From: an uncultured delta proteobacterium
GTDB lineage: Bacteria > Myxococcota > Myxococcia > Myxococcales > Myxococcaceae
Reading direction: 5' to 3'
Assembly (NCBI GenBank): GCA_963776345.1
Contig: CAVZMH010000020.1
Location: 1-64,000, forward strand
DNA length: 64,000 nt
Shown in pieces: positions 1 through 64,000 of this stretch. The notes beneath the pieces are model-generated. The model was not told where the DNA came from, did not search any database, and was given only the letters and a program-made list of their open reading frames with translations. Made by a program: the position numbers and the translations under genes. Positions within the stretch are counted from its first letter, which is position 1; every line of letters begins with the position of its first letter.

Positions 1-505
1 CCTCGAGCCCGCTCGGGATCCACAGCTGCGCGCCTAGCCCCAGGCGGAACGGGCTCGTCGCGTCCCCGAGCAGCCGGGTGTCCACCCCGATCCGCACGTC
101 CGAGATCGTGTCCGGCCGCGAGCCGAGATCCACGTTCGGCGCCGTGTACTGGTACCCGCCCATCGTCCCGGAGCGGCCCTTCACCGCGAAGGGGAAGTCG
201 AATCCCACGGAGAAGCGCCAGGAATACCAGGTCAACGCCCCCGCCACCTGGCCGTACGCCGAGTCGGTGACCACCGCCAGTCCGCTGACTCGCAGCGGGG
301 CTCTCGCGTACCGCGTCGAGAACGCCAGGGCGCCCCCGAGCTCACCGTGCATGTCCAGGCTGTCCATGACGAACCAGCCCGCCCCCGGCGCCGAGGGGGA
401 GAAGCGCTCGGCGTTGAACCCCTCGACCGGCGTCTGCGCCCGCGCGCCGAGCGCACAGAGCAGGCCTCCCAGGACCCAGGCGCGCGGCGTCCTAGAATTC
501 CGCAT
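1..505 (-). CDS. Outer-membrane beta-barrel protein (myxobacterial OmpA-N-terminal-like barrel), runs off the window start
   Basis: My translation from ATG 505: MRNSRTPRAWVLGGLLCALGARAQTPVEGFNAERFSPSAPGAGWFVMDSLD...DVRIGVDTRLLG...LGLGAQLWIPSG. It has a signal peptide and amphipathic beta strands, and its start overlaps the porin stop. Absent from the ORF track. Confidence 0.65.
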   Translation of the reverse strand, partial: MRNSRTPRAWVLGGLLCALGARAQTPVEGFNAERFSPSAPGAGWFVMDSLDMHGELGGALAFSTRYARAPLRVSGLAVVTDSAYGQVAGALTWYSWRFSVGFDFPFAVKGRSGTMGGYQYTAPNVDLGSRPDTISDVRIGVDTRLLGDATSPFRLGLGAQLWIPSGLE

Positions 506-1985
506 GGACCTTCGCTCCCAGGACCGTCACCGGCCCGCCGCGATCGGCGTTGTACGCGGGGTTCCAGATCAGCTGGACATCCCCGGCGAGCCAGATCGCC
601 TTGAACAGATTGACGCTGTAGAAGACCTCGAACACGCCCTCCGTCGCCTGTCGCAAGGCGCCGTCCCCGATGAACCCGTCGATGCCCCCGAGCGCCAGGT
701 AGCGGGCGTGGCTCGAGGAGATCCAGCTCAGCCCGAGCCCGACGCCCGTCACGTCGAACGGCCGGCCCCACAGCGAGCCCTTCGCCACCGCTCCGAACGA
801 CAGCGACCGGTCGGCGGCGTTGAACGCGTCCACCTCGGACTGGCCATCCGAGTACATCGCCCGCAGGAACACGCCGATGTCCCTCGCCACGAACTGCTCG
901 ACGTCGATCCCGATGCCGACCTTGACGTTGTCCTTGCGCGCCCAGCACAGGTCGGGCGCGCCCGCGTTCTGCGAGCCGTAGCTGAAGCCCGTGCACGCCG
1001 CGGCGTTCTTCCCCGGGTCCGCCTGGAACACCGCCACCGCGTCGTCGAACGACCCGGTGAAGACCCGGTTCCGGTACCCGAGGATCCGCACCGCTCCGGG
1101 CAGACCGAAGAGCAAATGGTCGTGCTCGATCTCCAGCTGGTCCCCGAAGTACTGCCACAGCCTGAAATCCACCGGCAGCTGGTTCGGGTTCTGTGGCGGC
1201 GTCACGTGCGCGAACCGCACCGCCCAGTCGTCCCAGTACATCTCCACCGCCGCGCCGTACGAGTACCCGCGCGCATCCGAGGTGAAGTCCCACGCCGCGT
1301 GGGTCATGAACGCCATGTTGAAGAAGGTCTGGCGCGGATCCCCCGTCACCCCGTTCTTGTCCATCACGTCCAGGACGCTGAAGTTCCCCGCGGTGATGAC
1401 GATGCGCCGGCTGTCCACCGTCGTCCCGAGCTGCATCGGGTCGGAGGACTTCTTCACCGGCTCGCCCCCGAGCCCGAGAGTCTGCTTGAGGTACAGCCGT
1501 GCCTTGTAAATCTGAGGGGTCTCCGACCCCCCCTTCTGGAGCTCGAAGTTCTGGATCGCCCCGCCCAGGCCGTGGAGGTTGGACAGCGGCCGCTCGGCGA
1601 TGACCTCGGGCACGAAGTACGCCTCGCCCCCCGACCAGAGCTTCGCTCCGAGGAACAAGGTGGCACTCCACGTGAAGCTCCGCTCCCCACCCGGCAGCAG
1701 CGAGTTCGGGCTCCCGTTCAGGTTCGTGTACGCCGGGCTGAAGGGCAGCTTCCAGCTCGAGATGTAGGTGGTCTGCCCGTAGGCGTTCCAGCGCTCGTCC
1801 TCGAGGTCGTGCAGCCCGTGCGCGGACAGCACGTTCATGACGTCGAACGCGACGTCCTCGTGCGGCGCGGGCGGAGCGGCCTGCGCCAGCGCCCGGGCCC
1901 CGGCGAGCGCGATGACCAGCAGCCACACCGGTGCCAGGGAGCGCGCAGCCCCGGACACCGGTCGTCGTCCACGGCCAGCGGACAC
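492..1985 (-). CDS. Carbohydrate-selective (OprB-family) / high-affinity metal-uptake-type porin
   Basis: Signal peptide, WDFTSDARGYSYG motif, YLALGGIDGFIGDG, EVFYS..., NPAYNADRG and a C-terminal Phe (HAEF). Start codon uncertain. Confidence 0.75.
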   Translation of the reverse strand: MSAGRGRRPVSGAARSLAPVWLLVIALAGARALAQAAPPAPHEDVAFDVMNVLSAHGLHDLEDERWNAYGQTTYISSWKLPFSPAYTNLNGSPNSLLPGGERSFTWSATLFLGAKLWSGGEAYFVPEVIAERPLSNLHGLGGAIQNFELQKGGSETPQIYKARLYLKQTLGLGGEPVKKSSDPMQLGTTVDSRRIVITAGNFSVLDVMDKNGVTGDPRQTFFNMAFMTHAAWDFTSDARGYSYGAAVEMYWDDWAVRFAHVTPPQNPNQLPVDFRLWQYFGDQLEIEHDHLLFGLPGAVRILGYRNRVFTGSFDDAVAVFQADPGKNAAACTGFSYGSQNAGAPDLCWARKDNVKVGIGIDVEQFVARDIGVFLRAMYSDGQSEVDAFNAADRSLSFGAVAKGSLWGRPFDVTGVGLGLSWISSSHARYLALGGIDGFIGDGALRQATEGVFEVFYSVNLFKAIWLAGDVQLIWNPAYNADRGGPVTVLGAKVHAEF

Positions 1986-2016
1986 GCGCCCCTCCCGACT
2001 CCCGCGGGAACCGGCG

Positions 2017-2046
2017 CCTGTACGGGAGATGCAACCAACCTGTCAA
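2017..2046 (-). promoter_or_regulatory. Putative sigma-70 promoter for the porin operon
   Basis: On the minus strand, TTGACA (2046-2041), an 18-nt spacer and TACAGG (2022-2017), about 30 nt upstream of the porin start. Confidence 0.4.
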
Positions 2047-2156
2047 ACGAACAGGAGACGACTTGCGCCACGCTGTGGCACGGTCCCCACCCGGGGAGGT
2101 GTCCCGCGTGAACAGCGCGCTGTGGGTCATTCAGGGCTTCCTGGGCGGGCGCTGAC

Positions 2157-2504
2157 ATGAGCCTGGCCAAGAAGCTGAATCTGAAAGCCGGGACGAAGCT
2201 CCGGGTCATCGGGAAGCCCAAGGACGTGGACCTCGGCGACGTCGCCGTGACCTCCCTGGCGAACGTCAAGGACGTCCTGGTGTTCGTCTCCAGGCTGGCC
2301 GAGATCGACACCGCCGGCGCGCCGATGCTCGAGGCGGCCCGCGCCGACCGCATCGCCTGGGCGGCCTACCCGAAGGCCGGGCAGCTCGGGACGGACCTGA
2401 ACCGCGACCTGCTGTCCAGCGCGCTGGAGAAGCGCGGCGTGCAGCCCGTCCGGCAGATCGCGCTCGATGGCGTCTGGAGCGCGCTCCGGTTCCGGCCTCG
2501 TTGA
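2157..2504 (+). CDS. Small conserved hypothetical protein (DUF3052-like)
   Basis: MSLAKKLNLK...WAAYPK...TDLNRD...VRQIALDGVWSALRFR pattern, with good GC3 codon usage. Confidence 0.7.
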   Translation: MSLAKKLNLKAGTKLRVIGKPKDVDLGDVAVTSLANVKDVLVFVSRLAEIDTAGAPMLEAARADRIAWAAYPKAGQLGTDLNRDLLSSALEKRGVQPVRQIALDGVWSALRFRPR

Positions 2505-2591
2505 GCCAGGGCACCCGGGACTGTTCGCGGGGCCGGCTGAGCGAGGTGGCCCGCTGGACTTCTCCGGGCGGCTCGTCGACAACGTTGACCC

Positions 2592-4220
2592 ATGACGAAG
2601 CGGGAAGGCCGCAAGGAGGTCGCAGGCAGCACCCGGGTCCGTCCCGCGGCCGCCGGTCCGGGCACGGCCGCGCGTCCGGAGGAGCACGCCGAGGTCACCC
2701 TCCTCGTCCGCCGGAAGGCGCGGCGTCCCGCAGCACGCGCGCCGGCCAGGCGTCGCGGGCGTCACCTCTCGATCGAGGAGCTCGAGGTGCAGCTCGGCGC
2801 CTCTGAGCAGGACATCGCTGCGGTCGAGCACTTCGCGAGGGCGCATGACCTGACGGTGGTCCGCGTCGATGCGGGACAGAGGACCCTCGGCCTCTCCGGC
2901 ACCCTGGCCAACCTGAGCCGGGCGTTCTCCACCGAGCTCACGATGCACGAGACGCCGGCCGGCCGGTTCCGGATGCGGACGGGACCGCTGTACGTCCCGA
3001 GCGCGCTCGCCGGGATCGTCGAGGGCGTGTTCGGGCTCGACGACCGGCCCGCCGCCACGCCCAAGTTCCGGTATCCAAGCGCGAGGCCGCTCGCTGCATA
3101 CACACCCGCCCAGGTCGGCGCCGCGTACACCTTCCCGGAAGGGCTCGACGGGAGCGGCGAGTGCATCGCGCTCATCGAGCTCGGCGGCGGCTTCCGGGCC
3201 ACGGAGCTCGAGGCGTACTTCTCGCAGCTGGGGATCTCGCCCTCTCCCACGGTGACGGCCATCGGGGTGGACGGGGGGAAGAACGCGCCCACCGGCGTTC
3301 CGCAGGGGCCGGACGGCGAGGTGGTGCTGGACATCGAGATTGCCGGAGCGCTCGCGCCCGGGTCCAAGATCGCCGTGTACTTCGCGCCCAACACCGATCG
3401 CGGCTTCCTCGACGCCGTCCTCGGGGCGCTGCACGACAAGAGCCGGAGACCCTCGTTGGTCTCCATCAGCTGGGGGTCGCCGGAGTCGAACTGGACGCAG
3501 CAGGCGCTCGCCGCCTTCGACCAGGCACTCCAGGATGCGTCGCTGCTCGGAGTCACCGTGTGCTGCGCGGCGGGTGACGGCGGATCGGCCGACGGGACCT
3601 CCGACGGACTCGCCCACGCAGATTTCCCCGCCTCCAGCCCCTTTGTCCTGGCCTGCGGAGGAACGCGGCTGGAGATCGGTCAGGGCAGGAGCTCGGAGAC
3701 GGTCTGGAACAACGGGCCTGGTGGAGCGACCGGCGGGGGCGTGAGCGACGCGTTCGACCTCCCGGACTGGCAGAAGGCCGCCGGCGTCCCCGCCTCCGCC
3801 AATCCCGGGCACAGGGTGGGCCGCGGCCTTCCTGACCTCGCTGGGAACGCGGACCCCGACACGGGGTACGAGATCAGCGCAGATGGACAGCAGACCTCCG
3901 TCGGAGGAACGAGCGCGGTCGCTCCGCTCCTCGCCGCGCTGGTCGCGCGCTGCAACCAGGGCCTGGGTCGTCGCGTCGGGTTTCTGAACCCGGCCCTCTA
4001 CACGGACGCGTCCGTCCGGGCGTGCTTTCGCGACATCACCGAAGGGTCGAACGGCGCATACGCCGCCGGTCCGGGGTGGGACGCATGTTCCGGCTGGGGG
4101 AGCCCCCGCGGGGATCTGCTGCTGCGGGCGCTCGGCGGAAAGACGCCGGGCCGGACCCATGCTCGCCGCGCGCGGCGTCCGGGGGCGCGCCGGACACGCA
4201 TCCGGCGCCTGCGCCGTTGA
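2592..4220 (+). CDS. S53 (sedolisin/kumamolisin) serine peptidase with pro-domain
   Basis: DGEVVLDIE (catalytic Glu/Asp), SISWG, AAGDGGS (oxyanion Asp), GGTSAVAP (catalytic Ser) and GWDACSGWGSP Ca-binding end. Confidence 0.92.
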   Translation: MTKREGRKEVAGSTRVRPAAAGPGTAARPEEHAEVTLLVRRKARRPAARAPARRRGRHLSIEELEVQLGASEQDIAAVEHFARAHDLTVVRVDAGQRTLGLSGTLANLSRAFSTELTMHETPAGRFRMRTGPLYVPSALAGIVEGVFGLDDRPAATPKFRYPSARPLAAYTPAQVGAAYTFPEGLDGSGECIALIELGGGFRATELEAYFSQLGISPSPTVTAIGVDGGKNAPTGVPQGPDGEVVLDIEIAGALAPGSKIAVYFAPNTDRGFLDAVLGALHDKSRRPSLVSISWGSPESNWTQQALAAFDQALQDASLLGVTVCCAAGDGGSADGTSDGLAHADFPASSPFVLACGGTRLEIGQGRSSETVWNNGPGGATGGGVSDAFDLPDWQKAAGVPASANPGHRVGRGLPDLAGNADPDTGYEISADGQQTSVGGTSAVAPLLAALVARCNQGLGRRVGFLNPALYTDASVRACFRDITEGSNGAYAAGPGWDACSGWGSPRGDLLLRALGGKTPGRTHARRARRPGARRTRIRRLRR

Positions 4221-4233
4221 TGCAGGCTTCGGT

Positions 4234-4965
4234 TCAGACCTCGATGACCAGCGCGGGGTTCATCGACGTGCCCGGCTCGCCCGGGTAGCCGCGCGCGTTG
4301 CAGACCACGCGCGTGTCGCCGACCCGGTAGTCGAACGAGACGTGCGTGTGCCCGTGGATCCAGAGAGGCGCGCCCGAGCGCTCGACCAGCGGGGCGGTGT
4401 CCTCCGCGACGAAGAACCGGTTGAGCGGGTCGTCCGCGTACTGGGGCGCGATGCTCCTCGGGTGCGGAGCGAAGTGGGTGATCACCACGTCGCCGGGCCG
4501 CACCGTCTTCTCGAGGAACGCGAGGTGCGCGGCGTGCGTCTCGTGCACCCAGGGGACGAAGTTCCGGATCAGCGCGAAGTCGGAGACGGAGCCGCGGTAA
4601 GCCTCCTCGTCCGGAGTGAGCGGGAACCACAGGGTGGCCCCGACGAACCGGGTCCCGCCGATCTCGGTGACCCCCGGGTCGAGCAGGTGCAGGTTCGGGA
4701 GCTCGCGCGCGCAGGCGGCGAGGGTCGCGGAGCCCCAGGCCGGGCTGGTCCGGTAGTACTCATGGTTCCCCGGCACGTAGACGATCTCGGGGAACCGCGA
4801 GCAGAACCAGCCGAAGACCTCGCGCACCCGGTCGCGCCCGCGGAGGGGCACGACGTCGCCCCCGAGCACCAGCACGTCCCCGAGCACCGGGAGCGAGCGC
4901 GCGAACGCCTCGCCGCCGTCGTCGTCGAACTCGAGGTGCAGGTCGGAAACCGGCTGGATCCTCAT
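4234..4965 (-). CDS. Calcineurin-like metallophosphoesterase
   Basis: MRIQPVSDLHLE, GGD, PGNHEYY, THFAP, HGHTH and NARGY motifs. Start is the ATG at 4965. Confidence 0.9.
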   Translation of the reverse strand: MRIQPVSDLHLEFDDDGGEAFARSLPVLGDVLVLGGDVVPLRGRDRVREVFGWFCSRFPEIVYVPGNHEYYRTSPAWGSATLAACARELPNLHLLDPGVTEIGGTRFVGATLWFPLTPDEEAYRGSVSDFALIRNFVPWVHETHAAHLAFLEKTVRPGDVVITHFAPHPRSIAPQYADDPLNRFFVAEDTAPLVERSGAPLWIHGHTHVSFDYRVGDTRVVCNARGYPGEPGTSMNPALVIEV

Positions 4966-5336
4966 GCGGTCGCTCGCGGCTTCACGCCTAGCACAAGGCG
5001 GGGGCTGAACCACGGGTGCCCTAGGACACCGTCCGGGGACGAGGCGGCCAGGATTGCGGGTGCTCCGTCTCCCGCCGGCTCGGCCCGGTGCGTCTTGCCG
5101 CGCGACGTCATCCGGCAGCGGTTCGCCACCAAGACGCAGTGTGCGGAGCAAGGGCTTCAGGTCCTTGAACTCTGCGGAAGCGCCCTCGGCGCCGGCGGGT
5201 GTGGACTCGCGGCCACGGACGTCTGCCGGGTGGTCCAGAGCCGCAGCCCTCGAGGGCGACTGCCACCGATGCAGGCAGCCAGGCGCGTTGACCTGCGCCT
5301 CCGTCGACGTGGCTCGTGCGTGGTAGTCTTCTTTCG

Positions 5337-6230
5337 ATGTTGCGCCCGCCGCGTCTGCGTCCGGGAGACCGCGTCGCAGTGGTCGCCCCCTCCTCTCCGT
5401 TCGACCGCGAGCGGTTCGACCGCGGCATGATCCGCCTTGCCGAGCGGTACGAGCTCGCGCCCCACCCGAGCCTCTTCGAGCACCAGCGCTACCTCGCCGG
5501 GTCCGACGACGTCCGCGCCGCCGCGCTCCTCGACGCCTTCTCCGACCCGGGCAACCGCGCGGTGGTCTGCGCACGCGGGGGCTCCGGCGCGGCCCGGCTC
5601 CTCCCGCGCATCGACTTCGGCCGCCTCCCGCTGAAGCCGCTGATCGGCTTCTCGGACAGCGTGGTCCTCCACGCCGCGCTCCAGGCGAGCGGGCGCATCT
5701 CGATCCACGGGCCGGTCGTCACCCAGCTCGCCGACCAGCCGCCATGGGTCTCGGACCGGCTCTTCGCCCTGCTCGAGGGCAACGTCCCCGAGCCGCTGCA
5801 GGGCAAGCCGCTCGTCCCCGGCGTCGTGGACGGCCCGCTCCTCGGCGGAAATCTGACCGTCCTGGCCACGCTCCTCGGGACGCGGTGGCTCCCGGAGATG
5901 AACGGCGCCATCCTCCTGCTCGAGGAGGTCGCCGAGCCGCCGTACCGCCTCGACCGCGTGTGGACCCACCTGCGCAACGCCGGCGTCCTCTCGCGCATCG
6001 CCGGCATCGCGCTCGGCCAGTTCCTCGACTGCGAACCCGTGGACCGCCGCTACGACCCGCACACCGCCCGCGAGGTCCTGGTCGATCTCGCCACCGAGGC
6101 CGACCTCCCCTGCATCACGGATCTCCCCATCGGCCACGGGGACGTGAACGCGCCGGTGGCCCTCGGCGCACGGCACCGGCTCGACGCACACGCCGGGACG
6201 CTGCAGCCGCTCGAGGCCGCCACGGCGTGA
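5337..6230 (+). CDS. ldcA: LD-carboxypeptidase (peptidase S66)
   Basis: LRPGDRVAVVAPSS, RGGSG, IGFSD (Ser), GGNL, LEE (Glu) and IGH (His). Confidence 0.9.
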   Translation: MLRPPRLRPGDRVAVVAPSSPFDRERFDRGMIRLAERYELAPHPSLFEHQRYLAGSDDVRAAALLDAFSDPGNRAVVCARGGSGAARLLPRIDFGRLPLKPLIGFSDSVVLHAALQASGRISIHGPVVTQLADQPPWVSDRLFALLEGNVPEPLQGKPLVPGVVDGPLLGGNLTVLATLLGTRWLPEMNGAILLLEEVAEPPYRLDRVWTHLRNAGVLSRIAGIALGQFLDCEPVDRRYDPHTAREVLVDLATEADLPCITDLPIGHGDVNAPVALGARHRLDAHAGTLQPLEAATA

Positions 6231-6520
6231 GGGACCCCCGGACTCCGCTTCTCGTCATCGCCAGCCTCGCCGTCCTCGTCTCCGCGTGCCGCGCCCGCGG
6301 CTTCGAGCCCACCGTCCGCCGGAGCATGTCCGCGGAGGCCCGGTGTCCCGAGGACAAGGTCCAGGTCAAGGGCGTCAACGGAGGCGTCTACCAGGCCGAG
6401 GCCTGCGGCAAGAGCGCGACATACGACTGCACGTGGCCCGAGGGCGGGACACGGGAATGCACCCGGCGGGGAGCGACTCCCGAGGCCAGGATGCCCGGGA
6501 CCGACTGGCGCTGGCCGTGA
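6227..6520 (+). CDS. Small Cys-rich lipoprotein
   Basis: GTG start overlaps the ldcA stop. Lipobox VSAC, then C-P-x3-V...Y-x-A-x2-C-x-K-x3-Y-x-C-x9-C. Confidence 0.7.
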   Translation: MRDPRTPLLVIASLAVLVSACRARGFEPTVRRSMSAEARCPEDKVQVKGVNGGVYQAEACGKSATYDCTWPEGGTRECTRRGATPEARMPGTDWRWP

Positions 6521-7669
6521 CGACGCGACTCGAGGCATTGCTCGAGGCAGGCGTCCGGGACGGCGTCTTCCCCGCGGCGCAGGTCTCGGTGTTCCACGAC
6601 GGCCGGGAGGTCGGGCGCGCCTCGGTCGGCGCCGGGGACGACACGCCGTTCGATCTCGCCTCCCTGACCAAGATCCTCTGCGCCGCGACCGCGTTCGTCT
6701 CGCTCTGGGCCGAGGGCAAGGTCGGCCCCTCCACGCCGGTGTCCCGGTGGATCGACGGGAGCCCGCTGGCGAAGAACGGGGCGACCCTCGGGGACCTGCT
6801 CGCCCATCGCTCGGGCCTCCCGGCGTGGGTCCCGTTCTTCGCCGTCGTCCTCCACACCGTCCCCGAGCTCCGCCGCGTCGACTGCGCCGCCTCCACCCGG
6901 CTCAGCGTGCGGAGCGAGGTCCGTGACGCCGCCGCCCGCTCGCCCCTCGACGCGGCACCGGGCACGCGGACGCTCTACAGCGACGTCGGATTCCTCCTCG
7001 CCGGCGAGATGCTGGCCGAGGCCGCCGGCGCGCCGCTCGACGCCGTGCACGCGCGCCTCTCGGAGAAGCTCGGCGTCGCCAGCCACTTCCATCGGCTCTC
7101 CACCCGCGGCCACGACGCGCACGACCCGTGCGCCGGGAAGGTGGGACGGGCTCCCGCCGACGGGTTCGGTGCGCCCGCGACCGCCGGCGCCGGGACAGGA
7201 GAGCCGCTGGGAATCGCTCCCCAGCGACCCCTCGCGCCCCGGCGAGGTGGACGACGACAACGCCTGGGTGATGGACGGCGTCTCCGGCCACGCCGGCCTC
7301 TTCGGCACCGCCACCGAGGTGGCGCGCTTCGGACAGCGCGTCCTCGAGGAGCTCGACGGGGCAGGGCGCCTGGCCCCGGCCGCGCTGTGGGAACGGGCGG
7401 TCACCCCCGCGCCGGGCAGCACCCGCGGCTTCGGCTTCGACACGCCGTCCGGCACGTCCAGCTCGGCCGGGCGTCTCATCGGACGGACGCCTCCGGGCGC
7501 CTTCGGGCACCTGGGCTACACCGGGACCAGCCTCTGGGTAGACAGGGCACGCCGGCTCAGCGTTGCGCTGCTCACCAACCGGACCGCGCACGGGCGCGAG
7601 AAGCTCGAGGTCCAGGAATTTCGCCCCGCGTTTCACGACGCGGTTCTGCAGATGCTCGGGCTGGGCTAG
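6517..7669 (+). CDS. Serine hydrolase, beta-lactamase class C / AmpH-like family; +1 frameshift near 7100-7140
   Basis: Frame 1 gives FDLASLTK (SxxK), LLAHRSGL and YSDVGF. The next frame continues GEVDDDNAW...GHAGLFG...FGHLGYTGTSLWVD...LLTNR. Confidence 0.85.
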
Positions 7670-7703
7670 ACCGGGGCCATCCCGCATTCGTCAGGAGTCG
7701 TCG

Positions 7704-7994
7704 ATGCCAGCCACAGCGCTGCGTGCCGTGTCTCCCGTTCTCGTGGTTGCCCTGGTCGCCGTCGGCCTCGCCGGATGCGCCACCGCCGCGATGAGCACCG
7801 CCGCCCGCGACACGATGGCCAAGACCAGCGGATGCCCATCCGACCAGGTCAAGGTCGAGGAGCTCGGGGGCTCGCGGTACAAGGCGAGCGGCTGCGAGAA
7901 GACCGAGATGTACATCTGCAAGGTCGCCGAGCACGCCGTGGTCTCGTGCGTGCCGGAGTCCTCGGTTCCGCCGCTCGGCGAGCCAGCGAAGTGA
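7704..7994 (+). CDS. Small Cys-rich lipoprotein, paralogue of 6227-6520
   Basis: AGGAG RBS, lipobox LAGC and the same four-Cys spacing (CPSDQVKV...YKASGCEKTEMYICK...SC). Confidence 0.75.
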   Translation: MPATALRAVSPVLVVALVAVGLAGCATAAMSTAARDTMAKTSGCPSDQVKVEELGGSRYKASGCEKTEMYICKVAEHAVVSCVPESSVPPLGEPAK

Positions 7995-8009
7995 GAACGC
8001 CGGCCGTCC

Positions 8010-9512
8010 TCAGCTGACCGACGGCGCGGGTGCCGCCGCGTCGGACTGCGGCGTCCGCGGGCGTGGGAGCCCCCAGATGCAGACCGCGAGCCCGGCGATC
8101 TGGCCCAGGAAGCTGACGATGAACTCGGTGGGCCCGGTGAGCGGCGGCACACCCATGATCAGCAGCCAGGCCACGACGAAACCGACCACCCACGACGTCC
8201 GTCCGCGGAGCTCCCCGGAGAGCACGGTGAGCAGCCAGAGCGTCGAGATCGTGACGTAGGGCGGCGCGAGCGGGCTGCGCAGGGCCCCGAGCGTCAGCAG
8301 CGCCAGCCATACGCGCGCCTCCGCCACCCGGCCCTCGGCTCTCCGGCCGGCGGCCCAGGCCAGCCAGAAGAGCAGGAACGTGAAGAGCCAGCCCAGCGTC
8401 GCGCCCACCCCGTGCGTCATCCCCGGAACGCCGAACCAGTGCAGCTTGGTCACCAGCCCGGGGATGCCGAGGTTCCGCGACACGACCAGCGCCTCGTGCT
8501 CGTAGAAGGCGAACGCCTCGCCGGTGTGGATCCGCGGGAGCTGGTAGCCGAGGAACGCCTCGAACGGCGTCCAGCCCAGGACCGCCAGCCCCACCAGCGA
8601 GAAGACCACGCAGGCGCCCAGCGTCCAGGCCACCTCTCGCCAGCGCCGCCGCGCGAGCAGGTACACCAGCAGGAAGGCCGGGAAGAGCTTGGAGACCGTC
8701 GCGACCGCGAGGAGCGCCCCTCCCGCTGCCGGCCGTCGCTCCTCGAAGCAGATCATCGCCGCGACCGAGAGCAGCAGGGTGGCCACGTGGAACTGCCCGA
8801 ACTGGAGGCCCAGGATCGTCGGCAGCGACGCGAGCAGCAGCGGGAGCAGCAGGAACGCCAGCTCTCCGTCGCGCCCGCCGATCCACCGCGCCAGCCACGC
8901 CCCGACGACGACGAGCCCCAGCGCCTGCAGCACGAACCAACCCGCGCGGATGGCCAGGAAGTCGTCGGTCACGAGCAGCGCCGCCCGCGGGAAGAGGAGG
9001 AAGGGCGGCGGGTACTCGTACGGGTCGTCCATCCACTTCTTGAGGTTGCGGATGTCTCCCGGCGCGAGCAGCCGCGCGGCGTCGCCGGCAAACGCCGGGT
9101 AGTAGCGCTCGTCGTAGAGGTTCCGCGTTCCCCGGCGGGAGAGGTCGGCCGCGACGAGGTACGCCGACAGGCAGGCGTGGTCCGCGGCGACGGGGTCCGG
9201 GACCACCGAGCCCCAGATCCGGTCCGGGTCGTCCATGAACGCCGAGAGCCGGCCGACCTGGAGCAGGGCCAGCAGAGCGCCGAGCGCCCAGAGCGCGGCC
9301 ACCACCGGGCGGCGCTGGCGAGCCCCCGAGATCGAGGTGGGGACCCAGCGCCAGACGAGCCACGCGGCGCCGGCCGCGAGGATGAGGGCGATGCCGCCTG
9401 CGACGCCCCCGAGGCGCGGGAGGGTGGGGACGACGACGGCGAGGCAGACCAGCACACCGAAGAGCCTGACCGCGCCCTGCTCGAGACCGCCGAGAGCTGG
9501 ACTCCGGGCCAT
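8010..9512 (-). CDS. GT-C membrane glycosyltransferase (GT87 / DUF2029-like)
   Basis: Many TM segments with YEYPPPFLL, GQFH and KLFPA motifs. Start uncertain (9512 or 9623). Confidence 0.8.
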   Translation of the reverse strand: MARSPALGGLEQGAVRLFGVLVCLAVVVPTLPRLGGVAGGIALILAAGAAWLVWRWVPTSISGARQRRPVVAALWALGALLALLQVGRLSAFMDDPDRIWGSVVPDPVAADHACLSAYLVAADLSRRGTRNLYDERYYPAFAGDAARLLAPGDIRNLKKWMDDPYEYPPPFLLFPRAALLVTDDFLAIRAGWFVLQALGLVVVGAWLARWIGGRDGELAFLLLPLLLASLPTILGLQFGQFHVATLLLSVAAMICFEERRPAAGGALLAVATVSKLFPAFLLVYLLARRRWREVAWTLGACVVFSLVGLAVLGWTPFEAFLGYQLPRIHTGEAFAFYEHEALVVSRNLGIPGLVTKLHWFGVPGMTHGVGATLGWLFTFLLFWLAWAAGRRAEGRVAEARVWLALLTLGALRSPLAPPYVTISTLWLLTVLSGELRGRTSWVVGFVVAWLLIMGVPPLTGPTEFIVSFLGQIAGLAVCIWGLPRPRTPQSDAAAPAPSVS

Positions 9513-9731
9513 GCAATTCCTCCCGAGACGCACGGACTCTAGCCAGGTGGCCAGCCGCGCGCCCTCAGACGCGTGGTACGGCCATCGCAGAGCGTTCACT
9601 GCGCTGGCCGTCGCAGGGCTCACATGCTCGGCGTGCTATCGTGCGCGCCGCATGGGCGGAGAAGGCACCTGGACCCGGCGGGACGTTCCCATCCCCGAGC
9701 CGGAGGACGCGAACGAGAGGCACGCGCGCCG

Positions 9732-11204
9732 GTGACCGCTCCAGCGTCGCGCGACGACGGCAACATCCTCCAGGACGTCCGGCCCGAGCAGGCCCGGCGC
9801 GTCCACCTCCTCGGCGTGGCCGGCACCGGGATGGGCAGCTTCGCCGGCATGCTCAAGGCCGTGGGCCACGTGGTCACCGGCAGCGACCAGAACGTCTACC
9901 CGCCGATGAGCGACATGCTCGCCGCCTGGGGCATCGAGGTGATGACGCCCTACCGGCCGGAGAACCTCGACCGGGCGAAGCCCGACCTGGTCGTGGTGGG
10001 CAACGTCATCCGGCGGGTGAACCCCGAGGCGAGCGCCGTCCGCGAGCGGCGGCTGCCGTCGATGAGCTTTCCCGCGGCCTTCGGGGCGCTGTTCCTCCGT
10101 GGTCGCCATCCGCTGGTCGTCGTCGGGACGCACGGAAAGACCACCACCTCGGCCGTCACCGCCCACCTGCTCGTCACCGCCGGGCTCGACCCCTCCTTCC
10201 TCGTCGGCGGCGTCACCGGCAACGCAGGCAGCAACTTCCGCGTCGGGAAGGGTCCTCACGTCGTGGTGGAGGGCGACGAGTACGACACCGCCTACTTCGA
10301 CAAGGGCCCAAAGTTCCTGCACTACCAGCCGCGGACCGCCATCTTCACCAGCATGGAGCTGGACCACGCCGACATCTACCGGGACGAGGCCCACTACGCC
10401 TCGGCGTTCGAGCGCTTCGTCGCCCTGGTGCCTCCGGATGGGCTGATCGCGGTGAGTGCCGCCTGGCCCGCTGCCCTCGCGCTCGCCCGGGCCGGACGGG
10501 CCCGCGTCGTCACCTACGCCGTCGACCCGACGCACCCGGCGGACGTCCAGGCGCACGGCCTCACGCACCACCCCGACGGCGTGCGCTTTACCCTGGTCGA
10601 CCACGGACGGTCGCTCGGGCAGGTCCACCTCGCCGTCCCCGGGCTCCACAACGTGGAGAACGCCCTCGGCGCCTGGGCGGCCATCGGCCCGCTCGGCGTC
10701 TCCTTCGACGCCTACGCCGCGGGCTGTGCCTCCTTCCTGGGGGTGAAGCGGCGGCAGGAGGTCCGGGGCGAGGTGAACGGCATCCTGGTGGTGGACGACT
10801 TCGCTCACCACCCCACGGCCGTCCGCGAGACCATCCACGCGCTGCGCGCCCGCTGGCCGGACCGCCGCCTGTGGGCCGTCTTCGAGCCGCGCAGCAACAC
10901 CAGCCGCCGGAAGCTCCACCAGGCCGCGTACGCCGGATCGTTCGACGGCGCCGCCAGGGTGAGCCTCAAGACGCCCGAGAAGCACGACCAGGTCCCCGAG
11001 GGGGAGGAGCTCGACATCCCGCGCCTCGTCGCCGACCTGCGCGCGCACGGCCTCGAGGCGGACGCGGCGACGGACGTGCCCACGCTGGTGGTCCGGGTCG
11101 CCGCCGAGGCCCGGCCGGGAGACGTGATCCTCGGGATGAGCAACGGGAGCTTCGGGGGATTCCACGCCGCCGTCCTCGCCGCGCTCAAGGAGAAGCGGGC
11201 GTGA
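9732..11204 (+). CDS. mpl: UDP-MurNAc:L-Ala-gamma-D-Glu-mDAP (murein tripeptide) ligase
   Basis: HLLGVAGTGMG, GSDQNVYPPMS, GTHGKTTT, EGDEYDTAYFDK, DHADIY, DDFAHHPTA, FEPRSNT and MSNGSFGG. Confidence 0.93.
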   Translation: MTAPASRDDGNILQDVRPEQARRVHLLGVAGTGMGSFAGMLKAVGHVVTGSDQNVYPPMSDMLAAWGIEVMTPYRPENLDRAKPDLVVVGNVIRRVNPEASAVRERRLPSMSFPAAFGALFLRGRHPLVVVGTHGKTTTSAVTAHLLVTAGLDPSFLVGGVTGNAGSNFRVGKGPHVVVEGDEYDTAYFDKGPKFLHYQPRTAIFTSMELDHADIYRDEAHYASAFERFVALVPPDGLIAVSAAWPAALALARAGRARVVTYAVDPTHPADVQAHGLTHHPDGVRFTLVDHGRSLGQVHLAVPGLHNVENALGAWAAIGPLGVSFDAYAAGCASFLGVKRRQEVRGEVNGILVVDDFAHHPTAVRETIHALRARWPDRRLWAVFEPRSNTSRRKLHQAAYAGSFDGAARVSLKTPEKHDQVPEGEELDIPRLVADLRAHGLEADAATDVPTLVVRVAAEARPGDVILGMSNGSFGGFHAAVLAALKEKRA

Positions 11205-11731
11205 CGCGGCTCTCGGCGCTCCTGGTGCTCGCCCTCGGATGCGCCGGCGCCACGCCCGCGCCCACCGCCACCCAGACCCAGGCGCTCGCCGGCGGCACGT
11301 CCGGTGTCTCCGTGACCGACATCGCGCTCGCCACGTACCCCGAGGCCGGCAAGCACGCCTTCTCCTCCGACCGCGGGCAGGTCGTGGTCATCGACGCCTG
11401 GGCCACCTGGTGCGCGCCGTGCCTTCGCTCGCTCCCCCAGCTCCAGACGCTCCGCAAGGACTACGCGGCGCGCGGCGTCCGGGTGTACGCGGTCAGCGTC
11501 GACGAGGACCGGGCGCAGATCCCCACCTTCCTCGCCAGCGCGGGGGTGGACCTGCCCGTGCTCCTCGACCCGGGCGGCTTCGTGCTCGAGGAGAAGCTGA
11601 AGCTGACGAAGATGCCCACCACCTGGGTCGTCGACCGCACCGGCCAGATTCGCTTCACCCAGGAGAGCTTCGACGGCAACCTGAACGACGTGCGCGCCCA
11701 GGTGGACGCGCTCCTCGGAGAGAGCCGGTGA
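11201..11731 (+). CDS. TlpA/ResA-like thiol-disulfide oxidoreductase lipoprotein
   Basis: Lipobox ALGC, WATWCAPC and cis-Pro region KMPTTWVVDRTG. GTG start overlaps the mpl stop. Confidence 0.85.
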   Translation: MTRLSALLVLALGCAGATPAPTATQTQALAGGTSGVSVTDIALATYPEAGKHAFSSDRGQVVVIDAWATWCAPCLRSLPQLQTLRKDYAARGVRVYAVSVDEDRAQIPTFLASAGVDLPVLLDPGGFVLEEKLKLTKMPTTWVVDRTGQIRFTQESFDGNLNDVRAQVDALLGESR

Positions 11732-12546
11732 CCGACTCGCTCGACACGTTGCTCGAGACCGCCGTCGAGGGCGCCCGCCGCGCCGGACGCGTCCTGGCCG
11801 AGCGCTTCCACCAGCCGCGCACCATCGCCTTCAAGAGCGGCATCGACCTGGTCACCGACGCCGACAAGGCGAGCGAGACGGTCCTCCTCGCCTGGCTCCG
11901 GGAGCGCCACCCGGACCACGCCATCCTCTCCGAGGAGAGCGGGGCCAGCGCCGGCTCGCGCTACCGGTGGATCATCGACCCGCTGGACGGGACCACCAAC
12001 TACGCGCACCAGCTGCCGCACTTCTCGGTGAGCATCGCGGTGGAGGGGGAGGGCGGGGTCCAGGCGGGCGTGGTCTACGACCCGATGCGCGACGAGCTGT
12101 TCACCGCGGTCCGCGGACGCGGGGCGATGCTGAACGGCCGGCCGATCCGGCCCAGCGCCACCGACCGGCTCGACCGCGCGCTCCTCTGCACCGGCTTCCC
12201 CTACGACGTCCGCGAGCACCCCGAGGGACCGGCGGGCCTCATCGCGCGGTTCCTGGGCGTGTCACAGGGAATCCGGCGCCTCGGCAGCGCCGCGCTGGAC
12301 CTGTCCTACGTCGCCTCCGGCCGGTACGACGGGTACTTCGAGTTCAACCTGAAGCCGTGGGACATCGCCGCGGGCGCGCTCATCGTCTCCGAGGCCGGGG
12401 GCGTCGTCGGCCGCATCGACGGCGCGCCGTACGACACCTCGGTGGTCGACGTGCTCTCGGCCGCGCCCGGCGTCGCTGCGCCGCTCCAGGACGAGTGCCG
12501 GCGGTTCCTGGGCGAGATCGGCTGGACGCCGAGACCCTTCGCCTGA
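11728..12546 (+). CDS. suhB: Inositol monophosphatase family protein
   Basis: DLVTDAD, EESG, WIIDPLDGTTNYAH, RRLGSAALDL and PWDIAAG. Confidence 0.9.
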   Translation: MTDSLDTLLETAVEGARRAGRVLAERFHQPRTIAFKSGIDLVTDADKASETVLLAWLRERHPDHAILSEESGASAGSRYRWIIDPLDGTTNYAHQLPHFSVSIAVEGEGGVQAGVVYDPMRDELFTAVRGRGAMLNGRPIRPSATDRLDRALLCTGFPYDVREHPEGPAGLIARFLGVSQGIRRLGSAALDLSYVASGRYDGYFEFNLKPWDIAAGALIVSEAGGVVGRIDGAPYDTSVVDVLSAAPGVAAPLQDECRRFLGEIGWTPRPFA

Positions 12547-12580
12547 GGGCTCCCCGCCCGCTCCCGCACCTCGGTGCGTA

Positions 12581-12880
12581 TCAACCGGGTCCTGCGGCTC
12601 GGATCGCCTCCAGGACGAGCGTTCGCGGGGGCACGCCCGCGAGACCGTAGAGGCGTCAACCCAGGCCGATACCGGTGGGAGGGTCGGGCTCGATGTCGAC
12701 GCCGTCCACGCGGACCGTGGGCGACCCGGGGAAGGCGAGGCGCGTTGCCTCCTCGAGCGACTCCACCACCACCGTCTCCACCTGCGCATCCAGCGAGTGC
12801 GCGCGGAGGATCTCCGCGACGAGCTCGGTGGTCCGGAGCCCGTGCCCGCAGCCTGGAGCCATGAGGATCTGGATCTTCAT
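12581..12880 (-). CDS. Small thioredoxin-fold protein (DUF2703 / 'DF'-type), probable selenoprotein with in-frame UGA at 12656-12658
   Basis: MKIQILMAPGCGHG...FPGSPTVRVDGVDIEPDPPTGIGLG-UGA-RLYGLAGVPPRTLVLEAIRAAGPG*. The post-UGA sequence matches the family tail C-R-L-Y...G-V-P. Confidence 0.8.
12623..12642 (-). promoter_or_regulatory. Putative bacterial SECIS element
   Basis: Minus-strand hairpin TCGCGGG-CGTGCC-CCCGCGA starting 13 nt after the UGA. The loop begins 20 nt from the UGA and has GU at positions 2-3. Confidence 0.6.
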
Positions 12881-12932
12881 CACGGGCAGGACGCTAGCAG
12901 CGACAGTCCCCGCGGAGGCCCGGCCGGGGGCC

Positions 12933-13064
12933 CGGAGCAATCGTGGACATAGCAACTTGGGGTCCGTACCCGGGACCCGCGTGCCCGGGCGCAAGTGTCC
13001 GAACTCATGAGGGCGGGCGCGCCGCCGGGCCGGGGGCGAAGTTGCTATGTCCACGATTGCTCCG
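12933..13064. repeat. Intergenic 26-bp perfect inverted repeat (REP/MITE-like)
   Basis: CGGAGCAATCGTGGACATAGCAACTT (12933-12958) and its exact reverse complement (13039-13064). Confidence 0.85.
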
Positions 13065-13098
13065 CGCCGCTCCCCGGAGCCACGAGCCGCGTCCGGGC

Positions 13099-13812
13099 TC
13101 AGGGGCTCGTGACCTTGGGGGTGAAGCGAGCGAGGTCGTCGATCCCCAGCGCCTTCTCGATCGACGTGACCTCGGCGACCATCTTCTCGAAGTCGCCGAG
13201 CGGGAGCGCCTTCTCCTTCTGCTCGAAGGTCTCCATCAGCGCCCGCAGCTCCTTCTCGGTGACCAGCTCGGCGAACGCCGGGAAGAGCACCGTGTCCTCG
13301 CGGGCGGAGTGTGGCTCGTACATCCGGATGAACTGGCGCATCGTCCCGGCGAGCTCGGCACGGCCGGACCGCTTCCCCAGCGCCGCCGGGGTGGCGAGCC
13401 GCAGGATGCCGGCGGTGAGCGTGCGCCCGGCCTGGTGCTGCTGGACGAGCACGTCGACCAGCCCGGTCATTCGCCCGGCCTTCCGGAAGCGGGGGAAGAT
13501 GAACTCCTCCTCGTCCCGCTCGTGGTAGTCCTCGATGAAGGCGCGGATGATGGTCGCCGCCTTCACCACGGGCTCGGCCTCCACCGCCTGCCGGGCGTCG
13601 ACCTGCCGGATGACCTCCCCGTAGACCAGCAGGACGCGCCGGAGCACCCCGTGCTCGCGCATCAGGTCCTCGGTCGGCGAGACCGCCTCCTCGGCCTCCT
13701 TCTGCTCCGCGGCGCTCGCCCGGAAGCCCGCGGCCGCCGCCAGCACCGCGCCGCCCACGCCCACCGCGTCCTTCAGGAAGCGCCGTCGGGCGCGCTCTGC
13801 TCGAGGGTCCAT
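13099..13812 (-). CDS. Tat-exported hemerythrin/HHE-domain protein
   Basis: RRRFLK twin-arginine signal, then EDLMREHGVL, YHERDEE, QQH and PHSAREDTVLFP. Confidence 0.85.
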   Translation of the reverse strand: MDPRAERARRRFLKDAVGVGGAVLAAAAGFRASAAEQKEAEEAVSPTEDLMREHGVLRRVLLVYGEVIRQVDARQAVEAEPVVKAATIIRAFIEDYHERDEEEFIFPRFRKAGRMTGLVDVLVQQHQAGRTLTAGILRLATPAALGKRSGRAELAGTMRQFIRMYEPHSAREDTVLFPAFAELVTEKELRALMETFEQKEKALPLGDFEKMVAEVTSIEKALGIDDLARFTPKVTSP

Positions 13813-13816
13813 CGAG

Positions 13817-14200
13817 TCAGCCTCCCGAGGGTGCCGCATAGTGCTCGGCGCCGAGGAAGTGGAGCGACACGTAGGGGACGTCGCCCACCACCCAGGAGTC
13901 GTGCGGAATTGGCGGGATGTAGAACAGGTCTCCGGCGCGCATCTCCACCACCCGCCCGTCCTCGAATGCCGCCGTGGCCGCCCCCGAGAGCACCATCCCC
14001 ACGTGCTCCACGCCGCACCGGGTTTGCCCCACCGTCGGCCCGACGTGCTCCGACCACTTCCACCCCGGCTCGTACGTCGCACGGCCGATGGTCATCCCGG
14101 CGATCCGGACCAGCTCGAACCGGCCCTTCTCCATCTTCCGGACCTCGTCCGGCTGCTGAAAGCGCTTGAGCACCACGTCGATGTCCGGTTGAGAGCGCAT
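13817..14200 (-). CDS. Cupin-domain protein
   Basis: MRSQPDIDV...YEPGWKWSEHVGP...CGVEHVG...PHDSWVVGD. Confidence 0.85.
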   Translation of the reverse strand: MRSQPDIDVVLKRFQQPDEVRKMEKGRFELVRIAGMTIGRATYEPGWKWSEHVGPTVGQTRCGVEHVGMVLSGAATAAFEDGRVVEMRAGDLFYIPPIPHDSWVVGDVPYVSLHFLGAEHYAAPSGG

Positions 14201-14298
14201 GGCGCCACGGTCGTAACACTGCCCCCATCCGTCCGGAGCGGTCAGTCCGCGGCATCGGTTCCCGGTATACACACCGCGTAGGGGTCGGGGCTGGAGGC

Positions 14299-14923
14299 CT
14301 AGAAGATGCTCTCCGGGATGAAGACGATGTCCCCCGGCTGGAGCCGGAAGTTCTTCTCCCGACCGGTGCCGATGTCCGCCACCGGCACGCGGATCTTCGT
14401 CTCCCGGCCCTCGACCTGGCGGGTGACGGCGATGTCGTTCTTGCTCGCCACCTTGGTGAAGCCCCCGGCCATGGTGATGGCCTGGATGATGGACATGTCC
14501 TCCTCGTAGGGGAACGTGCCGGGCTTCTGGACCTCGCCGAAGACGAAGATCTTCTTGCTGTTGTACTCGCGCAGGAGCACCGAAACTTGAGGATGCTTCA
14601 GGTACTTCTCCCCCAGGCACCGGGTCAGCGCGTCGGACGTCGCCGAGGTGTTCAGCCCCGAGATTGTGAGTTTGCCGCACAGCGGGAAGTCGATGGTGCC
14701 GCCCGGCGCCACCCGGTAAGGGCCCGAGAGGTCCGCCTCCTCGAACACCCGGACCTCGATCAGGTCTCCGGGTCCCGAGCGTGGTGGACGACGCCGCCGG
14801 CGCGTTGGCCTGGGGCACCTCGTCGGCGCGCAGCGTGGCGCCGCCGGTCCCGCGCGGGCCCTTGCAGCCGGCGGACACGACCAGCGCGGAGAGGAGGAAG
14901 AGGACGAGACGGAGTCGAGGCAC
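14299..14923 (-). CDS. wza: Short OPX/Wza polysaccharide export lipoprotein (Poly_export + SLBB, no OM helix); extra base at ~14773-14776
   Basis: Lipobox SAGC and TLG[+A][12 protein letters not shown], then [28 protein letters not shown] and [14 protein letters not shown]. Removing one base restores the frame from the GTG at 14923. Confidence 0.85.
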
Positions 14924-14937
14924 GAGGGTTGCGGCGC

Positions 14938-16209
14938 TCAGTAGGTGAAGGTGAGGCGCAAGTAAACCTCGTTCCGCGTGTAGTTCAGCGGCAGCGACGA
15001 CGCGTAATCCGACGTCCGCTTGGAGAGCACGTAGCCGGCCGAGAGGATGAACCACCGGGCGATGGCGAAGTCCGGCCCGAGGTCGAGGCTGAGGAGCTGG
15101 TCGCTCTGGCCGCGCCCTTGGGTGAAGGAGATCAGGTCGTAGGCGAAGTTGGCGTGCAGCGCGAGCCGGCCGATGAGGAAGGTCTTGGTGTTCAGGTACG
15201 CCCGGAGGTCCGTGGCGCTCGCCGCGCCGACCACTGGCATCACGTCGCGCAGCACGCCGAGGGTGAGCGTGCTGACCTCGTTCGGCATCCAGGTGCCCTC
15301 GGCCTGGCCGATAAAGGTCGAGGCCGCCCCGTTGAACCCGATGGCGTAGCCGGCCTTGAGGATGGCCTGGATCCGCGGCGTCACCAGGCCCTGCATGCCG
15401 GCCAGCAATTTCAGCATCGAGCCCGGGGGCACCGTGTTCGCGTCGGGGTGGAAGTAGCTCCGGCCCTCGAAGTTGGACTCGAAGATGAGCGCAGTGTGGG
15501 GCAGGAACTTCCAGTGGATGTCCAGGCCGCCCGCGTAGTCCTGGTAGTCGAACGCGCTCGGGTCGCTGGCGCAGGTCCCGGTGGGGCAGGGCCCGATGGC
15601 CTGAGGCAGGCCGCTGTAGCCGCTGAAGAACTCCACCGCGTACTCACCGTGCGGCCGCACCTCGAAGGCGCGCCCGCCGGGGTGGATGGGGGTCGTCAAC
15701 CGCAGCTGGTTGTAGAGCGAGAGGACCGCCACCCCGAGGCCGATGTCCTGCGGCCGGTCGCTCCGGGAGAAGGTGTCGGCGACGTCGAGTTCCACCGCGC
15801 CCTCGCGGTTGATCTCGGCGTGCATGTCCGCGCCGGCCTCGCTGCGGGAGGCGGCGCTGCTGCCGCTGGTGAGCAGGCCGGTGTACCAGACGTAGTCGTA
15901 GAAGGCGTTCAGCCCGAAGGTGACATCCGTTCCCGGGACGTCCAGCCGGAACCCGGGCCGGAAGTGCATCAGGATCTCCGGCTTGAGCTCGTACGGGGCG
16001 GTCGTGCTGTTGGCGACGGTGGGGACGTAGATGGCCGCCGAGTCGTACCGGGCCTCGAGGTCCAGGTACGGGTGGAGCCGGCCCGGTCCGAACCGGATGC
16101 CGTTGTTCTCACCGAGCGCGGTCGCGACGCCCGTGCTGTTCTGGGCATGCGCGACCAGCGGCCCGACGAGCGCGCCGAGCAGAAGAACATGGGCGGCGTG
16201 CGGGGACAT
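14938..16209 (-). CDS. Outer-membrane beta-barrel, probable partner porin of the short OPX protein (Wzp/EpsX-like)
   Basis: Signal peptide, GRLHPYL N-terminal strand, alternating strands and C-terminal YTRNEVYLRLTFTY. Sits directly upstream of wza. Confidence 0.75.
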   Translation of the reverse strand: MSPHAAHVLLLGALVGPLVAHAQNSTGVATALGENNGIRFGPGRLHPYLDLEARYDSAAIYVPTVANSTTAPYELKPEILMHFRPGFRLDVPGTDVTFGLNAFYDYVWYTGLLTSGSSAASRSEAGADMHAEINREGAVELDVADTFSRSDRPQDIGLGVAVLSLYNQLRLTTPIHPGGRAFEVRPHGEYAVEFFSGYSGLPQAIGPCPTGTCASDPSAFDYQDYAGGLDIHWKFLPHTALIFESNFEGRSYFHPDANTVPPGSMLKLLAGMQGLVTPRIQAILKAGYAIGFNGAASTFIGQAEGTWMPNEVSTLTLGVLRDVMPVVGAASATDLRAYLNTKTFLIGRLALHANFAYDLISFTQGRGQSDQLLSLDLGPDFAIARWFILSAGYVLSKRTSDYASSLPLNYTRNEVYLRLTFTY

Positions 16210-16358
16210 CCGTCTCAACCGCTCCGCTCCTCCCAAGTACAGAGTCCTCTCCGATTAGGCCGGAGTTGCCGTGCGTCATACCATGCAAGCACGCGCTCGC
16301 TCCAGGTTTCGGGGGGTGGGCAGGCGGGCGCGATCGACCGCCTGGGGCCAGGCCCCGA

Positions 16359-16928
16359 CTAGAGAATCGGGCTTGCCGGCGGCGGCCGATTCGTCGGAGC
16401 CGGCGGGGGTGGAGGGTTGGTCGCGTCCTCCGTCGGCAACCCGCTGGGAACTTCCACCTCCACCGTCAGGTTCTCGTCGGTACGGAACGCGAGCTGGCCG
16501 ATGCACTGCTCGGCCTCGGTCCGCAGCTGGTCCACCTTGTTCTTGGCGATGCTGACCTTCGAGTACTCGTGCTCGGCGGCGGTGGCGTCCTTCTTCCCCA
16601 CCGCCTCCTGGAGCGCGACGTCCGACTGCTCGGAGATGCGCAGCAGGCCCTTCACCTGGGTGAGCTTCTCGTTGACGCAGTTGAGCTTCACCACGTCCTT
16701 GGTGGCCCGGGCGTCCTCGAGCCGGGCGAGCACCTCGCTCAGCACCGAGCGCATCCGGGACACCGCGGCGTTCGAGCGCTTGAGCTTCTCTGCGTCCGGA
16801 ATCTCGGACGCCCGCTCCAGCGTGGGTGTCGCCAGCGGGGGCGGCTTCGTCGGCCCCTGGGCGCGCACCGTCCCGGCCCCGAGCAGGACCAGGCCGACCA
16901 GCAGCTGCAGGCGGACGGACGGATGCAT
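16359..16928 (-). CDS. Secreted helical hypothetical protein with two Cys
   Basis: Signal peptide ending VRA-Q, coiled-coil with KLNCVNEKL and EAEQCIG, and a Pro-rich C-terminus. Confidence 0.75.
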   Translation of the reverse strand: MHPSVRLQLLVGLVLLGAGTVRAQGPTKPPPLATPTLERASEIPDAEKLKRSNAAVSRMRSVLSEVLARLEDARATKDVVKLNCVNEKLTQVKGLLRISEQSDVALQEAVGKKDATAAEHEYSKVSIAKNKVDQLRTEAEQCIGQLAFRTDENLTVEVEVPSGLPTEDATNPPPPPAPTNRPPPASPIL

Positions 16929-16997
16929 TCTTGCCCAGCGTAGGGAGCCCCGGCGGGGGGTGTCAAACTCGGCTGTGCGTCCGGCGCGGGGCATCGG

Positions 16998-18317
16998 TCA
17001 CCCCGCGGAGGTGAAGAGGAACGGGTACTGCACCGGGACCTCGTCGGGCGGCTTGAAGGGGAAGATCCAGCTCCGCATCAGGCCCTGGATGCACGCGCCC
17101 ACCTCGGCGCTCCCCAGGGTGTTCTCCTCGATGCGGACGTCGCCTGCCCGGCCCGCCGGGGTGATGTTGAAGCGCACCACCACCTTGCCCTTCAGGCTGG
17201 GGTTCCGCTTCAGCTCGCGCTCGTAGCAGCCGCGGATGGCGCCGAGCCGGTCCCGGATGTACCGGGCCAGCGCCGCGCGGTCGACGTCCGCCGAGTCCAC
17301 CTCGGGCGTCGCGGTGGAGACCTGACCGGTGACCCGGGCGTCCCCCTTGCCGGCCAGCGCCACCTTGCCGCCGCCGGCGGTGCCCACGTCGCCGATGCCG
17401 GCGGTGCGTCCGGCGCCGCCGCCGGCGCGGGCGCCGACCGAGTCCGCGGTGGCGATGCTCACCCCGCGCGCGCCGGCCAGCGCCGCGGCCACGTCGCCCG
17501 AGCCGGTGCCGCTGCCGAGCACGTCCTGGAGCGCGCCGCTGCCGCCGGCCGAGCCGAGGATCTTCAGAAGGCCCTTGCTCGCCACCCGCTGCTGGATCAC
17601 CGCCTTGCGCGCCGCCGCGTCGGCCGGGAGCTCCTTCTTCTTCACGTCCTTCTTCTGGTCCTTCTTCTCCTCGGCCTGGGCGACCGGCTCGGTGGACTTC
17701 GCCACCTCGGGCTCGGGCGCCTTGGGGGGCAGGAGCACCCGGGCGAAGCGGTCCGGCAGCTCGTCCAGCGAGAGGTCTGCGTCGGGCGGCTTGGGGCTGA
17801 GCATGATGCACGCCGCCCCGGCGAAGTGGAGGAACAGCGACGCGGCGAGGATGCCGAAGAACAGGTGGTCGATGCTCCGCCACACCGTGCCGCGCACGTC
17901 CGGCGGCAGCTCGATGCGCGCCGGCTCCGGCCGCGGGCTGACGAACTGGAAGAGCAGCGTCACCTCGCCGAGCGACACCTTGCCCTTGGCCGACTCGTCG
18001 AGCGGCAGTGCCCAGACGCTGCCACGCTTCTGCACCAGGCCCTTGCTCTTGAGGCCCGCGAAGTCGTTGTCCCCGGCGCGGTTGGCCACCCGGCCGTTCA
18101 TCCGGTCGGTGAAGAGCAGGGTGTACTGGCCGGCCCGGTGGTCGAACACCGGGAAGCTCGAGGGGAGCTCGCTGGCGGGGATGACGAAGGTGTTCGACCC
18201 GTCCTGGCCCACGGTGACCGCGGCCGGGTGACGGATGTGGCGCTCCTCGATGATCTTCCCCTCGCGGATCACCCCCACGCGGAGGATCTTGGCGCCGCTC
18301 GAGGCAGGCTTGGACAT
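16998..18317 (-). CDS. GltG-like TonB-family energy transducer (N-terminal FHA-like domain, TM with SxxxH, C-terminal TonB-C)
   Basis: TM ILAASLFLHF, Lys/Gly-rich linker and IRGCYERELKRNPSLKGKVVVRFNI...VQYPFLF. Confidence 0.85.
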   Translation of the reverse strand: MSKPASSGAKILRVGVIREGKIIEERHIRHPAAVTVGQDGSNTFVIPASELPSSFPVFDHRAGQYTLLFTDRMNGRVANRAGDNDFAGLKSKGLVQKRGSVWALPLDESAKGKVSLGEVTLLFQFVSPRPEPARIELPPDVRGTVWRSIDHLFFGILAASLFLHFAGAACIMLSPKPPDADLSLDELPDRFARVLLPPKAPEPEVAKSTEPVAQAEEKKDQKKDVKKKELPADAAARKAVIQQRVASKGLLKILGSAGGSGALQDVLGSGTGSGDVAAALAGARGVSIATADSVGARAGGGAGRTAGIGDVGTAGGGKVALAGKGDARVTGQVSTATPEVDSADVDRAALARYIRDRLGAIRGCYERELKRNPSLKGKVVVRFNITPAGRAGDVRIEENTLGSAEVGACIQGLMRSWIFPFKPPDEVPVQYPFLFTSAG

Positions 18318-18341
18318 GGGCCGGGCGGGGGCTCTCACGGG

Positions 18342-18695
18342 CTAGAACGGTTCCTTCTGCGCACTCTTCTCGATCTTCGGCACGAAGCTCTCGGTCTTCT
18401 GCAGCTCGTCGAAGTTCAGGTTGGAGCGGGGAAGCACGTAGAACGCTTCCGGTTTCTGGATGCGGCCCTCGACGGTGAGGGTGTCGAGCTTGATGACCTT
18501 CTTGCCCCCGGAGCGCGCCGCGGGCTTGCTCGCCGCGGCCTGGACGTCGGACCGCGCCTGCTTCGCCACCGTTGCGGCGCGATCGGCCTCCTTCCGGGCC
18601 GCCGAGGTGTCGGGCTGGGCGCGCGCGAGCGTGCCCAGGGCGACGGCCGCGCAGGCCACGAGGCCGAACAGGCTTCCAGGGACAGGACGCGTCAC
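18342..18695 (-). CDS. GltF/CglF-like small exported protein
   Basis: Signal peptide and C-terminal TLTVEGRIQKPEAFYVL...FDEL...ESFVPKI...PF pattern. Lies between the GltE-like and GltG-like genes. Confidence 0.75.
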   Translation of the reverse strand: MTRPVPGSLFGLVACAAVALGTLARAQPDTSAARKEADRAATVAKQARSDVQAAASKPAARSGGKKVIKLDTLTVEGRIQKPEAFYVLPRSNLNFDELQKTESFVPKIEKSAQKEPF

Positions 18696-20059
18696 GGGGT
18701 CTTCAGCTTACCGCGAGAGCTCTTCTTCTTGCTCGTTTGTGACGGTGGTGGGGCGGGGGTCTCGGTGGCGGGCGCTGCCGCGGACTTGGGGGCCTCGGCG
18801 GCCGCCGCCGGGGCGGCCTTGGCGGCCTCCGCCTGCTTCGCCGCCTCGGCCTCCTTCTCCGCCTTGCGCAGCTGGTCCTTCTTCTCTCGCTCCCGCCGCC
18901 GCTGCTCGCGGTCGATGCCTTTGGCCGCGTCCTTGAGGTACTGCTCGACCCGCTCGTCGGAGCCGCCCTTCTCCTTGTAGGTGGTGAAGTAGGCGATGGC
19001 CTTGTTGTAGCGGTCGATGGTGTCGACGCCCGGGAGGTCGGAGTCGAGGTGGAGGATGGCGAGGTTGTAGTAGGTGTCGGCCAGGGTGGGATCGAGGGCC
19101 ACAACCTTCTCGTACTGCTCCTTCGCCCTGGCCAGCTCGAGCTTGCCCCGGTAGGCGTTGCCCAGGTTCATCCGCGCCGCCAGCAGCTCGGGCGCGGCGC
19201 TCACCGCGAGCTCCAGCTCCTTCACCGCGCCGTCGTAGTCGCCGCTCTCCACCAGCATCGCGCCGAAGTTGCTGTGCGCCTCGGCGAAGTCTGGACGGAG
19301 CGAGGCCGCGGTCTTGAAGGACTCGAGCGCGGCCGACCGCTGCTTCAGCTTGAGGAGCACCGTGCCCAGCGCGTTGTGGGTCACCGGGTCCTTCGGGTCG
19401 ACCGCACGGGCGTTCTCCAGCACCAGCCGGCACAGCTCGTACTTCCCCTGCCGGTAGTACCCCTGCGCGAGCAGCTGCATGGCGCGCACGTTCTGCTCGT
19501 CCGCCTTGAGGACCTTCTTCGCCTCCTCCTCGGCCTCGGGAAGCCGGTCGGTCTCGATCAGCACCCAGGTGAGCGCGTTGCGGGCGCCGAGCGCGGTGGG
19601 CGCCTCCTGGACCCGGCCGCGGAGCAGCGCCTCGGCCTCGCTCGCCCGCTTGGTGCGGACGAGGAGCCGGGCGAGGAAGTCCCACGACTCGGGCGGCTCG
19701 GGCGTGGTCTGCGCCGCCCGCCGGTAGTTCACCTCGGCGTCGGCCAGGTCTCCCCTTCGCTCGGCGAGCACGCCGAGGTTCACCCAGGCCGCCCCGGCGT
19801 TCGGGTTCCGGCCGACGATGTCCTGGAACGTCCGGCGCGCGCCGTCGAGATCGCCGCTCCGGCCCTGGGCGATGCCGCGGTCGAGCTGGCCCTGGGTGTC
19901 CGCGTCCAGCGCCGGTCCAGCCTTGACCGCGCCCTCCTTCACCTCCGGGGTTGCAGCGGCGGAGGTGGTGAGCGGCCGCGGCGGAGGCGCGGCGACCTGG
20001 GCGTGGCGGCAGGCGGCGAGCGCCGCCAGGGCCAGGAGCGGGAGGAGCAGGCGCCTCAC
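18692..20059 (-). CDS. GltE/AglT-like TPR lipoprotein
   Basis: GTG start, lipobox LAAC, multiple TPRs (HNALG, HSNFG, RMNLGNAY, YYNLAIL) and a charged coiled-coil tail. Confidence 0.8.
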   Translation of the reverse strand: MRRLLLPLLALAALAACRHAQVAAPPPRPLTTSAAATPEVKEGAVKAGPALDADTQGQLDRGIAQGRSGDLDGARRTFQDIVGRNPNAGAAWVNLGVLAERRGDLADAEVNYRRAAQTTPEPPESWDFLARLLVRTKRASEAEALLRGRVQEAPTALGARNALTWVLIETDRLPEAEEEAKKVLKADEQNVRAMQLLAQGYYRQGKYELCRLVLENARAVDPKDPVTHNALGTVLLKLKQRSAALESFKTAASLRPDFAEAHSNFGAMLVESGDYDGAVKELELAVSAAPELLAARMNLGNAYRGKLELARAKEQYEKVVALDPTLADTYYNLAILHLDSDLPGVDTIDRYNKAIAYFTTYKEKGGSDERVEQYLKDAAKGIDREQRRREREKKDQLRKAEKEAEAAKQAEAAKAAPAAAAEAPKSAAAPATETPAPPPSQTSKKKSSRGKLKTP

Positions 20060-23000
20060 GAGCCACCTCCGGCGGCCGGGGTCCCGCCGGGGGCGGACTT
20101 GGGCGCAGGGGGCGTCGGGGGCTGTGCGTCCTTCGCCGGCGCCTTCTCCTTCGGAGCGGCGGTGCTCACCAGACCGTCCGGCCAGGTCACGTCGACGGCG
20201 ATGGCCGGCTTGGGGTCCTTCAGCACCGGGTACTCCTTGGGCCGGTAGCGGTTGAGCGCCTCGAGGGTCTTCTTGGTCCACTCGTTGCTGATCCGGTTCT
20301 TCCGTGCCTGGTCGAGGGTCGCCGCGTAGCTCTCTACCGCCTTGTCCTCCAGCGCCGCGGTCTGCTGCTGGAGGAGGTCCTGGTAGGCGGCGACCGCCTC
20401 GGGGCCGAGCCGCTTCACGTCGGGTGGCACCGGGGTCTCGTTGATGGTGGCGCCGAAGCGCTCCAGCACATAGCCCCGGCGGTAGAGCGCCGCCAGCGTC
20501 CACTCCATCCGCTTGAACTTGAAGACCTCGGCGTACGAGTCCTGCACCTTCTTCACCGCGGCGCGCTTGACGGTGAAGCTCTTCTCCAGCGCCTTGCCGC
20601 GGCCGCCGATCTTCAGCTTGTCGAACTCCTTGAGCTCCTGCTCGGACACCCGGAAGCGGGACTCGGCGGCGGCGTCCGCACCCTGGAGCGCCGTCTCCGG
20701 CTTGAGGCCGCGGCGGTCGAACTCGCGGGCCGCGGTCTCCCAGGCTCGGCGGGCGTCCTTGGGGCTGCCCGATTTCGCATAGGCGTCGCCGAGCTTCTTG
20801 TGCGCCTCGACCACCAGCTCGCCCTGGTTGGCCTTGCCGCCGAACCGGCGGACGAACTCGTTGAGCGCCTTGACCTCGTTCTTGGTGTCGCCCTGCTTCT
20901 CGTAGACCAGCGCCGCCCGGTACTGGTTCTTGGGCGCGTCCTCGGCCCTGGGGAACAGGTCCGCGTAGCGGGCGTAGGCCGTGGCGGCCTGGGGGTACTT
21001 CTGCTGTCCCTCGAGCAGGCGAGCGGCGTTGTAGAGGGCGGCCTCGCGGTCCTTGCTCGCCGGGTACTCCTTCACCAGCCGCTCGTAGCTCTGCACCGCC
21101 CGGTCGAAGTCGTAGGAGTTTTCCTGGTTCACCGCCACCCGGAACAGCGCGGCGTCGGCCAGCTTGCTGTTCGGGTACTCCTTGAAGATGCGCTCGTAGA
21201 GCTTGAGCGCGCTCTCGAAGCGGTGGTCCTTCTCGTAGCAGACCGCGGCGTTGTTCAGCGCCTTGTCGGCGAACTCGTGCTTCGGCTCCTCGTCGACCAG
21301 CGCGATGTACTTCTTGGCCGCCTCGTCCCAGGCGCCCTGGGCCATCAGCTCGTCGGCCAGCTTGAACCGGCCGGCGAGCTTGAACTTGACCAGGTCCTTG
21401 TACAGCTCGCTCTTCGGGTCGATGACCTCGGTGTTCGAGGCCAGGCGGGCCGAGACCTCCTCCACGCTCCGCCAGTCCTTGTCGATGAGGAAGGTCTCCA
21501 CCGTGAGGTTGGTGGCGTACTTGGCGACCTCGGTCTTCGGATAGCTCTTGATGATGGTCTCGAAGCGCGCCCTGGCGTCCGGGAACTGGTTGTGCGCGTA
21601 CATCAGCTCGGCGGCCTTGTAGGCCACGCCGGGGGCGCGGTCGTCCTTCGGCGAGAGCTGGACGAAGGCGTCGATCGCCGCGACCAGCGACTTCTCCTCG
21701 GGGGCGAGTGGGATGCCCTGCGGCTTCTCGCCCTCGGGCCGGTCCTTGCTCCGCAGCACCGGGTACTTGGCGAGCTTCTTCGAGTCTTGAAGCTGCTCGA
21801 CCAGCTTGCTCCAGGCCAGCACCGCGCCGTAGGCCGCGTCCTTCCGGTACTTGTCGTCGGCGCCGGTGTCCCGGATGGAGTCGTAGTTCTTGGCCGCCTT
21901 GGCGAACTGCAGCGAGTTGTACTGGCACTCCGCGGCGAAGAACTGCACCTCGTACGCCGCCTTGCTCCGGGGGAACCTGGCCAGGTAGCCCTCGTAGCCC
22001 TTCGCCGCCGACTCGAAGGTGGTCTTGGCCGCCTCGAGCTTCCCCTGCTGCTTCAGCGCCAGCGCCTGCTGGTGGTGGTAGATGGCGCTGCCGTAGAGGT
22101 TCTTCTCGGCGAGCTCCTGGGTGGCGGCCAGCACCTCGGGATCGTTCTTGTGCTTCTCGTACCAGGGCGTGCCCGGGGCATAGGTGTTGGCCAGGGCCTC
22201 GGACGCGGCGAAGGCCTCGTTCAGCTTCCGGTCGCGCTCGTAGGCCTGGACGATCTTCTGCTGCAGCTTGGGCGCGTCGTCCGCCAGCGGGTCCTTCTGC
22301 AGCGCCAGACGGTAGGCGGCGATGGCGTCGGTGTGCCGGGTCTGGTCGAAGTAGACGTCGCCCATCCGGCGGTAGACCTCGGCCTCGTAGGGCCGGCCGC
22401 CCATCCTGGCGAAGGTGGCCTTGGCCTTCTCCACCGAGCCCCACTTCTCGTCGGTGAAGCTGATCGCGGTGTACTGGATCGCCTCGCTGCGGAGGTCGCC
22501 GGTGGCCTTGCCGTCCTTCCTGGTGCCGGTCTTCTCGTAGTAGTCGACCAGCTGGAGGAAGCGCTGCACCGCGGGCTCGAACCGGTCCTGGCGGTAGTAG
22601 GTCCACCCGAGCTTGTAGAGCGACTTGTCGTAGAGCTGGCTCTGGGTGTCCTTGATCGCGTTCTCGTACGCCTGCGCGGCCCTGGGCAGCGCGTCCGGGT
22701 CGTCGTAGTCGTCGAAGTAGTACTCGCCGATGCGGACCCAGGCCTCGGTGACGAACTTGCTCTTCGGGTAGCCGTCGATGACGTCGTGGTAGGCCTGCTG
22801 CGCGCCCTCGAAATCGTTCTGCTTCTCCAGGCAGTAACCGAGCAGGTAGGTGGTCGCGTCGTTGAACTTGAACTTCGGGAACTTCTCGAGGAGCTGCCGG
22901 TAGAGGCCGATGGAGGGCCGGAAGTCCACCGCCGGCTCGGGCGGGGGCGGGGCGTTGCTCGACGGGTCCACCCGCTTCAGCTGGTCCTCGTAGGCGCGCA

Positions 23001-23523
23001 TCGCCACCGCGTGGTCGTCCGCGCTCCGCTCGTAATAGAGCTCGGCCAGGCGGAACATCACGTCGGGTGTGTAGCGGGGCTCGTCGGGGTAGCGCTGGAG
23101 GAACTCCTCGAACTGGGCGATGGCGTCGAGCCGGTCCTTCCGCTCGTTCACCTCGAGGTCGCGGATGGCCTTCTCGTAGCTGGCGGCGAGGTCGCTGCGC
23201 TTCTCCTCGTACTTCTTCTCCACCAGGAGCTGGACGTCGCGCTTGAAGTCGTGCGACTCGGCCTCGTACGAGCGGAGCATCTCCTGGAGGTCGTCGAGCT
23301 GCTTCTGCTCCTCGGGGCTGCGCCCCATCCCGTCGAGCCCGAGCTTCGGCTTCTGGCCGGGGGTGACGTCCCTCTTCTCCGGCGTCGCGGCGGCGGCCGG
23401 GCCGGGCGCGGTCTCGGCCTGAGCGGGCGCCTTCTCGGCGGCCGGGGGCTTGCTCTTCCCCTTCTTCGGCGCGGCGGTCGGGCTCGCCGAGAGCGCGAGC
23501 GCGATGAGGAGCGGCCCGAGCAT
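20056..23523 (-). CDS. GltD/AgmU-like large periplasmic TPR protein (1155 aa)
   Basis: Signal peptide, then MFRLAELYYE, YKLGWTYY and many YP-x-S TPR junctions, ending ISNEWTKKTLEALNRYRPKEYP. Confidence 0.82.
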   Translation of the reverse strand: MLGPLLIALALSASPTAAPKKGKSKPPAAEKAPAQAETAPGPAAAATPEKRDVTPGQKPKLGLDGMGRSPEEQKQLDDLQEMLRSYEAESHDFKRDVQLLVEKKYEEKRSDLAASYEKAIRDLEVNERKDRLDAIAQFEEFLQRYPDEPRYTPDVMFRLAELYYERSADDHAVAMRAYEDQLKRVDPSSNAPPPPEPAVDFRPSIGLYRQLLEKFPKFKFNDATTYLLGYCLEKQNDFEGAQQAYHDVIDGYPKSKFVTEAWVRIGEYYFDDYDDPDALPRAAQAYENAIKDTQSQLYDKSLYKLGWTYYRQDRFEPAVQRFLQLVDYYEKTGTRKDGKATGDLRSEAIQYTAISFTDEKWGSVEKAKATFARMGGRPYEAEVYRRMGDVYFDQTRHTDAIAAYRLALQKDPLADDAPKLQQKIVQAYERDRKLNEAFAASEALANTYAPGTPWYEKHKNDPEVLAATQELAEKNLYGSAIYHHQQALALKQQGKLEAAKTTFESAAKGYEGYLARFPRSKAAYEVQFFAAECQYNSLQFAKAAKNYDSIRDTGADDKYRKDAAYGAVLAWSKLVEQLQDSKKLAKYPVLRSKDRPEGEKPQGIPLAPEEKSLVAAIDAFVQLSPKDDRAPGVAYKAAELMYAHNQFPDARARFETIIKSYPKTEVAKYATNLTVETFLIDKDWRSVEEVSARLASNTEVIDPKSELYKDLVKFKLAGRFKLADELMAQGAWDEAAKKYIALVDEEPKHEFADKALNNAAVCYEKDHRFESALKLYERIFKEYPNSKLADAALFRVAVNQENSYDFDRAVQSYERLVKEYPASKDREAALYNAARLLEGQQKYPQAATAYARYADLFPRAEDAPKNQYRAALVYEKQGDTKNEVKALNEFVRRFGGKANQGELVVEAHKKLGDAYAKSGSPKDARRAWETAAREFDRRGLKPETALQGADAAAESRFRVSEQELKEFDKLKIGGRGKALEKSFTVKRAAVKKVQDSYAEVFKFKRMEWTLAALYRRGYVLERFGATINETPVPPDVKRLGPEAVAAYQDLLQQQTAALEDKAVESYAATLDQARKNRISNEWTKKTLEALNRYRPKEYPVLKDPKPAIAVDVTWPDGLVSTAAPKEKAPAKDAQPPTPPAPKSAPGGTPAAGGGS

Positions 23524-25856
23524 CAGTCCACGTCCTTCAGGACCGGCTGGAAGTCCTGGTCCAGCGCCCGCAGCTCCTCCTCCTTCTGCGAGGCGACCTT
23601 CTGGATGGAGGTGGTCTGCGCCTGCTTCCGGGTGAAGGCCGAGTCCACCACCCCCACGTCGGCCTTCAATACCAGATCATAGAACTGACGGCGCACGCGG
23701 CGGAAGCTGTCGTACGCCATGCGGCCCACCAGCTGCTGCGCGTCACCCGAGACGCTGCCCACGTCCTTGCGGTAGCCGTCGAGCAGCTTCGCCTCGGCCA
23801 CGACCTTCTCCCGGATCTCCTGGCCCTTGAGCCGCACCCGCTCGGCGAGCGCGGACTGCGCGGCGGCGGTGCGCTGCTGGAGCGTGCCGATCTGCGCGCG
23901 GAGGTCCCGGGTGCGGGCGACGAACTGCGCGCCGTCGCCGGTGGCCCGCGGCTCCACCCCGGCCAGGAGGCCCCTGGCCTGCGAGGAGGACGCGGCCATC
24001 TCCTGGCGGATGGTGTCCTCGCCGCTGATGGTGGTGTCCACCAGGCCGCGCTCGGCCACCAGCTGCCCGCGGAGCTTCTCCACCTCCTGCTCCAGCGCCC
24101 GGAGCGAGCGCTGCTCGGAGAGGAGCCGCTCGGTGAACTGCTTTTCGTCGTCGGGGCCGTCGCGCCGCTTTTCCCGGGTGTCCGCCACCCACTTCTGGGT
24201 CGCGACCAGCATCGCGGTCATCGACTGGAGATCCGTGCCCAGGCGGAACGCCTCGCGGTCCACCGCGTCCATCCGGCCCTGCATCCGGTTGCGGCGGGCA
24301 GTCACCTCCGCCGGCGTGGAGGGGAGGGTGCCCAGCCTCGACCGCCCGGCGGCGAGGCTCGCCTGGATGCGCCCCAGCTCCAGCCGCTCGTCGTGGGTGA
24401 GGAGCGGATCCAGCGCCTCGACCTCCGCCGCGTCCAGGGTGGCCTCGGCCGAGGTGAGCCCGTTGGCCACCGCCTCGGCGCGGGTGGTGCCTTCCTGGAG
24501 GGAGGGGAAGGCCTCGGCCCCGCGCTCGTCCAGCGCCTTGAGGATGCGATCGGCGATGGCCCGGCTCTCGGTGACGCCCTTCTTGCCACCCTCGAGGGCG
24601 CCGACGACGCGGAGCGCCTGACCCACGTCCTCCTGGGCGCTGGCCCACTTCAGCGCCAGCGGGGGCAGCAGGGTGTTCACGTCGAGGCTCTTCTCGTTCC
24701 GCGCGAGCAAGTTGTCGAAGTAGGCGACGGGGTCCTTCTGCACCGCCAGCATCCGGTCGATCTCGTCGCGCACCGGGGCGTAGGTGCCGATGACGCCGTT
24801 GTACGTCTCGGTGGCTTCCTTGTAGCGCTTGAGCTTGAGGAGGAGGTGCCCCTGGAGGATCTGCGCCTCGGGGGCGAGCGGCGAGTCGGGGGCGACGAGG
24901 AGCAGGATGTCGGTCGCGTTGCGCGCGCCGGCCCAGTCCTCGGCCCGCACCTTGGCCCAGGCCATCTCGTAGAGCGCCTCGGGGAAGGCGGGCGAGTCCT
25001 GGCTGATGGCCTGGTACTCGTCGATCGCCTCGGGGACGTGGCCGGTCTCGACCAGGAGCCGCGCCATGCCCAGGTGGGCCAGCTCGACGATGCGCTGCTC
25101 CCGCTCGTCGGCCCCCTTGCTGGCGGTGACCTCGCTGAAGCGGGCCATGGCCCCGGTGTAGTCCTGGGCCTGCACCCGCAGGACGCCGAGGAAGTAGAGG
25201 CTGGGGAGCCGGAAGCGGTTCCCCTCCAGGGTGAGCGGCTGGAAGGCCTCGGCCGCCCGGCGCTGGCGCTCCGCGGGGGACAGGTCGCCGCGGCGCGCGA
25301 GCCACTTGGCGTGGACGTAGGCGATGTCCGGGGGGAGCTGGCCGTCCGGCCCGCGCGCGCGGGCGAGGTACGGCTCGATGCTGCCCCAGTCGTTCAGCTT
25401 GGCGGTCACGTCGAGGTAGCGCGAGAGCGCCTCGCGGTAGCGCGGCGTGTCCTGCCGGAGGAGCTCCCGGAGGTAGATCCGCGCGCTGCCGTAGCTCTGC
25501 TGCTGGTAGAGCGCGTCGGACAGGTACCAGAGCGCGTCCGGCCGGCGCGGATTGCCGTCGAAGGCCCGGTCGGCGAGCAGGTCGTAGAACAGCACCGAGG
25601 CGGTGGGCCAGTCCTGGAGGAGGTACTGGATCTCGCCGTCGGAGAAGCGGCGCTCCAGCACCAGCTCGTTCGACGGGTCGGCCCGTCCGGCGTACTGGGT
25701 CTCCACCACGCCCAGGTTCTCGGTGGCGTTCCGCAGCTGGGCCGCGACCTGGTCCAGCTTGGCGGCGGTGGACGAGGAGATCCGGACGTCGCCGGCGAGG
25801 GCGGGCGTCTCCACCGCGAGGAGCGCGAGGAGCGCCGCGGCCCTGCTGGGCTTCAC
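23523..25856 (-). CDS. TPR / coiled-coil exported protein (GltC-like position)
   Basis: Signal peptide, TPRs (ALYEMAWA) and a long coiled-coil C-terminus. Translationally coupled to its neighbours. Confidence 0.75.
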   Translation of the reverse strand: MKPSRAAALLALLAVETPALAGDVRISSSTAAKLDQVAAQLRNATENLGVVETQYAGRADPSNELVLERRFSDGEIQYLLQDWPTASVLFYDLLADRAFDGNPRRPDALWYLSDALYQQQSYGSARIYLRELLRQDTPRYREALSRYLDVTAKLNDWGSIEPYLARARGPDGQLPPDIAYVHAKWLARRGDLSPAERQRRAAEAFQPLTLEGNRFRLPSLYFLGVLRVQAQDYTGAMARFSEVTASKGADEREQRIVELAHLGMARLLVETGHVPEAIDEYQAISQDSPAFPEALYEMAWAKVRAEDWAGARNATDILLLVAPDSPLAPEAQILQGHLLLKLKRYKEATETYNGVIGTYAPVRDEIDRMLAVQKDPVAYFDNLLARNEKSLDVNTLLPPLALKWASAQEDVGQALRVVGALEGGKKGVTESRAIADRILKALDERGAEAFPSLQEGTTRAEAVANGLTSAEATLDAAEVEALDPLLTHDERLELGRIQASLAAGRSRLGTLPSTPAEVTARRNRMQGRMDAVDREAFRLGTDLQSMTAMLVATQKWVADTREKRRDGPDDEKQFTERLLSEQRSLRALEQEVEKLRGQLVAERGLVDTTISGEDTIRQEMAASSSQARGLLAGVEPRATGDGAQFVARTRDLRAQIGTLQQRTAAAQSALAERVRLKGQEIREKVVAEAKLLDGYRKDVGSVSGDAQQLVGRMAYDSFRRVRRQFYDLVLKADVGVVDSAFTRKQAQTTSIQKVASQKEEELRALDQDFQPVLKDVD

Positions 25857-26728
25857 TTCGACTCCTTCTGCTCCGTCTGCGCCTGGGTGGGCTTGGGGGC
25901 CACTTCCCGGTTGACCTCGACGTCGTAGCGGACCGCCGGCCTGTCCTTCAGCTCGGTGGTGATGCCGCCCTTCTCGTAGCCCACCACCTTGACCGTGGTG
26001 ACCTTCCCCGGCTCGGAGGTGAAGGTGTAGCTGGAGCTGACGGTGAACTTGTAGCCCTCCAGGTAGCTGAACACGCCGAAGCCGCGGCCCCGGTAGACGA
26101 GCCGCACCGCGACCTGGTGCTGGCCGGGGACGATGCGCCCGTTGAAGATCTCGAACTCGGGCCGCTTGGCCAGGTCCCCGTCCTTGTCGGTGCGGGTGAG
26201 GATGGGCGCGCCGTCGAGCGCGTAGGCGACCGAGTCGAGCGCGAAGCTGCCGCCCATCTCGTTCTTGTGCACCAGCACCGCGCGGGCGCCGGAGGAGAGG
26301 TCTCCGCCCAGCACCGTCTCTTGCAGCAGCAGGAGCCGGGCCTTGGTGCGGTAGATCTTCTCCTTGAGATCCACCACCTGCTCCTCGAGCGTCTTCACCC
26401 GCGTCTGGAACGCCTCGTCGGAGGTGACCGGCGGGAGCGAGGCCTCGGACGGGGGAGCGGCCTTCGCCGCGGGCGCGGAGGTGGTGGCGGCGGCGCCCGG
26501 GGTGGGCGCGGCGGTGGGCGGAGGCGGCGTGGCCTGCACGCCCTTGCTGCCGGTGCGCATCGGCGCCATCTCCCCGGCGCCGGCTGCGGGATCGGCGCGT
26601 GAGTCCGGGAGTGGCGGGGGCGCGTCGGCGGACTGGGCGCGGACCGAGACGCTGGCGAGCGCCGTGAGGACGACGAGGAGTGCGGAGTGACCTAGGCGCA
26701 AGGACGGCTCCCGGCGACGGAAATCCAC
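25853..26728 (-). CDS. Conserved exported hypothetical protein downstream of mglA
   Basis: Signal peptide, Pro/Ala linker, coiled coil LEEQVVDLKEKIYRTKARLLLLQE and a beta-rich C-terminal domain. Start approximate. Confidence 0.75.
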   Translation of the reverse strand: MDFRRREPSLRLGHSALLVVLTALASVSVRAQSADAPPPLPDSRADPAAGAGEMAPMRTGSKGVQATPPPPTAAPTPGAAATTSAPAAKAAPPSEASLPPVTSDEAFQTRVKTLEEQVVDLKEKIYRTKARLLLLQETVLGGDLSSGARAVLVHKNEMGGSFALDSVAYALDGAPILTRTDKDGDLAKRPEFEIFNGRIVPGQHQVAVRLVYRGRGFGVFSYLEGYKFTVSSSYTFTSEPGKVTTVKVVGYEKGGITTELKDRPAVRYDVEVNREVAPKPTQAQTEQKESK

Positions 26729-26790
26729 GTCTTTACATACCACGGACGCGCCGTCGCCCCCCTTGTCCGACGGGACGGAGCCGTTCCCGC

Positions 26791-27378
26791 CTAGCCGCCC
26801 TTTTTCAGCTCGGTGAGGACCAGCTTGGCGACGGCCTTCAATGTGTCGAAGACACCTACCCCGGTGGGGGCGACGGCCTGGAACTCGGGGACGCCGCGCG
26901 GGTTCAGCGAGCCGCGGAGCTCCTCCACCGTGACCGCGTTGGGGAGGTCCCGCTTGTTGTACTGCACCACGCTGGGGATCCGGTTCAGATCGTAGCCCTG
27001 CTCGCCGAGGTTGGTGCGGAGGTTCTCGAACGACTCCATGTTCGCCTCCATCCGCTCCACCTGGCTGTCGGCGACGAAGACCACCCCGTCCACGCCCTTG
27101 AGGATGAGCTTTCTGCTCGCGTCGTAGAAGACCTGGCCGGGCACGGTGTAGAGGTGGAAGCGGGTCTTGAAGCCGCGGATCTCTCCCAGCGACAGCGGGA
27201 GGAAGTCGAAGAACAGGGTGCGGTCGGTCTCGGTGCTGAGGCTGATCAGCTTGCCCTTCGTCTCGGGGTTGGTCTTGTTGTAGATGTACTGGAGGTTGGT
27301 CGTCTTCCCGCACAGACCCGGTCCGTAATAGACGATCTTGCAGTTGATCTCGCGGGATGAGTAATTGATGAAGGACAT
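26791..27378 (-). CDS. mglA: Ras-like GTPase MglA
   Basis: [50 protein letters not shown] and NKRD. Confidence 0.98.
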
Positions 27379-27397
27379 TTCGTGACCTGGTTCTCCG

Positions 27398-27880
27398 TCA
27401 CTCGCTGAAGAGATTGTCGATGTCGTCGTCGGAGATCTCGGCGAAGGGCGAGCCCATCCCCCCCATGCTCTCGGTCTTCTTCACCAGCGCCTCGAAGATC
27501 TTCCCCAGCTCGTCCGCTGCCTTCTTGACCCGCAGCCGGACCAGGCCGAGCGAGGTGCGGGTGTCGAAGATCACCACCAGTACCACCCGGGTCCCCACGA
27601 TGGTCATGTAGAGCGACTCTCGCGCTCCCTCGTGGATCTGGTTGGGGAACTCGTTCTCGCCGATCAGCTTGGCCAGGCCGCCCATGGCCGCGACGTTGCC
27701 CGCGGTGAGCGAGGCCAGCGAGGTGGTGTCGATGTTCTGGGTCTGGCCGGAGGCGGAGATCAGCTGTCCGTTCTTGTCGACGATGAAGACGACCTTGGCG
27801 TTGGCGTCCTTGGTCAGGCGATCGCAGACGGCGTTGATGCGATTGTACTCCTCGTCATACATCACCAGTTGCGTGCCCAT
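27398..27880 (-). CDS. mglB: Roadblock/LC7 protein MglB (GAP of MglA)
   Basis: MGTQLVMY...[25 protein letters not shown]...SLGLVRLR...[12 protein letters not shown]. Confidence 0.97.
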
Positions 27881-28098
27881 GGGCGTGAGATGTCCCCTTC
27901 GCTGCCGAGGGATCGACCGCGTTTTCTGAGGGATTCCGCGTAGGTTCGCGCCGCCGCGCCCTCATCCGGACCGGCCGAAGGTAGCAGGGCGGAAAGCCGT
28001 GCGGCAAGGATCCGCGCTGCGGGCCGCTGCGGAGCGCTTGCGCGCGCGCTCCGGCTCTGGTCGCGTGCGCCGCGCGCCGCTCCTCTGAGGAGGACCAC

Positions 28099-30108
28099 AT
28101 GATCCTACCCGCCGCGACCGTCCTCCTCCTGCTGGCAGAGCCGCAATCCCCCCCGATGGCCCGGGCCGACGCCGGGACCTCCCGTGCGTCGTCGATTGCG
28201 GTGGAGAGCGCCCCGGGGCTCCCCCGGGTGCTGGTGAGCGGGGTCCCGGCGGTGCCGCCGGACCTCGAGGCCTGGCTCGCGCCCTACAACGAGGCCCGCG
28301 CGGCCTTCCTGGCCGACCCGGGGGACGACGGGAAGGCGGTGCTGGTCCTGACCCGCTTCGCCTCGGTGGGCCAGATCCACCGGGTGACCGCGCCTCTGGG
28401 GATGCGGGAGCAGCTGACCTTCGGGAAGGAGCCGGTGGCGAAGGCGCGCTGGCTGCCCGGCGACTCGCGGATCGTCCTCTACCTCCAGGACAGCGGCGGC
28501 GGCGAGGCCTTCCAGCTCTACCGGCTCGACGTGCGCACCGGGCAGCGGCAGCTCCTCACCGACGGCAAGAGCCGGCACGAGACGTTCACCGTCTCCCGCG
28601 ACGGCCGCCGGCTGGCCTACTCGGGCACCGGGCGCAACGGGATGGACACCGACGTCTACCTCGCCGAGGTGGTGAGCCCGAGCACGCCCCGGCGGCTGAC
28701 GGAGGAGAAGGGCACCTGGCTCCCGCTGGGCTTCTCGCCGGACGGCGAGCGGCTGCTGGTGAAGCAGCAGCGGGCCATCGACGACGCCGACCTCTGGGTC
28801 CTGGATCTCGGGACCGGTCAACGCACCCGGGTGACGCCGGATCCGGAGAAGGCCGGCAAGGCCTCGGTGCGGCAGGCGGCGTTCTCCGGGGACGGGAAGG
28901 CGGTGTTTCTGGTGTCCGACCGGGGCACGGAGTTCGCCCAGCTCATCCGCGTGGACCTGGAGCGGATGGACACGCCGTGGACCCACCTCACCGCGGACCT
29001 CCGGTGGAACGTGGAGGAGCTCGCGGTGGCGCGCGACGGGACCCTGGCCTTCGCCGTCAACGAGGACGGCTACAGCAAGCTCTACTTGCTGAAGCCAGGC
29101 GCCAGGAAGCGGACGCCGATCGTCGTCCCGCCGGGGGTGATGGGCGAGATGCGCTTCCCGAACCGGACCTCGGACGTGCTGACCTTCTCCATCGACACGC
29201 CCACCTCGCCGAGCGACGTGTGGCAGGTGTCGGTGAAGCCCGGGAAGCCGCTCCGCTGGACCCGGAGCGAGGTGGGCGGGATGGATCCCTCGCAGTTCGC
29301 GACCCCCGAGCTGGTGCGCTACCCGTCGACCGGCGGCGTCGAGGTGCCGGCGTTCCTCTACCGGCCCCGCGGGCAGCGGCCGGGCGTCCGCGCTCCGGTG
29401 GTGGTCGGCTGGCACGGCGGGCCGGAGTCCCAGGAGCGGCCGAGGTTCAACGCCTACGTGCAGGCGATGGTCGACCTGGGGCTGGCGGTGCTCTTGCCCA
29501 ACGTCCGCGGCTCGGACGGCTACGGGAAGACGTACCTCGCCGGCGACGACGGGGTGAAGCGCGAGGAGGCGCTGAAGGACATCGGGGCGACCCTGGACTT
29601 CATCGCTCGCCAGCCGGACCTCGACGCCTCGCGGGTCGCGGCGTACGGAGGCAGCTACGGCGGGTACATGACGCTGGCCTCGGTGGCCTTCTACCCCGAG
29701 CGATTCCGCGCCGCGGTGGACGTGGTCGGCATCTCCAGCCTCACCACCTTCCTGGCCAGCACCGCGCCGTACCGGAGAGATCTCCGCCGTGCCGAGTACG
29801 GCGACGAGCGCGTCCCCGAGGTCCGCGAACGTCTGGAGAGCATCTCGCCGCTCGGCTCGGCGGGGAAGATCCGCGCCTCGCTCTACGTGCTGCAGGGGAA
29901 GAACGACCCGCGGGTGCCGCAGAGCGAGGCCGAGCAGATCGTCCGCGCGGTGCGCGAGCAGGGGAAGACCGCCTGGTACCTCCTGGCGCTGGACGAGGGG
30001 CACGGCTTCAAGAAGAAGGAGACCCGCGACTTCGCCAACGCCACCATGCTCTTCTTCCTCCGGGAGCAGCTGTTGGGCGGCGGCGCGGGACCGGCGGGAG
30101 GTCGGTGA
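28099..30108 (+). CDS. S9 prolyl oligopeptidase-family peptidase with beta-propeller
   Basis: HGGPESQ, NVRGSDGYG, GGSYGG (Ser), NDPRVP (Asp) and DEGHGF (His). Confidence 0.92.
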   Translation: MILPAATVLLLLAEPQSPPMARADAGTSRASSIAVESAPGLPRVLVSGVPAVPPDLEAWLAPYNEARAAFLADPGDDGKAVLVLTRFASVGQIHRVTAPLGMREQLTFGKEPVAKARWLPGDSRIVLYLQDSGGGEAFQLYRLDVRTGQRQLLTDGKSRHETFTVSRDGRRLAYSGTGRNGMDTDVYLAEVVSPSTPRRLTEEKGTWLPLGFSPDGERLLVKQQRAIDDADLWVLDLGTGQRTRVTPDPEKAGKASVRQAAFSGDGKAVFLVSDRGTEFAQLIRVDLERMDTPWTHLTADLRWNVEELAVARDGTLAFAVNEDGYSKLYLLKPGARKRTPIVVPPGVMGEMRFPNRTSDVLTFSIDTPTSPSDVWQVSVKPGKPLRWTRSEVGGMDPSQFATPELVRYPSTGGVEVPAFLYRPRGQRPGVRAPVVVGWHGGPESQERPRFNAYVQAMVDLGLAVLLPNVRGSDGYGKTYLAGDDGVKREEALKDIGATLDFIARQPDLDASRVAAYGGSYGGYMTLASVAFYPERFRAAVDVVGISSLTTFLASTAPYRRDLRRAEYGDERVPEVRERLESISPLGSAGKIRASLYVLQGKNDPRVPQSEAEQIVRAVREQGKTAWYLLALDEGHGFKKKETRDFANATMLFFLREQLLGGGAGPAGGR

Positions 30109-30207
30109 GCACCGAGCGCGCGGGGGATGCTTCCCCCGCCTGCCGCGCTCGGGCAATGTGCTCGGCGCACGCCCGCCTGGGATGGCGGACGTCCTGGGAG
30201 ATCGGCC

Positions 30208-30771
30208 ATGCGATCAGTTCTGGCAGGGATGCTCGTGGCGATCGGCTGCGCGCATGCGCCGGTCGAGTCCGCCGCGCCGGGATGGACGCTGCTCAACGCG
30301 ACGCCGGGAAGCGAGGAGCTCCAGGTCCGGAGCGACGTTCACATGCGGCGGGCGACGGTGACCGGCGCGGCGGTGCGCGGGCCTGACCTGGATCTGCAGC
30401 GCGCCGACGGGAAGCTGCAGGGGACGACGTACATCCGGCGTCCGGTGGAGCTGCAGCAGCGGGGGAACGAGATCATCGGCCAGGTGGGGTCGGACGACTG
30501 GGACCTGAGGCTCTCCCAGGACGGGGCCGAGATGCGGGTCACGGGACTCATCGGCGGAAGGCCCTCGACCTTCTGGATGAGCCCGAAGCGGATCCGCGGG
30601 GCGGTCGGCATGTGCCTCTTCGATCTCGTCTGGTCGACCGGCCTGTACGCGGGCGCCCGGACCTGCGGCGTGGCGAGCGACAACATCGCGCTGCAGTTTC
30701 CGGCGGCGCTCGCGGCCTGGAGCGATCCTCAGGTCGCGGCGCTGTTCGGGATCCTGGTGCAGCGCGAGTAG
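30208..30771 (+). CDS. Hypothetical beta-rich lipoprotein, tandem copy 1
   Basis: Lipobox AIGC, and co-linear similarity to the next gene. Confidence 0.75.
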   Translation: MRSVLAGMLVAIGCAHAPVESAAPGWTLLNATPGSEELQVRSDVHMRRATVTGAAVRGPDLDLQRADGKLQGTTYIRRPVELQQRGNEIIGQVGSDDWDLRLSQDGAEMRVTGLIGGRPSTFWMSPKRIRGAVGMCLFDLVWSTGLYAGARTCGVASDNIALQFPAALAAWSDPQVAALFGILVQRE

Positions 30772-30802
30772 GCCGCGCACCCCGGGGCAGGAGCTGGGCC
30801 CG

Positions 30803-31363
30803 ATGCGTCGAGGCGCGTTCACCCTGCTGGTCCTCTCGGCCTGTGCGCACGTGCCGGCCGAGTCCGCCGTGCCCGGCTGGACGCTGCTCAGCGCCAGCCC
30901 GGGCACGGAGGAGCTCCAGGTCCGGACGGACGATCACCTCCGCCGGGCGACGGTGACCGAGGCGGGAGCGCGCGGGCCCTTCCTGGACCTGCGCCGCGTG
31001 CCCGGCAAGCTCCAGGGGACGAGCCACGTGGACTGGCCGATCGCGCTCCAGCAGAAGGGAAACGAGATGCTGGGCAGGGTGGCGGGGGACAGCTTCGACC
31101 TGACGCTCCAGCTGGACGGGGACGAGATGCGCGCCACCGGCGTGGTCGCGGGAGCGGCGTCGACCTTCTGGATGAGCCCGGGCCGGATCCGCGGGTCGGT
31201 CGGGCCGTGCCGGTTCGATCTCGTCTGGGGCGAGGGGATGTACACCGGGGGCCGGACCTGCGGTCCCCACAGCGAGACGGTGAGCGTGCTGTTCCCGCCG
31301 GCGCTCGCCGGGTGGAGCGATCCCGAGGCCGCGGCCCTGCTGGCAATCATGGTGCAGCGCTAG
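30803..31363 (+). CDS. Hypothetical beta-rich lipoprotein, tandem copy 2
   Basis: Lipobox LSAC. Shares PGWTLL, EELQVR, STFWMSP, C-x-FDLVW, RTCG and WSDP with copy 1. Confidence 0.75.
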   Translation: MRRGAFTLLVLSACAHVPAESAVPGWTLLSASPGTEELQVRTDDHLRRATVTEAGARGPFLDLRRVPGKLQGTSHVDWPIALQQKGNEMLGRVAGDSFDLTLQLDGDEMRATGVVAGAASTFWMSPGRIRGSVGPCRFDLVWGEGMYTGGRTCGPHSETVSVLFPPALAGWSDPEAAALLAIMVQR

Positions 31364-31382
31364 AAGGCCGGGAGCGGCACGC

Positions 31383-31697
31383 TCAGGGAGGAAGGCCGCC
31401 GCGGCTGGTGGCGACGAGCTCGTACTCGCGGGTCTCGATGTCGGTGAGGAGCCGCGGGGAGAGTACGCGGGCGAACTGGACCGAGCCTCCGGCGGTGCGC
31501 TGGTGCCCGGCGGCGTCCGCGTCCTCGGCGCTGATCAGCGTGACGTAGCAGTTGGGGTTGCGGCGATCGCGGTAGACGGTCCAGGAGGAGTCCTCGAGCT
31601 CGAGCCCCACGTAGAGGGCGAACTCGCGCATCGCTTGCTCGACCTCGTCCCGTGCGTCGGGGTGAACCGCGAAGCGGGCGATCCTGAAGACTGGCAT
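31383..31697 (-). CDS. ABM-like (antibiotic biosynthesis monooxygenase fold) small protein
   Basis: Ferredoxin-like pattern MPVFRIARFAVHP...WTVYRD...YVTL...HQRT. Confidence 0.6.
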   Translation of the reverse strand: MPVFRIARFAVHPDARDEVEQAMREFALYVGLELEDSSWTVYRDRRNPNCYVTLISAEDADAAGHQRTAGGSVQFARVLSPRLLTDIETREYELVATSRGGLPP

Positions 31698-31866
31698 GAC
31701 GCCCTGGAGTCTCACGGTGGCGGCAGGCCAATCACCCCTCTTGCTGCCTTCGGGAGCTTCCTCGCAGGGAAGCGAGGGCCGGGGGGGCCGGGGCGTGCCC
31801 TCTCCGGGGGGGCCACGCGCGCCCGTCCGCCGGGACCTCCCCCTGACGGAGGAGTCCGGCCGAGCG

Positions 31867-32460
31867 CTACAGCTCCCGCCGGCCGGACAGCGCGCGGGCG
31901 AGCGTGGCCTGGTCGGCGAACTCGAGGTCTCCGCCCATCGGGAGGCCCTGGGCCAGCCGGGTGACGCGGATTCCCATCGGCTTGAGGAGCCGCATCAAGT
32001 ACAGCGCCGTCGCCTCGCCCTCGACGTCCGGGTTGGTGGCGACGATGACCTCCTCCGCCTTGCCGTCCTCCAGCCGGACGAGGAGCTCCTGGATGCGCAG
32101 CTGCTCCGGGCCGATGCCCTCCAGCGGGGAGAGCACGCCGTGCAGCACGTGGTAGCGGCCCTTGAACTCGCGGGTCTTCTCCAGGGCCATGAGGTCGGCG
32201 ATGCCCTCGACGACGCAGAGCAGGCGGTCGTCGCGCCGCGGGTCGGTGCAGAAGCCGCAGAGCTGCCCCTCGGTCAGCGCGAAGCAGCGGCTGCAGAGCC
32301 GGACCTTGCTCTTCACCTCCTGGAGCGCGTTGACCAGCTCGGCGGCGTACTCGGGTGGCGCGCGGAGGATGTGGAAGGCGAGCCGCTGGGCGGTCTTCTC
32401 CCCGATGCCGGGGAGCTTCGAGAGCTGGGCGACGAGGCGGTTGAGGGGGTCCGGCGTCAT
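31867..32460 (-). CDS. recR: Recombination mediator RecR
   Basis: LPGIGEKTAQRLAF, C4 zinc finger, YHVLHGVLSP, EGEATALY and GGDLEFAD. Confidence 0.97.
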   Translation of the reverse strand: MTPDPLNRLVAQLSKLPGIGEKTAQRLAFHILRAPPEYAAELVNALQEVKSKVRLCSRCFALTEGQLCGFCTDPRRDDRLLCVVEGIADLMALEKTREFKGRYHVLHGVLSPLEGIGPEQLRIQELLVRLEDGKAEEVIVATNPDVEGEATALYLMRLLKPMGIRVTRLAQGLPMGGDLEFADQATLARALSGRREL

Positions 32461-32777
32461 CCGGTGATTCCGGGGATCTTCAGGCCGCCGGAGACCTTCC
32501 CCAGCTCACGCTCGGCGAGCTCGCGGGCCTGGGTGAGGGCGGCGTTGACCGCGGCGGCGATGAGGTCCTCCATCATCGCCACGTCGCCAGCGGCGAGGAC
32601 CTCCGGGGAGATCTTGATCGAGCGGACGTCACCCCCGCCGGTGGCGACGACCTTGACCCGGCCGTCGCCGGCCTGGCCCTCGACGGTCTCCTCGGCCAGC
32701 TCCTTCTTCCGCTGCTCGAGCTTCTCGGTCAGCTTGCTGGCCTGGCGCATGAAGTAGTTGAGGTCGACTCCGGGCAT
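32457..32777 (-). CDS. ybaB: YbaB/EbfC nucleoid-associated protein
   Basis: VEGQAGDGRVKV...MEDLIAAAVNAAL, located between dnaX and recR. Confidence 0.93.
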   Translation of the reverse strand: MPGVDLNYFMRQASKLTEKLEQRKKELAEETVEGQAGDGRVKVVATGGGDVRSIKISPEVLAAGDVAMMEDLIAAAVNAALTQARELAERELGKVSGGLKIPGITG

Positions 32778-32797
32778 GGCGTGCTCCCGAGGATGGT

Positions 32798-33749
32798 TCA
32801 GGGCTGCTCGTCGATGACGTCGCTGCCGGGGGCTCCGGTGCGCTCGTGCTCCAGGACCTGGATGTGCTCCAGCTCGCCCCCGAGGATGCGCAGGGTGGCG
32901 AGGATGGCCGGGTGGTTGCGGACCGACTGCCCGGTGGCGCGCTCGTGCTCGGCGCGGGCCTCGGCGTCCAGCTCGGCGATGGTCTTGCCGCCGGCGGCCG
33001 CGCCCGGGCTCTCGTCGACCAGGAGGCGGGTGGGTCGGCCGAAGTGAAGCGAGAGGAGGCGCTCGACCACGGGACGTCCGCTCTGCCCGCTGACGGTGGT
33101 GCGGTGGAAGCTGGCGTCGCCGCGGAAGGCGATGCCCACCTCGCCCTCGCGGAGGTGGAGGAGCCGGGCCTGCTTCAGGCTGGCCGAGTGCCGGGGCGAC
33201 TCGGTGGCAACGGTGTCCAGCGCCGCACGCCAGCGTTCGAGGAGCGGACGCGACGGGTCGTCACGTCCGCGCGCCGGGGTGGCGGCCCCGGGCAGGCACT
33301 CGCCGGTGGCGCATCCACCGGGGCTGGTGTCGACCACCAGCGGGGCATCCGACCCCTTCCGGCTCGGTGCGTCCGGGGCGGCCGCCGACGCCGTCGACGG
33401 GCCGCGAGCTCGAGCTGGCTCGTCGTTCGACCCGTTCGCCGGAGCCGCACGGGAGGGCGTTGCGCTCACGCTGGCCTGGACCTGGGCCGGTGCGCTTGCC
33501 GCCGCGGCGGGAGTGAGCGGTCGCGACGATGCGCCCGCTGCGGGCGTGGGTGGTAGCTCGGAGGCGCGCCGGGGCGCGGCGGGCGTCTCGGCACGGGCAG
33601 CGGCGGGAGCACGTGCCGGCGGGGGCTCGGCGGCCTCGGCGCGCCGGGACGGAGTGGTGCCCTCGACGCTGCGGGCGGACGGAGCTCCGGTGGCGCGCAC
33701 CGCGCCGGCGGCGACGGGACCCGGGCGGGCTGGCGGCGGCTCAGCCGCG
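32798..33749 (-). CDS. dnaX: DnaX tau C-terminal portion, in the +1 frame relative to the dnaX 5' ORF
   Basis: Pro/Ala linker, then W...L...SLKQARL...FHR...HPAILATLRILGGEL, a tau-like C-terminal domain. No clear RBS of its own; the frame is open back through the 5' ORF stop. Confidence 0.7.
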
Positions 33750-34958
33750 AAAGGGCTGGGGAGCGGGACGACCTCCGGGCGTCCCGCCGGGCCGGGCGGC
33801 CGCGCGTGTCTCGGGCGCGGCGCCGGGGCCGAGGAGCTTCTCCACCCGGTTGAGCAGCTCGGGGATGGAGGCGGTGGGGGCGAGCTGGACGGCCTTGAGG
33901 AGGGCCATCTCCAGCGCGAGCCGGGGCTGGGCGGCGCGGCCCACGTCCCAGACCGAGCCGTGGACCACGTCGAAGAGGCGCGCGAGCTGGGCCGGGTCGG
34001 CCTCGCGGGCGAGCTCGACGACCATCTTCTGCTCCACCTCGGCCAGCTCGGCGGGCGGCTTGCCGGTGGCGCGGGTGACGAGCACGTGACGGAGCTCGAG
34101 GGCCAGCTCCTCGGCGAGGCGGCGCAGGTCGGCGCCGCGCATGAAGACGTCCTCGACGGACTCGAGGAGCGACCTGGCGTCGCGGCGGACGAGCGCGGCG
34201 GCCATCTGCTGCACGATGGTGCGGTCGATGGCCCCCAGTGCCTCGGCCACCGCGGCGTCGCTGGCGCCCGGGCCGCAGGCGGACATCACCTGATCGAGGA
34301 GGGAGAGGGCGTCGCGCATCCCGCCCTCGGCCTGGCGGACGATGAGGGCCAGCGAGGCGTCGGACAGGCCGGCCTTCTCCTCGGAGGCGATCTGCTTCAG
34401 GCGGGCGAGCATCAGCTCGGCCGGGATGCGCCGGAAGTCGTGGCGCTGGCAGCGGGAGAGGATGGTGTCCGGGAGCTTGTGGGGCTCGGTGGTGGCGAAG
34501 ATGAACTTCACATGCCCCGGCGGCTCCTCGAGCGTCTTGAGCAGCGCGTTGAACGCCGCCCCGGAGAGCATGTGCACCTCGTCGATGATGTAGATCTTGT
34601 GCCGGTCGCGCTGGGGCAGGTACTTGGCGTTCTCGCGAATCTCCCGGACGTTCTCCACGCCGTTGTTGGAGGCGCCGTCGATCTCCGCGACGTCGACCGA
34701 GGTGCCGGCGGCGATCTCCATGCAGGGCTGGCACACCCCGCAGGGGGTCGGGGTGGGGCCGTGGACGCAGTTGAGGGCCTTGGCGAGGAGGCGAGCGGCG
34801 GTGGTCTTGCCGACGCCGCGCGGGCCGCAGAAGAGGTAGGCGTGGGCGACCCGGTCCAGCTTGATGGCGTTGGCCACCGTCCGGACCACGTGCTCCTGGC
34901 CGGTCATGTCGTCGAACGTCTGGGGGCGCCACTTCCGCGCCAGCACGAGGTAGCCCAT
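33741..34958 (-). CDS. dnaX: DNA polymerase III gamma/tau clamp-loader part (405 aa to first stop)
   Basis: MGYLVLARKWRPQ, GPRGVGKTT, EIDGASNNGV, IIDEVHML, SRC and GGMRDALSLLDQ. Ends ...PQPFRG*. Confidence 0.95.
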   Translation of the reverse strand: MGYLVLARKWRPQTFDDMTGQEHVVRTVANAIKLDRVAHAYLFCGPRGVGKTTAARLLAKALNCVHGPTPTPCGVCQPCMEIAAGTSVDVAEIDGASNNGVENVREIRENAKYLPQRDRHKIYIIDEVHMLSGAAFNALLKTLEEPPGHVKFIFATTEPHKLPDTILSRCQRHDFRRIPAELMLARLKQIASEEKAGLSDASLALIVRQAEGGMRDALSLLDQVMSACGPGASDAAVAEALGAIDRTIVQQMAAALVRRDARSLLESVEDVFMRGADLRRLAEELALELRHVLVTRATGKPPAELAEVEQKMVVELAREADPAQLARLFDVVHGSVWDVGRAAQPRLALEMALLKAVQLAPTASIPELLNRVEKLLGPGAAPETRAAARPGGTPGGRPAPQPFRG

Positions 34959-35014
34959 AGGGAGCGCGCCAATGTAACAGCGCAGGTCTCCCCGTCTACA
35001 CTGGCCAGCCGAGC

Positions 35015-36460
35015 GTGACCGACGCCGACGCTGCACCGTTCTCACCCGGGCGGGCCGAGCTCGCCCAGCTGCCGGCCGGAGGCGCGCTGGGGGCATCCCG
35101 GTGGCGCCGCTGGGCGACTCCCGAGCGCTGGGCGGTGGTGCTGGCGCTGGTGCCGGCGGTCAGCGCGGTGGCGGTGCTCGGCCGCCTGCACCCGGACGAG
35201 GTGTACCAGTTCCTCGAGCCGGCCTACGTGCGGGCGCACGGCTACGGGGTGCTCGCCTGGGAGTGGCAGCAGGGGCTCCGGAACTGGGCGGTGCCGCTGG
35301 CGCTGGCGGCGGTGCTCCGGATGGGCGGCTGGCTCGGGCTGACCGACCCCTGGGTGGCGCGGGGGCTCCTGGCGATTCCACTCTGGACGCTCCAGGCGTG
35401 CGGGCTGGTCGCGGCGGTGCGTCTCGGCCGTGGCCGCGCAGGCGCGCTGGGCGGCTGGGCCGCGGCGTTCGCGCTCGGGTGTCTGCCGCTGTTCGTGGTG
35501 GTCGCCGGCCGGACGCTGGGTGAGGCGCTCTCGGCGGCGCTGCTGCTGGTCGCGGCCGAGGCGCTCTCACGCGACGAGCGCCCGCGCGGGAGCGGGCTCC
35601 TGGGCGGCGCCGCGCTCGGCCTGGCGTTCGTGGTCCGCTACGGCTCGTTGCCGGCGATGGCGGCGGCGCTGGCCTGGGTGGCGGCGCGGCGCCGGTGGGG
35701 GTTGCTCGGATGGACCGCGGTCGGCCTGGGCATCGTCCTGCTCGCCCTGGGCGCGCTGGACTGGGCGAGCTGGGGCACGCCGTGGCACTCGGTGGGCCGG
35801 TGGTTCGCCTTCAACGTGGGGAGCGCCGGGGCCGCGCGGACGTTCGGCGCGGAGCCGCCGGGCTACTACTGGCACTTCCTCTGGAGGCAGGTGCCGCTCT
35901 GGGTGTGGCCGGCGCTGGTGCTCGGCGTGCGCTGGCTGCGGCCGCGGCTGGGCGTGGCGGGAGCGATGGCCGGGGTGATGCTCCTCGCGCTGCTCCGCAC
36001 GGCGCACAAGGAGGAACGCTTCCTGTACCCGGTGGTGGTGCTCCTCGTCGCCGAGGCGGCGCCGGCCCTGGGCGCGCTGCTCGCGCGGCTGAAGGCGAGG
36101 TGGCAGCAGGGCACGGTGGCCGTGCTCGCGCTGGCGTCGACCGTCGTGGCCGCGCGGCCGTCGATGGACCTGCGCGGGGATCAGTTCCGGGCCATCGTGA
36201 AGGCGACGCGGCCGGCGGACGTGACCGGGCTGCTCATCGTGAACGAGGGGCTGTGGGGGTCGGGGGGCTTCTTCTACGTGGGGAAGCACATCCCCTGGCT
36301 GACCTGCGACTGGCCGCGGGACGGGGCGTTCCAGGCGGCGATGCGCGACTCGCGCTTCAACCGGGTGGTGACGTTCGAGGACCGCGCGCTGGCGGAGCTG
36401 CAGGGGGCGGGCTTCCGGGTGCTCGGCCGCGAGGGACGGGAGACGATCCTCGGGCGCTGA
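35015..36460 (+). CDS. GT22 (Alg9/PIG-B-like) membrane mannosyltransferase
   Basis: HPDEVYQFLEPA, AWEW...GLR and HKEERFLYP motifs, with many TM helices. Confidence 0.8.
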   Translation: MTDADAAPFSPGRAELAQLPAGGALGASRWRRWATPERWAVVLALVPAVSAVAVLGRLHPDEVYQFLEPAYVRAHGYGVLAWEWQQGLRNWAVPLALAAVLRMGGWLGLTDPWVARGLLAIPLWTLQACGLVAAVRLGRGRAGALGGWAAAFALGCLPLFVVVAGRTLGEALSAALLLVAAEALSRDERPRGSGLLGGAALGLAFVVRYGSLPAMAAALAWVAARRRWGLLGWTAVGLGIVLLALGALDWASWGTPWHSVGRWFAFNVGSAGAARTFGAEPPGYYWHFLWRQVPLWVWPALVLGVRWLRPRLGVAGAMAGVMLLALLRTAHKEERFLYPVVVLLVAEAAPALGALLARLKARWQQGTVAVLALASTVVAARPSMDLRGDQFRAIVKATRPADVTGLLIVNEGLWGSGGFFYVGKHIPWLTCDWPRDGAFQAAMRDSRFNRVVTFEDRALAELQGAGFRVLGREGRETILGR

Positions 36461-36476
36461 TTCCGCTGTCCGTCCA

Positions 36477-36504
36477 CACCTCCGGGGGAGAACCCCCGGA
36501 GGTG
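36477..36504. terminator. Hairpin between the convergent GT22 gene and ffs
   Basis: CACCTCCGGGGG-AGAA-CCCCCGGAGGTG, a perfect 12-bp stem. Confidence 0.65.
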
Positions 36505-36527
36505 CGAACGAACCGACGAAGAGGAAC

Positions 36528-36607
36528 GGCCGGGACACACGCGAAGGTGCGCTACCGTTGCTTCCTTCCGGACCTGGCGGGGTTCACGTCCCCGCGTCGT
36601 CCCGACC
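36528..36607 (-). ncRNA. ffs: Signal recognition particle (4.5S) RNA
   Basis: Minus strand contains CCGCCAGGTCCGGAAGGAAGCAACGG (SRP helix 8) within the closing stem GGTCGGGAC...GTCCCGGCC. Ends approximate. Confidence 0.93.
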
Positions 36608-36637
36608 ACAAGCTGTTGCTCCAGAGCTCTCTAGCAG

Positions 36638-36724
36638 CGGAGAGGGTGGGATTCGAACCCACGATACCCTTTCAGATATGCACGCGTTCCAGGCGTGTGC
36701 CTTCAACCGCTCGGCCACCTCTCC
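36638..36724 (-). tRNA. tRNA-Ser(GGA)
   Basis: Cloverleaf with anticodon arm CACGC-CTGGAAC-GCGTG, long variable arm and GTTCGAATC. No encoded CCA. Confidence 0.95.
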
Positions 36725-36731
36725 AGCCTTG

Positions 36732-36818
36732 CGGAGAGCGTAGGATTCGAACCTACGGTACCGTTGCCGGTACGCCTGATTTCGAGTCAGGTGCCTTCGA
36801 CCACTCGGCCAGCTCTCC
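36732..36818 (-). tRNA. tRNA-Ser(CGA)
   Basis: Anticodon arm CCTGA-CTCGAAA-TCAGG and long variable arm. No encoded CCA. Confidence 0.95.
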
Positions 36819-36831
36819 AGCGATTCAGTTG

Positions 36832-37296
36832 TCAGTCTTCCGGGGTCGTCCGCAAGCCCTGGAAGAAACGGGTCAGTCGCGCCGCGCACTCGGCCTCCAG
36901 GACGCCCGAGCGCACCGTGAGCCGGTGATTGTGGGGCAAGGCGTTCAGGTCGAAGAGCCCTCCCAGCGCGCCCGCCTTGGGACTGGGAGCCCCGAAGACC
37001 ACCCGGTCCACCCGCGCCTGCAGTGCCGCGCCGACGCAGAGCGAGCACGGCTCCAGGGTGACGACCAGCGAGACCCCGCTCAGCCGCCACCGGTCCAGCC
37101 GCCGGGCAGCCTCGGACAGCGCCCGCATCTCGGCGTGGGCGAAGGGATCCCGGTCGGTCTCGCGGCGGTTGGACCCGCGTCCGACCACGGCGCCCTCGAA
37201 CACCGCCACCGCGCCGACCGGCACCTCGCCGAGCGCCCCGGCCTGGTCGGCGAGCTCGAGCGCCTCGCGCATGAAACGTTCGTCGGCGTCGTCCAT
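36832..37296 (-). CDS. tadA: tRNA adenosine(34) deaminase
   Basis: GEVPVGAV, HAE, TLEPCSLC and PKAGA...FF. Confidence 0.93.
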   Translation of the reverse strand: MDDADERFMREALELADQAGALGEVPVGAVAVFEGAVVGRGSNRRETDRDPFAHAEMRALSEAARRLDRWRLSGVSLVVTLEPCSLCVGAALQARVDRVVFGAPSPKAGALGGLFDLNALPHNHRLTVRSGVLEAECAARLTRFFQGLRTTPED

Positions 37297-37313
37297 GGAG
37301 CGGAGCGGAAAAA

Positions 37314-37390
37314 TGGCGCGCCCTAGAGGATTTGAACCTCTGGCCTTCGGATTCGTAGTCCGACGCTCTATCCAACTGAGCTAAGGGCGC
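37314..37390 (-). tRNA. tRNA-Arg(ACG)
   Basis: GCGCCCTTAGCTCAGTTGGATAGAGC..., anticodon arm TCGGA-CTACGAA-TCCGA and an encoded CCA. Confidence 0.96.
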
Positions 37391-37496
37391 GTGCGAAGTA
37401 CCCGCAGTTGCACCGTTTTCAAAGACCGAAACAGCGAGCGAGGCGTCCTATCCTCTCGTCTCCCACAGTGCAAGGAGCGCCAGGGACAGGGCGAAG

Positions 37497-37583
37497 CGGA
37501 GAGAGAGGGATTCGAACCCTCGATACCCTTTCGAGTATGCAGGTTTAGCAAACCTGTGCCTTCAGCCTCTCGGCCATCTCTCC
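37497..37583 (-). tRNA. tRNA-Ser(GCT)
   Basis: Anticodon arm CAGGT-TTGCTAA-ACCTG and long variable arm. No encoded CCA. Confidence 0.95.
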
Positions 37584-37613
37584 TCTCTAGAAGCGCTCAA
37601 AGAACAACGGCGA

Positions 37614-37700
37614 CGGAGGAAGTAGGATTCGAACCTACGAAGGGCGTGAACCCTTGGCGGTTTTCAAGACCGCTGCCTTCAGCCGCTCGGCCATTCCTCC
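37614..37700 (-). tRNA. tRNA-Ser(TGA)
   Basis: Anticodon arm GCGGT-CTTGAAA-ACCGC and long variable arm. No encoded CCA. Confidence 0.95.
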
Positions 37701-37795
37701 CGGGGGTGAGCCCACTGCAGGCGACCCTTCCCGGGCCAAAAAGGGCCGCCTTCATACTCGATTCGCCCCCCGTTGCAACCCAGGGGGGGCGGACG

Positions 37796-39100
<1,305 letters not shown>

Positions 39101-42100
39101 CTACTTGGACAGGTAGTAGATCTCGTCCTCGATGTCCTTCTTGTCCTTCGCGTCCGGCGTCTTGGCCAGGTAGTTCTGGAAGGCGTTCACCGCCTCGCGC
39201 TTCTTGCCGCGCTCCTTCAAGGCGTAGCCGAGGTGGTACCAGGCCTGGGCGTTGTCCGGGCTGGCCGAGAGGGCCTTCTGGTAGAAGGCGATGGCCTTGT
39301 CGTACTGGCCCATCTCGCTGTGGGCCCGGCCGAGCCGGTAGTAGAGCCCGGTGATGCTCGGGTCGGTCTTCAGCGCGGCCTGATAGCTGGCGACGGCCTG
39401 GGTCCACTTTCCCGCCTGGAAGTGCGCGTCGCCGATGCTCCCCAGCACCCGGGCCCGCCCCGGGTCGGCCTTGAGCGCCGCCTCGAAGGCCGCGATGGCG
39501 TCCTTGTAGCGGCCGGCCTCGAGGTAGGCCTGGCCCATCGCCTCCCAGGCGTCGGCGTAACCGGGGTCGAGCTTCACCGCCTGCCGCCACGCCTCGATCG
39601 CCTCGGGCACCTTCCCCGAGCCGCGGAGGATCTGCCCCAGCTCGTGGTGGTACGCGGCGCGGGTGGGCGCCCGGTCGAGCGCGGCGCGGATGGACTCCAG
39701 CGCCAGGCTCCAGTCGGCCTTCTTGTCGTGCACCCGGGCCATCCAGAAGTTCGCCTCGGGGTTGCCGGGCTCGGTCCGCAGCACGCCCGAGAGGAGCGTG
39801 GCCGCGGTGTCGGTGTCGCCCTGCTCGAAGCGCACCGCCGCCAGCGCCACCTCGAGCTTGCTGTTGGGCCCGGCGCTCCGGGCGGCCTCGAGCTCCTTGG
39901 CCGCCCCGTCCAGCTCACCGAGCTTCCAAAGCGCCAGGCCGTGGACGAAGTGGCCGTCCGCCACGTCGGGGTCGAGCGAGAGCGCCTTCTCGGCGTGGGC
40001 CCGCGCCTCCTTCCACGACCTGCGCTCCAGCGCCAGGCGCGCCCGCGCCACCCAGGCGTCGGGCATCTCGGGAGCGAGGCTGGTGGCGCGCTCGAACTCG
40101 GTCTGGGCGCTGGCCAGCTCGCCGGTGGCCAGGGCGAGGTCCCCGAGCCCCAGCCGGAGCCGCGCGTCCTGCGGCCGCTTCTCGGTGACCACGGTGAGCG
40201 CCGCGCGCGCATCGTCTGTCCGCCGCTGCCGGAGGTAGAGCCGCGCGAGCCCCAGCGCCGCGTCCAGGTCCGCCGGGTCGAGCTTGCTCGCTGCCTTGTA
40301 GCTGTCCTCGGCGTCGGTGATCCGGTCGAGCAGCTCCTGCGCCCGGGCCACCACCAGGGCCGTCGGCTCGTCCTTGGGGAAGGCCGAGCGGGCCTTCGCC
40401 GCCGCGGCGAGCGCCTCCTCCGACTTCTTGAGCGCGGCCAGCGACTGGACCTGTCCGGAGGCCCACACCGGATTCTCGGGCTCGCCGGCGACTGCCGCCT
40501 CCCACAGGGGGAGCGCCTTCTCGTCCTGCTTCAGCGCCGCGTACGCCCGGGCCAGGGTGCCCTTGGCGAACACCGAGCTCGGGTCCGCCTTCACCGCCTC
40601 CTCGAGACCGGCCACCGCATCCGCGGGCTTGCCGAGCTGGAGCATCGCCGCGCCGCGGAGCGCGAGGCCCCGGGCCCGCTCGGGGCGAGCGAGCGCCCCG
40701 GCGTCGGCGAGCGCTGGCTCGAGCGCCTTCAGGGTGGCCTGCGCCTCCTTCCGGCCGAGCGCCAGCTGGGCGAGCTCGAGCGCCGAGGACAGGTGCTGCG
40801 GGGCGACCTTGAGCGCGGCCTCGAAGTCAGCCTGGGCCTTGTCCGGCTTCTTCAGCTTCAGATGAAGGAGCCCCAGCGCGTGCCAGCCCGCCCCGGACGG
40901 CGCGTTCTTCACCGAGGTGTCGAGCACCTGGGCGGCCTCGCCGGCCTGGCCCTGCTGGAGGAGCGCCTCGGCCTCGAGCAGCGGGCCGTCGGGGTCCAGC
41001 TTGGCCGAGCGGATGAGCGCGAGCGCGGCGTCGGGCTGCCTGCCGAGGAGCGCCTGGCCGATCTCGGCCCTCAGCCGCTCGGGGTTGCCGCGGGGCAGGA
41101 CCTTGAGGTCCTCGAGCGCGGCCCCCGCCTGGGCGACCAGCGCCGGGTCGGCGGTTCCCCAGCGGCGCTGCTCGAGGAAGACGGACTGCGCCCAGACGGC
41201 GCGCACCTCGGGGTAGGCGCGGCGGGCGAGCAGGCCCTCCAGCGCGGCCCGCCCCTTCCTGAGCCCGGGCCAGGTGTCCTCGGCCAGCGCGGCGCGCGCC
41301 TCGGCGAAGCTCTTGCCCTCGGCCGAGCTGGCCGAGACGTGGGCCGGGAACAACCAGCGGAGCCCGAACGCGCCGTACTGGGTGAAGCCGAGGCTGGCCC
41401 CGGCGCCGATGAGCGCGAGCACCCCGAGCACCCCGGCGCCGGCCATCAGGAGCCGCTTCCGCCTGCGCGCCTGGGCGTCGCCGTCCACGACGCTGACCAC
41501 CGCCATCCGGCCGCCGTAGGCCTGGGCGAGCTGGTCGAGGTCGAGCCGGGGCGGCGGCGCGGGGGCGGCGGCGGGGCGCGGGGCGGGCGCCGACGCGGGC
41601 GCGGCCACCAGCCGCTGCATCGCCTGGGCGAAGGTGGGGACGGCGGCCATCCCGCTCCAGCCCTCGCCGTCGGTGGAGACCTCCTCGCTTCCGAGGAGCT
41701 GCCCATCCTCGAGCATCTTCACGATGACGCCCGGCTCGAAGGGGCCGAACACCTTCCCGCTCCTCCGGCGCACGTGGTACCGGGTGAGGCGTCCGGTGCG
41801 CGGGCGGATCTCCTTCGCCGCCTCGTCCAGGAAGCCCAGCACCTCGAGCCCGTCCTCCGCGGGGCGCACCGTGGCAGGCAGCGGCCTGGAGAGGTCGGCC
41901 TCCAGGTCCTCGGGCGCGGGCCGGCTGGGGTCGAACTCCAGCGGGTCCGACGGCGGGCCGCCCTCGAGCTCCTTGAGCGCGTGGGTCTTGGGCAGGTTGG
42001 AGAGGTCGAGCATCTCCGGCGCGGCCGGAGCGGGCTCGGTCCAGGTCACCTCGTCGCCGCCGGGCAGCGGATCGTCCGCGGGGATGGGGAGCGCGGTGGC

Positions 42101-42874
42101 GTTGGCGTCGTCCCCGCCGAGGTCGACCGTGCCGAACTCGGGGGAGCGCCCGCCGTCCCACGGCTCGGCGACGTCGGGATCATGCCCCCCGGCGGCCGCT
42201 GGCTCGGCGGGGGTCACCGGCTCGGCGGGTTCGGGCGGGGTGTCCTCGTGCAGCGGCTCGGCGCCATAGGAGCCGTCGAGGCCGTCGTCGAGCGCGTCGG
42301 CCCCGGCGCCTGCGTCCGAAAGCGCCGCGTCGTCGAAGCCGGCCTCCTCGAAGCCGGGGAGCGGAGCGTCGGGCGGAACGGCCGGCGGCGGGACCGCCGC
42401 GCCGGTCCGGGAGGGCGCGGAAGGCGCAGGCAGCTCCACCCGCGCAGTCGGCGCCGGCGCGACCACGGTGCGCTCGGCTCGACGCGCAGGAATGGCCGGG
42501 GGAACGGCGGTCACTGGCGGGACGCCGGCCGGCGTCGCCGAGTGGGCGGGAGGCAGGGGGATGGCCCCGGTGGTGAGCGACTCGGCGACGGGCGGAGCCT
42601 CGGGCGCGCGCGCGGTGATCCGCGGCAGCGGCCCCTGCGCGGCGCCGGCCGGGGGCAGGTCCAGCCCCGGCAGGGGCACCGCACCTTCGTCGAGCCGGAC
42701 GCCGACGGACGACGCGGGCGCACGCGCGCGCGGGGGCGGAGCCGCCGCCCCCTCCGGAAGACGGAGGGGAATCAGCGTCTGGCAGGAGCTGCACTTGAGC
42801 TTGGCGCCGCCGGGAGGGATTCGCCGCTCGTCGATGTTGTACGCCGTCTGGCAGGACGGACAGGTGACGCGCAT
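39101..42874 (-). CDS. Membrane protein: MJ0042-type zinc ribbon, acidic/Pro linker, GYF_2 domain, TM, periplasmic TPRs
   Basis: MRVTCPSCQTAYNIDERRIPPGGAKLKCSSCQ, YHVRRRSGKVFGPF...W...VPTF, TM LLMAGAGVLGVLALIGAG, then many TPRs. Confidence 0.85.
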   Translation of the reverse strand: MRVTCPSCQTAYNIDERRIPPGGAKLKCSSCQTLIPLRLPEGAAAPPPRARAPASSVGVRLDEGAVPLPGLDLPPAGAAQGPLPRITARAPEAPPVAESLTTGAIPLPPAHSATPAGVPPVTAVPPAIPARRAERTVVAPAPTARVELPAPSAPSRTGAAVPPPAVPPDAPLPGFEEAGFDDAALSDAGAGADALDDGLDGSYGAEPLHEDTPPEPAEPVTPAEPAAAGGHDPDVAEPWDGGRSPEFGTVDLGGDDANATALPIPADDPLPGGDEVTWTEPAPAAPEMLDLSNLPKTHALKELEGGPPSDPLEFDPSRPAPEDLEADLSRPLPATVRPAEDGLEVLGFLDEAAKEIRPRTGRLTRYHVRRRSGKVFGPFEPGVIVKMLEDGQLLGSEEVSTDGEGWSGMAAVPTFAQAMQRLVAAPASAPAPRPAAAPAPPPRLDLDQLAQAYGGRMAVVSVVDGDAQARRRKRLLMAGAGVLGVLALIGAGASLGFTQYGAFGLRWLFPAHVSASSAEGKSFAEARAALAEDTWPGLRKGRAALEGLLARRAYPEVRAVWAQSVFLEQRRWGTADPALVAQAGAALEDLKVLPRGNPERLRAEIGQALLGRQPDAALALIRSAKLDPDGPLLEAEALLQQGQAGEAAQVLDTSVKNAPSGAGWHALGLLHLKLKKPDKAQADFEAALKVAPQHLSSALELAQLALGRKEAQATLKALEPALADAGALARPERARGLALRGAAMLQLGKPADAVAGLEEAVKADPSSVFAKGTLARAYAALKQDEKALPLWEAAVAGEPENPVWASGQVQSLAALKKSEEALAAAAKARSAFPKDEPTALVVARAQELLDRITDAEDSYKAASKLDPADLDAALGLARLYLRQRRTDDARAALTVVTEKRPQDARLRLGLGDLALATGELASAQTEFERATSLAPEMPDAWVARARLALERRSWKEARAHAEKALSLDPDVADGHFVHGLALWKLGELDGAAKELEAARSAGPNSKLEVALAAVRFEQGDTDTAATLLSGVLRTEPGNPEANFWMARVHDKKADWSLALESIRAALDRAPTRAAYHHELGQILRGSGKVPEAIEAWRQAVKLDPGYADAWEAMGQAYLEAGRYKDAIAAFEAALKADPGRARVLGSIGDAHFQAGKWTQAVASYQAALKTDPSITGLYYRLGRAHSEMGQYDKAIAFYQKALSASPDNAQAWYHLGYALKERGKKREAVNAFQNYLAKTPDAKDKKDIEDEIYYLSK

Positions 42875-42937
42875 GGGAAGAGCACCGGAGGCTAGCAGAC
42901 TGCCCAGGGGTTCACGTGCTAGGCGAACCGTTCGATC

Positions 42938-44257
42938 GTGAGCGGGAACACCCACATCCGACCCGTGCTCATCCTCGGCGGCGGCCTCGCCGGACTGTCC
43001 ACGGCGTTCCACCTCCGGAGGCCCTGGCTCCTGGTGGAGAAGGAGTCGCGCGTCGGAGGGCTGGTCCGGACCGAGCTGATGCACGGCGGCTTCCGCTTCG
43101 ACCCCACCGGCCACTGGCTGCACCTGCGCGACCCGGGGATGAGGGCGCTGGTGCACGAGCAGCTGCTCCCGGACGGGCTGGTCACCGTCGCCCGGAGAGC
43201 GGCGGTCTTCACCCGGGGCGTGTTCACCCGGTTTCCCTACCAGGTGAACACCCATGGGCTCCCGGCCGAGGTGGTGGCGGAGAACCTACTCGGCTTCGTC
43301 GAGGCGACGCTCGGTGAGGGCGGGCGAGCGCTCCGCGAGCGCGAGCCGGCCAACTTCGAGGAGTTCATCCTCCGGCACCTCGGCGCGGGCTTCGCCCGGA
43401 ACTTCATGGTGCCCTACAACACCAAGCTCTTCGGCGTGCCGCCGCGTGAGCTGAGCGCGGCCTGGTGCGGCCGCTTCGTGCCGAAGCCGACGCTCAAGGA
43501 GGTGGTGGACGGCGCGCTCGGCCTGGGCTCGGACGCGCTGGGCTACAACGCGAGCTTCGTCTACCCGAAGGAGGGCGGCATCGAGGGGCTGGCCCGGGCG
43601 CTCCACGGCGTGTTGACCGGCGGCGAGGTGCGGGTCTCGACCGAGCCCACCTCGCTCGACTGGGAGCGGCGAATGGCGCGGTTGTCGGACGGCAGCGAGG
43701 TGCGCTGGTCCGGGCTGGTCTCGACGGTGCCGCTCCCGCTCCTGGTGGACCTGCTCCACCTGGTGCCGGACGAGGTGCGCGCCGCGGCGGGGAAGCTCCG
43801 GGCGACGGACGTGACGTGGGTGGCGGTGGGCGTGCGCGGCCCGAACGCGCAGCCCTGGCACTGGGTCTACACGCCCGAGCCCGAGCTCACGACCTACCGC
43901 ATCGGCTCGCCCTCGGCGGTGTTCCCCGGGACGGCGCCGGCCGGGACCTCGTCGTTCTACGTGGAGTACTCCGGCCCCCGCTCTCCCCAGGCGTGCGCCG
44001 GGGCGGCGGTGGAGGACCTGGTTCGTGCGAGGATGATCCGGAGCGCGGCCGAGGTGCTCTTCGCCGAGCCGCGCGTCATCCGGAACGCCTACGTGCTCTA
44101 CGACGCCCACTACGGACAGGCCCGCCAGACGGTGATCGACTTCCTCGCCCAGGTGGGGATCCGCACCGCGGGGCGCTACGGCAACTGGGAGTACTCGTCG
44201 ATGGAGGACGCGCTGCTCGGGGGGCGCGCGGCTGCGGAGCAGGTCGAGCGCGCGTGA
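42938..44257 (+). CDS. FAD-dependent oxidoreductase (HemY-like / UDP-galactopyranose-mutase-like)
   Basis: ILGGGLAGL, EKESRVGGL, FDPTGHWLH, PYNTK, FVYPKEGG and GRYGNWEYSSMED. Confidence 0.8.
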   Translation: MSGNTHIRPVLILGGGLAGLSTAFHLRRPWLLVEKESRVGGLVRTELMHGGFRFDPTGHWLHLRDPGMRALVHEQLLPDGLVTVARRAAVFTRGVFTRFPYQVNTHGLPAEVVAENLLGFVEATLGEGGRALREREPANFEEFILRHLGAGFARNFMVPYNTKLFGVPPRELSAAWCGRFVPKPTLKEVVDGALGLGSDALGYNASFVYPKEGGIEGLARALHGVLTGGEVRVSTEPTSLDWERRMARLSDGSEVRWSGLVSTVPLPLLVDLLHLVPDEVRAAAGKLRATDVTWVAVGVRGPNAQPWHWVYTPEPELTTYRIGSPSAVFPGTAPAGTSSFYVEYSGPRSPQACAGAAVEDLVRARMIRSAAEVLFAEPRVIRNAYVLYDAHYGQARQTVIDFLAQVGIRTAGRYGNWEYSSMEDALLGGRAAAEQVERA

Positions 44258-44970
44258 TGGCTGCCCCACGGCTGACCGTGGTCATCCCGGTCTACAACGA
44301 GGAGCGCATCCTCCCCTCGGCGCTGGCGGAGCTCACCGCCGGGCTGGAGAGCCGCCGGCTCGACTACGAGGTGGTGCTCGCCGAGAACGGCTCCACCGAC
44401 GGGACGCCGGCGCTGCTCGACCAGCTCACCGCGACGAATCCCCGCCTCCGCTGGTTTCACTGCGCCACCCCCAACTACGGCGCGGCGCTGAAGCAGGGGA
44501 TGCTGGAGGCACGGGGCGAGATCGTGTTCTGCGACGAGATCGACCTCTGTCACCTCAGCTTCTACGACAGCGCGCTCGGGCTGCTCGCCGATCCGACGCT
44601 GGATCTGGTGGTGGGGAGCAAGGCCTCGCGGGGAGCGGTGGACCGCCGTCCGCTCATCCGCCGGGTGGCGACGCGGGTCCACAACGGCCTGCTCCGGCTC
44701 CTGCTGGGGTTCCAGGGCACGGACACCCATGGGCTGAAGGCCTTCCGGCGCGAGCGGCTGCTCCCCGTGGTCCGCGCCTGCGTGGTGGACCGGGACGTCT
44801 TCGCCTCCGAGTTCGTGGTGCGGGCCTGGCGGGGCGGGTTCCGGGTGCTGGAGATCCCCATCCAGCTCGCGGAGAAGCGCGAGCCCTCCATCAATCTCAT
44901 GAAGCGAGTGCCCAACGTGCTCCGGCAGGTGGCGAAGCTGGTGTGGGTCATCCGGGTGCGAGGCGGCTGA
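44257..44970 (+). CDS. GT2 glycosyltransferase (polyprenol-phosphate sugar synthase-like)
   Basis: VVIPVYNEE, ENGSTDGT, YGAALKQG, EID and DTHGLKAFRR. Confidence 0.88.
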   Translation: MAAPRLTVVIPVYNEERILPSALAELTAGLESRRLDYEVVLAENGSTDGTPALLDQLTATNPRLRWFHCATPNYGAALKQGMLEARGEIVFCDEIDLCHLSFYDSALGLLADPTLDLVVGSKASRGAVDRRPLIRRVATRVHNGLLRLLLGFQGTDTHGLKAFRRERLLPVVRACVVDRDVFASEFVVRAWRGGFRVLEIPIQLAEKREPSINLMKRVPNVLRQVAKLVWVIRVRGG

Positions 44971-44977
44971 GCGGCGG

Positions 44978-45946
44978 ATGCCCGGGCTGGCCTCCATCTC
45001 GGTGGACCTGGACGGGCTCGGGCACTACGCGGCCATCCACGGCCTCGACGCGGGGGAGGTGTCCGCCGAGGCCCGCGCGCTGGTGCACCAGGTCGCGGTG
45101 CCGCGCTTCGCCGGGCTCCTCGAGGGCGTGGGCGGACGGGGCACGCTGTTCGTCATCGGCGGCGAGGTGGACGAGGCGGCGCGCGGGCCGCTGGGCCAGG
45201 CGCTCCGTGGCGGACACGAGCTGGCGAGCCACAGCCACGCGCACGACTACGCGCTGTCCCGCGCCGCGCCGGAGGACATCGACCGGGACCTCGCCCGGGC
45301 CGAGGGGGTGCTCTCCGGGCTGGGCGCGCCCGGGCCGCTCGGGTTCCGCGCGCCCGGGTACACGCTCTCGCCGGCCCTGCTCCAGGCCCTGGCCGCCCGC
45401 GGCTACGCCTACGACGCGAGCATCTTCCCCGCCGCGCCGTACTGGGCGGCCAAGGCGCTGACCCTGGGGTGGCTCCGGCTCCGTGGCCGGCGCTCGGCGG
45501 CCATCCTCGACAGCCCCCGCGTCTTGCTGGCGCCGCGGCTGCCCTACCGGCCGGACCTCGCGCGGCCCGAGCGGCGGGGGACGGCGCCCCTGCTCGAGCT
45601 GCCGATGTCAGTGACGCCGGGGGGACGGGTCCCCTTCATCGGGACCTTCGTGGTGCTCGCTCCCTGGCCGATGGTGCGCGGTGCGTACGCCCGGCTCCGG
45701 AAGGGGCCGTTCCTCTCGCTCGAGCTGCACGCGGTGGACCTCCTGGGCCCCGAGGACGGGCTCCCGGCAGCGGTCGGCCGCTCCCAGCCGGACCTCCGGC
45801 TCCCCCTGGCGATGAAGCTCGGCCGGCTCCGCGAGGTGCTGGAGTGGGCGGCGCGGGACTTCGAGCTCGTGCCGCTCCGGGAGGCCGCCCGGTCGCTGGA
45901 CGGACCGGGCACGTCCCCAGTTCCCGCGGACGCCGCGCGCAACTAG
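44978..45946 (+). CDS. Polysaccharide deacetylase family protein
   Basis: SVDLD, TLFVIG, HELASHSHAH, GFRAPGY, YDAS and LHAVD. Confidence 0.88.
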   Translation: MPGLASISVDLDGLGHYAAIHGLDAGEVSAEARALVHQVAVPRFAGLLEGVGGRGTLFVIGGEVDEAARGPLGQALRGGHELASHSHAHDYALSRAAPEDIDRDLARAEGVLSGLGAPGPLGFRAPGYTLSPALLQALAARGYAYDASIFPAAPYWAAKALTLGWLRLRGRRSAAILDSPRVLLAPRLPYRPDLARPERRGTAPLLELPMSVTPGGRVPFIGTFVVLAPWPMVRGAYARLRKGPFLSLELHAVDLLGPEDGLPAAVGRSQPDLRLPLAMKLGRLREVLEWAARDFELVPLREAARSLDGPGTSPVPADAARN

Positions 45947-46044
45947 GTCAGGGCGGCCGCGCTCGGGGTCCGGGTAGGGTTGGTCTGGCGGGCTGCAGTC
46001 GGCGGGGTCACGGCGGCCGCAGTCAGCTAAAAGGGCCCCGGGCC

Positions 46045-46893
46045 ATGTTCGAGCGCTTGAGCGAGGAGACGAGGAAGCGGCTGAAGCGGCTCACCCTGGA
46101 GCTGGCCGGGGACCGCGGTCCGGCGCTCGAGGCGATGGCCCACCACAGCACCGGCGAGTTCGGCGTGGACCCGTTCGGCTTCGACCCGGACTACGCGCTC
46201 TCGGCCATCGCGCCCTTCGTTTGGCTGTACAAGAAGTACTTCCGGGCGGAGACCCACGGCATCGAGCGGGTGCCCTCGGGGCGGGTGTTCCTGGTGGGCA
46301 ACCACGCCGGGCAGATCCCGATCGACGGGGCGATGGTGGGCGTGGCGATGCTCGTCGATCACGACCCGCCGCGGCTGGTGCGGGCGATGACCGAGAAGTG
46401 GGCCGCCTCGCTGCCCTACATCTCGACGCTGTTCGCCCGGAGCGGGCAGATCGTCGGCACGCCCGAGAACTGCCGTCGCCTCCTCCAGAGGGACGAGGCG
46501 GTGATGGTCTTCCCCGAGGGCGTGCCAGGCATCAGCAAGCTCTGGCCCGAGCGCTACCAGCTCAAGGACTTCGGCCTCGGCTTCATGCGGCTGGCGCTGG
46601 AGACGGCCACCCCCATCGTGCCGGTGGCGATCATCGGCTCGGAGGAGCAGGCCCCCGCGGTGCTGAACCTCCGCTCGGTGGGCAAGCTGATCGGCTTCCC
46701 GGCGCTCCCGGTGACGGTGACGCCGATTCCGCTCCCCACCAAGTACCGGCTCTACTTCGGGGACCCGCTGGTCTTCTCCGGGAGCGCGGACGACGAGGAC
46801 GCCGAGCTGGACAAGAAGGTCCGGGTGGTGAAGACCACCCTGCAGGGACTGCTCCAGCAGGGCCTCGAGGAGCGGCAGCACGTCTTCTGGTGA
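46045..46893 (+). CDS. Lysophospholipid/glycerol acyltransferase (PlsC family)
   Basis: NHAGQIPID (HxxxxxD variant), FPEG and PIVPVAIIG. Confidence 0.88.
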   Translation: MFERLSEETRKRLKRLTLELAGDRGPALEAMAHHSTGEFGVDPFGFDPDYALSAIAPFVWLYKKYFRAETHGIERVPSGRVFLVGNHAGQIPIDGAMVGVAMLVDHDPPRLVRAMTEKWAASLPYISTLFARSGQIVGTPENCRRLLQRDEAVMVFPEGVPGISKLWPERYQLKDFGLGFMRLALETATPIVPVAIIGSEEQAPAVLNLRSVGKLIGFPALPVTVTPIPLPTKYRLYFGDPLVFSGSADDEDAELDKKVRVVKTTLQGLLQQGLEERQHVFW

Positions 46894-46903
46894 GCGGCCA
46901 GCC

Positions 46904-47851
46904 ATGAGCCCCGAGTCACGACAGGTGGTGGTGGTCACCGGGCTCAGCGGGAACCTGGGCCGCACCCTGACCAAGCTGCTCCACCGGACCGAGCGCATCG
47001 TCGGCCTCGACCGCCGGCCGTTCCCCGGCGCACCCAAGGACGTGGAGCTCTTCCAGCTCGACCTCCGCAAGAAGAAGGCCGAGGACGTCTTCCGCATCCA
47101 CGAGGTGAAGGCGGTCATCCACATGGGGATCATGCACGACCCCCGGATGTCCTCCGAGGAGCACCACTCGTTCAACGTGGTGGGCACCACCCGCGTCCTG
47201 GACGCGGTGGCGAAGTACGGGGTGAAGAAGGTGGTGGTGCTCTCCTCGGCCGACGTCTACGGCCCGAGCCCGGACAACTCGAACTTCCTCACCGAGGACG
47301 CGCCCCTGATGGCGGCCTCGCGCTTCTCGGGCGTCCGCGACCTGATCGAGGTCGACATGCTCGCCCACGGCTTCTTCTGGCGGCACCCGGACATCGAAAC
47401 GGTCATCCTCCGGCCGGTGCACATCTTGGGGCCGACCATCCGGAACGCGCCGTCGAACTACCTGCGCCTGCGCCACCCCTGGGTGCTGGCGGGGTTCGAC
47501 CCGATGCTGCAGCTCATCCACCAGGAGGACGCCGCGCGGGCGATGGTCGAGGCGCTCAGGCCGGGGCTGAGGGGCGTCTACAACGTCGTTGGTCCGGGTG
47601 AGGTGCCGCTGTCCGCCGTGCTCCGCGAGCTCGGGCGGACGCCCATCCCCGTACCGCATCCCCTCGCCCGCCCGCTGCTGGGCGCGCTGTTCCGCTACCG
47701 GCTGGCCAACTTCCCGCCCCCGGAGCTGGACCACATCCAGTTCCTCTGCATGGTGGACGGCAGCCGCTGGCGCGCCGACGTGGGCTGGGTGCCCCAGCAC
47801 TCGATGAAGGACACCATCCGCTCGGTGGACGGCGAGCGGGCCGCGGCGTAG
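46904..47851 (+). CDS. NAD-dependent epimerase/dehydratase (extended SDR)
   Basis: VTGLSGNLG, NVVGT, SSADVYG and QLIHQED. Confidence 0.88.
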   Translation: MSPESRQVVVVTGLSGNLGRTLTKLLHRTERIVGLDRRPFPGAPKDVELFQLDLRKKKAEDVFRIHEVKAVIHMGIMHDPRMSSEEHHSFNVVGTTRVLDAVAKYGVKKVVVLSSADVYGPSPDNSNFLTEDAPLMAASRFSGVRDLIEVDMLAHGFFWRHPDIETVILRPVHILGPTIRNAPSNYLRLRHPWVLAGFDPMLQLIHQEDAARAMVEALRPGLRGVYNVVGPGEVPLSAVLRELGRTPIPVPHPLARPLLGALFRYRLANFPPPELDHIQFLCMVDGSRWRADVGWVPQHSMKDTIRSVDGERAAA

Positions 47852-48042
47852 CAGCTCCACGGCCGCCCCGGCGGGGGGGAGAGCGACGCGCGGCCCCGGG
47901 TGCGTTGAACGGACTCGTGTCCTGCCCTGAGGACGTCGGGGTCTTGGGGGCGCGAGCGCTCGCCCACGACCGGGCGGCCTCCGCGATCCGGGGCGCTCCG
48001 GGGATGCACGGGTCGCCCGCCGGCCGAACCGAAGTCGTCGAT

Positions 48043-48097
48043 AGAAAGGAAACTCACCTGTCTATTCCCGCGAAATAGACAGGTGAGTTTCCTTTCT
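48043..48097. repeat. AT-rich perfect palindrome (24-bp arms, 7-nt loop)
   Basis: AGAAAGGAAACTCACCTGTCTATT-CCCGCGA-AATAGACAGGTGAGTTTCCTTTCT. Confidence 0.85.
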
Positions 48098-48349
48098 TCC
48101 TCGTGCCCCTCGGAGCGCCCGGAGCCACTCCCTCCGTGGCAACCTGCCACCGCCCGGAGCTCGGGCCAGCCACGCGCCCCGGCACCCAGGGTCCGATCTT
48201 CCGGGGAAGCCCGGCTCTCCCTGGGCAGCGCAGGCGCTTCGGCAGTCGTCACGACGACCGCGACAACAATGTCGTGGTTCGGGGCGCGGGTCACTCAGAC
48301 TCCGAGGAAACTCGGCAGCCAATATCCTGAAATCACCCGGGATGCCGCG

Positions 48350-48365
48350 TGGCACCCGCCTTGCT
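48350..48365 (+). promoter_or_regulatory. Sigma-54 (-24/-12) promoter
   Basis: TGGCAC-CCGCC-TTGCT, an exact match to TGGCAC-N5-TTGCW. Upstream lie an IHF-like site (48320-48332) and the palindrome CGACA-N4-TGTCG (48261-48274). Confidence 0.7.
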
Positions 48366-48375
48366 CACTCCTGAA

Positions 48376-48452
48376 CCCGTGAGGGCGTCCCATCGGGGGA
48401 CGCCCGACGCCCACCGTCCCGGCCGGCCCCGGGGCGGTGGGCGCTTTTATTT
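48376..48452 (+). ncRNA. Candidate sigma-54-dependent small RNA (~75 nt)
   Basis: Begins about 12 nt after the -12 box. Hairpin 1 is GGGCGTCCC-ATCGG-GGGACGCCC; hairpin 2 is followed by CTTTTATTT. No ORF. Confidence 0.55.
48408..48452 (+). terminator. Rho-independent terminator
   Basis: CGCCCACCGTCCCGG-CCGGCC-CCGGGGCGGTGGGCG followed by CTTTTATTT, overlapping the stop of the convergent lipoprotein gene. Confidence 0.7.
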
Positions 48453-48866
48453 GCGGGGCGCGAGGTCCGGGTAGGGCCCGCCCTGCATCGACTCGAGGCG
48501 CCACTGCCCGTCCCGGGCGACCCAGGTGGCCTTCGCCTCCTGGACCTGCTCCGACGCCGACGGCAAGCGGAGCCACCGCCAGCGGGCGGTCACCACGCTG
48601 CGCTCCCCGTCGGCGCTCGGCGTGACGTCGAGCAACTCGATGTCGGTGATGCTCAGGTCCGAGGCGTCGCGGGCGCGCGCGGCGAGGAACTCGCTCCGCC
48701 GCTCGGGGACCAGCAGCTGGGCCACGGCGGCGGACTCGCTCCAGCGGGCCTTCAGCTGGAAGTCCTCGTAAGTGCTCTTGAGTGCGCTCTGCGTGGCCCC
48801 CCCTTGGTGACATCCCACGACACCGAGGAGCAGGCAGGCGAGGAGGGGGCGCGTGGTAGCCTTCAT
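48447..48866 (-). CDS. Hypothetical lipoprotein (NTF2-like fold suspected)
   Basis: MKATTRPLLACLLLGVVGC lipobox, then ARW...ITDIEL...WRWLRLPS...W...W. Confidence 0.75.
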   Translation of the reverse strand: MKATTRPLLACLLLGVVGCHQGGATQSALKSTYEDFQLKARWSESAAVAQLLVPERRSEFLAARARDASDLSITDIELLDVTPSADGERSVVTARWRWLRLPSASEQVQEAKATWVARDGQWRLESMQGGPYPDLAPRK

Positions 48867-48878
48867 CGGCTGACAACG

Positions 48879-51800
48879 ATGCCCGAATCCCTGGTGGAGC
48901 GGTACGAGCAGCTCCTCGCCACCAATCCCACCTCCACCCTCTTCGTGGAGCTGGCTCGGGTGCTCGTCGAGCAGGGTGAGAACGCCCGCGCGGCCGAGGT
49001 GTGCCAGCAGGGGCTCGTTCACCATCCGGACAGCATCCACGGGTACGTGCTCTGGGGGAAGGCCCTCATCAGCCTGGGCCGCCCCGCCGAGGCGATGGAG
49101 CAGTTCGACCGGGCGGTGGCGGTCGACCGGTCCGACCCGCTCGCATACCACCTCATCTCGGAAGTCCTGGTGAGCAAGGGGCTGTACCGCTCGGCGCTGC
49201 CGCTGCTCCGCAAGGCGGTGGCCCTCTCGCCCGGGGACGACGAGGTGAAGACCTGGCTCGAGCAGACCCAAGGGGCGCTCGCCGGCGGCCCGGTCCCCAC
49301 CGTCCGGCCGGCGGTGCTGGACAACCCGCCCGAGCGGCCCCTTCGTCCGCGGGCCAACGGCAGCCCCACCGGGCGCAACGCCGCCGTCCGGTCCACCCGG
49401 ACCGGGAGCCTGCCGCCGCCGCCCCCGCCCGAGGCGCTGAGCGAGGCGGCAGGGGAAGACGCCGCTGCCCGAGCGAACGGGGTCGGGTTCCATCCCCGCG
49501 GCGGGCGACGGTCCGACGACGCCCGGTCCGAGCGATTACCCGGCGAGCGCCGTCGCCGCGAGCGAGGCCGGGCCGACCGGGGTGGAGACCGGGCCGCTCG
49601 CCGAGCCGAGCCTCCTGGCCGACGTGCCCGATGCCCCCGCGCCGACGGGCGCCATCCCCGCGGTGAAGCGGCCGCTCGCCACCGGCACCACCGAGGCCAT
49701 CGCCAAGGAGTACGAGAAGGCGCTCCGGGCCAAGGTGGCCGAGAAGGCACGAGACAGGAGCTGGATCCAGGTCCACGCCCTCAAGCTCGCCATCGCCACC
49801 GTGACGCTGGTGGCCCTGGTCGCGGGCGGGCTCGTGTACCGGCACACCCGGGCGGTCAACCAGGGCCGGAACCTGGCCGACGCGCTCGCCAGCGCGCGCA
49901 AGGCGCTGGCGCTGGACACGGCGGCGGGCGACCGGGCGGCGCTCGAGTCGCTGGCCCAGGCGCTCCGGATGGAGGAGGACAGCCCCGCGGCCTGGGACCT
50001 GACCGCCTACGCCCGCGCGGCGCTGGCGGACGAGCACGGCGGCACCGCGCAGGACCGCGCCCAGGCCGTGACCGCGCTCGGGCGCCCGAAGGCGGGCTCG
50101 AGCCACCCGGGCCTGGTCCTGGTGGCCCGGGCGATGGCCACGGAGGGCGCCGAGCGGGACGCCGCACGGAAGGCCATCCTCGAGTCGCCGCTGGACCTCT
50201 CCGAGGTGCACGACGCGGCGGGCCGGCTGCTCCTGGCCAAGGGCGACCCCAAGGCCGCGGTGCTCCACTTCAAGCGCGCGCTGGAGCTGAACGCGGGGAA
50301 CGTCCGGGCCCTGGTGGCGCTCGGCGACTACTACCGCGAGGCGGGCGACGACGCCGCCGCGCTCACCGTCTACTCCAGCGCCGAGCAGCTCTCGCCGGAC
50401 CACCCGGGCCGGGCGCTGGGCGAGGCCGAGAGCCGGCTCGCGCTGGAGCAGGACGTCACCCAGGCCCTGGCCGAGGTGGACAAGCTGGTGCCCGAGTCGC
50501 TCACCCCGGAGATGGCCGCCCGGCGCGCGCTGGACCGCGGGCGGCTGCTCTCGGCCAACGGGGCGCACGAGCAGGCGGTGAAGGTGCTCACCGAGGGCGC
50601 CTCCGGCGGGAAGCGGGCCTTCGACTTCCAGGTGGCGCTCGGCGACGCGCTCCGGGCGAGCGGTGACCTCACCGCGGCGCAGAAGGCGCTCGAGGCGGCG
50701 GTGAAGCAGAGGCCGAAGAGCGAGGAGGCGAAGGAGGCCCTGGGCCGGGTGCTGCTCGGGCGCGACCGCGAGCGCGAGCTCCTGCAGCGCTTCGCCGACG
50801 ACGCCGGTCGGCGGATGGCCCTCCTCCGGGGCGTCGCCTGGGGCCGGCTCCGAGATTGGAAGCGGGCGCGGGCCGAGCTGGCGAGGACCTCGGTCTCGGG
50901 GAAGTACCCCATCGAGGCGGTGGCCTGGCTCGCGCTGGCCGATGCGGCCGAGGGCGAGCCGGACAAGGCGCAGACGGTGCTCGAGCGCACCCTGGGGGCG
51001 GCGAAGCGGCCGAGGGCGGACGTGGCGGTGGCGCTGGGGAAGGTCTACTGGCAGCGCGGCATCCTGGACCGGGCCAAGGCCCAGTTCGAGGGCGCGAGCC
51101 GCGACCCGCGCGACTACGAGGGCGCGTGCGCCCTGGGCCGGCTGCTCTGGGTGTCGGGCTCCCCCGAGCGGGCGGTGGAGCCGCTCCAGCTCTCCATCCA
51201 GCGGAACCGGAGCCACGGCGAGAGCCGGCACGCGCTCGCCCGGGTGTACCTGGCGCTGGCCAAGCCGGCCGAGTCGCTGGCCCAGGCCGAGGCGTGGGCG
51301 GCGGAGAACCCCTCCAGCGCCGCCGCGCACAAGGACGTGGCGCTGGCCCTGGCGCAGGAGGGCAAGTGGAAGGAGTCCGAGACGGCGCTGAACCGCGCGC
51401 TGAAGCTCGACCCGCAGGACGCCGAGTCCCACCGGCTCCGGGCGAGCGTCCTCTTCGCCCGGGGCGACGGGCGCGGCGGCTTCGCGGCGCTGCAGAAGGC
51501 GAACACCCTCGCCCCGAAGGACAGCGAGGTGTTCTGCGCCATCGCACGGGCGTTCGTCCGGCAGGGCAATCTCCAGCAGGCGCAGAAGGCCTACCAGGCG
51601 GCGGTGCGCGAGGAGCCGGCCAGCGTGTGCGGCTTCGCGGGCGACGTGCTGCTCAAGCCGGCCGCGGGCAAGCCGCAGCTCTCGAAGCTCCAGGGCCTGT
51701 CGTCGGCGGCGCCGCGGGCGACGGATCGCGCCTGGGCAGCGGTCGCCGCGTCGCGGGTGGCGCTGGCGGCGGGCCGGGTGCAGGACGCCAAGCACAGCGC

Positions 51801-52107
51801 CGAGCTTGCGGTGGAGCTCCAGCCGTACCTCTCGGACGCGGCGCTCGCCCAGGGGCTGGTGCTCCGGAAGCTGCGCGACGAGACGAAGGCCCGCGAGCTC
51901 CTGGTCAAGGCGGTGCAGCTCGATCCCTCCGACGGGCCGGCCCGTCTGGCGCTCGCCGACGCGCTCGCCGCCGGGGGTGACACCGACGCTCGCCGGGCGT
52001 ACGAGGAATACGTGAACTTCACCCGCCTCGCCGCGAAGTCGCCGGACATGGCCCGGGTCAAGAAGCTGCTGCCGGCCCTCAAGAAGCGGGCGGCCCGGGC
52101 GCCGTGA
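48879..52107 (+). CDS. Large bitopic TPR protein (N-terminal TPRs, poly-Pro linker, TM, many TPRs); +1 frameshift near 49440-49455
   Basis: MPESLVERYEQLL...TPRs...LPPPPPPEAL in the first frame. It continues in the +1 frame into the 49582-52107 ORF with TM LAIATVTLVALVAGGLVY and further TPRs. Confidence 0.8.
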
Positions 52108-52457
52108 ACCCGCGGCGCTTCCTCCAGGTCGTCGCCGGGAATGCGCTGGCGCTCTCGGCGCTGTACCTCGGCATCGGGGTGGTGGTGGAGGCCCTCCGCG
52201 TCCAGGCTCCCTCGGCCGGGGTGATGCGGGTCTCGTACGCGCTGGACGCGCTGCCGGCACGGGTGCTGGAGCGGCTGGGGCTGCTGCTCCCGCTGCGCGA
52301 GGCCTACACCGACGGGCGCATCGGCGAGGCCGTGGTGCGGCTGGTGTTCGGGGCCACGGCGGTGGGATTCGTGTTCGTGCTGGCGCTGGGGCTCGCGGCG
52401 ATGACCTTGCTGGTGCGCGAGCTGGTGATCCGGCGGCGGCATCCCGTCGAACCCTGA
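52104..52457 (+). CDS. Small membrane protein
   Basis: Two hydrophobic segments, and a GTG start overlapping the upstream stop. Confidence 0.65.
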   Translation: MNPRRFLQVVAGNALALSALYLGIGVVVEALRVQAPSAGVMRVSYALDALPARVLERLGLLLPLREAYTDGRIGEAVVRLVFGATAVGFVFVLALGLAAMTLLVRELVIRRRHPVEP

Positions 52458-52590
52458 GCCGGGCCGAGCTGTGGCGAGCTGCGAGGTTCTGACGGGCGCG
52501 GGCGCGGCGCGGGTTCGAGCGGTGCCGATCTGTCCGACGCTGATCGGCCCCGAGCGGAGGCGGTTTCGAGGGCGTGCTCGCCCGGAGCCC

Positions 52591-52618
52591 GAAGTTGCTA
52601 TGTCCACGATTGCTCCGG
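52591..52618 (+). repeat. Third copy of the 26-bp intergenic repeat
   Basis: GAAGTTGCTATGTCCACGATTGCTCCGG, containing the same 26-mer as 13039-13064. Confidence 0.85.
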
Positions 52619-52873
52619 ACCTGCTCGCCTCGGGGGAGGCTTCCCCGGCGCGCAAGTCCGGCGTGGCTCGATCAGCCACACTCCCTGCCCCGGGCCGGCC
52701 GGGTGCTCGCGCGTGTTCGGTCCGGGCGCCCGCTGTCCGCGGCGCCGCTCTACGGCTGCCGCTCGTGCCGTTCGCCCGGAAGGCAGACCCCGTCAGGGTC
52801 TGGCGCCGCCTCGAAGGTGATCGCCCCGCAGTGACAGCGTCCGTCGATCCGCATTCTGTGTTCGCTCAGAGCC

Positions 52874-54886
52874 TCAGCCCGCGCTTCCGCCCTCGGCCTT
52901 CGGGGCGTGGTCGCGGGCGCCGCGGCAGATCTCCACCACCTTCGGGCCGAAGCGCTCCCAGCTCGTCGCCCCCGTCCCCTTCACCGCGAGGAAGTCCTCG
53001 CGGTTGAGCGGGAGCGCCGTGGCGAGCGCCTGCAGCGTCTTGTCGTTGAAGAGGATGAACGGCGGCAGGTCCAGGTCGCGCGAGAGGTCGCGGCGGAAGC
53101 GGCGCAGCGCCTCGGCGGCCTGGTCGTTCATCGGGCCCTCGGCGACGCGCTCCTTGGACTTGTAGATGCTCGACTTGGTGGTGGTCCGCGCCGGCGGAGG
53201 CTCGACCCGCGTCCGCGTGCCGGAGCAGACGTCACAGCCGTTGCACTCGAGGTCCCGGGTGTCCTCGCCGAAGTAGTTCAGGACGAAGGCCCGCCGGCAG
53301 GTCTTGGCGTAGGCGTAGTCCGTCATCCGGCGGAGGAGGAGCAGCGCCCGGCGCTCCTGGCGGCGCACCCTCTCCAGCGAGAGGTCGAGGGCGTGGAATG
53401 GCAACCGCTGCAGCGGCCGGATGGCTCGGCCGGCGAAGGGCTTCCGGACCGAGATGGCCTTCGCCCGCTCCAGCGCCGAGAGCGCCCGCCGCAGGTCCTT
53501 GTCCGGAAGCCCCACCCGGGCGCAGAGGGCCCGGAGCTGGATGGAGAGCGTGCCGTCGCCCGCCTCCGCCTGGAGCGCCTCGAGCAGCGCCTTCGCCGAC
53601 CGGGCGTGGACGTCCGCCTTCGGGTCCAGCACCCGGATGCCGTACGCACCGGCGCCCGGGGCCTGCATCTCCAGCAGGCCCTCGCGCTCGAGGATGCGCA
53701 GCGCGGCCGAGACCTCGAACTCGCTCGCCCCCACCGCGCTGGCCAGCGCCTCCTGCCCGCGGGCGAAGACCTCCGCCGTCTGGAGCACGTTCCACACGTC
53801 GGCGATGACCGCCTCGGAGGGGTGGTTGCTCTCGATGAGCCGCTCCTGGGTGAAGACGTCGGCGTGGTTGAAGAGGAGCAGCGCGTGGGCCGGTTTCCCG
53901 TCGCGTCCGGCCCGACCCACCTCCTGGTAGTAGGCCTCCACCGCGCGCGGGATGTTGGCGTGGATGACGAAGCGAATGTCCGGCTTGTCGATGCCCATCC
54001 CGAAGGCGTTGGTGGCCACCGCCACCGCCGACGGGTCTCCCATGAAGCGGTCCTGCGCCCGGTGCCGCTCCGCCTCGTCCATGCCCGCGTGGTACACGAC
54101 CGGGTCGTGCCCGCGGAGCCGGAGCGCGGCCTGCATCGCGTCCGCCTGCTTCCGGGTGGCGCAGTAGACGATGCCGCTCCCGCCCTCGGCGATGAGCCGG
54201 GCGCAGGCCGTGCGGCGCTCCTCGTCCCCCGAGATGCGCAGCACCTCGAGGAAGAGGTTGGGGCGGTCGAACCCGGCGACGAAGACCCGCGGGTCCTTCA
54301 TCAGGAGGCTCTTGACGATGTCCTCCCGGACCTCCGGGCTCGCGGTCGCGGTGAGAGCGACCGTCCTGGGCGGGCGAAGCCGCTTCCGGACCTGCCCCAG
54401 CAGCGCGTAGTCGGGCCGGAAGTCGTGCCCCCACTGGCTGATGCAGTGGGCCTCGTCGACGGCGAGGAGCTCGACGCCGACCTCGCCCAGCGCCTCGAGG
54501 AAGCTCGAGCTCCGGAAACGCTCGGGGGCCACGTAGACCAGCCGGTACGCCCCGGCGCGCATCTTCCGGATGCGCTCGGCGCGCTCGAGCTCGGGGACGG
54601 TGGAGTTGATGAGCGTCGCCGAGATGCCGCGGGCCTCCAGCTGCTCCACCTGGTCCTTCATCAGGGAGATGAGCGGGGAGACGACCAAGGTCAGGCCCTT
54701 CAGCATCACCGCCGGCAGCTGGTAGCAGAGGCTCTTCCCGGCGCCGGTGGGCATCAGCACCACCACGTTGCGTCCGGCGAGCACCGAGTCCACCACCTCG
54801 GCCTGGCCCGGCCGGAAGGCGGTGAGTCCAAACGATTTCTCGAGCTCCGCGCGCGCGTCGTCGTGGAACCGGAGCGGCTCCGTCAT
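52874..54886 (-). CDS. recQ: RecQ-family ATP-dependent DNA helicase with HRDC domain
   Basis: MPTGAGKSLCYQ, DEAHCISQWGHDFRP, TATA, ATNAFGMGIDK, QEVGRAGRDG, CRR...C-x2-CDVC and a C-terminal HRDC domain. Confidence 0.93.
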   Translation of the reverse strand: MTEPLRFHDDARAELEKSFGLTAFRPGQAEVVDSVLAGRNVVVLMPTGAGKSLCYQLPAVMLKGLTLVVSPLISLMKDQVEQLEARGISATLINSTVPELERAERIRKMRAGAYRLVYVAPERFRSSSFLEALGEVGVELLAVDEAHCISQWGHDFRPDYALLGQVRKRLRPPRTVALTATASPEVREDIVKSLLMKDPRVFVAGFDRPNLFLEVLRISGDEERRTACARLIAEGGSGIVYCATRKQADAMQAALRLRGHDPVVYHAGMDEAERHRAQDRFMGDPSAVAVATNAFGMGIDKPDIRFVIHANIPRAVEAYYQEVGRAGRDGKPAHALLLFNHADVFTQERLIESNHPSEAVIADVWNVLQTAEVFARGQEALASAVGASEFEVSAALRILEREGLLEMQAPGAGAYGIRVLDPKADVHARSAKALLEALQAEAGDGTLSIQLRALCARVGLPDKDLRRALSALERAKAISVRKPFAGRAIRPLQRLPFHALDLSLERVRRQERRALLLLRRMTDYAYAKTCRRAFVLNYFGEDTRDLECNGCDVCSGTRTRVEPPPARTTTKSSIYKSKERVAEGPMNDQAAEALRRFRRDLSRDLDLPPFILFNDKTLQALATALPLNREDFLAVKGTGATSWERFGPKVVEICRGARDHAPKAEGGSAG

Positions 54887-54897
54887 GCTCCGCATCT

Positions 54898-55623
54898 TCA
54901 CTGTTTGCCTCCAGCCGTCAACGCCTCTCCCGACACGGGCGGGAGCACGTGGAGGAGCCCGGCCCGGGCCAGCGAGACGTACCGCCCGGCTCCGACCACC
55001 AGGTGGTCGAGGACGCGGAGGTGGAAAATTCTGGCACCAGCCTGCAGCTCGCGGGTCAGAGCCAGGTCGGCCTCGGAGGGCTCGGGGTCTCCCGACGGAT
55101 GGTTGTGGGCGAAGATGACCGCGGTGGCCCGCGCGCCGAGCGCCGCCCGGAAGACCTCGCGGGGGTCCACGGTGCAGGCGTCCGTCGTCCCCTCCGCCAC
55201 CCGCGCGTCCGCCAGCAGCACGTTCCGGGTGTTGAACGACAGGACGTGGAACACCTCGCGCCGGAGCAGCGCGATGCGGGGCGCGAGGTAGCGGTACACC
55301 TCGCCGGCGGTGCGGAGCCGGGGCCGGCCGTCCGGGGCCAGGTGGGCGCGCCGGGCGAGCTCGAGCGCGGCCAGCACCTGCGCGGCGCGCTCGCGTCCGA
55401 GGCCCGCCGCGCTGCACAGCTCCGAGGGCTCCATGCTCGCCAGCGCCCGGAGCCCGCCCGCGGCGGCGAGCAGCGACTCGCCCAGGCCGCGCACGGTGCG
55501 GCTCTTGCCGCCGAAGAGCAGGCCGAGGAGCTCGGCGTCGTCCAGCGCCCCCGGCGCCCGGAGCAGACGCTCGCGCAGCGCCTGCACCGTTCCGTCCTCG
55601 GTCTCGGAAGCCCCCCGCTCCAC
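54898..55623 (-). CDS. radC: RadC / JAB-domain protein
   Basis: LRERLL...LDDAELL, HhH region, AHNHPSGDPEPSEAD and LDHLVV. Confidence 0.92.
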   Translation of the reverse strand: MERGASETEDGTVQALRERLLRAPGALDDAELLGLLFGGKSRTVRGLGESLLAAAGGLRALASMEPSELCSAAGLGRERAAQVLAALELARRAHLAPDGRPRLRTAGEVYRYLAPRIALLRREVFHVLSFNTRNVLLADARVAEGTTDACTVDPREVFRAALGARATAVIFAHNHPSGDPEPSEADLALTRELQAGARIFHLRVLDHLVVGAGRYVSLARAGLLHVLPPVSGEALTAGGKQ

Positions 55624-55710
55624 GGTCCCGGAAGGGGAGCAAGCGACGTGCCCGGGGCCCCCTGTGAACGAAGGTTCAGCGCGCCGTCCGGAGTGCCGGC
55701 CGCGAGGGTC

Positions 55711-56172
55711 CTAGAACTTGGACATCGCGAACAGCGCCTTCATCTTCTCGTTGGTATCGCGCAGGCGGGCGGAGAGCGTCCGCACCAGCGCCCAGAGCAC
55801 CGAGTACGCGAGCTCCTTGTCGGTGAAGAGGAGCTGGTCCAGCGGATCCCGGCCGATGCGGAGCAGGACCGCCTCTCCCTCGTGGGCGATGGCGTCCGCC
55901 GACCGCAGGCCCTCCTCGACCACCGCCATCTCGCCGAACGCTGCCCCGGGCTCGAGGATGGCCAGCGCCTCCTCACCCATCCCCGGGAGCTGCCGGGAGA
56001 TGCGGACCTTGCCCTCGACGACCACGTACATCGACGCGCCCGGCTCGCCCTCCCGGAAGACGTACTTCCCTCGGGAGACCCGCTCGGCCTCGCAGAGGGC
56101 GGCGAGCTTCTTGAGCTGGGCCTGGCTCAACCCTTCGAACAGCGGCACCCGCGCGAGCAGGTCAAGATTCAT
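55711..56172 (-). CDS. Stand-alone cyclic-nucleotide-binding domain protein
   Basis: VFREGEPG, FGEMA and RSADA. No HTH. Confidence 0.88.
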   Translation of the reverse strand: MNLDLLARVPLFEGLSQAQLKKLAALCEAERVSRGKYVFREGEPGASMYVVVEGKVRISRQLPGMGEEALAILEPGAAFGEMAVVEEGLRSADAIAHEGEAVLLRIGRDPLDQLLFTDKELAYSVLWALVRTLSARLRDTNEKMKALFAMSKF

Positions 56173-56207
56173 GGCATTCGTGCCACCCTCGTAGCACTCT
56201 TTCCGCC

Positions 56208-57170
56208 ATGGCCGACACCGTGCATGCCGTCACCATCATTGGCTCCGGGCCCGCGGGGTACACCGCCGCCATCTACGCTGCCCGGGCGAACCTCCACCCC
56301 GTCCTCTACGCCGGCGGCCCCGCGATGGACGAGCCTGCCAGGGTTCCGGGCGGTCAGCTGATGATCACCACCGATGTCGAGAACTACCCGGGGTTCCCCG
56401 AGGCCATCACCGGCCCGGAGCTGATGGAGCGGTTCAAGGCCCAGGCCGAGCGGTTCGGGACGGTCATCCACATGGAGAACGTCACCCAGGTGGACCTCTC
56501 GGCCCGGCCCTTCACCCTCCAGGACGAGAGCGGACGCACCCTGAAGACCCAGACGCTCATCATCGCCACCGGCGCCTCGGCGAAGTGGCTGAACGTGCCC
56601 GGCGAGGCCGAGTACACCAACCGCGGCGTCTCGGCCTGCGCCACCTGCGACGGCGCCTTCTTCAAGGGCGAGGAGGTCTTCGTGGTGGGCGGCGGGGACA
56701 CCGCGATGGAGGAGGCCACCTACCTCGCGAAGATCGTCAAGAAGGTGACCGTGCTGCACCGCCGTGACCAGTTCCGGGCCTCGAAGATCATGCAGCACCG
56801 GGTGCTCGGCAATCCGAAGATCTCGGTGGTCTGGAACACCGTGGTCGAGGAGGTCCTCGGCGACGGCAAGCGGATGACCGGCGCCCGGGTGAAGAACGTG
56901 AAGACGGGCGAGGTGATGACCCTGAGCGCTGGCGGGCTGTTCGTGGCGATCGGCCACCGGCCGACCACCGGGTTGTTCGAGGACTGCCTCGAGACCCACG
57001 AGACCGGCTACCTCAAGACCGTGCCCGGCAGCACCCGGACCAGCGTGGACGGCGTCTTCGCCTGTGGCGACGTGCAGGACTCGGTGTACCGGCAGGCGGT
57101 CACCGCTGCCGGAACCGGCTGCATGGCCGCCATCGAGGCCGAGCGCTTCCTGGTGGAGCACGGGGCGTGA
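56208..57170 (+). CDS. trxB: Thioredoxin-disulfide reductase
   Basis: [39 protein letters not shown] and GDVQD. Confidence 0.96.
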
Positions 57171-58351
57171 CTTCCCCCGGGAAGCCGGCCACCGTGGCCA
57201 TCCACGCCGGGAGCCGGCTCCCGGAGAGCAGCGCGGTTCCCATCACCCCGGCGGTCTACCCGGCGGCGGTGAGCTGGTTCGACTCGGCCGACGAGCTCGA
57301 CGCCGCGCTGGACGGCAAGGACTTCGTCTACACCCGCATCCGCGGCGAGAACTCGGTGCTGCTCGAGGAGGCGGTGGCCGCGCTCGAGGGCGCCGAGGCG
57401 GCGGCGGTCTTCGGCAGCGGCATGGCGGCGCTCCGGGCGGTCTTCGACGCTCAGGGCCTCGCCCCTGGCGACCGGGTCGTGCTGCCCCTCGACGGCTACG
57501 GCGCCACGCGGGCGCTGTTCAAGCGGCTGGCCGAGCAGCAGCGGGTCGAGCTGCATGCGCTGAAGCTCAGCGACGGGTCGGCGACCGAGCGCATCGCCGC
57601 CATCCGTCCGAAGCTGGTCCTCGCCGAGAGCATGACCAACCCGCTCCTCGCGGTTCCGGACCTCCCGGCCATCGCCCGGGCGGCGCACGGAGTGGGCGCG
57701 GCGTTCGTCGTCGACGGGACGTTCACCTCGCCGGTGCTCCAGCAGACGCTGACCCAGGGCGCGGACTACGCGCTGCACTCGACCACCAAGTGGATCAACG
57801 GGCACTCGGACGCGACCGGCGGCGTGGTCTCGGGGACGCGGGCGCGCATCGAGCCGCTCCGTGGCGCCCGGGTGCTCGAGGGTGCCCTGCTCGGTCCCTT
57901 CGAGTCCTGGCTCACGCTCCGTGGCCTCCGGACGCTCCCGGTCCGGATGGCGGCTCACTGCACGCACGCGCTGCACGTGGCCCGGCGGCTCCGCGAGAGC
58001 GGGCGCATCGCCCGGGTCGTCTACCCCGGGCTCCCGGACCATCCGGACCACGCGACCGCGCGCGGCCTGCTGAAGGGCGGGTTCGGCGGGATGGTGGCCT
58101 TCGAGATCGCCGGCGCGGGCCGGGCCGAGTCGTTCCGCTTCCTCGAGGCGCTGGAGCTCTGCCGCCCGGCGCCCTCGCTCGGCGACGTGACGACGCTGGT
58201 GATGCATGCGGCCAGCGCGAGCGCCCGGCGGCTCACGCCCCAGGAGCGCGCGGCGGCCGGAATCGGCGAGAACCTCATCCGCGTGTCGGTGGGACTCGAG
58301 GATCCGGACGACATCGCCGAGGACCTCCTCCAGGCGGTGGGCCGGCCATGA
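57167..58351 (+). CDS. PLP-dependent trans-sulfuration enzyme (Cys/Met metabolism family)
   Basis: [30 protein letters not shown] (PLP Lys), SLGDV and RVSVGLED. Confidence 0.9.
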
Positions 58352-58791
58352 AGATGGTGGACGTCGGCGGCAAGGAGCGCACCGAGCGCGTGGCGGTGGC
58401 CACGGCCCGGCTGCGGATGCAGCCCGAGACCGTCGCTCGCATCCGGGACGGCCGGGTGGAGAAGGGCGACGTGCTCGCCGCGGCCCGGCTCGCCGGGGTG
58501 ATGGCCACCAAGCGCACCCCGGACCTGATTCCCCTCTGTCATCCCATCGCCCTCACCGGGGTGACGGTCGAGGTCACCCTGGACGAGGAGGGCGCGCGCG
58601 TCCGGGCCGAGGTGAGGACGCTCGACCGCACCGGCGTGGAGATGGAGGCCCTGACCGCGGCGGCGACCGCGGCGCTGACCATCTACGACATGGTGAAGAG
58701 CGTGGACCGGGGGATGGTCATCGAGTCGGTGCAGCTGGAGCACAAGGCCGGCGGCCGCACCGGCACCTGGGACCGCGGCGCGGCAGGGTAG
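58348..58791 (+). CDS. moaC: Cyclic pyranopterin monophosphate synthase
   Basis: [27 protein letters not shown] and IYDMVKSVD. Confidence 0.95.
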
Positions 58792-58803
58792 GGCGCACGC
58801 TCG

Positions 58804-59565
58804 ATGTCCATCGCGCCGGTGGAGGTCGCCCTCGACGTCCTGCTCGGCGCGGGCATCGGCGTCCTGAGCGGCATCGTGGGCATCGGCGGCGGGCTGTTCA
58901 TCATCCCGCTGCTCGGGGTGGCGTTCGGCCTGACGCAGCAGCGAGCGCAGGGGACGGCGCTGGTGATGGTGGTGCCGAACGTGCTGCTCGGGCTGTGGCG
59001 GTACGCGCGCTACCGCGGCTTCGACCCCCGGGGGGCGCTGGTGCTCTCGCTCTCGGCGCCGGTGTTCACCTACCTCGGCGCCCGGATCGCCACCGCGGCG
59101 CCGTCGAGCACGCTGCGCATCGCCTTCGCCGGATTCATGCTGGCGCTGGCCGTCTTCTACGGGCTGCGGAGCCGCTCGGCCGAGCTCCGCATCGACCCCG
59201 AGGCCCGGCTGCCCGGGCGGCTGGCGGTGGCGCTCGGGGTGGTGGGCGGACTCGTCTCGGGGCTGTTCGGCGTGGGCGGCTCGCTGTTCGCGGTCCCGCT
59301 GATGACCACCCTCCGGGCGATGGGGCAGGCCACGGCGCAGGGGATGGGGCTGGCCCTGGTCGCGCCGGGGACGGTGGTGAACCTCTGGGTGTACGGGCGG
59401 GCCGGGAACGTGGACTGGGTCCGCGGGATCGCGCTCGCGGTGGGCGGCGTGGCGACGATGCCGGTCGGGGTGGCCATCGCCCACCGGCTCCCCGAGCGCG
59501 CGCTCCGCGCCATCTTCGGAGCGGTGGCGCTGGTCAGCGCGGTGGGGCTGTTCCTCCGTCGCTGA
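58804..59565 (+). CDS. TauE/SafE sulfite-exporter family permease
   Basis: Duplicated GIGGG / GVGGS motifs, AQGTAL and about 8 TMs. Confidence 0.88.
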   Translation: MSIAPVEVALDVLLGAGIGVLSGIVGIGGGLFIIPLLGVAFGLTQQRAQGTALVMVVPNVLLGLWRYARYRGFDPRGALVLSLSAPVFTYLGARIATAAPSSTLRIAFAGFMLALAVFYGLRSRSAELRIDPEARLPGRLAVALGVVGGLVSGLFGVGGSLFAVPLMTTLRAMGQATAQGMGLALVAPGTVVNLWVYGRAGNVDWVRGIALAVGGVATMPVGVAIAHRLPERALRAIFGAVALVSAVGLFLRR

Positions 59566-59655
59566 ACGAGGTCGGGCTCAGCTCAGCGCGAGGAGCGCGG
59601 CCAGGCTGGCCACAGCGCCACTGCCCGTGCCGTGGCCACGCCCCGGAGGATGGGG

Positions 59656-60285
59656 TCAGTGCGGCGCGCCGACGAACCAGATCTCGCTGATCACGGTCAC
59701 CCGCAACGTCCGGCCCTCGCCGAGGACGACCTTCGCGTATTCGCCGGGCAGGAGCCGGGTGGCCGCCTCCTGGGAGGGCCGATCGACCCGGATCGGCACT
59801 CCGCCGGGCGGGATCTCCACCTCGCTCGCGGGCTCCACGCGGATCACCTGGGCGAATCCGGTCCCGGCGTGCACCAGGTACAAGCGATCCGGCGTGCCCA
59901 GCGCCCGATAGGCGAGCCCGCGGCCGACGATCGGGGCGACGCGGTCCTCGCGCTCGAGCTGCACCCGGACCCCGTCGGTCAGCCTTCGACCCTCGGGGCT
60001 CTCGGCCCCGAAGCGCCATAGCGCGCCGGTGAGGTGCTGCCCGGCCCGGGTGCTCGCCGGGACCTCGACCACGAGGCGGTACTCGGCGTCGTCGAAGCCG
60101 CGGCTCTCGGGGAGCTCGAGGTGCGTCACCCGCACCCGGGCCAGCCGCAGCGAGTCGCCCGGGCCCGCCGGACCGATGAGGAGGAAGGTCGCCTGCCCGC
60201 TGCCGAAGAGGAGCGGCCCCTGACGCGCCCGCGCGGCCTCCGGCGACAGGGTCAGCGAGAGCACCAGCGCCAGGACCGCGCTCAT
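59656..60285 (-). CDS. Exported hypothetical protein
   Basis: Signal-like N-terminus MSAVLALVLSLTL. ATG overlaps the NUDIX stop. Confidence 0.55.
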   Translation of the reverse strand: MSAVLALVLSLTLSPEAARARQGPLLFGSGQATFLLIGPAGPGDSLRLARVRVTHLELPESRGFDDAEYRLVVEVPASTRAGQHLTGALWRFGAESPEGRRLTDGVRVQLEREDRVAPIVGRGLAYRALGTPDRLYLVHAGTGFAQVIRVEPASEVEIPPGGVPIRVDRPSQEAATRLLPGEYAKVVLGEGRTLRVTVISEIWFVGAPH

Positions 60286-60824
60286 GGGAACAGCCCCTGG
60301 ACCGCGGCCTGGCACATCGTCGCCAGCACCAGCGCGTGGGTGATCTCCCCGCTCGCCACACGCTCCCGCAGCGACGCGGAGGGAACGAGCTCCACCCGGA
60401 TGTCCTCTCCCGGGTCGAGCCGCGGCTTACCCTTCCGCCGGCAGTCGAGGGCGAGGAACGAGTGCAGCCGGTTCTGCTGGATGGCCGGATTGGGATGGCA
60501 CACGCCGAGGAACACCAGGCGCCCGGGAACGAATCCCGTCTCCTCCTCGAGCTCGCGGGCGGCGGCGAGGGCCGGCGTCTCTCCGGGGTCCACCATCCCG
60601 CCGGGGAGCTCCAGGGTGTCGGCGGCGATGCCGGCGCGGAACTGCCGGACCAGGATGGCCTCTCCCCCGCCGGTCACCGCCAGGACGTTCACCCAGTCCG
60701 GGGCGGAGATGATGACCCGCGGGTGCTCGCGCCCGTGGCCGTCCTCCATCGCGTCCTCGCGGATGCGGAGGATGGTGAAGTCGCGCTCGTCGCCTCGGCG
60801 GAGGGTCCGCCAGCCGGTGCTCAA
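60282..60824 (-). CDS. NUDIX hydrolase (ADP-ribose pyrophosphatase-like)
   Basis: VRQFR and ELPGGMVDPGETPALAAARELEEETG. Probable TTG start overlapping the upstream stop. Confidence 0.88.
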   Translation of the reverse strand: MSTGWRTLRRGDERDFTILRIREDAMEDGHGREHPRVIISAPDWVNVLAVTGGGEAILVRQFRAGIAADTLELPGGMVDPGETPALAAARELEEETGFVPGRLVFLGVCHPNPAIQQNRLHSFLALDCRRKGKPRLDPGEDIRVELVPSASLRERVASGEITHALVLATMCQAAVQGLFP

Positions 60825-61663
60825 TTCAGGAACTCCAGCCGGTGGCGGAGCGCCTGGGCGGTCAGCTCGAGCTGCGCCTGGTCCGGTGCGTCGGGCGACA
60901 GCTCGAGGCACCGCTCCACGTCCTTCAGCGCCGCGCGGTACGCCCCGAGCGCGGAGAGGATGGTCGCCCGGGCTCGCAGCTCGCCGGGATGGTCGGGATG
61001 GAGCTGGAGGAGGAGGTCGACCGCCCGCGCCGCGCGCTCCCCTTGCGTCCGCTCCAGCCAGGAGCGCTTCACGTTGTTCAGCATCCGCCAGACGATGACC
61101 TTCGCCGGCGCCGGCGTCAGCAGCCGCGGCTGGAACCTGACTTGCGGAGCGACCGTCGCCAGGAGGTCCTGGCAGCCGGCCTCGGTGAGGATCTTCCCAC
61201 CCTGGAACGGGTCCAGGACCAGCTTCCCGTCCTCCGACGGGCAGGCGACGAGGAAGTGGCCGGGGAACGAGACGCCGAAGAGGGGAACGCCCGCCCGTCG
61301 CGCCACCTCCAGGTAGACGACGGCGAGGGTGATGGGGAGCCCCTTCTTCCGGGCCAGCACCCGGTCGAGGAAGCTGTTCTCGGGCGCGTCGTAGGTGTCG
61401 GTGTCGCCCCAGAGGCCTTCCTCGTCGGCGAGGATCCGGCGGAGCGCCTGGGCCCGGCCGAGCGCGTCGAGGCGGCCGGGCTCGAGCGCCCCCACCCGCG
61501 CCCCCAGCGCGTCGAGGGTGTGCAGCACCTGGCCGACGTCCAGCGCCTCGTCCTCGAGGGCGGCGACCGCGCAGGCCGCCAGGTCGAGCCGCGGCGGCTC
61601 CGAGCCGAGCCCCTCGGACAGGAGCGCGCGCGCCCGGTTGCTGTGGAGGGCCAGGCTGCGCAT
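60821..61663 (-). CDS. SirB1 / transglutaminase-like protein with C-terminal TPR
   Basis: YDAPENSFLDRVL, GLPITL, GVSFPGHFL, DPF and RMLNN. Confidence 0.88.
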   Translation of the reverse strand: MRSLALHSNRARALLSEGLGSEPPRLDLAACAVAALEDEALDVGQVLHTLDALGARVGALEPGRLDALGRAQALRRILADEEGLWGDTDTYDAPENSFLDRVLARKKGLPITLAVVYLEVARRAGVPLFGVSFPGHFLVACPSEDGKLVLDPFQGGKILTEAGCQDLLATVAPQVRFQPRLLTPAPAKVIVWRMLNNVKRSWLERTQGERAARAVDLLLQLHPDHPGELRARATILSALGAYRAALKDVERCLELSPDAPDQAQLELTAQALRHRLEFLN

Positions 61664-61908
61664 CAGGGAGCCGTTCGCCTCCGGTGCTCGGCCCGGAGCG
61701 CGATCTGCGCCGCGACCAGGCCGCTGAGGAGCCCGTCCTCGAACTCGAAGGTGGGGTGCGCCTTCAGCTCGGGGAAGTCGTGCGGGTTGAGCACGTCGTC
61801 CGGCCCGAGGTTGGGCACCGCCTCGCGGGCGAGCCGCAGCACCTTGGTCCGCTGCTGCGAGATCATCTGCTCCAGCAGGGCCTCGGCGGCCGGGAAGAAG
61901 TCGTCCAC
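61663..61908 (-). CDS. Small conserved hypothetical protein
   Basis: MDDFFPAAEALLEQMISQQRTKVL...PDDVLNPHDFPEL...FEFEDGLLSG, coupled to the SirB1 gene. Start approximate. Confidence 0.7.
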   Translation of the reverse strand: MDDFFPAAEALLEQMISQQRTKVLRLAREAVPNLGPDDVLNPHDFPELKAHPTFEFEDGLLSGLVAAQIALRAEHRRRTAP

Positions 61909-61989
61909 CCCGTTTTCATGCCCCCCCGGTACCCCGCCGGTCAACCTGGGGCCCTTGGCGGCGGCCCCGGGCGGGGTAGTCTGCCCGGC

Positions 61990-62424
61990 ATGGCATCGCC
62001 GCATCGTCTCGAGACCGAGGAAGCCGTTCGCGCCCTGGTGAAGCGCATCAAGCGCGTGGCGGTGCTGGGCATCAAGACCGAGGAGCACTCGGATCAGCCG
62101 GGCTTCTACGTGCCCGAGTACCTGAGCTCGGTGGGCATCGAGGTGGTGCCGGTGCCCGTGTACTACCCGGAGGTGAAGGAGATCCTCGGGAAGCCCGTGT
62201 ACCGGCGGCTGGTGGACATCCCCGGGGAGCTGGACCTGGTCGACGTGTTCCGGAAGCCCAAGGACCTCGAGGCGCACGTCGAGGACATCCTGGCCAAGAA
62301 GCCGAAGGCGGTCTGGCTGCAGGCCGGCATCCGGAACGACGCGGTGGCGGACCGGCTGGCGGCGGCGGGCATCGACGTGGTGCAGGACCGCTGCCTGATG
62401 GTGGATCACCGCCGCTACGCCTGA
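61990..62424 (+). CDS. CoA-binding (YccU-like) protein
   Basis: RVAVLG, DLVDVFR, VWLQAGI and VVQDRC. Confidence 0.9.
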   Translation: MASPHRLETEEAVRALVKRIKRVAVLGIKTEEHSDQPGFYVPEYLSSVGIEVVPVPVYYPEVKEILGKPVYRRLVDIPGELDLVDVFRKPKDLEAHVEDILAKKPKAVWLQAGIRNDAVADRLAAAGIDVVQDRCLMVDHRRYA

Positions 62425-62630
62425 GCATCGCCCCGGAAAACGAGGACCCGCAGCTGGCCGCCGCGCTCGGGTGGCTCCGATCCGGCCGAGCGACGACGCA
62501 CGACGCGCTCGACTCACCGCGCCGCGCTGGAGCCCGCCCGGGGGCGTCCACCCGGCCGGCCGTCGGCCACGCCGGATCGGGTGCCCCGGCTCCCCCAGGA
62601 GCACAGGTCGCCGTCGCCCCGACTTGCGGC

Positions 62631-62671
62631 TTGCCGCCGCCTCTCCATCGACGTATGAACACCCATTGATA
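62631..62671 (+). promoter_or_regulatory. Putative promoter with overlapping palindromic operator for the ArsR-MTase regulator
   Basis: TTGCCG-N17-TATGAA. The imperfect palindrome TATGAA-CACCCA-TTGATA (62654-62671) reaches the start codon. Confidence 0.5.
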
Positions 62672-63564
62672 TGGAGTCCCTCTCCCAGTCCTTCCGTGCC
62701 CTCGGCGACCCGACCCGGCTCCGCATCCTCCGCCTGGTGGCCGCGGCGCCGCTGAACGTCTCCGAGCTGGTCTCCGTCGTGGGGGTGGCCCAGTCCTCGG
62801 TGAGCCACCACCTGGGCAAGCTTCGCCAGCTGGGCCTGGTCCGCGAGGAGCGCGCCGCGGGCTTCACCTACTACTCGCTGGCGGTGGACGCGGGCGACGT
62901 CCAGGCGCCGCTGATCAAGATGGCCTGCGAGGCGGAGGACGGCACCGGCGACCTGGCCCGGCTCAAGGACCTGCTCCGCCAGCGGGAGGACCGGCAGATC
63001 CTGAACGAGCGCCTCCTCGAGCCCGGCCAGTCCTGGTTCCTCTGGGCGAGCGCGCTCGCCTCGCTGCTCCCGCCGCTGGACGTGGCCGACTTCGGCTGCG
63101 GCACCGGCGTGCTCAGCACCTCCATCGCCCGCTGGGCACGCTCGGTGGTGGCCATCGACCAGAACCGCGCGGCGCTGGCCCAGGCCCGCGCCCGTGCGAA
63201 GCGCGAGGGCCTCCGCAACGTGACCTTCCTCCGGGAGGACCTGCACCACCTCTCGCTCCCCTCGGGGAAGACGGGCCTGGTCGTCCTCTCCCAGAGCCTG
63301 CACCACGTGGAGGAGCCGGCCGCGGTCCTCGGCGAGGCGGCGCGCATCCTCGCCCCCGGCGGGAAGGTGGTGGTGCTGGAGCTGATGACGCATCAAGAGA
63401 CCTGGGTCCGCGAGCGTCTCGGCCACCGGCACCTGGGCTTCGAGCCCGCCGAGCTCGAGTCCGCGCTGCGTGCCGCCGGGTTCGAGTCGCTCACCCGCGA
63501 GGTGCATCCGCGGCAGGCGAGCTCTCCCTTCCGGGTCTTCCTGCTCACGGGGGAGAAGCGATGA
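62671..63564 (+). CDS. ArsR-family HTH fused to a SAM-binding methyltransferase domain (SahR-like methionine regulator)
   Basis: [13 protein letters not shown]...QSSVSHHL and DFGCGTG...LHH. Directly upstream of and overlapping metH. Confidence 0.85.
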
Positions 63565-64000
63565 GCGCGTCCACCGACCAGCGCATCCAGCGGCTGCGGG
63601 AGACCCTCGCCGAGCGCATCCTGGTCCTCGACGGAGCGATGGGGACGCTCATCCAGGCCCAGGGGCTGAAGGCGGCCGACTTCGGCGGCCCCGAGCTCGA
63701 GGGCTGCAACGAGAACCTGGTCCTCACCCGTCCGGAGCTCATCCGCGACATCCACCGCGCGTACTTCGCCGCGGGCGCCGACGTGACCGAGACCGATACG
63801 TTCGGAGCCACCCCGCTGGTGCTGGCGGAGTACGGGCTCGAAGACTCAGGCGCTCCGCATCAACGCCCGGGCCGCCGAGCTCGCCCGCGAGGCGGCGGAC
63901 GCGGCCGAGGCGGCCGACGGCCGGACCCGCTGGGTGGCCGGCTCCATCGGCCCGACCACCAAGGCGATCAGCGTCACCGGGGGCATCGAGTTCGAGCCGC
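63561..64000 (+). CDS. metH: B12-dependent methionine synthase, 5' part; extra base at ~63846
   Basis: [23 protein letters not shown] and [12 protein letters not shown]. After removing one base it reads [13 protein letters not shown]...[11 protein letters not shown]. Confidence 0.9.

Follow-up and report, generated by a model that had tools for sequence, protein, structure and literature searches.

The closest described relative of the gene reported here is hypothetical protein DF of Desulfosediminicola flagellatus, a product of the deep-Sep approach (Xiao & Zhang, 2025; PMC12013277); the available text of that study gives DF from one organism, with no UGA-containing homologues elsewhere and no conserved domain. 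In the accessible part of PMC13188914, the NCBIfam model NF049942 is tied to this deep-Sep protein and listed with one selenocysteine (Sec) and no motif, and DF has been on record as a selenoprotein family since 2025 (NF049942). Other small thioredoxin-like selenoproteins carry Sec within a short motif, as tabulated in the same source: UxxC in SaoT, CxU in Sec.1 and UxC in Sec.2. A further thioredoxin-fold family, DUF2703 (PF10865), lies in an ars cluster of Rhodococcus and is described, in the portion of PMC6514093 available, with a CxxC motif. Our literature search found no functional study of the DF family and no report of Sec at the alignment column that concerns us below (column 75), which the NCBIfam comment, deep-Sep Fig. 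2, BSepDB Table S2 or Haft & Tolstoy (2025) may record.

The gene lies on the minus strand of the 64,000-nucleotide stretch of DNA that was analysed (hereafter, the window). It runs from an ATG at 12880 through 74 codons to an in-frame UGA at codon 75 (UGA75), past which the frame stays open for 24 further codons (RLYGLAGVPPRTLVLEAIRAAGPG) until the next stop, again a UGA (Table 1). The public gene call ends at residue 74, and an identical 74-residue product (P0200) is present in the public collection. The original prediction had instead read through the UGA to give a 99-residue selenoprotein; its coordinates, reading frame and hairpin position all proved exact on re-check, and its central claim is borne out by the comparative evidence set out below. 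From the sequences compared, we consider it nearly certain that the apparent stop codon is read as selenocysteine and that this is a mis-annotated selenoprotein gene.

Table 1. Features of the DF-family gene, in window coordinates.
Feature	Position	Strand	Basis
DF-family thioredoxin-fold selenoprotein gene, 99 residues, stop codon included	12581..12880	-	NF049942, 83.7 bits, residues 3–92 on profile 1–96
Cys11, position of the first Cys of thioredoxin CxxC, no second Cys at +3	12848..12850	-	
G-S-P-T motif, predicted cis-proline loop of the thioredoxin fold	12716..12727	-	column conservation
In-frame UGA, codon 75, inferred Sec, motif G-L-G-U-R-L-Y	12656..12658	-	UGA in orthologues, Cys in relatives
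SECIS-type hairpin	12623..12642	-	folding, and 17 unvarying columns across the 18 orthologues
True stop codon, 24 codons past the Sec codon	12581..12583	-	orthologue ends at a similar distance

The window gene belongs to a known family rather than to a new kind of system, and its Sec site differs from that of the published example. Both proteins match NF049942 and have the same two Cys/Sec columns, and in both Sec is predicted from a Cys/UGA pair with a hairpin downstream; in the published DF sequence (Table S2 of PMC12013277, aligned here by eye) U occupies the Cys11 column and the chain stops right before the C-R-x-Y column, whereas the window protein has Cys at position 11 and Sec at column 75. 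This difference marks a variant and not exclusion from NF049942, as Cys forms fall within the model and there are U/U forms. Because the published sequence ends exactly at the second column and double-UGA forms exist (see below), the alignment makes it probable that this sequence is a double selenoprotein truncated at the second of its UGA codons. SaoT, Sec.1 and Sec.2 are likewise small thioredoxin-like proteins with Sec, but theirs sits within a short N-terminal motif, whereas the window DF has Sec 64 residues away from its presumed Cys partner. Small archaeal and bacterial thioredoxins (the MJ0307 and MTH895/ArsE type, Pfam Thioredoxin_3; PDB 1fo5, 1nho, 1ilo) share the short core and have their first Cys and cis-proline loop in register with those of the window protein, which differs in having no CxxC, in a loop of ~19 residues bearing a second Cys/Sec, and in falling under all of their cut-offs. 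Several DF relatives match DUF2703 weakly (2 of 36 above cut-off), and an arsenic-linked context is common to both families; the window protein itself has no such match, nor does it have the CxxC described there.

With Sec scored as Cys, the read-through product reaches 83.7 bits against NF049942 (“DF family (seleno)protein”, cut-off 70), spanning the whole 96-position model; the 74-residue form scores 68.1 bits, under the cut-off. A search with the single protein returned distant Cys forms only (6 genome and 5 metagenome loci), and the close orthologues discussed below were obtained from whole-genome family searches. At E ≤0.001 a profile search yielded 5608 representatives, and among the best 150 of these the UGA column is Cys in 145, the Cys11 column is Cys in 149, Pro54 is present in all 150, and Gly52 and Ser53 are each present in 149. 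Full-length homologues, in which the original prediction had asked for Cys opposite the UGA, do have it, and the family has only two conserved Cys/Sec columns, either of which may be Sec. Truncation at the UGA is widespread in the public record: 31 of 47 protein matches end exactly before this column, the other 16 having Cys (13), Ser (1), Gly (1) or Asp (1) there. In one cluster at 90% identity, P0016 and P0210 have Gly at the Sec column together with a full tail, while P0211 is cut at that position; the cluster looks like either a Sec-loss allele or a sequencing error.

It is barely credible that UGA75 stems from faulty assembly, or that a variant genetic code assigns it to Cys or Trp, and both readings are already largely refuted by the DNA of relatives and by UGA stop usage: the Gly and same tail of P0016 and P0210 do indicate that single-base changes occur at this column, but contigs from independent metagenomes (four runs of four studies, which bear on sequence and not on expression) all keep the UGA, with no other base (and so no TGC or TGT) at 12656–12658, UGA terminates 3260 of the 4571 coding-like ORFs of the genome, and the tRNA for Sec is the only UCA-anticodon tRNA found there by ARAGORN. 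None of the sequencing runs listed with this sequence is an RNA run.

We then weighed the reading in which UGA75 is a real stop, the gene being a 74-residue fragment or pseudogene and the tail and hairpin relics or chance. Taken alone, the local sequence features are weak: the genome is 72% GC and such features are common in it, hence an open tail and a hairpin prove little by themselves. Among the 3260 coding-like ORFs of the genome that end in UGA, 2460 are followed by an open tail of at least 24 codons and 1123 by a hairpin when the SECIS rule is set loosely; a hairpin as strict as the one here, with a perfect stem of 7 bp, the same spacing and an early loop G, follows 39 (1.2%). The tail is, moreover, not coding-like in its codon usage, scoring −0.4 (about zero) in a codon-usage model vs 19.5 for the upstream part, and the public gene calls end where a real stop would place them. 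It is the comparative evidence that lifts UGA75 above chance. Of 401 genomes in the same phylum, 60 contain a match to DF, and a single in-frame TGA interrupts it in 20: the genome of the window plus 19 others, all from one other family (f7). Eighteen full-length orthologues were aligned (two partial matches, both with the same hairpin core, were left out; pairwise gene likeness 63–92%), and the UGA column is TGA in 18/18, whereas the real stops vary (12 TGA, 6 TAG). These stops lie 18–34 codons past the UGA, 24–27 codons in 15 of the 18. Identity of the other 17 orthologues to the window protein is 73% past the UGA vs 57% before it, from which, at the level of aligned sequence, the tail appears to be under selection. 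A frozen set of synonymous sites is confined to the hairpin (see below), and the 74-residue fragment would both lose the last helix of the predicted fold and fall under the NF049942 cut-off. Taken with these observations, we judge a real stop to be very improbable. One orthologue (L067, G371) has a tail of 18 codons closed by a TAG, past which the frame plausibly continues; it may have been truncated recently. In the other 207 genomes of the window's own family we found 11 matches, none with an internal stop.

The hairpin behind UGA75 has a perfect 7-bp stem and a 6-nt loop; it starts 13 nt past the UGA, with G then U at loop positions 2–3 and the loop 20 nt past the UGA. It was recovered in minimum free energy and centroid folds alike at all four folded lengths, with a folding z-score of −2.6 for the 59-nt piece but between −0.15 and −0.5 at the three remaining lengths, and with energies for the 40-nt piece from −10.1 (centroid) to −14.8 kcal/mol. 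The bSECISearch model for bacterial SECIS elements, as given in the accessible part of PMC13188914, specifies a loop of 3–9 nt, a stem of 4–16 bp, a loop 16–37 nt from the UGA, and a G within the first two loop positions with a minimum free energy of at most −7.5 kcal/mol; compared by hand, the window hairpin lies within the four constraints of that source. Across the 18 orthologues, the hairpin region comprises 17 consecutive invariant columns. At codons 81–85, which form the hairpin, 5/5 fourfold-degenerate sites are invariant vs 0/35 comparable sites elsewhere (Fisher p 1.5e-6, a descriptive value only, as neither the sites nor the related sequences are independent). Pairing is kept in 98.4% of alignment cells, with one compensatory and two G-U changes; covariation over these 18 rows does not exceed that of shuffled alignments (65 of 500 shuffles reach the observed level), because five of the seven pairs never vary. 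Rfam returned nothing meaningful within window positions 12400–13200. The SECIS-like element of the original prediction thus both fits the published constraints and has codons frozen at synonymous sites, a pattern indicating that the hairpin is under selection at the sequence level.

The genome was predicted to carry selA, selB, selC and selD, and all four were found, each above cut-off (selA on contig C16, selB on C21, selD on C20 and the Sec tRNA on C15). The selD gene (G000:C20:109736-110665) itself has an in-frame UGA. selA is present in all 38 tested genomes with the UGA form of DF (20/20 in the window's phylum, 18/18 in a second phylum), a weak control given that it is also common in genomes with Cys forms (25/34). 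Three further ORFs of the genome are probable selenoproteins, judged by eye from their motifs: two rhodanese-like and one TlpA/AhpC-like (at C2 near 57738, C15 near 401696 and C15 near 34867, all on the minus strand), each with a UGA at what resembles a catalytic Cys site, followed by a hairpin. A genome-wide screen for UGA codons followed by hairpins yielded 103 candidates, mostly noise, and cannot serve as a selenoproteome since it missed both the window DF gene and selD.

To what fold the two Cys/Sec columns belong is suggested by an AlphaFold2 model (117-sequence alignment, Cys placed at position 75), which has a pLDDT of 95.4, a pTM of 0.87 and a thioredoxin-like order of elements. Its closest structural matches are thioredoxins (Z 8.0–9.3, rmsd 2.4–3.0 Å over 79–82 residues), and a profile match to the archaeal thioredoxin 1fo5 has an E of 3.8e-7. 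The predicted structure shows a four-stranded core, an N-terminal Cys before helix 1 and a cis-proline loop, the last of which we take, from known thioredoxin folds, to be formed by the G-S-P-T motif. Cys11 directly precedes helix 13–27 of the model and aligns with the first Cys of the 1fo5 thioredoxin motif. The classical CxxC or CxxS motif of thioredoxins and glutaredoxins is absent from the window protein, which reads C-G-H-G, and CxxC occurs in none of the 243 aligned family sequences that have Cys11. Residues 63–81 form an extra, family-specific loop of about 19 residues that carries U-R-x-Y.

In thioredoxins, the substrate Cys docks at the residue before the cis-proline. Given this, and isolated β-bridges in the model at residues 53, 75, 78 and 81 that are consistent with residue 75 lying on residue 53, Sec75 is predicted to sit in the substrate groove facing Cys11, and we consider it very likely, on the strength of the model, that Cys11 and Sec75 form one site. 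A pairing of Sec with the single N-terminal Cys had been proposed at the outset; conservation of both columns, the lack of CxxC and the model bridges lend it indirect support, and the contact itself is a prediction. In a mutual-information contact analysis of 247 sequences, columns that never vary swamped the result, which is uninformative on a Cys11–Sec75 contact.

UGA-bearing forms extend beyond the window's phylum. A second phylum, sampled as 401 genomes around that of a Deltaproteobacteria MAG, gave 28 TGA-bearing matches; we examined 18 of these loci, all with TGA at column 75 and each with a different hairpin or weak fold behind it, bringing the UGA-bearing genomes examined to 38 in two phyla (20 and 18, respectively). 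Three of the 18 loci have TGA at the Cys11 column as well. These double-UGA genes (L110, L111 and L112, of G826, G547 and G671) lie directly upstream of acr3, and G671 holds two double-UGA DF copies.

In a tree of 79 rows, from which 11 loci had been dropped as duplicates or fragments, the window protein groups with 17 proteins of family f7 (support 100/99), and the window gene was likely acquired laterally. The tree needs five changes for Sec at column 75, yet a single Sec clade is not rejected (p-AU 0.256) and we therefore do not claim several origins. The Pro that follows Cys11 is lost in 30/32 Cys/Sec forms vs 1/39 Cys/Cys forms; with two independent pairs on well-supported branches (p 0.5), a link between this loss and Sec75 is not established.

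The gene is flanked by an inositol monophosphatase gene and by a gene for a hemerythrin-domain protein with a Tat signal. The slot between these flanks (12547–13098) is hypervariable: five congeners keep the flanks (the hemerythrin-side match is missing in two), and their slots hold unrelated small ORFs, mostly for small membrane proteins. Just upstream of the gene, at 12920–13077, lies a palindromic element of ~135–160 bp with long terminal inverted repeats, whose 23-nt end motif has 11 exact copies on five contigs of the genome, often as inverted pairs ~140 bp apart; its sequence resembles that of a MITE or an element of REP type. A lone arm of the same element, with no partner, is found at 52583–52621 of the window. 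Elsewhere in the window, four tRNA-Ser genes and one tRNA-Arg gene cluster at 36637–37700.

Bringing these elements together, we propose a mechanism whose steps differ in strength. The first step has strong support at the level of sequence: SelB with Sec-tRNA would bind the hairpin 13 nt past UGA75 and the ribosome would insert Sec; when selenium is lacking, a 74-residue fragment without the last helix would result. The product is predicted to fold like a thioredoxin, with Cys11 placed where the attacking Cys normally sits but with no CxxC partner, loop 63–81 docking on the strand before the cis-proline so as to bring Sec75 next to Cys11. The loop would then act as a built-in partner, the protein cycling between a selenenyl-sulfide and a selenolate/thiol state. 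We lean, modestly, towards this description of the window protein as a DF-family thioredoxin-fold selenoprotein that acts as a small selenol/thiol oxidoreductase via its Cys11–Sec75 pair, a reading drawn from sequence and model; given Sec, we slightly favour a redox role over pure metal binding. Redox partners do occur among family fusions: an ArsC-type (LMWPc) reductase is the fusion partner at 9 of 44 non-Sec loci, and a second thioredoxin or AhpC/TlpA-type domain is present in 4 of the 36 longest representatives.

A second reading of the same site accepts the selenoprotein but has Cys11/Sec75 bind soft metal(loid) ions such as As(III), Hg(II) or Cu(I), to be handed on or sequestered, making the protein a metallochaperone and not an oxidoreductase. 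ArsD, a thioredoxin-fold As(III) chaperone, provides a precedent. The commonest family fusions, to mercury transporters or lyases, fit metal binding no less well than they fit redox chemistry: 12 of the 36 longest representatives carry Mer-domain fusions, comprising eight with MerT (four of them also with HMA), three with MerB or its HTH domain and one with a weak MerC match. Among the non-Sec loci, 23 of 44 are fused or adjacent to mer/ars genes (one locus was not scanned): 14 are fusions (the nine ArsC-type cases above and five with MerC) and another nine adjoin a merT, merTP or merR-type gene. The MerC fusions and these last nine speak for metal binding too. The 18 Sec loci of the second phylum include four adjoining acr3 (three full-length and over cut-off, one a partial SBF match), two adjoining a MerB-like lyase and one adjoining arsM. 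The two lyase ORFs, MerB/SaoL-like and upstream of Sec-form DF genes (L102:2-538 and L108:717-1265), score below the family cut-offs and might themselves be cut at a UGA.

Against metal binding as the sole function, none of the 20 loci of the window's clade adjoins a mer or ars gene in a scan of 160 of the called neighbours, five of them the window's (an ars cluster lies ~3 kb away in 1 of 19 relatives), and the genome of the window (98% complete) yielded no MerT. It has acr3 at another site. No Sec form examined is fused or adjacent to MerT or MerC (a count over relatives that are not independent), and Sec usually marks redox catalysis, according to the available text of PMC13188914. On balance, a metallochaperone strikes us as the less probable reading, with a minor but substantial share of our expectation, and a Cys11–Sec75 oxidoreductase as the preferred one. 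Relatives suggest that the wider DF family serves arsenic and mercury handling; the window's clade would have left the mer/ars operons, its proteins probably serving on their own as reductants under metal(loid) or oxidative stress. Besides histidine-kinase domains, no neighbour family is common to more than 3 of the 20 loci, and with no conserved neighbours in the clade no substrate can be named for it.

Several consequences follow for the family. A systematic truncation is corrected, affecting 31 of 47 protein matches as well as the public call for the window gene; DF, published from a single sequence with Sec, now spans at least 38 genomes of two phyla; and the commonest Sec site shifts to column 75, unlike in the published example. 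More tentatively, and at somewhat less than even confidence, DF may represent a distinct class of thioredoxin fold in which CxxC is replaced by a long-range pair, an attacking Cys and a loop-borne Cys/Sec that resembles a tethered substrate. The loop would then be the main Sec site and the founding sequence a cut double selenoprotein, with Cys/Cys forms in mer operons and Sec forms in ars operons or alone. Cys/Cys, Cys/Sec and Sec/Sec versions of DF (the last diselenide-capable in this reading) occur naturally, and such a series on a 100-residue scaffold offers a convenient test bed for why organisms use selenocysteine.

Follow-up and report, generated by a model that had tools for sequence, protein, structure and literature searches.

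Introduction

Natural cellular +1 frameshifts in bacteria are, to our knowledge, few. The closest described counterparts of the gene reported here are the two-ORF (reversed) dnaX genes, of which the available text of Antonov et al. (2013, PMC3711429) records 17 from 12 genera, called as -1 and carrying runs of A7-A10 in 12 of the 17; such genes are also covered in the accessible part of a later survey (Atkins et al. 2016, PMC5009743). The slip codon has precedents as well, again as given in the parts of the sources at hand: the msi172-msi171 pair (FseA) of a Mesorhizobium ICE shifts by +1 at UUUC with an efficiency of 4-13% (PMC4755241), influenza PA-X shifts by +1 at UCC_UUU_CGU with about 1.3%, and amalgaviruses use UUU_CGN (PMC3498833). 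Engineered upstream hairpins that adjoin the E site stimulate +1 shifting on 70S ribosomes, according to the available text only when RF2 is absent (PMC6321510).

The literature searched, to which subscription papers largely did not belong, held no report of a myxobacterial dnaX frameshift; the myxobacterial names searched for occur neither in the main text of PMC3711429 nor in the one supplement covered, and the accessible text of a bioRxiv screen (10.1101/2025.10.02.679949) has no mention of Myxococc-. Here we report a two-frame dnaX gene in a window of 64,000 nt (the whole stretch of DNA that was analysed) from an uncultured delta proteobacterium (GCA_963776345.1, CAVZMH010000020.1:1-64000), together with its conservation in the family Myxococcaceae and the limits of its distribution.

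Locus structure

The dnaX gene is coded by the minus strand, to which all dnaX coordinates below refer. Its frame-0 ORF (33741..34958) encodes a gamma-like protein with C-terminal PQPFRG before the stop; matches to PF13177, PF00004, PF22608 and PF12169 place the AAA+ clamp-loader domains I-III in this part, the N-terminus of which is single-copy genome-wide, aside from a distant paralog of 344 aa. A second ORF in the +1 frame (32798..33751), uninterrupted between the TTC at 33751 and its stop at 32798, encodes a Pro/Ala-rich linker and a tau C-terminal domain. At the junction (33755-33741) the sequence reads CCC TTT CGC GGC TGA. Translation reproduced both product lengths given in the preliminary description, 405 aa for frame 0 up to PQPFRG and about 719 aa for the +1 continuation, with the +1 frame open from TTC; the two frames joined at Phe give a product of 719 aa (~75.6 kDa), and frame 0 alone one of 43.7 kDa. 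Along the gene, the high GC3 passes from frame 0 (0.93-1.0) to frame +1 (0.90-1.0 in the last 450 nt).

The site is spanned without a gap by a Logan contig in three of four DNA runs, namely X6 (33672-34215; 2 substitutions), X1 (33717-34546; 7 substitutions) and X3 (33657-33965; 17 substitutions), and is uncovered in run X5; these contigs represent relatives or possibly the source sample and are not raw reads. RNA contigs of runs X15, X16, X17 and X20 were also inspected, and none bridges the shift site. Since the split is, moreover, common to 81 of 82 loci of the family (see below), the earlier worry about an assembly error at dnaX is settled: the split is real. That worry had arisen from four error-like insertions reported elsewhere in the window. 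Two genes are indeed split there, and no such indel is present at the dnaX site. The two genes, of 1174 aa (49445-49458) and 502 aa (~7138) in the relative G007, are each interrupted in the window by a one-base insertion, the former as seen against both relatives compared and the latter against G007 only; the splits near 49450 and 7140 are probably assembly errors, judging from these alignments.

Downstream of dnaX lie ybaB/ebfC and recR (31867..32777, minus strand), the customary genes of the dnaX operon, followed by two tandem, similar small proteins of 214 and 186 aa with lipoprotein-like N-termini (30127-31363). On the other side, an Alg9-like glycosyltransferase (PF03901; 35015-37700, opposite strand) separates dnaX from a cluster of SRP RNA, four tRNA-Ser, tRNA-Arg(ACG), tadA and serS, an arrangement repeated in the three family genomes checked. 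The tRNA-Arg and tadA genes had been linked to the shift in the preliminary description, a connection that did not survive comparison: these neighbours also precede an unsplit dnaX at four loci (L235, L236, L238, L240), and neither was found within ~6 kb upstream of the split dnaX at two others (L242, L243). As a part of the mechanism the pair was discarded as old synteny and general neighbourhood.

Conservation in the Myxococcaceae

The family of the window genome (f1) was placed as Myxococcaceae by its named members and was sampled with 82 dnaX loci from 48 genera, at least one per genus, as part of 126 genomes matched. Frame 0 stops at ~400 aa behind the conserved cassette described below in 81 loci (~391-406 aa; two outliers are alignment offsets), and the tail follows in the +1 frame, open from TTC, at all 74 informative loci (73 by script, L170 by eye), the other seven ending too early. 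At the 82nd locus (L023) the cassette has one extra spacer base; this genome is 66% complete and has a further break in dnaX.

The cassette begins with an mRNA hairpin (33764..33786) that comprises 9 bp, a bulged U and an NGGA loop of 4 nt and is extendable to 11 bp in the window genome. Its stem reads GGAGCG...CGCTCC, with variants; the loop and the inner part of the stem accommodate a Shine-Dalgarno-like GGAGGT (33771..33776), 18 nt 5' of UUU. The preliminary description had noted the GGAGGT correctly at this distance (33776-33771), but had missed the hairpin that holds it, which is the main conserved element. With one locus per genus (48 genera), 97.5% of the alignment cells were paired and 15 double-change cells fell at four pairs, a pattern matched by 0 of 500 shuffles, with slid control structures pairing at 33-58%, where three of the nine pairs are invariant and kin are not independent. 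The window genome's own hairpin carries two compensatory changes; as a single sequence its fold is not unusual (z -1.36; 18 of 200 shuffles equally stable). Within GGAGGT, five of the six bases are invariant at 81 of 81 loci and the A is present at 75; GGA and GGT account for 8.9% and 5.8% of the Gly codons in the window genome.

Between hairpin and slip codon lies a spacer (33753..33763) of fixed length and variable sequence that always terminates in C, so that the distance from hairpin end to UUU is 12 nt without exception. The codon that would occupy the E site is CCC at 34 of the 81 loci, AAC at 29, ACC at 6, AGC and GGC at 5 each and TCC at 2. The predicted shift site itself is UUU_CGC (33747..33752), with tRNA-Phe in the P site. 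TTT-C stands in frame 0 at all 81 loci and the next codon is CGN at 80 (CTG at L150), although TTT is uncommon, as had been observed earlier: in 1,417 long ORFs of the genome selected by a crude filter it makes up 2.3% of the Phe codons (419 of 18,035), and away from the site these dnaX genes use it for 60 of their 791 Phe codons. The frame-0 stop is TGA at the third codon past UUU (33741..33743); over the family it follows after three codons at 69 loci and after four to eight at the other 12 (TGA 68, TAG 10, TAA 3). The expectation that TTT_CGN with a nearby stop would be conserved in relatives is thus borne out. Invariant at all 81 loci are the C before TTT, TTT itself, the C after it, the five GGAGGT bases and six stem bases. 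On the 3' side, base conservation falls past the stop and the folds of three loci differ. A heptamer of the E. coli type (X_XXY_YYZ) is absent in this family and present in the -1 variants of the sister family (see below). The only tRNA-Phe anticodon in the genome is GAA.

An RNA model of the cassette (50 nt, built from 48 loci of the family) gave one match of 44-72 bits in each of 37 family genomes, including the window genome; strong matches adjoin dnaX wherever both positions were compared, and all remaining matches are below 28 bits. No strong match away from dnaX was found in the window genome and, under strict filters, none in 104 genomes outside the family, which is no proof of absence since the model is tuned to the family and missed, or scored weakly, the variants of the sister family and of G265 described below. 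Viral contigs contained no exact match. A looser pattern recovered at least 120 loci in metagenomes; two are dnaX, each of which has the complete stem, the stop and an open +1 frame; there was no two-ORF look-alike among the other metagenome matches listed. The cassette was found in 0 of 79 outgroup dnaX loci from other phyla or classes.

Among DnaX protein clusters (search span 222-709 aa), 111 of 120 inspected are short, with GG-R/H-x5-F and no more than nine further residues at the C-terminus, and entries of 402-408 aa come from species of Myxococcus, Pyxidicoccus, Corallococcus, Stigmatella, Cystobacter and Archangium; M. xanthus was not among the named entries of the clusters inspected in this span. 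With a DnaX of about 400 aa listed for Myxococcus, Corallococcus, Stigmatella, Cystobacter and Archangium, the true tau appears to be missing from these entries. One genome of the sample (G307, listed at 6% contamination) has two dnaX copies (L290, L303), each with a +1 cassette.

The tau tail

In E. coli, domain V of tau binds Pol III alpha. A domain V-like domain (32801..33220) was assigned to the +1 tail from its predicted fold, a match to PF20964 below the family cut-off (E 2e-4) and dN/dS. The structure model of the last 140 residues (input of 96 aligned tails) had a pLDDT of 92; the first three Foldseek rows were all E. coli tau (2AYA, 5FKU_E, 5FKV_E; E 0.004-0.008, best prob 1.00), and the best row of a VIA fold search was 5fku_E (Z 7.8, rmsd 2.1, 97 aligned), with moderate scores. 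A PDB sequence search with a tail profile gave weak rows only (Thermus tau, E 0.43), and a profile from 33 continuous relatives matches the tail at >100 bits and found no second tau tail elsewhere in the genome. In six same-genus pairs, dN/dS of the tail was ~0.14-0.21 (dN 0.045-0.089; dS 0.31-0.47); one distant pair, aligned over 65 codons only, was uninformative. The +1 tail is under purifying selection, and modelling gives it a tau domain V-like fold.

The 48 genera share no conserved +1-frame start codon, so that an own start for the downstream ORF, which the preliminary description had named as contrary evidence, did not emerge: the first ATG, GTG or TTG is spread from -38 to +292 nt, and 2 of the 48 genera have none within 300 nt. 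Full-length tau is described as essential in the accessible text of 10.1101/2022.11.10.516041. Since no other tau is encoded in the genome, we infer that the cell must make tau from these two frames.

The otherwise variable linker contains a two-cysteine motif, G-C-A-T-G-E-C (33296..33316), which is found in the +1 product only. In the form G-C-[AS]-x-G-x-C it occurs in 62 of 71 tails of the family, in 1 of 1 in f2, 2 of 5 in f3, 0 of 13 in f4 and 0 of 16 in f7. A tau-specific redox or metal-binding role would be a guess from the motif.

Distribution beyond the family

The sister family f4 (13 genomes, 14 loci) has the +1 arrangement with a remodelled hairpin at eight loci in seven genomes and a -1 arrangement in five genomes, and one locus is cut off. 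The codon phase follows the direction: UUU_C stands in frame 0 when the tail is in +1, and C_CCU_UUY when it is in -1. Genus g27 (L019, L172; two genomes) is -1 at C_CCU_UUC; its hairpin, GGGGGT and 12-nt spacing are all kept but lie in a different reading frame, which indicates that the element acts as RNA and not as peptide; genus g72 (L178, L301, L302; three genomes) is -1 at C_CCU_UUU with a stem downstream. At f4 locus L022 the A-site codon is CCC. The shift direction has flipped at one core within f4, perhaps twice.

Of 40 loci from other families of the order, 34 are continuous, five are cut off and one is split without the motif. The rest of the phylum (39 loci) comprises 33 continuous genes, three cut off, one motif-less split, one with an A9 -1 site and one with a full +1 cassette. 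This last case (G265; L213 / L246, family f13, 49% GC) is a single genome and combines hairpin, GGAGGT, 18 nt, TTT CGA and a tail in +1. Two loci with a frame change in the linker and no motif (L187, L312) were set aside as probable assembly errors. L214 (G227) and two Opitutaceae loci (L070, L095) are reversed dnaX genes that belong to the known type with an A-run and a -1 shift.

In a quick tree of 85 chosen rows, assessed by SH-aLRT only, f1 and f4 are grouped together with the continuous G025 (98), and G265 nests among continuous f13 genes. The simple reading would be one origin near the base of f1 and f4 and a second origin or a transfer in G265. A close lineage, 86-90% identical to the window gene, has a continuous tau of 647-695 aa (P0014, P0035, P0036; related P0034, P0037), and its proteins are without the cassette peptide; P0178 was placed there by length only. 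The junction of this fused tau appears to pass from frame-0 residues into +1-frame residues, hard-wired, and the lineage shows, as far as its predicted proteins go, that the cassette can be lost. Two continuous tau genes (L018 in G025, codon 393; L308 in G253, codon 414) have an in-frame TTT-C at the same place with a possible upstream hairpin, and reach a stop in the +1 frame after 2 or 4 codons, a proximity that arises by chance at 6.7% of linker codons; possibly these would make gamma by a +1 shift, following the E. coli logic.

Mechanism and alternatives

The preliminary reading, in which frame 0 gives gamma and a predicted +1 shift at UUU_C gives tau, agrees with the outcome of each comparative test, and we consider it very probable that tau is made by a programmed +1 ribosomal frameshift at this site of the two-frame dnaX. 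Peptidyl-tRNA-Phe(GAA) would shift from UUU to the overlapping UUC, so that a G:C pair replaces a G:U wobble; ribosomes that do not shift would meet the stop after a few more codons, yielding gamma, and the gamma:tau ratio would be a function of the slip rate. When the P site holds UUU, the base of the hairpin would be located at the mRNA exit of the 30S subunit; GGAGGT may first pair with the 16S rRNA tail, slowing the ribosome, and the hairpin may then refold behind the ribosome, pull the mRNA out and favour the forward slip. Because the stop lies outside the A site, competition with a release factor should not be the trigger, and since CGC is common (40% of Arg codons) a hungry A site is not evident. 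UUU_C sites that lack a strong stimulator shift at 1.3% (PMC3498833) or 4-13% (PMC4755241), which may explain why an extra element is kept in this family. Role reversal by one base is possible where efficiency is near 50%, according to the available part of PMC5009743, and the direction flips in f4 hint at a high slip rate, as far as alignments can indicate.

The strongest competing explanation, which we regard as improbable, is that RNA polymerase slips at C-TTT-C with the aid of the nascent hairpin and loses one base, so that part of the mRNAs encode tau in frame. Polymerase slippage is used by Thermus dnaX (PMC3711429), stem-loop-driven realignment on T5C5 is known (PMC5009743), and f4 has both directions at one core, which PMC3711429 regards as suggestive of slippage; these statements are from the accessible parts of both papers. 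The run here is T3 only, however, and with six different codons 5' of it re-pairing would be impossible for a shifted hybrid; the hairpin stops 12 nt short of the T run, and the codon phase obeys ribosomal rules in every +1 and -1 case. The free variation of the bases 5' of the invariant C suits one-tRNA slippage in the P site and not the realignment of a 9-bp RNA:DNA hybrid.

Alternatively, the tail could be a separate protein whose translation begins at a start codon of its own or at a coupled one, GGAGGT serving as the ribosome-binding site. This is highly improbable: a perfect Shine-Dalgarno sequence does lie close upstream, and stand-alone database calls of the tail exist (P0015), but the +1-frame start codon is unconserved, the invariant rare UUU would be left unexplained, and the protein is one continuous chain at 34 of the 35 informative loci of the order's other families and in the close sister lineage. 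We give equally little credence to the same frame being reached by another route, that is, by a -2 slip, by a slip at the preceding codon or through a stall on a nascent GGR-x5-F peptide. The GG-R-S/P peptide is well conserved in the family and CCC_U precedes the site at 34 of the 81 loci, yet CCC is missing at the other 47, a -2 move leaves tRNA-Phe without a cognate codon, synonymous positions covary as base pairs, and g27 has the RNA element in another frame. An assembly error as the source of the split, or a tail that is a decaying remnant, has a negligible probability, probable indel errors in two other window genes notwithstanding, given ungapped contigs in three runs, a split common to 81 of 82 loci, a within-genus dN/dS of ~0.14-0.21 and no other tau tail in the genome.

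If the +1 ribosomal frameshift is true, it adds a further route to the gamma/tau pair, with a +1 ribosomal shift at a non-A-run site and tau as the shifted product. It is conceivable, and we put it forward as a tentative proposal, that the Shine-Dalgarno-loaded hairpin 12 nt 5' of C_UUU_C represents a natural bacterial +1 stimulator of a new class, with enough strength to supply an essential replisome subunit. It might act as a portable dial, at which one-base changes yield +1 tau, -1 tau, fused tau or possibly +1 gamma, might have arisen or spread at least twice in the Myxococcota (G265), and may tune gamma:tau with growth or development. Compensatory changes found in nature, variants with a flipped frame and a fused relative are all available for this 50-nt cassette, so that both the mechanism and the old question why bacteria keep gamma become directly testable in a genetically tractable group.

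Comparison with known systems

Precedents exist for the reversed logic and for the slip codon; for their union in an essential gene, throughout a family and with a natural 5' hairpin and Shine-Dalgarno sequence, none was found in the literature searched. The preliminary description had recognised an inverse of the E. coli logic, which fits the data but is not new, two-ORF dnaX having been described in 2013 (PMC3711429, available text). The dnaX genes of E. coli (-1 at A_AAA_AAG) and Thermus (transcriptional slippage at A9) likewise each yield gamma and tau; in both, tau is the unshifted product, and site and mechanism differ from those of the Myxococcaceae. Slippage sites such as the Thermus A9 and T5C5 need a long homopolymer or paired runs, whereas the myxobacterial site has T3 and variable 5' bases. 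The reversed genes, as the accessible text of PMC3711429 presents them, share with the window gene a frame 0 that encodes gamma, recoding for tau and a stop just past the site; they are called as -1 shifts, whereas the window dnaX is predicted to shift by +1 at C_UUU_CG, with a 5' hairpin and no A-run.

The Mesorhizobium msi172 case resembles the present one in a bacterial tRNA-Phe that slips by +1, from UUU onto UUC, close to where ORF1 ends, and in a G-rich sequence upstream, but its product is a regulator of a mobile element and no hairpin is described in the part of PMC4755241 available, whereas the myxobacterial product is a core replisome subunit, family-wide. PA-X and the amalgaviruses share the NNC_UUU_CGN context, on the eukaryotic ribosome and, in the available text, with no evident stimulator. 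The prfB gene (RF2) shares the +1 direction, an internal Shine-Dalgarno sequence and an essential product; its shift takes place at CUU_UGA, where the A site holds the stop and the Shine-Dalgarno sequence adjoins the E site, whereas in myxobacterial dnaX the stop follows 3-8 codons on and the Shine-Dalgarno sequence lies 18 nt away in a hairpin. In the literature searched, a 5' hairpin as a +1 stimulator was found in engineered constructs only. As in the engineered refolding hairpins (PMC6321510, PMC3639245; parts available), the hairpin lies 5' of the shift site, where it would favour +1; those constructs are synthetic or viral-derived, whereas the hairpin of the Myxococcaceae is natural, covarying, placed 9 nt further 5' and carries the Shine-Dalgarno sequence.
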